NCBI RefSeq assembly: GCF_006345805.1
Contig: NW_021836731.1
Span: forward strand, 1-22,762
Direction: 5' to 3'
DNA from: Octopus sinensis
Taxonomy: Eukaryota
DNA length: 22,762 nucleotides
The notes under the pieces are model-generated. The model was given only the letters and a program-made list of their open reading frames with translations. It did no database searches and was not told the origin of the DNA. How positions within the stretch are numbered: position 1 is the stretch's first letter; each line of letters starts with the position of its first letter. A program made the position numbers and the translations under genes. Positions 1-22,762 of this stretch are shown in pieces.

Positions 1-146
1 TTGAGCCCACTGCGTGGCACCTTGGGGTGCAAGTGTCTTTTACTATTGCCTCGGGCCGACCAAAGCCTTGTGAGTGGATCTGGTAGACGGAAACTAAAAG
101 AAGCCCATCGTATATATATATATATATATATATAATATACATATGC

Positions 147-185
<39 letters not shown>

Positions 186-415
186 CACATGTTTATGTGA
201 GTATGTTTGTGTGTCTGTGCTCGTCTCAGCACTACCCACCATTGCTTGACAACCGATATTGGCGTGTTTACGTGCTCGGCAAAAGATACCGCTAGAATAA
301 GTACTAGGCTTATAAAATCTGAGGTCGATTTGTTCGACTAAAGGCGGTGCTCCAGCACGGCTGTAGTCAAATGACTGAAAAAAGAAAAGAATAATAAAAA
401 AAGAATAAGAGAATA
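1..415 (+). mobile_element. SINE-like family A copy (5' end outside window) with internal (TA)n(TG)n microsatellite
   Basis: Head ...CCCACTGCGTGGCACCTTGG...CCAAAGCCTTGTGAGTGGATCTGGTAGACGGAAACT, microsatellite at ~111-182, and tail ...GACTAAAGGCGGTGCTCCAGCA...GACTGAAA. The same blocks recur at 6945-7090, 16213-16540, 20512-21093 and 21999-22282. Confidence 0.85.
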
Positions 416-418
416 AGC

Positions 419-630
<212 letters not shown>

Positions 631-867
631 GTATGTATAAGGAAACGTTGTGTGTGTAATTTTTATATGTCTGTATGAAAAAATATTTGTGTGCGTATAG
701 ATATATATATATATATATATGAATGTAGGTGTGATAGAGTGTCTGTGTGTACGTATGAATATATGCACTTTGGCAAGCAAATATTTAGTATGTATGTATC
801 ATTGTCTGAGACTGCATTGTTTACAACAGCCCAGGTACATTTGTTCTGCGGTACAATAACTATCCAG

Positions 868-1005
868 GTGGGACACGCTGAATCTTCTCGGGAAATACAT
901 TATGGGTGTACGTGTTTGTGGAATCAATTTGTGCGATGAAACCCTTTGAGGCAGTGCCCCAGTATGGTCGTAGATCAATAACTGAAACAAATGAATGACT
1001 AAAGA
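868..1005 (+). mobile_element. Degraded SINE remnants: family B tail piece joined to family A tail piece
   Basis: GACACGCTGAATCTTCTCGGGAAATACATTATGGGTGTACGTGTTTGTGGAAT resembles 4824-4875. The following AAACCCTTTGAGGCAGTGCCCCAGTATGG...ACTGAAACAA resembles the family A tail at 338-380. Confidence 0.55.
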
Positions 1006-1762
1006 TATGTAAGTGTGTGTATGATATAAATGTTATATATTCTAGATAAACAAATGTTCGGGTATTCTCATTTTCTTTTTCCAGGAAAAATTTACAAATT
1101 ATTGTTATTAAATGTACGTATATGTGTGTATGTGTGCACACGTGCACGTAAATTTGTATCTGTATATGTGTGTGTTTAAATCTTTGTATATATAATTGTG
1201 TATATCTAAGTGAGTATATGTAAGAGTGTATGCTACATATACGTACGTATGTATGCATGTATGTATGTGTGAGTATACATACATATTTGTGTTTAAATCT
1301 GTTTATATATGTATAAGTTTGTATATGTTTATATGTTTATATGTGTATAAGTTATATGCGTATAAGTTCACATATGTATAAGTATGTGTGTATATGTCTA
1401 AACTTCTATGCAAATATTTTTTGCTTCTTGCTTTTTCATCTTTTAACACGAAATTTGATCCCCTCTTATCAAAAAATAACAAATTATATATCATTGATTC
1501 TCTATAATTCCAATATTTTCCGGCAAAGAAATATATATATTTTTTTATTGTTTCCCAGACTATTGTCACATTATTATTTTAATGAATTTAAGCGATTTAA
1601 CATTAAATCTGTCCGACTTAACAGTTGAATGCTCACACGAAAATTATCTCGAGAAAAACTTGTGTCCGCGTTAAAAATAAAAGTAGAAAAGGTCAACGAT
1701 AAAGTTATATAAATCGATTGAAACTTGTAAATTTAATGTGTTTTGGAAACTACATTACAATT

Positions 1763-1870
1763 TAGGCAGTGAAGTGGCAAAACACTGCTGAGTGTTCGGA
1801 ATAAATGGTAAGCAATGTTTTGTTTCGTCATTCTGCGATCTGAATTCAAACCTTAGCGGAGTTAATTGTG
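1763..1870 (+). mobile_element. Degraded family C SINE-like head
   Basis: GGCAGTGAAGTGGCA...AAATGGTAAGCAATGTTTTGTTTCGTC...TCTGAATTCAAACCTTAGCGGAGTTAA resembles the reverse complement of the family C copies at 5830-5896 and 9365-9468. Confidence 0.45.
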
Positions 1871-2417
1871 ATTCTATTGAAATATTTATTAGTTATATGA
1901 TTCTCTGATATTTTAATGCCGTCAAGCTTAATATACCTATCTTCCCTGTTATGTTATGATAAACCAGGTCAGTGGTATGAGACGTTTTGGCACAGCCGTT
2001 TTGGCGCTACCTACTTGGTGTCGCTGACTCGATGCCGTCCTATTTGATATCTGTCGTGTTAACGTTTCTCTCTCATTTTAATGTTTCTCTCCTTCTTTCC
2101 CTCCTCCCCTCACTCCCTTCCTTCCGCTTCTCTCTTTGATTCTGTGCGTCCGTGTGCGTGTGCGTGTGAGTGCGTATGTGAGTGTGTTTACGCACGTACG
2201 TATATGTCTCCCCTATGTGTGTGAGGAGAAGAAAAGTGTTTATGCTAATCGTGTTCAATTAATAAATTGTAATGTTTGTATGTCTCTCTCTCACATTTTC
2301 TATCTACAAGTGTATATTTTTGCGCAGGCGTGAGGCGCATGCGTGCGCCTGTATGAGGGCTTGTGTGAGTGTGTGTATGTGTATGTCTGTGTGCGCGCGC
2401 ATATTTCTTTACTCCAG

Positions 2418-2524
2418 TTCCAAAGTGCACTGAATGTCCTGTCAATGACGTCAAATCATTAGCCGCCATGCTGCAGCACCCAGCTGTCTCATTGTACGGA
2501 CCAGACGCTCAGTTTCCAACATGA
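2418..2524 (+). CDS. Candidate terminal coding exon of an unidentified host gene (xPKCTECPVNDVKSLAAMLQHPAVSLYGPDAQFPT*)
   Basis: Pyrimidine-rich acceptor TTTCTTTACTCCAG (AG at 2416-2417), an open frame of normal composition to TGA at 2522-2524, GC above the flanks, and long non-repetitive sequence downstream (possible 3' UTR). Protein not recognised. Confidence 0.35.
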
Positions 2525-3355
2525 CCCTATTCATGTCGCGGGAATTGAACTACCTGTGCTCTCTCTTGGGAAACAGCAGCCTCATTTCCACTGTTTTAGT
2601 AAGGACTTCAAACGATAGAAGTGAGGCGACAGATGGTCGTTGGAGATGTAACAGTTTGTTCTATAAAAGTAACGAAAGGGAGAGGCATAAACGAGATTGC
2701 AAGTGTAAATTGACAATAGAACAACCACTTCTACCCAGTCTAATTTAACAAAAATCGATTTAAACATATTCCACTCCTACAAATGTTTGTCACTGTGTTT
2801 ATCTAACAATTTAACATTTACTTTGGAATTATAACCATTAAAAAAATATATCTTATCTTTCCTTTTTCTTGATGTATTTGTAGGTAAGTGTCCTCCGTGT
2901 TGTTATTTCACAAGACACACAGCCAGCTGAATGATGGAAAACGAATTATAAAAAATGGATGGTAAACACTGATTAAACGAAGATATCCGAGTATAGTATT
3001 TATTTTTTGCTATATGTCTGTTTTGGTAAATGAATAATGAAAATGGCAGATTGAAACTGATTAAAACAAGACCACGAAGTAGAGTAACAACGCATGCTCA
3101 TATAAGCTAACTAGCGATATATCTTTCTATCTGTTGTTTAGCTGTAAATTATCCATTATCGAACTGTTTACCGTCGAAGATCTGGGTTAAGTTTCTTGAG
3201 AAAGATTTTACTTTAATGCTCATAGTCCAAAGACACACCTAACCGAATACTTTATCTTCTTATCATATCCGAGCATATCAGGAAGCTTACAAACTGTCGT
3301 TCGACCTTCTAGATATATCAATCCTGGTGAACCGACATGATCAAAAATAGCAATT

Positions 3356-3470
3356 CACGTAATGTTAATTTCAGTTAACGTTCAAAATCACTTAACGTTA
3401 ATTTCACTTACCGTTATATTTCACTTAACGTTAATTTCATTAACTGCAACGTTAATTCCATTTCACTTTA
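3356..3470. repeat. Imperfect 16-17-bp minisatellite (CACTTAACGTTAATTT) x ~5-6
   Basis: Units CACGTAATGTTAATTT, CAGTTAACGTTCAAAAT, CACTTAACGTTAATTT, CACTTACCGTTATATTT, CACTTAACGTTAATTT. Confidence 0.8.
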
Positions 3471-3990
3471 GGGACGTAACCGTTTAATATCTAAACGTCG
3501 CAAATCGTTGTGAGGAAAGTCAGAGTGGTTTGTATCGACCCTATTAAGTCATTAGCTTCCATTTTTTGCGGAGGGGTCGCTTACAAAATCGATATTATTG
3601 AAGAAACAAATGTTCATATTGATACGCTGACCATTCCCAGCCAAGGTTATTCCAATGGCCCGATGGCTTGTTTCCAGTTTATGCAGGATAAATCGCCTGA
3701 GAAAACAATTCCCCTGGATAGTATGCTGGTCTATCCCAGGTAGATTATCCCACATGCATTGAAAGTTAATGTATGAATACGTTAAACTAACAGCGTTACC
3801 ATTTCTTGGAAAAGCGAGCTGTTTTTCTCTTGCAGCAGATGTTTAAATCTAGTTGGACTGGGTCGTTTGAAAAATAGATACGGAGGTCACGAATAGAGAA
3901 CGGAGCCGAACAGAGAATACGAACCTACGACCCCGCAGTAAATTGTTCGATAGCTTATTGTTTCGTCTAAGTCTAAAAGGTTCTATTATT

Positions 3991-4069
<79 letters not shown>

Positions 4070-4170
4070 TAAAGAGAAAGAAAGAGGGAAAGAGAAAGAG
4101 AAAGTGAAATAAAGATAGAAAAACAGAAAGAAAAAGAGAAAGAAAGACTGAAAAAGAGAAAGACAAAAGA
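3991..4170. repeat. (TG)n-(GA)n microsatellite followed by purine-rich low-complexity tract
   Basis: Direct reading. Confidence 0.9.
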
Positions 4171-4588
4171 ATGAATATTAGTGGAGATCATGTTATGTAA
4201 AATTCCTTTCTTTATAAATCATGATTCGAACTCGAGTGTTGAGCTTTTTTTTCTCCTACAGAGCTTAAGTACCACAGCAAATATTTAATGCAACAATATG
4301 TATAACGTAAAAGAATAGTGATTTGAAATCTAAGCAGATGCCTTATTACTGCTCTGATGTAATCCAGATCTGGCTAACTACATCGAACGATAAGGAACAT
4401 ACAGAATTGTTTAAGATAAACGGTGACACCTTATTTCACCTAAGAGGTAAATCTTGAGTTCGTTTCATTAGATTTCAGACAACAAACAATGTGAACTTAA
4501 TGCGAATAATACTGCGATAAACAACTTTTGAAGCTGTATAATTCTCCATTCTTTTTTATGATGTTTTGACTATATATATTCTGAATGT

Positions 4589-4966
4589 GGAGGAGCAATG
4601 GCCTAGTGGTTAGGGCAGCGTGCTCGCAGTCGTAGGATCGCGGTTTCGATTCCCAGACCGGGTGTTGTGAATGTTTATTGAGCGAAAATACCCAAAGCTC
4701 CGCAAGGAACCGGCGGGGATTGGTGGTGAACCCTGCTGTACTCTTTCACCACCACTTTCAATCTTTCTTTCTGTTTCTGTTGTCCTTGTATTTCAAAGGG
4801 GCCAACCTTGTCACACTCTGTTTCACGTTGAATCTCCCCGAGAACTACATGAAGGGTACATGTGTCTGTGGAGTGTTCAGCCACTTGCACGTTAATTTCA
4901 CGAGTAGGCTGTTACGTTGATCGGATCAACTGGAACTCTCGCCGTCGTAACCGACGGAGTACCACG
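4589..4966 (+). mobile_element. Full-length tRNA-derived SINE, family B, with target-site duplication
   Basis: A-box-like TGGCCTAGTGG and B-box-like GGTTTCGATTCCC. Colinear with 13271-13646. TSD ATATTCTGAATG (4576-4587) / ATATTCTGTATG (4967-4978). Confidence 0.9.
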
Positions 4967-5015
4967 ATATTCTGTATGCTGTATGAAATCCAATGAAAAG
5001 ATTCATGTATAAATA

Positions 5016-5034
5016 TGTTTGTGTGTGTGTGTGT

Positions 5035-5066
<32 letters not shown>

Positions 5067-5087
5067 TGTGTGTGTGTGTGTGTGTGT
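5016..5087. repeat. (TG)n microsatellite
   Basis: Direct reading. Confidence 0.95.
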
Positions 5088-5562
5088 AGTCACGTATCAG
5101 TTACAGAAGATATTAGTTACAAAGTAAACTTGGTGGGTTTCTATAATGTATGTCTTTCTTCTTTGTGTTTTTAACTTTCGTTTTTTATTCTTATTTTTAA
5201 TATCTAATATCTAATATCGATAAGCTGAGTTATCTGAAATTCCAGAACCATTGCTCTTCAATATGCATACATAAACAGAACTGACATCCAAAAAGCTATG
5301 TCAAAAGTAAAAAGGGTATTTTGCGCTGAGAAGGAAGAAAATGCTGAAAGCAAAATCATGTGGCGGACGCCATTTTTTGGTAATGGGTATTTTGCTTTGA
5401 GCACCGGAAACGCTGTCATATTACTTGAAGCGATGCGCCACAACGGATATTGATATATACATAATTATACTTAGCTGAATATACTTATAACAGCCACAAT
5501 AATAACAATAATAACGACAACGACGACAACAGCAACAACAACAACAACAACAACAATAACGA

Positions 5563-5896
5563 TGGTCTCAAAATTTGACACAAGGCCAGCAATTTCGGAG
5601 AAGCGGGTAAAATGACCGATAGCATTGACCCCAATGTCGAAATGGTATATATTCTATCGACCTGAAAGTATGAAAAGTAAAGTCAAACTTCAGCGGAATA
5701 ACAACAATAATAATAATCCCTTCTATTATAGGCACAAGGCCTGAAGTTTGTAGGGAGAGGCAGACGATTAGATCGACCCCACTACACAACAGCCACTTAA
5801 TTTATCAACCCTGAAATAATGGAAGGCAAAGTCGACCCCGGCGAAATTTGAACGCAGAACGTAACGGTAGATGAAATACCACTAAGCATTTCGCCC
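5563..5896 (-). mobile_element. Two adjacent family C SINE-like copies (5563-5698 partial; ~5717-5896), each next to an (AAC/AAT)n tract
   Basis: Shared motifs CACAAGGCC...TCGACCCC...GAAAG(G/T)ATGAAA-GG-AAAGTC...GAATTTGAAC-CAGAAC...CTAAGCATTT. On the minus strand, GTTCAAAT is a B-box-like motif. Confidence 0.75.
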
Positions 5897-6641
5897 TGAA
5901 GCAGTGAGTTGGATGTTGCAGCGATATGGGTTCATCCGGAATTGCAGATAAATATGTGTCTAGACGTTTTTTGAAGACTTCTCTGTCTACACCTGTGGTC
6001 GGGCATTACAATGTTGTGGTCCCTTGAATTTCAAGCTATTGCAATATTGGATTCGTATCGTCGATGGAGATGGGACCTTTAGTACTGTACAGTGCCGTTC
6101 TGTTGTAGATTTCGATTCCGAAATTTGGAGCTAGACCCTCCATTATTTCCCATATGTATAGCACTATGTATTTCCCTCAACCTCCCCAGTAGCCCATGTG
6201 TTTTACTGAGTTTATCTTCTTTGTATAGTGACGTTGTTCCACAATTAGTTTTACACTCTGTCGGAACCACAGTTGGGAGCAGTAGTCCTGACGACTGGGG
6301 ACAAAGGTTCCCCAAAGCAGAAGCATTGTGTCTTTGTACCTGGTCCTGAAGGATTAACAGATCCAGCCTGCCACCCGCCTGCACAGAATTGCTATCTGAG
6401 CAATGTGCACATGGGAAGTTGCGTCGTTGCTCATGTAGATTCTCAGGTCACGCACCGACTCTAACTCTGGGATTACATTGCCTGCTGGTCCTGTGTACTT
6501 CAGTTGTAGTTTGTTTCTGGGGTGATAGCAGAGTGCTTGAAATTTTGCAGCATTGAACTGCATATTATTCTCATCAGCCCATTCATATATTGCTTTCACG
6601 TCATTCTGCAGTCTTAGGATATCAGTCGGATTCTTGACCGC

Positions 6642-6643
<2 letters not shown>
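5897..6643 (-). pseudogene. 3' fragment of ORF2 (RT C-terminus) of a CR1/L2-group LINE, frameshifted
   Basis: Minus strand reads DILRLQNDVKAIYEWADENNMQFNAAKFQAL...ESVRDL-IYM...CRRVAGWI, then YCSQLW-P and VFKKRLDTYL...PDEP across frameshifts. These are typical post-FADD motifs of CR1/L2/Crack RTs. Truncated at a (TA)n array. Confidence 0.8.
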
Positions 6644-6687
<44 letters not shown>

Positions 6688-6690
<3 letters not shown>

Positions 6691-6894
6691 GAAAGAATTT
6701 TTAGTAGAAAGAATAGCTATAACTCTTTGACTGCTATTTCTAAATTCGGTGTGTGGTGAGGCAATTCGTTGCTAAACCCTTAATTGCTTAGTATTACTTA
6801 AATTTTCCTCGAATGAGGCTTTTACATGCCGAAATCTACTTGGTGTAATTAATAATTATTCCAAATTAATTAATTTCACCCTTTATTGTTACTG

Positions 6895-6898
<4 letters not shown>
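6688..6898. mobile_element. Unclassified ~210-bp insert flanked on both sides by (TA)n
   Basis: Non-repetitive sequence between perfect (TA)n at 6645-6687 and 6899-6940, with a short duplication TAGTAGAAAGAAT at its left end. Confidence 0.5.
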
Positions 6899-6944
<46 letters not shown>

Positions 6945-6945
<1 letters not shown>

Positions 6946-7090
6946 GACAGTCTTCTTTCAGTTTCCGTCTACCAAATACACTCACAAGGCCCGAGGCTAT
7001 AGTTCAAGACCAAGGTGCCACGCAGTGGGACTGAACCCGGAACCATGTGGTCGGGAAGCAAGCTTCTTACCACATAGCCACTCCTGCGCC
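6945..7090 (-). mobile_element. Family A SINE head (tRNA-like), running into (TA)n
   Basis: Reverse complement GGCGCAGGAGTGGCTATGTGGTAAG...CCGGGTTCAGTCCCACTGCGTGGCACCTTGG matches 21999-22160. Confidence 0.88.
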
Positions 7091-7175
7091 TATATTTAAT
7101 CATTCTGTTTGTTAAGTTTCAATTCTTTTATGAAAAGTTCTTAACACTCTATATAGGTTCCAAATTTTGGTACAC

Positions 7176-7348
7176 AGCCAGCCATTTCAAGGGAGGGGGT
7201 AAGTTGATTATATCGACCCCAGTGTTCAAGTGGTACTTATTCCATAGACCCCCAAAAGGATGAAATGCAAAGTCGGCCTCGGTGGCATTTGATCTCAGGA
7301 TGTAATGTCAAGAAATGCCGCTAAGCACTTTTAACTGACGCGGCAACG
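7176..7348 (-). mobile_element. Family C SINE-like copy
   Basis: ATCGACCCCAGTGTTCAAGTGGTACTTATT...AAAGGATGAAATGCAAAGTCGGCCTCGGTGGCATTTGATCTCAG...CCGCTAAGCA. Confidence 0.75.
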
Positions 7349-7449
7349 ATACTACCACTTTTACTTTTCTGTATATTAAATTTTGTAAATATACGTGTGT
7401 ATGTTTGTGTTTGTTTGTCTGTATGTATATAAATATGTGTTTCTTTGCG

Positions 7450-7585
7450 TCTGTGTTTGTCCCCCTTTACACCTCTTGTAGAACAACTATCAGACTTTAC
7501 AAGGAATGAATAGTTGGGTTGATTTATTCGCCTAAAACCCTTCACAGCGGCACTCCAGCGCAGCCTCAGTCTATTGACTGAAACA
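7450..7585 (+). mobile_element. Degraded family A tail
   Basis: GTGTTTGTCCCCC...GATTTATTCGCCTAAAACCCTTCACAGCGGCACTCCAGC...GACTGAAACA resembles 325-380. Confidence 0.6.
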
Positions 7586-7699
7586 TCTGGAATGTGGACA
7601 TTACAAAACTCGGAGAAATGTTTCCGATATAGGATTTAAAGCGTTGTAGTGGAAAATAGCATATCGCTGAATAAAGCAGAGCTGATATTGTAGGAAAAT

Positions 7700-7940
7700 G
7701 AAGGACGGTGGCCTTGTGGATGGTGTGCTGCGATCACGATTGCAATATTGTGGTTTCCATTCTCAAGCCGGGTGGTGCATTGTGTTGCTGATCTCCATTT
7801 TACATTGCTTCAGTTCAACCAATTGTAAATGATTATCTTTGAGACAAGGACTGACTTCCTTTCAAGGGAAAATGTGACCTTGCTCTATACGCTATGGAAA
7901 CCGGGTGGCCGATGTCACGAGCCTTAGGATTCGAAATAGT
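7700..7940 (+). mobile_element. Old tRNA-derived SINE (B-like head, different tail)
   Basis: GGTGGCCTTGTGGATGG...GTGGTTTCCATTCTCAAGCCGGGTG resembles the family B head. Its middle resembles the reverse complement of 15770-15830. Confidence 0.5.
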
Positions 7941-8382
7941 AATGTTCAGGACTTGTTGATGATGACGATGATAATGGTGATGACAATGAAAATGACGACG
8001 AAGATGATGATGTGGTTATCGATAAATAATCAAACAAGTTATTACAATCAATAATTGTTCACTCGGAGACGGTGATATTTTCTACAGAGTATTAAAGAAA
8101 ATTGATAACTGGTCGGAATTTGGAGCTAAGAATGTAGAGACATTGTGTGACATCAATAATAGTCGAAGAAATCTAGCCTCAGTTCTCAAATAGATTCCAT
8201 TCCACCACGCAAAAACAAATATTAAAGCCATATAAAAGTCAGCATTTTTTAGAACTTCACGTTTTATTTGATGTTTATAGACCTGAAGAAAACAGACAAT
8301 ATTCTTATTTTCCAGCAGTCAATACTTACATTGGCCTTCATGAAACAACAACAGCAACAACAGTAATAATAATAATAAACCA

Positions 8383-8895
8383 AGCAGTGGCTTTCATGGC
8401 TTTTGTTCTTAACTGATTGGAAATGTTATCGTACATTGCTTTGTCTTGATATAAAAATGAACAACAGCAAATATTCTGCTCAATACCACAAGTTTGCTTG
8501 TCAGTTGCTTCACCTCAACCAGTTGAGCATGTCCCATAGTGGCTGACGATATATGCATCTCTGATCACGAGCAGAAGTAGTGGGGGAGAATCATAGCCAT
8601 ATGTTGAGAGGGTTTCTTTGGGTCTTGAATAATGGCTGGAAACATGGCTGTTTCAACCATCAACCTTAAAAAAAAATTCATTCAAGGACTTTGTGAGCAG
8701 GATAGGCTACTCGACCTGAATAAAATTCTAACTGGTCCCTATCTGCAAGGTCATGCGCTGCTTATCGTTATACAAAATCACCCTGTCGTGCGCATATGGT
8801 TGGAATGCGCGCGTCTGGTGTACACTTATCAGACGATGGTCATGATGGGTATATCGGGTTTCGTATATTTGTACCCCAGCGTTACTTTGATGGCA
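8383..8895 (-). mobile_element. Unclassified interspersed repeat, possibly the 5' region of a non-LTR element
   Basis: Complex sequence bounded by an (AAC/AAT)n tract and a family C copy. Recalled as a common octopus repeat, but single-copy in this window, so not demonstrable here. Confidence 0.3.
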
Positions 8896-9632
8896 AGAAG
8901 GCTTGAAATTATGAGGGTGGGGATAAGTCGATTAAATCAACCAACAGTACTTATTTTATCGACCCCGAAAGGGATGAATGGTAAAGTCGACGGCGTCAGA
9001 ATTTGAACTCAGACGGACGAAATGCTGCTAACAATTGTTATGTACTGACGCTTCATGTTATCGTGCCACCCTTTTTATTCTGATTTTGGGAGGAAATCTA
9101 TTAAATTAATATAAATCTATCCCCAGTAATTTATTTTCTCGACCGCCAAAAGATGAAAGGCCGCTGTGACATCGGTGGTGTTTGAACTCAGAACGGAAAG
9201 AACCGAAACAAATATCACAAGTCATTTTTACCACGCTGCCCATGGCCTAAAATTGCTATTAAGACACAAAGCCAGTAATTTTGAGGGATTGTGGTTGATT
9301 GATAGTTGACACCAATGAACTCAGTATGTGACTGTTACTTTACCGACGCTGGAGTACTGAAAAGCAAAGTTGACCTCCGTATTATTTGAACTTATAAAGT
9401 ATAAGGCTGGAAGAAATATAACAAAACATTTTGTTCGACGCACTAATGATTCTGCCAGCTTGCTGCCTTTATTCGCTTGTAATTACAGGCACAAGGCCAG
9501 CAAATTTCAAGGGTTGAAATTTGGGTATATCATCAACTTGAGTGGTATTTACTTTAAAGATGTCAGAAGGATAAAATGCAGAGTTGACCACTACACGATT
9601 TGAACTCAGAGAATAAAGAGTTTGGAAAATGC
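8896..9632 (-). mobile_element. Head-to-tail cluster of four diverged family C copies (~8896-9070, 9083-9240, 9258-9468, 9486-9632)
   Basis: Motif ATGAA(A/T)GG-AAAGT-GAC...ATTTGAACTCAGA recurs near 9001, 9181, 9385 and 9598, all in the same orientation. Confidence 0.7.
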
Positions 9633-9939
9633 GTTAAGAACAAGATGAAGACAGGAGTCGAAAATTGATTCCAATGCTTGCCTAATCTAATATTTCACCA
9701 AAGATTTGCCTTTCATATCTCTGAGGTTGGTAAAAAAGTACCAATTATCATAGCAATACCACGTACCAAAATGGCGATGTTTTATAAACAAATTACATTC
9801 TACACGCACACATACGCACTAAGGCATACGGACAAAAATAAACACACACACATATATTTATGTATGTGTATCTACGTACGGAAATACGTATGTATATGTA
9901 TATGTATGTATGCATGTTAAGCATACACACATACACACG

Positions 9940-10007
<68 letters not shown>

Positions 10008-10012
<5 letters not shown>

Positions 10013-10472
10013 TAACATCCCCACCGCCCTGCCCCTAGCCACATTCAAATGGCTAATGTCCCTTATGTGATGGAGCAGTTACTGTCTATATCTCGTTTAG
10101 AGAATTATTATTGCTGTCGAACAGATTTTCGAAATCAGTAAATGTATTTACGTGAAAATCTATATATAAATATCCTGCACAGGAAGTTGTTCGTCGAGGA
10201 GCGGTGCCTGCCATACGTTGACGATAGGCAAATACCTTGAAACCTGGGTCCGTATGTGGCATCCGCTTCTTCGGGGAATGATCTCCCTTTGCAGGATAGA
10301 GGACACCGTGATGGTGTCAGCCTATCTGGTGACGTTGATGATCGCCTGGGGCTAAATACATCAGTAACACCCCCACCGCCCTGCCCTGTCCCTAGCCACA
10401 TTCAAATGGCTAATGTCCCTTATGTGATGGAGCAGTTACTGTCTATATCTCGTTTAGAGAATTATTATTGCT
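10008..10472 (+). mobile_element. Non-coding element with ~110-bp direct terminal repeats (period 352 bp) inserted in (TA)n; retrozyme/Penelope-pLTR-like
   Basis: 10008-10115 is repeated at 10360-10472, differing by 2 substitutions and a 5-bp indel. (TA)n on both sides; internal hammerhead motif. Confidence 0.8.
10209..10261 (+). ncRNA. Type I hammerhead ribozyme motif (variant core)
   Basis: Stem I CAUACG (10212-17) / CGUAUG (10251-56); core UUGACGA (10218-24); stem II AGG/CCU; GAAA (10239-42); stem III ACC-UG-GGU; cleavage triplet GUC (10248-10250). Confidence 0.7.
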
Positions 10473-10494
10473 ATATATATATATACACACAGAA

Positions 10495-11517
10495 ACGAGG
10501 AGGTACCCAAAAGTAATCAGAAACGTTCTCTGTGGGACAAGTCCATTGCAGTTAAGCCTTCCGCCATTAGAAGCCACTTGATGCGATCCTAAGGGATCAG
10601 TCTAATGACCGGCATGCTCGTGTGCGGTCGCACTGTCACGAGCTGTGACTTTGTTTTGGAATGCTTCTCCCCTGTTCGTCAGGTTTTGCGATGGCTAAAA
10701 CGAAGGAACAGCGTGCCTCCGTGGAATTTTGATTTCTGCTGGGTAAAATGGAAGCCGAAAGTGTTGCCATGCTTCAAACAGATTACAAGGACGTTACCAT
10801 GAGCAAAACACAACACACACACACCAAAAACACAAGTTTACATGTTGTTTTCATGCTTTAGCGATAGTCACTTGTCGCTTGAAGACCAACGTCATTCGGT
10901 GGAACCATCGACCTCCCGAACAAATGAAAACATCACGTAAATTCATGAACTGATCTTGAAGGACTGTCGCCGAAATTTGACGAACTTGTTGATATGAATG
11001 ATGTTCCTGGAGCTCCTACCAACGAAGTTTGAGCGAGGAATTGCGAATGAAAAGAGTTGCAGCAAAATTTGTGCTTCTCTTGCTCACGGAAGATAAAAAC
11101 CAGTCACGACTGCTAGGGCTACAACCTGGAAACAAAGAAGCAATCAAGTTAATGGAAGCATTCTATGTCACCACGCCCCGCACAAGCGCGTCAAGTGAAG
11201 TCCAATATCAAGGTGATGCTAATTTGTTTCATCAACGCGAGAGGAATTTTTCGCAGAGAATTTGTTCCACCTGGTCAAATTGTTAGCCAGACATTTTGCT
11301 TGGCAGTTCTGAAGCATTTGCGAGACGCGGTGAGACGAAAACGCCCCGAACATTGGCAAAGTGGAGAGTGGTGGTTTCATCACGAAAATGCGCATGCGCA
11401 CACCACCTTGAGTGTGAGACAGCTTTTGACTAAAAATGGCATAACCTCGATTACTCACACTCCCTATTCACTCGATCTTGCTCCCTGCGACATTTTTGTT
11501 CCCCCGAATGAAAAATG
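10495..11517 (+). mobile_element. Decayed mariner (Tc1/mariner) DNA transposon, internally deleted and 3'-truncated
   Basis: TIR-like ACGAGGAGGTACCCAAAAGTAA at ~10495. ATG at 10691 reads MAKTKEQRASVEF*FLLGK, followed by AAKFV-LLL, KVMLICF, WFHHENAHAH (HDNA motif) and HTPYSLDLAPCD (YSPDLAP motif). Stops and frameshifts; ends at (CATA)n. Confidence 0.92.
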
Positions 11518-11539
11518 CATACATACATACATACATACA

Positions 11540-11573
<34 letters not shown>

Positions 11574-11594
11574 AACACACACACACACACACAC
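11518..11594. repeat. (CATA)n then (CA)n microsatellite
   Basis: Direct reading. Confidence 0.95.
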
Positions 11595-11702
11595 GCATAG
11601 AAAATTTATGATAAACACAAAAAGCAGTTTATATCATTTGTTCCCTACATACTTTTCACCATCGTGGTTATTTGCATCATTGCATCCCAGCATCCTCTGC
11701 AG

Positions 11703-11807
11703 TGTGCGTTCCGCTGCAATTCGCTGCTTCAGCACAATACTTCTTGGATGAAACACTGTGGATCAATAAATTCATCAGTAGCAGTGGTGTATGTAGCGGA
11801 ACGCACA
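11703..11807. other. Long imperfect inverted repeat (hairpin)
   Basis: TGTGCGTTCCGCTGCA (11703-18) pairs with TGTAGCGGAACGCACA (11792-807). TCGCTGCT/AGCAGTGG extends the stem, and GATGAA/TTCATC forms an inner stem. Confidence 0.7.
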
Positions 11808-11814
11808 AGAAATA

Positions 11815-11856
<42 letters not shown>

Positions 11857-12360
11857 TGTTGCTCGTGAAGCTATAGTGACTTAAGTGCGAAGAGTTTCGT
11901 CCAGTACGATCATAATCTTGATAAGTGCATTGACACGAAACTGCAGGTCCCCTGAGTCACTGTAGCTTTTCTCGGTTAATGAAATTAATATGTTCCACTT
12001 CAATTTATTGATTTGTATTTCTCATATTTCTAAGCATATGTACCAATATATCGTGCTACCAATTAATGTGCGTGTGCGAGCGCGTTTATGTGCTTGTGTG
12101 CGCGCGTGTGTATGTATGTGTGTGTGAGTGTGTGTCTGCTTGCATGTATTCATCTCATTTAGTGATTGGAGTGTGAGGTCGAAAGATTTGCCGATGAGTC
12201 GGGGGAACATTTTTTGTTATGAGTTCTCTATATGCAATCAAAACGGAAATCAACGGGTAAAAATTTTATGCGGCGTTCTGCAATTTGTATATGTATAGCA
12301 GCTGCATAACGTTCACAATATTAGCTGCGTCCGAATGTGGGGGCTTCTGCACTTCTGTTC

Positions 12361-12362
<2 letters not shown>

Positions 12363-12409
<47 letters not shown>

Positions 12410-12462
12410 ACACAAATACACACAAACACACACACACACACACATACACACACAAATACACA

Positions 12463-12526
<64 letters not shown>

Positions 12527-12527
12527 A
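12363..12527. repeat. (CA)n-(TA)n microsatellite containing an exact 40-bp tandem duplication
   Basis: 12401-12440 is identical to 12441-12480. Confidence 0.9.
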
Positions 12528-12695
12528 TATGTATACCAACGCAAACGCACACAAATATATATATGTGTATATTAATTTATCTATCTATCGGCCTGTCTCT
12601 CTGTCTATTTCTGTCTGTCCGTCCGTCCATTTTTCTATCGTATCTCTCTTTTCTATGTATCTATTTATCTATATGTCTGTCTGTCTATCTATCTA

Positions 12696-12738
<43 letters not shown>

Positions 12739-13146
12739 GGATGCTCTGTCCAGAATATATGATATAGGAGATCATGTTCTGCCACAATTCGCCTCTTCCT
12801 GATATTTAATGCTTGTTTCTTTGAACCACTTCGTGAAGCTTGACCTGCTTATCATCCTTTTCCTTCCTCGGTTTCTTCATTCACTTATTCCGGCCATCGC
12901 TACAATCACTCTTTCCTCGTCACATGACCGAGAAATCTCAGAGAATGAACAAAAACAGATTGTCTCACCTGCACAAATATGTATGTATGTGTGAGTGCGT
13001 GTTTATGCATGTGTGTGTGACTGCGCTTCTGTGTGTTTGTGTGCGTGTGTGTTGCGTGCATGTGTGTATGTGCATGTATGTGTGTGTGTGTGTACTTGTG
13101 TGGGTGCATGTGCACGTGTGTGTGCCTGTGTGTACGTGTGTTTGTA

Positions 13147-13180
<34 letters not shown>

Positions 13181-13270
13181 AAGAGAGAAAGAAAGGAATA
13201 TGTAGTTAAAGCCTTATATTCCTAACTTGGACTAGTGTTGTCTTTCTTCGCCCTCTCTATTAATACTACC

Positions 13271-13646
13271 GGAGGCGCAATGGCCCAGTTGTTAGGGCAG
13301 CGGACTCACGGTCATAGGATTGTAGTTTCGATTCCCAGACCGGGTGTTGTGAGTGTTTATTGAGCCCAAAAACACTTAACGCTCCACAAGGCTCCGGCGT
13401 GTGGGTGGGGTCGAACCCTGCTGTGCTCTTTCGCTACAACTTTCTCTCACTCTTTCTTCCTGTTTCTGTTGTACCTGTATTTGAAAGGGCCAGCCTTGTC
13501 ACACCTTGTGTCACGCTGAATCTCCCCGAGAACTACGCTAAGGGTCTGTGGAGTGTTCAGCCACTTGCACATTAATTTCATGAGCCGGCTGTTTCGTTGA
13601 TCGGATCAACTGAAACCCACGCCTCGTAACCGACGAAGTGCCGTCG
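13271..13646 (+). mobile_element. Full-length tRNA-derived SINE, family B, with perfect 10-bp TSD
   Basis: Colinear with 4589-4966. TSD TAATACTACC at 13261-13270 and 13647-13656. Confidence 0.92.
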
Positions 13647-13903
13647 TAATACTACCCATTCATCTTTACTTCTGTCACTCAAATTCTTTGTATACACCAA
13701 AATATCTCTCCCTCTTTCGTTCTCTTTCTCTCTCCGTCGTTCTCTCTGTCTCTCTCTGTCTGTCTTTATCCATTTATTTATCCATCTATCTATATATCTA
13801 CCTACCTATTGATATATCAATCAATTTATCTATCTATTTATCTATCCATCTATTTATCTCTCTATCTATCTATCAATCTATTTATCTATTTGTCTATCTA
13901 TCT

Positions 13904-15098
13904 GTCGCCGTTTGTGAGGCACGCTTTCCCGCAGCTCGTCTCCATGACCGAACTGCAGTCGTGGATCAAAAAGAGGCCGAGGAAGGGCGAATGGCACCGC
14001 GAGTGTCGCGTTGCTCTCAAGCAACTCTGCCGTCCTGGGTCGACCTTAAGTGACTTCAACACAACCAAAGCATTCTATAGGGGTTTAGTGGAGGGGAGGT
14101 ACGACGACGAGCTCGGGGCGAACCTGGACGTCGACGAGGAGTACCTGACTTTCGGGCCAGGGCCCATGGACAACTTCCAGAGATCCCTGGCCTGGCAGTG
14201 CTACCGAGAAGCGCTACCCGTTCGGGATAAGCTCTACAGACACGGCTCGAGAAACACGGGGCCGACCTGCCCGAGATGCGGTCAGAGCGACGAAACCGTT
14301 CTGCACGCACTCGTTCAGTGTCCAACAATTTCCGACCTGTGGGCTTATGTCGAACAACTGCTGTCACGTGTGGGACGAGTCGGTTTATCAGCTGAGTCTA
14401 TCGTCAATATTGTCACGCCTCCTTCCTTCAAACGGGAATGAAGAGCTATTTTCATCATCCTTGTGGCTATGGCGAAAGAATGTATCTGGTGGACGCGTCT
14501 GAAAGGATTGGAGACAAACACTTTCCTCTCTGGTCAATCTCTCATCAACTTCTTCAAGTACCACTTGAAAAGGAAAGTGAGAGTAGAGAGGCAAGTTTTG
14601 TCTAGCGAATGTTTTAAAAAAAGATGGGTGAATGTAGCAAGAATGGCACGTATGAATGACGAAGCCACCTTGAGCATAGTCCTATGAACCCAGAAATCGA
14701 AAACAGAGAGTTGCTTATGTGAAAAAAAAAAAAAAAAAAAAAGAAATATAAAATGTGACTTCATTGACCGAGGTTACCGTGGTCTTTTCCGCAGGCTTTT
14801 CTTTCCACGGGTAAACCTCACCTGTCCTCCCCTTTACACTTCATATTGACATTTCTGTGATAACGATCCCTATTGATCATTTTTTTTTTTTCCTCTCCCC
14901 CCCTTTTTTTTTTTTATTTATTTATTTTTTTTTTTTTTAACCCCCCTTATTTTTGTCCTCTTTCTCTCCTTTTACGATCCCTTTTGATCGAACCTCCCCT
15001 TCCTTTTTTTTTTTTTTTTTTAATACCTTCAAAAAGAAAAGCTCTACCTTGTAATTTGTTCTATCTGTGTGCAGCCCTGTGTGGCTAATAAAGAAACA
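13904..15098 (+). mobile_element. 5'-truncated Tx1/L1-clade non-LTR retrotransposon (copy 2): ORF2 C-terminus plus 3' UTR, embedded in (TCTA)n
   Basis: Highly similar to 18386-19526. CCHC-type zinc motif CPRC...ETVLHALVQC; premature TGA at 14439-41; AATAAA at 15087-92; TCTA repeats on both sides. Confidence 0.9.
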
Positions 15099-15125
15099 TA
15101 TCTATCTATATTATCTATCTATTTA

Positions 15126-15212
<87 letters not shown>

Positions 15213-15580
15213 GTCTGTCTGTCTATCTATCACTTCCTATAGCAGAATGCCAGTTTGTGTCCAATTAGAATGCCACCCTTCATCCGATCACAGCAGCTTA
15301 TTCTACCCAATCAGTAAAGGCTTCGTTTAACAAGTTAATTTCCGCAGCGTTATTGTCACAAAAGCTGTTCGAACCTTGATCGTTATTCTTCTCTCTTCAC
15401 TCCATTTCTATAGCTTTTCTTAGATCCTTTGTCTTCTGTCTTTCCATTCTTTATTGTCGTCTGTTCTACTTATCAAACAAGTCTAAATTAAAATGTTGGT
15501 AAACAACGATTACGAGATGTAATCAGTACATATATACTAAAGCAGCAGTAGGGATTAGCTAAACGACAAATACTGAAAAC

Positions 15581-15902
15581 TGGTACTCCGTCGGTTACGA
15601 CGACGAGCGTTCTCATTGATCCCATCGACGGGGCCGCCTCCTCGAGAAATTAACGTGCAAATACCTGAGCACTTCACAAATGCGTACACTCAACGAGGTT
15701 CTCAGAGGGAGTCAGCGTGATACAGAATGTGATAGGGCTGGCCCATTTCACATACAGGTACTGCTCATTTTTGCCAGCTGAATCAACAGGGACAATATGA
15801 AATGAAGTGTCTTGCTCAAGCATGCAATACGCTGCCAGGAATTGAACTCATGACCTGACGATCGTGAGCCGAATAACCTGACCACTGAGCTACGCACCTT
15901 CA
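15581..15902 (-). mobile_element. tRNA-derived SINE sharing the family B 3' tail but with a different head and middle
   Basis: 15581-15745 is the reverse complement of the family B tail (GTAACCGACGGAGTACCA). The head on the minus strand has AGCTCAGTGG and GAGTTCAATTCC boxes and a CORE-like TTGAGCAAGACACTT. Confidence 0.78.
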
Positions 15903-16050
15903 CTCCTGTAACATAGCGGCTTGGTAAATAGAGAATGATAGAATAAATACCAGACATTAGAATATTGTACATGGTTTGACTTGTTCGACTAAACCCAGCA
16001 AGGTGGTACCCCAGCATGTCCGCAGCCCAATGAGGGACGCAAACAAACGA
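15903..16050 (+). mobile_element. Degraded family A tail
   Basis: GATAGAATAAATACCAG...GTTCGACTAAA...GGTGGTACCCCAGCATGTCCGCAG resembles 290-370. Confidence 0.6.
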
Positions 16051-16212
16051 AAATAATAGTAGCTCACAATTAAATCCTATGTATACTAAATGATATTCAT
16101 CTCTCGCTTTTGTTGATCTTATATATAAAGGAACAGTCATACAGTAACCCCTCGCCATATCGCCGTTCACCTATCGCGGTTTATTTTTTAACTTACGCTG
16201 ACTCCTCTATGG

Positions 16213-16306
16213 AGTGTCTTCTATAAGCTCCGACCGACCAAAGCCTTGTGAGTGGATTTGGTTGACGGAAACGTCGTTTGTATGTGTGTATGTGCGTGTG
16301 TGTGTG

Positions 16307-16347
<41 letters not shown>

Positions 16348-16540
16348 TCCACTACCCCCGCATGACAACTGGTGTTGCTATGTCTACATCTCCATAACTT
16401 AGTTGTTCGGCAAAAGAAACCGATACAATAAGTACCAGGTTTACAAAAGCAAGCGATGATGTCGATTCATTCAACTAAAATTTCTTCAAGGATTGCCCCA
16501 TTATAGCCACAGTCTAAAGACTGAAACAAGTAAAAGATAG
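16213..16540 (+). mobile_element. 5'-truncated family A SINE with internal (TG)n
   Basis: CCGACCAAAGCCTTGTGAGTGGATTTGG, then (TG)n, then TTCGGCAAAAGAAACCGATACAATAAGTACCAGG...GACTGAAACAAGTAAAAGA. Confidence 0.8.
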
Positions 16541-16546
16541 ATAGAC

Positions 16547-16599
<53 letters not shown>

Positions 16600-16768
16600 C
16601 GATAGACACATTGATAATGAGACATTCACAAAATAAATGAATATTTCATTGTCTCCTTAGTTCATTATCTTCCTTAAACCTTATTCTGTCTCCGTTGCTC
16701 TACATATGTTCATGGGGGTTACTATATGAAGAGATCTCCAGACACGCACACATCTATCTGTCTGTCTG

Positions 16769-19189
16769 CCGACGTTGTAGCAGCGAGGTTGGCCCTCGAC
16801 CAACACTTCATCGCCAAACACGAAGGGTGTGTTGTCAGAGCTAGGATGCGTGCTCTAAGGAACGAAGGTGTTGGAGCCGCGCGAGAGGCCCGGGTGGCAG
16901 AAGCGCAACAGGGCAACAAAGCCACCATTCGGTCTCTGGTAGATGAACAGGGGCGCGAATTACTCGAGCCAAGTAAAATGTGTGATCCTTTCAACAGCAT
17001 TTTGCCCGACTGTTCGAGAAGTGTGGCGGGCAAGAACGTGGGGTGGACTTCAGTGCCTACCTACACAGCCTGCCACGACTCTCGACAACAGAGGCAGGGG
17101 GCTGCGAAGGTGCCATCACGGCGGCGGAAGTGCGGGACGCGATGGCAGAATGCTCGAGGGACAAATCGCCGGTTTGGATGGTCTACCCTACGAGCTTTAC
17201 AGTTGTATGCCAGACTTGTTTGGAGACTTCTTAGCAGCGGTGTACTGCAACTGGCAGCAAAACGGGAGCATCCCTGGTTTTGTGAGCCGAGGAGCCGTAA
17301 CACTGCTGAAGAAAGTTCTAAACAAGGCAGATGTAATTGATAAATTTAGCCCATCACTCTGGTTAATGCAGACTTGAAAATTTTGGCCAAGAGGTTGGCG
17401 CTTGTCATCGAGAAACTGGTCGACAAGGCGCAAACGTGCGCCGTGCCGGACCTGAGCATCCATGACAACCTCCATCTGATGCGCTACATCATAGACAGGG
17501 TAGTTAAGGATCAATCGAAAGCTTTCGATACGGTAGACCATCGATACTTGGAGGCTGTGCTCAGAGCGGCTGGTTTCGGTCCCGTGTCCCGCGGCTCAAT
17601 AGCCGCTTTGTACAGAGGTATCCGTTCAGTAATTCGCGTAAATGGGCATTTTTCGAGACCTTTCGACATTGCACGTTCGGTCTGTCAGGGATGCTCCCTC
17701 TCGTCGCTTCTCTACGTATTGACTCTCGAGCCATTATTGCGGAAGTTGGCAACTCTGAGGGGCATCTCGTGAGAACTGGGATGCGGGACGTGCGTGTCGG
17801 CATACGCCGACGACGTCACCGTCATAGTATCTAGCCACGAGCACATCAAGCTGGTCGGCGAGACACTGAAAGACTACGAAGCGGTGACAGGAGCGAAAAT
17901 CAACCGGGAAAAATCAGTGGGCTTGCGGCTCGGCACCTGGAGAAGCAAGCCCATGCCGTCCACCAACGCCTCCGTCGTGGGACGCTGGACCGACGGTCCG
18001 GTCGAGTTGCTCGGGGTCTGGTTTGGTCCGGACCTCCAAATGGAGAAAAACTGGAACGAGATAACGAGTACGGTGGCCACTCTCGCCCGGCAATGCACCG
18101 AGAGGAAACTGTCCCTAAAAGGTCGGGCGGAGGTGGCGAACTCATACATCGCGTCCGTCATCTACTACCGCCTGACCGTCGTGCCTTATCCCGACCCTAC
18201 TATCACCAAACTACAACGCATTCTCTTTCGCTTCTTGTGGAAAGGATGCGTCCCGATGGTCAGGCGATCCATTTGCTGTCAACACCCGTTAAAAGGAGGA
18301 CTGGACATGCCTTTGTTGATGATGCGCAGACACGCGCTGTAACTGCGACATTTCAGGCTCTACGTAGACGACGGTGAACAGGTGTGGTCGCCGTTTGTGA
18401 GGCACGCTTTCCCGCAACTCGTCTCCATGACCGAACTGCAGTCGTGGATCAAAAAGAGGCCGAGGAAGAGCGAATGGCACCGCGAGTGTCGTGTTGCTCT
18501 CAAGCAACTATGCCGTCCCGGGTCGACCTTGAGTGACTTCAAAACATTCAAGACATTCTATAGGGGATTAGTGGAGGGGAGGTACGATGACGAGCTCTGG
18601 GCGAACCTGCACGTCGACGAGGAATACCTGACCCACCTATTCAGGACGACATTCGGGCCAGGACCCATGGACATCTTCCAGGGATCCCTGGCCTGGCAGT
18701 GCTACCAAGAGGCGCTACCCCGTTCGGGATAAGCTCTACAGACACGGCTCGCGAAACACGGGGTCGACCTGCCCGAGACGCGGTCAGAGCGACGAAACTG
18801 CTCTGCACGCAATCGTGCAGTGTCCAAAAATTTCCGGCCTGTGGGCTTATGTCGAACGACTGCTGTCACGTGTGGGACGAGTCGGTTTATCAGCCGAGTC
18901 TATCGTCAATATTGTCTCGCCTCCTTCCTTCAAACAGGAAGGAAGAGCTATTTTCATCATTCTTGTGGCTATGGCGAAAGAATGTATTTGGTGGACGCGT
19001 CTGAAAGGATTGGAGACAAACATTTTCCTTTCTGGTCAATCTCTCATCAACTTCTTCAAGTATCACTTGAAAAGGAAAGTGAGAGTAGAGAGGCAAGTTT
19101 TGTCTTGCGAATGTTTCAAAAAAAGATGGGTGAATGTAGCAAGGATGGCACGTATGAATGACGAAGCCACCTTGAGCATAATCCTATGA
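16769..19189 (+). pseudogene. Disrupted ORF2 (reverse transcriptase plus C-terminal zinc-binding region; endonuclease absent because of truncation)
   Basis: KSP/GLDGLPYELY, DQSKAFDTVDH, VCQGCSLSSLLYVLTLEPLL, AYADDVTV, GAKINREKS, LSLKGRAEV, KGGL-MP. Stops at 17770-72 and 18340-42 plus several frameshifts. Confidence 0.92.
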
Positions 19190-19526
19190 ACCCGGAATAA
19201 TTTAAAACAGAGGGTTACCTACTTGCAAACAAATATGTTAACATATGACACTATTAACCGAGGTTACCGTGGTATTTTTCGTAGGCTTTTCTTTCCACGG
19301 ATAAACCCTATCTGCTTCCCCTTTTACACTTTACATCATGACATTTCTGTGATACACGATCCCTATTGATCGTTTTTTTCCTTTTCTTTTTTCTTTCCCT
19401 TTTACAATACCTTTTGATCGAAAACCTACCCCACTTTTTTTCTTTTTGTTTCTTTTCTCCCCATAAAGAAAAGCTCTACTTTGCAACCTGTCCCGTCTGT
19501 GTGCAGCCCTGTGTGACTAATAAAGA
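16769..19526 (+). mobile_element. 5'-truncated Tx1/L1-clade non-LTR retrotransposon (copy 1), flanked by TCTA/TCTG repeats
   Basis: Colinear ORF2 remnant, 3' UTR, and AATAAA at 19519-24 directly followed by (TCTA)n. The 5' junction is CATCTATCTGTCTGTCTG. Confidence 0.93.
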
Positions 19527-19603
<77 letters not shown>

Positions 19604-19650
19604 GTCTGTATGTATGTATGTCTCTCTCTCTCTCTATATATATATATAAA
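19527..19650. repeat. Perfect (TCTA)n array grading into (TGTA)/(TC)/(TA)
   Basis: Direct reading. Confidence 0.95.
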
Positions 19651-20725
19651 TATAAATGTGACTGCATGTACATCTTTAAAACTAAAAGCTGCATATTTCC
19701 TTCCCAATTACCTTTTTATCGTTTATGTGTATGTGTGTATATGCGTGTACATGTGTGTGTGTGTGTATATGTGCATACATACATGTGTATACGCATTTTG
19801 TTTCCTCGGTGCGCATGCGTTGATTTTTGCAGACGACCGTAATTTTCTGAATTCTTTTATCCTCTTCGTTTCAACTCTTTCTTTTATCTTTTATTGTTTT
19901 ATTTTGATATATTTTTATTCCTTCTTTCTTCCTACGCTTTAACAATGCAGGTATTTTTTAATTTTTCAAAGAAGGGAAAAATCGTTTCTTCTTAGAAAAT
20001 TCTGGATTCTGTTCCTAACAATAGATCCATTTTAGTGACTTTTCCTGTGATTTCCCCCCTTAACTATCACACTTCCACTTTTAGGAATCCCCGCCAATAC
20101 GATGTAGGTCTTCTATTTGGAGCAACATGAAATAAAATAACAAAGTAATACTTCCCAAACTATCTTATGAATAAAATAAGCAGGCAAGCCATAGATAATT
20201 TGTTGTGTTCGTTGTGGACTTTTTTTTATCGATGTAAAGCTTTTGTACGTACACATATCTTCGTTATCTTCGTGTACGTACACACATGTATGTTTTGCTT
20301 TGTTCTTATGCACGTGACTCTGTATAGGCGTAGAGTCATCATGATTCCATATAATATAAGGTGAAACTACGCACACTAATATACACACACACACGTCGAT
20401 ATATACGTCCGTATGCGTATGTGAACATATGTGTGTGTGTGTGTGCTATTTCATCTGCAACACACACACACACATACGCACACATATATATGCATGCATC
20501 TATTCTGGTATTCTTTTATTCTTTTACTCGTCCCTGTCATCTAAGAGCGGCCATGCTGGAGCACCGCCTTTAGTCGAGCAAATCGAGCCCAGGAATGATT
20601 CTTTGTAAGTCTAGTACTTATTCTATCGGTATCTTTTGCCGGGCCGCGAGCAAACGGACCTAAATACATCAAGCGATGGTGGGAGACAACAGACACAAAC
20701 ACACACACACACACACATATATGTA

Positions 20726-20786
<61 letters not shown>

Positions 20787-20950
20787 GTTAATCCAAACAA
20801 GAAAACACAAAAAAAACACCACAACGCGAGGACGTGGAACAAATATAGTATTATTGGACGCTCAGGAAAGAAGGGAAGAAGGGGGGTTTAACGTTTCGAG
20901 CGGAGCTCTTCGTCGGAAACATAGGAGAAGGAAAGATCCCGAGAAGGGAA
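20787..20950 (-). mobile_element. Penelope-pLTR-like fragment abutting (TA)n
   Basis: Not part of any other family A copy here; carries a minimal hammerhead motif on the minus strand. Confidence 0.55.
20886..20920 (-). ncRNA. Minimal type I hammerhead-like motif
   Basis: Minus strand GUUU-CCGACGA-A-GAGC-UCC-GCUC-GAA-ACGU-U-AAAC: stem I GUUU/AAAC, stem II GAGC/GCUC, palindromic ACGU in place of stem III, and a U4C core variant. Confidence 0.55.
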
Positions 20951-21734
20951 GTTTCCGTCTACCAAATACACTCACAAGGCTTTGGTTGGCCCGAGGCTAT
21001 AGTAGAAGACATTCACCCAAGGTGCCACGCAGTGGAACTGAACCCGGAACTATGTGGTTGGGAAGCAAGCTACTTACCACACAGCCACGCCTGAATATGT
21101 ATATATATATATACATAGGGAAAATGGAAAATAGAAGCGTTATTGTTCACAACAATCGCTTTGACCCATCTTCCATCGATCGCCCATCCGTGAGATACTC
21201 TACAGCGGGTTTCTCGTCAGGGAATTTTTCAATGGATATCTCCATATATATTTGTATATATGTATATACATGCATAGATGTATGTATGTTTGCACGTACG
21301 TACATATGGATGCATGTTTGTGTGTATGTAGTTTCACATTACGTGATCAGTGGTGAACAAGAATGTCTGATTATTTAAGATAAGCACGGTGTCGAAAAAC
21401 ACACCGATATTTCGGCATCGTATTTGAAACTGTGACCCACGAGTTAGGTAACGAATACTTGAAACAACACTGCCACTACAATTAGGTTACAAACTTTATA
21501 TGTTTTCGGTATTTTGATGATAAAATGAGTAATAAAATATCATTTTGTGTTTATCAGTTAGTTACGTGTCACTCAAAACCTATAACACATCGATATCAAA
21601 AATAATCTCTTTCCAGATCTCATAATCGTGTCTTTGTGTCTGTGTTTTATCTACGCACAAGACATTCTCTCTCTCCCTCTCTTTCTCTCTTTCTTTCTCT
21701 CTTTTTCCCCTCTTTTTCTCGTTATATGTTTGCG

Positions 21735-21765
<31 letters not shown>

Positions 21766-21886
21766 TATGAGTATGTCTGTATCTCTCTATATACGTGCAT
21801 GTATGTAGGTGGTGCTATTACGTTAGACAGGGCCAATCTTTGGTCGAAACATATCTAAGTTATCTAAGTACATATATACATATATG

Positions 21887-21926
<40 letters not shown>

Positions 21927-21927
21927 T

Positions 21928-21976
<49 letters not shown>
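21887..21976. repeat. (TA)n microsatellite
   Basis: Direct reading. Confidence 0.9.
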
Positions 21977-21998
21977 CGTATAAACATTATACATATAT

Positions 21999-22171
21999 GG
22001 CGCAGGAGTGGCTGTGTGGAAAGTAACTTACTTACCAACCACATAGTTCCTGGTTAGTTCCACTGCGTGGTACCTTGGATAAGTATCTTCTACCATAGCC
22101 TCAGGTTGACCAAAACCTTGTAAGTGGATTTGGTAGATGGAAACTGGAAGAAGCCTGTCGTATACGTATAC

Positions 22172-22234
<63 letters not shown>

Positions 22235-22282
22235 TTTGTGTGCGTGTATTTGTCCCCCCCCCCCAAATCGTTTGAGAACCGA
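21999..22282 (+). mobile_element. Family A SINE: complete head plus internal (TA)n(TG)n, 3'-truncated
   Basis: GGCGCAGGAGTGGCTGTGTGG...CCACTGCGTGGTACCTTGG...GGAAACTGGAAGAAGCCTGTCG, then microsatellite, then TTGTCCCCC. Confidence 0.88.
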
Positions 22283-22434
22283 ATGAGAACCAGAAAAAAA
22301 TTGCTGCTGCTCTGCTGGGATGTTACCTCAACCTCCATATTCAACAGATATTGCTCCTTCGGATTTCCATTTATTCAGGCCTCTGCAGCATAGTCTTAAT
22401 GGTAAAATTTCAATTCCTTGAACGACGCAAAAAG
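22283..22434 (+). pseudogene. Mariner transposase fragment (third catalytic Asp region)
   Basis: RTRKKLLLLCWDV / PQPPYSTDIAPSDFHLFRPLQHSLNGK across a frameshift matches the YSPDLAPSD(Y/F)HLF motif. Different subfamily from 10495-11517. Confidence 0.85.
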
Positions 22435-22762
22435 ATAGCCACCAGTACGATCAAAAACTGCCTTGCTTTCCCGGTTGAGGGAAAGGTAGGTGCAATTAAC
22501 ACGATAGACTCGGCCGACTGACGGACTCGTCCCACTCGTGCAGTGTCCATCCATTTCGGACCTGTGGGCTTATGCCAACGGCTGCTGTTACGCGTTGGAC
22601 GAGTCCGCCTGTCGGCCGAGTCTATCGTGACAATTGCACCGCCCCCTTCCCTCAACCGGAAAGCAAGGCAGTTTTCATCGTACTGGTGGCTATGGTGAAA
22701 GAATGTGGTTGGTGACTCGAGCGAAAGGATTAGAGACAAACACTTACCTCTCTGGCCAATCG
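22435..22762 (+). mobile_element. Diverged third Tx1-like fragment with an inverted duplication at its 5' end; runs off the window
   Basis: 22533-22762 is homologous to 14328-14540 (LVQCP...SAESIV...KGLETNT). 22435-22532 is an imperfect reverse complement of 22597-22693. Confidence 0.85.

Follow-up and report, generated by a model that had tools for sequence, protein, structure and literature searches.

The insert at positions 10008-10472 of the window (the whole 22,762-nucleotide stretch of Octopus sinensis DNA that we analysed) is a 5'-truncated, one-armed copy, 1.3 units long, of a young family of 357-bp non-coding repeats. The explanation that we consider best, with a probability of roughly 0.6 when its mechanism is included, is that the family is likely a non-LTR retrozyme copied in trans by a Penelope-like reverse transcriptase-endonuclease; the broader statement that it is a non-autonomous element mobilised by Penelope machinery is, judged from its sequence, very probably correct. 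The class of element was already known; what is new is the wobble in its hammerhead core and a quantified rule for the ends of its insertions. The sequence-only reading of this DNA had proposed a non-autonomous, TA-targeting hammerhead retroelement of the retrozyme/Penelope kind, and this proposal was borne out by a dispersed young family with tandem arrays and variable 5' ends and, further, by a Penelope tail, inverted arms and stem covariation.

The terminal direct repeat and the TA repeats on both sides that had been noticed in the letters were real. The (TA)n target arrays, to which no strand is assigned, run from 9961 to 10009 and from 10472 to 10485, and TA flanks were found at most family loci. 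Between them, on the plus strand as are the other parts of the insert given below, lie a 5'-truncated partial unit (10008-10115, unit positions about 245-357) and a full 357-bp unit of subfamily A1 (10116-10472), with tandem copies at other loci 96-100% identical. The monomer had been put at 352 bp; that spacing results from a 5-bp deletion in the partial unit that is private to this copy, and tandem copies at other loci repeat with a period of 356-358 bp. The copy ends at 10472, the long 3' end of the family, and its last 44-46 nt (10427-10472) form a Penelope-type tail; the family's short 3' end (unit positions 310-313) falls at 10425-10428 and is not used as an end here. A TATA-like tract at 10160-10173, lying in an unpaired linker and with its TATA core kept across families, is by its sequence a possible internal promoter. 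All three side hairpins of the earlier reading were present: GACACC/GGTGTC (10302-10318), with a double change from C-G to A-U, and TAGCCA/TGGCTA (10393-10412) also appeared in the cross-family consensus fold, whereas GGTGA/TCGCC was present in a five-unit fold and absent from the cross-family one. A conserved long-range helix joins CAGTAAC (10362-10368) to GTTACTG (10435-10441, inside the tail) and encloses both the TAGCCA/TGGCTA hairpin and the short 3' end; its seven pairs were kept in 10 of 10 units, with an A-U to G-C double change in three, in a consensus fold in which the row from L169 includes about 45 nt of the opposite arm. The 3' domain around this helix is, in our model, a candidate recognition domain for the reverse transcriptase.

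The element is not single-copy. When the genome (an assembly of 2.72 Gb, rich in microsatellites) was searched with the unit, full-length matches 96-100% identical were found among the best 40 of 1,660 candidates, and a 17-nt motif of subfamily A1 had 59 exact matches. An 18-nt motif of the wider clan of approximately 350-360-bp units had 1,949 exact matches (reversed control, 0), and the A1/A2 motif was present in 12 of the first 100 clan matches listed. Subfamily A2 was read at 7 loci; A3 and A4 had 127 and 475 motif matches, respectively, and the A4 unit is 361 bp long. Subfamilies of the U3 lineage, named for the core base described below, are about 8-18% apart, and the similarity of families B, C, D and E to A1 is 53-65%. 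A tree of 11 unit rows, from which four planned rows without a full unit had been left out, separated the U3 lineage from families C and D; the inner order of the U3 lineage, and hence the order of the core changes, was not recovered in it. Short arrays of clan copies were scattered across most large contigs. Literature searches combining octopus or cephalopod with hammerhead or retrozyme did not turn up a description of them. L281:5720-6320 contains another two-armed hammerhead element, more distant and weakly similar to the clan (E ~1e-8), in which the core is U3-A8 and loop III is a 4-nt palindrome.

The type I hammerhead occupies 10203-10263, with an extended and bulged stem I and a core at 10212-10256, and its parts lay where they had been read: CATACG (10212-10217), TTGACGA (10218-10224), AGG (10226-10228) and CCT (10235-10237) around loop II (10229-10234), GAAA (10239-10242), the stem III/loop III octamer ACCTGGGT (10242-10249), GTC (10248-10250) and CGTATG (10251-10256). 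By hammerhead numbering, cleavage after GUC is predicted between 10250 and 10251 (unit position 135), U3 (10218) stands opposite G8 (10223), and a U-U lies at the base of stem II. With both strands searched, a descriptor that was written after the motif had been seen and that permits U3 gave a single match in the window and none in 300 shuffled windows. Rfam hammerhead models, suggested earlier as a check, missed it; that scan returned only microsatellite noise, with no hammerhead at E <= 10.

The change of C3 to U had been taken as decay of this copy, an interpretation that the family contradicts, as 55 of 57 A1 cores read TTGAYGA and the other two were unreadable; U3 is common to recently spread subfamilies and thus is not a sign that the window copy alone is dead. 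Among A2 cores 10 of 12 were TTGACGA, one was U3-A8 and one was damaged; with duplicate loci removed, 25 of 27 A3 cores were U3-A8; and all four A4 cores read were U3•G8. In place of CUGANGA, A1 cores thus read TTGAYGA, and CTGATGA was the core in families C (35/40) and B (20/33). U3-A8, carried by the sister subfamily A3, is a known natural covariation of hammerheads (PMC4209133; PMC3088659). Literature searches, mainly of running text, gave no report of a U3•G8 wobble fixed across entire subfamilies that were mobile recently. From the sequence, the combination of U3•G8 with the basal U-U of stem II is expected to weaken the ribozyme, whose predicted cleavage is probably slow. Our model leans somewhat toward measurable cleavage of the U3•G8 ribozyme as a dimer; among Xenopus retrozyme dimers, eight of nine are reported not to cleave (bioRxiv 10.64898/2026.07.22.740005).

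Pairing in the motif was supported by an alignment of 17 motifs, in which 90.8% of cells were paired versus 22-47% when the partners were slid, and double changes occurred at 8 of 21 pairs. The core pair 3-8 was C-G in 10 motifs, U-G in 4 and U-A in 3, and was never broken. The fraction of paired cells and the score were reached by 0 of 500 shuffles and the number of double-change pairs by 173 of 500; the rows are related and hand-picked, and one of them (L165) was mis-cut and lacks its 3' half. Loop III varies between families and is self-complementary in nearly all of those examined. In A1 the octamer was present in 51 of 57 copies; it can pair with itself along its whole length of 8 bp, two of the pairs being G-U (-9.8 kcal/mol), and as its counterparts in related families are palindromic, it is the predicted dimer contact. 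The suggestion that it is a CpG-decayed palindrome may hold for the family ancestor, as one of two equally short routes since relatives carry CCCGGG and also CCTAGG; it fails as a change private to this copy. The 352-nt stretch folds at z = -4.0, and in all 16 motifs folded the active monomer fold lay 4-15 kcal/mol above the minimum. By analogy, a self-complementary loop III with a disfavoured monomer fold is the pattern of the dimer-cleaving hammerheads described in animals (PMC4209133, PMC7229834).

The ends of the inserts were tallied at 96 non-duplicate loci of A1, A2, A3 and C, which were best-scoring matches rather than a random draw. The 3' ends fell at two fixed sites 44-46 nt apart, mostly abutting (TA)n; the 5' ends varied. 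At these loci 64 inserts had two arms with both 3' ends facing outward, and in 51 of them both ends could be classified (in the other 13 one end lay elsewhere and was unclassifiable): 49 were long+short, two were long+long (L115 and L199), and none was short+short (binomial p ~1e-12 against 0.5). Where the flank was not pure TA, target duplications of about 9-11 bp were visible (L005, L176, L179, L187, L196 and L110). This is the insertion signature of Penelope elements: 5' truncation, partial tandem, inverted arm, optional 3' tail and AT-rich target. The arms were longer than one unit in 67 of 163 cases, the longest being 1,817 nt, and 5' ends at the predicted cleavage site were not enriched (4/163 within 3 nt versus 3.2 expected), so that these arms show no genomic trace of cleavage; two exact cases of 5' truncation at that site were rejected as a pattern on the same count. 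These two observations indicate that linear monomers released by cleavage did not serve as templates, which were instead circular or multimeric and uncut. The head-to-head junctions were flush or overlapped by 1-6 nt in 45 of 59 cases. In A1 (mean rank 0.12, n=17) and A3 (0.03, n=10) the two arms of an insert resembled one another more than they did other loci and so have a template lineage in common; in family C (0.42, n=15) this was not clear.

We propose that tandem loci would be transcribed, perhaps from the TATA-like tract, and that two hammerheads would dimerise by way of the self-complementary loop III, with slow cleavage after GUC. Since a lone motif is predicted to misfold, 357-nt unit circles would be stable; given the sequences, the odds that such circles (of 357 nt, not 352) exist are about even. 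The window copy carries a single hammerhead, as had been claimed, and cannot by itself release a unit circle; the family loci L008 and L018 carry at least two consecutive complete ones. A Penelope protein would recognise the conserved 3' domain and introduce nicks about 9-11 bp apart in the two strands of a TA-rich target, and each DNA end would then prime its own cDNA from the same template lineage, one at the long site (unit position 357) and one at the short site (about 311). The cDNAs would run round a circle or along a multimer, stop at random and be joined head to head, mostly with 0-6 nt of overlap; if only one end primed, a one-armed copy like that in the window would result. A Penelope protein has been reported to nick and extend both strands and to begin synthesis at two positions inside the RNA, by which the tail is defined (PMC11167929). 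A fuller version of this proposal is tentative and, taken whole, we regard it as doubtful: that viroid-like RNA circles are reverse-transcribed by a dimeric Penelope enzyme, each half of which primes from one of the cut DNA strands at a fixed site of its own on the circle, and that the core evolved between C3-G8 and U3-A8 via a functional U3•G8 wobble, the slower ribozyme favouring multimeric or circular templates and hence spread.

The alternative that survives best, although we consider it unlikely, keeps the same Penelope mobilisation and makes the U3•G8 hammerhead nearly inactive, the templates being uncut read-through transcripts of tandem loci, with no circles. The unenriched 5' ends at the cut site and the many arms that read through the ribozyme fit it, as does the finding that single C3G or G8C changes, which kill a Penelope hammerhead, leave insertion in vitro unaffected (PMC11167929); a contig from a public run that we guessed to be RNA also crosses the ribozyme unbroken, though contigs can show neither ends nor strand. 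However, within the U3 lineage changes in stem I were compensated (CATACG/CGTATG versus CACACG/CGTGTG), loop III kept its self-complementarity through four different versions, and pairing had been restored at position 8 or 3, as U3-A8 in A3 and as C3-G8 at L296. A dead motif should not keep these features.

No open reading frame with reverse transcriptase (RT) and GIY-YIG endonuclease was found in or beside the unit. The genome contains Penelope-like frames of two clades, Neptune-like and Hydra-like, some of them uninterrupted. The Neptune-like frames encode RT and GIY-YIG; the Hydra-like ones are long open frames of up to 960 aa, assigned to their clade by a motif given in PMC8557442 and without a Pfam match. 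A search for a partner with PF01541 yielded mostly two Neptune-like families among the best 150 of 5,029 candidates. The linkage to a Penelope frame that the earlier reading had suggested looking for did not appear: the unit profile gave no contiguous match in the loci sampled from thousands of candidates, 38 with GIY-YIG and 80 Hydra-like or neighbouring. Relatives of the unit beside Neptune-like loci (L087, L094) and at the neighbouring L199 were separate TA-site inserts, as were those unit matches at Hydra-like loci that were inspected, and neither was accepted as a partner link. The units might instead be solo pLTRs, the 3' stubs of an autonomous Penelope-like element rather than a free-standing family. 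Published pLTRs likewise have a tail, inverted arms and a hammerhead (PMC8557442; PMC3846280), and an ATG near the 3' end of the unit opens a short frame across the tail, like Penelope ORF starts, in which no clear codon-type conservation between families was seen by eye. We think this quite improbable, because in arrays of up to about 5 units, in several families, position 1 follows immediately on position 357 without an intervening ORF, and at none of the 96 tallied loci was a unit seen to run into an ORF at either end.

Two observations on the Penelope loci stand apart from this question. At the Neptune-like loci L092, L093, L094 and L096 an upstream ORF overlaps the RT-endonuclease ORF with a T-run in the overlap, a sequence arrangement that suggests a programmed frameshift; a frameshifted ORF1 has already been drawn for Penelope-like elements (PMC8557442). 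Loci L264-L277 hold several Hydra-like families with frames up to the 960 aa noted above, and the frames of L264 and L265 are identical at both ends, which makes it probable that these families were recently active.

Another explanation concerns the inverted arm only, which in a published antisense self-priming model (PMC3846280) arises by fold-back rather than by a second target-primed event. In 27 of 46 cleanly joined long+short inserts one arm was nested in the other, and arms share variants, both as fold-back would predict. In the remaining 19 of the 46, neither arm was contained in the other and neither could have been copied from it, which for those cases argues for two separate priming events; moreover, each arm abuts the target DNA at a fixed site, and the junctions are mostly as tight as described above. 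We therefore consider fold-back very improbable, and two independent primings per two-armed insert are, on the sequences at hand, likely. Least probable of all, and hardly worth retaining, is a satellite or TRIM-like repeat that recombination has multiplied locally and that resembles a hammerhead by chance, since the missing Rfam match and the local satellite-type expansion proposed for retrozymes (bioRxiv 10.64898/2026.07.22.740005) are outweighed by dispersed short arrays whose 3' ends are fixed, whose 5' ends are random and which lack TG...CA termini, by the empty shuffled windows and by the stem covariation.

By its testable sequence features the family is a non-LTR retrozyme, a known kind with a variant core. 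It has tandem non-coding units within the range of about 150-450 bp, one type I hammerhead per unit with the U3•G8 core that Rfam models miss, and no LTR, and its duplications exceed 4 bp. The mark of an active retrozyme used by Li et al., at least two consecutive complete hammerheads, is found at L008 and L018 and not in the window copy. The RT plus GIY-YIG frame of an autonomous Penelope element is lacking, and the fixed LTR ends, 4-5-bp duplication and type III hammerhead of a TRIM or LTR retrozyme do not occur here, a distinction that had been proposed as a check. With the non-LTR retrozymes of Cervera and de la Pena 2020 (PMC7229834) and Li, Clavereau and Pollet (bioRxiv 10.64898/2026.07.22.740005) it shares 350-360-bp tandem non-coding units of GC <50%, a single type I hammerhead in each unit whose helix III is short and self-complementary, long target duplications, no evident LTR, PBS or PPT, and Penelope-like elements in the same genome; in the same two sources, mussel retrozyme units are 350-390 bp and one axolotl motif also has a U-U at the base of helix II. 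It differs in its core (U3•G8 rather than C3-G8), and neither the tail rule nor two-armed insertion came up for retrozymes in the text consulted from those sources; the word 'tail' does not occur in the preprint. Circles and cleavage have been demonstrated for published retrozymes; for the octopus family they are predictions.

The 2026 preprint argues for an origin of retrozyme-type elements from Penelope repeats (bioRxiv 10.64898/2026.07.22.740005). Like the endonuclease-bearing Penelope-like elements Neptune, Hydra, Naiad and Poseidon, the octopus family has 5' truncation, partial tandems and an inverted 5' arm, prefers (TA)n and has a hammerhead and a TATA-like tract in its repeat (PMC8557442; PMC3846280; PMC11167929). 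In those sources target duplications are 8-10 bp versus about 9-11 bp here; the Penelope tail, often on one end only (PMC8557442), has a published length of 30-40 nt versus 44-46 nt here. In contrast to autonomous Penelope-like elements, the octopus unit has no ORF, and no sequence homology to the repeats of the sampled elements was found.

How animal retrozymes enter the genome and how inverted, one-tailed Penelope insertions arise are both open questions. The in vitro work on Penelope found two start sites and no strand difference (PMC11167929). The small young octopus families provide many independent insertions with a near-strict one-long/one-short rule and non-nested arms, and a 357-nt template with its conserved 3' domain fits the existing in vitro assay directly. 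The C-G, U•G and U-A series at core pair 3-8 is a natural experiment on the level of ribozyme activity that an element of this kind requires.

None of the listed public runs that contain the unit is recorded as RNA; in those guessed to be RNA the unit was present as contigs, some of them permuted and unit-length, which circles or tandem DNA fit equally. One A4 copy (L296:1500-1530) has the core CCGAUGA, that is, C3-G8 with U4C, and its motif had one exact 18-nt match in the genome assembly; U4C is among natural core variants tolerated in vivo (PMC4209133; PMC3088659). The CCGAUGA form was dominant among the contigs examined from several public runs, DNA-guessed and RNA-guessed alike, which suggests that different subfamilies have expanded in different individuals or species. 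That a rare genomic variant dominates the RNA was ruled out by the 475 genome matches of the A4 motif and, further, by the dominance of the same core among contigs examined from the DNA-guessed run. A-to-I editing as a source of variants was not supported overall (A>G 52 versus T>C 45); A3 alone leaned to A>G (19 versus 9, p = 0.037, one of six tests).

Elsewhere in the window, two perfect 43-nt (AT)n arrays (6645-6687 and 6898-6940) lie 210 nt apart with an AT-rich spacer between them, and the hammerhead descriptor gave no match in the arrays or spacer. Just past the right TA flank starts a decayed DDE transposase element (10498-11500; Pfam Transposase_1 at 11153-11500), which we take to be mariner-like. 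A 35-nt inverted match of 77% between the unit (10121-10155) and this transposon (10933-10967) is probably due to chance. At 13950-14690 and 16700-19190 lie broken pieces of LINE type that are related to each other and match RT and zf-RVT, the former repeating the 3' part of the longer one.
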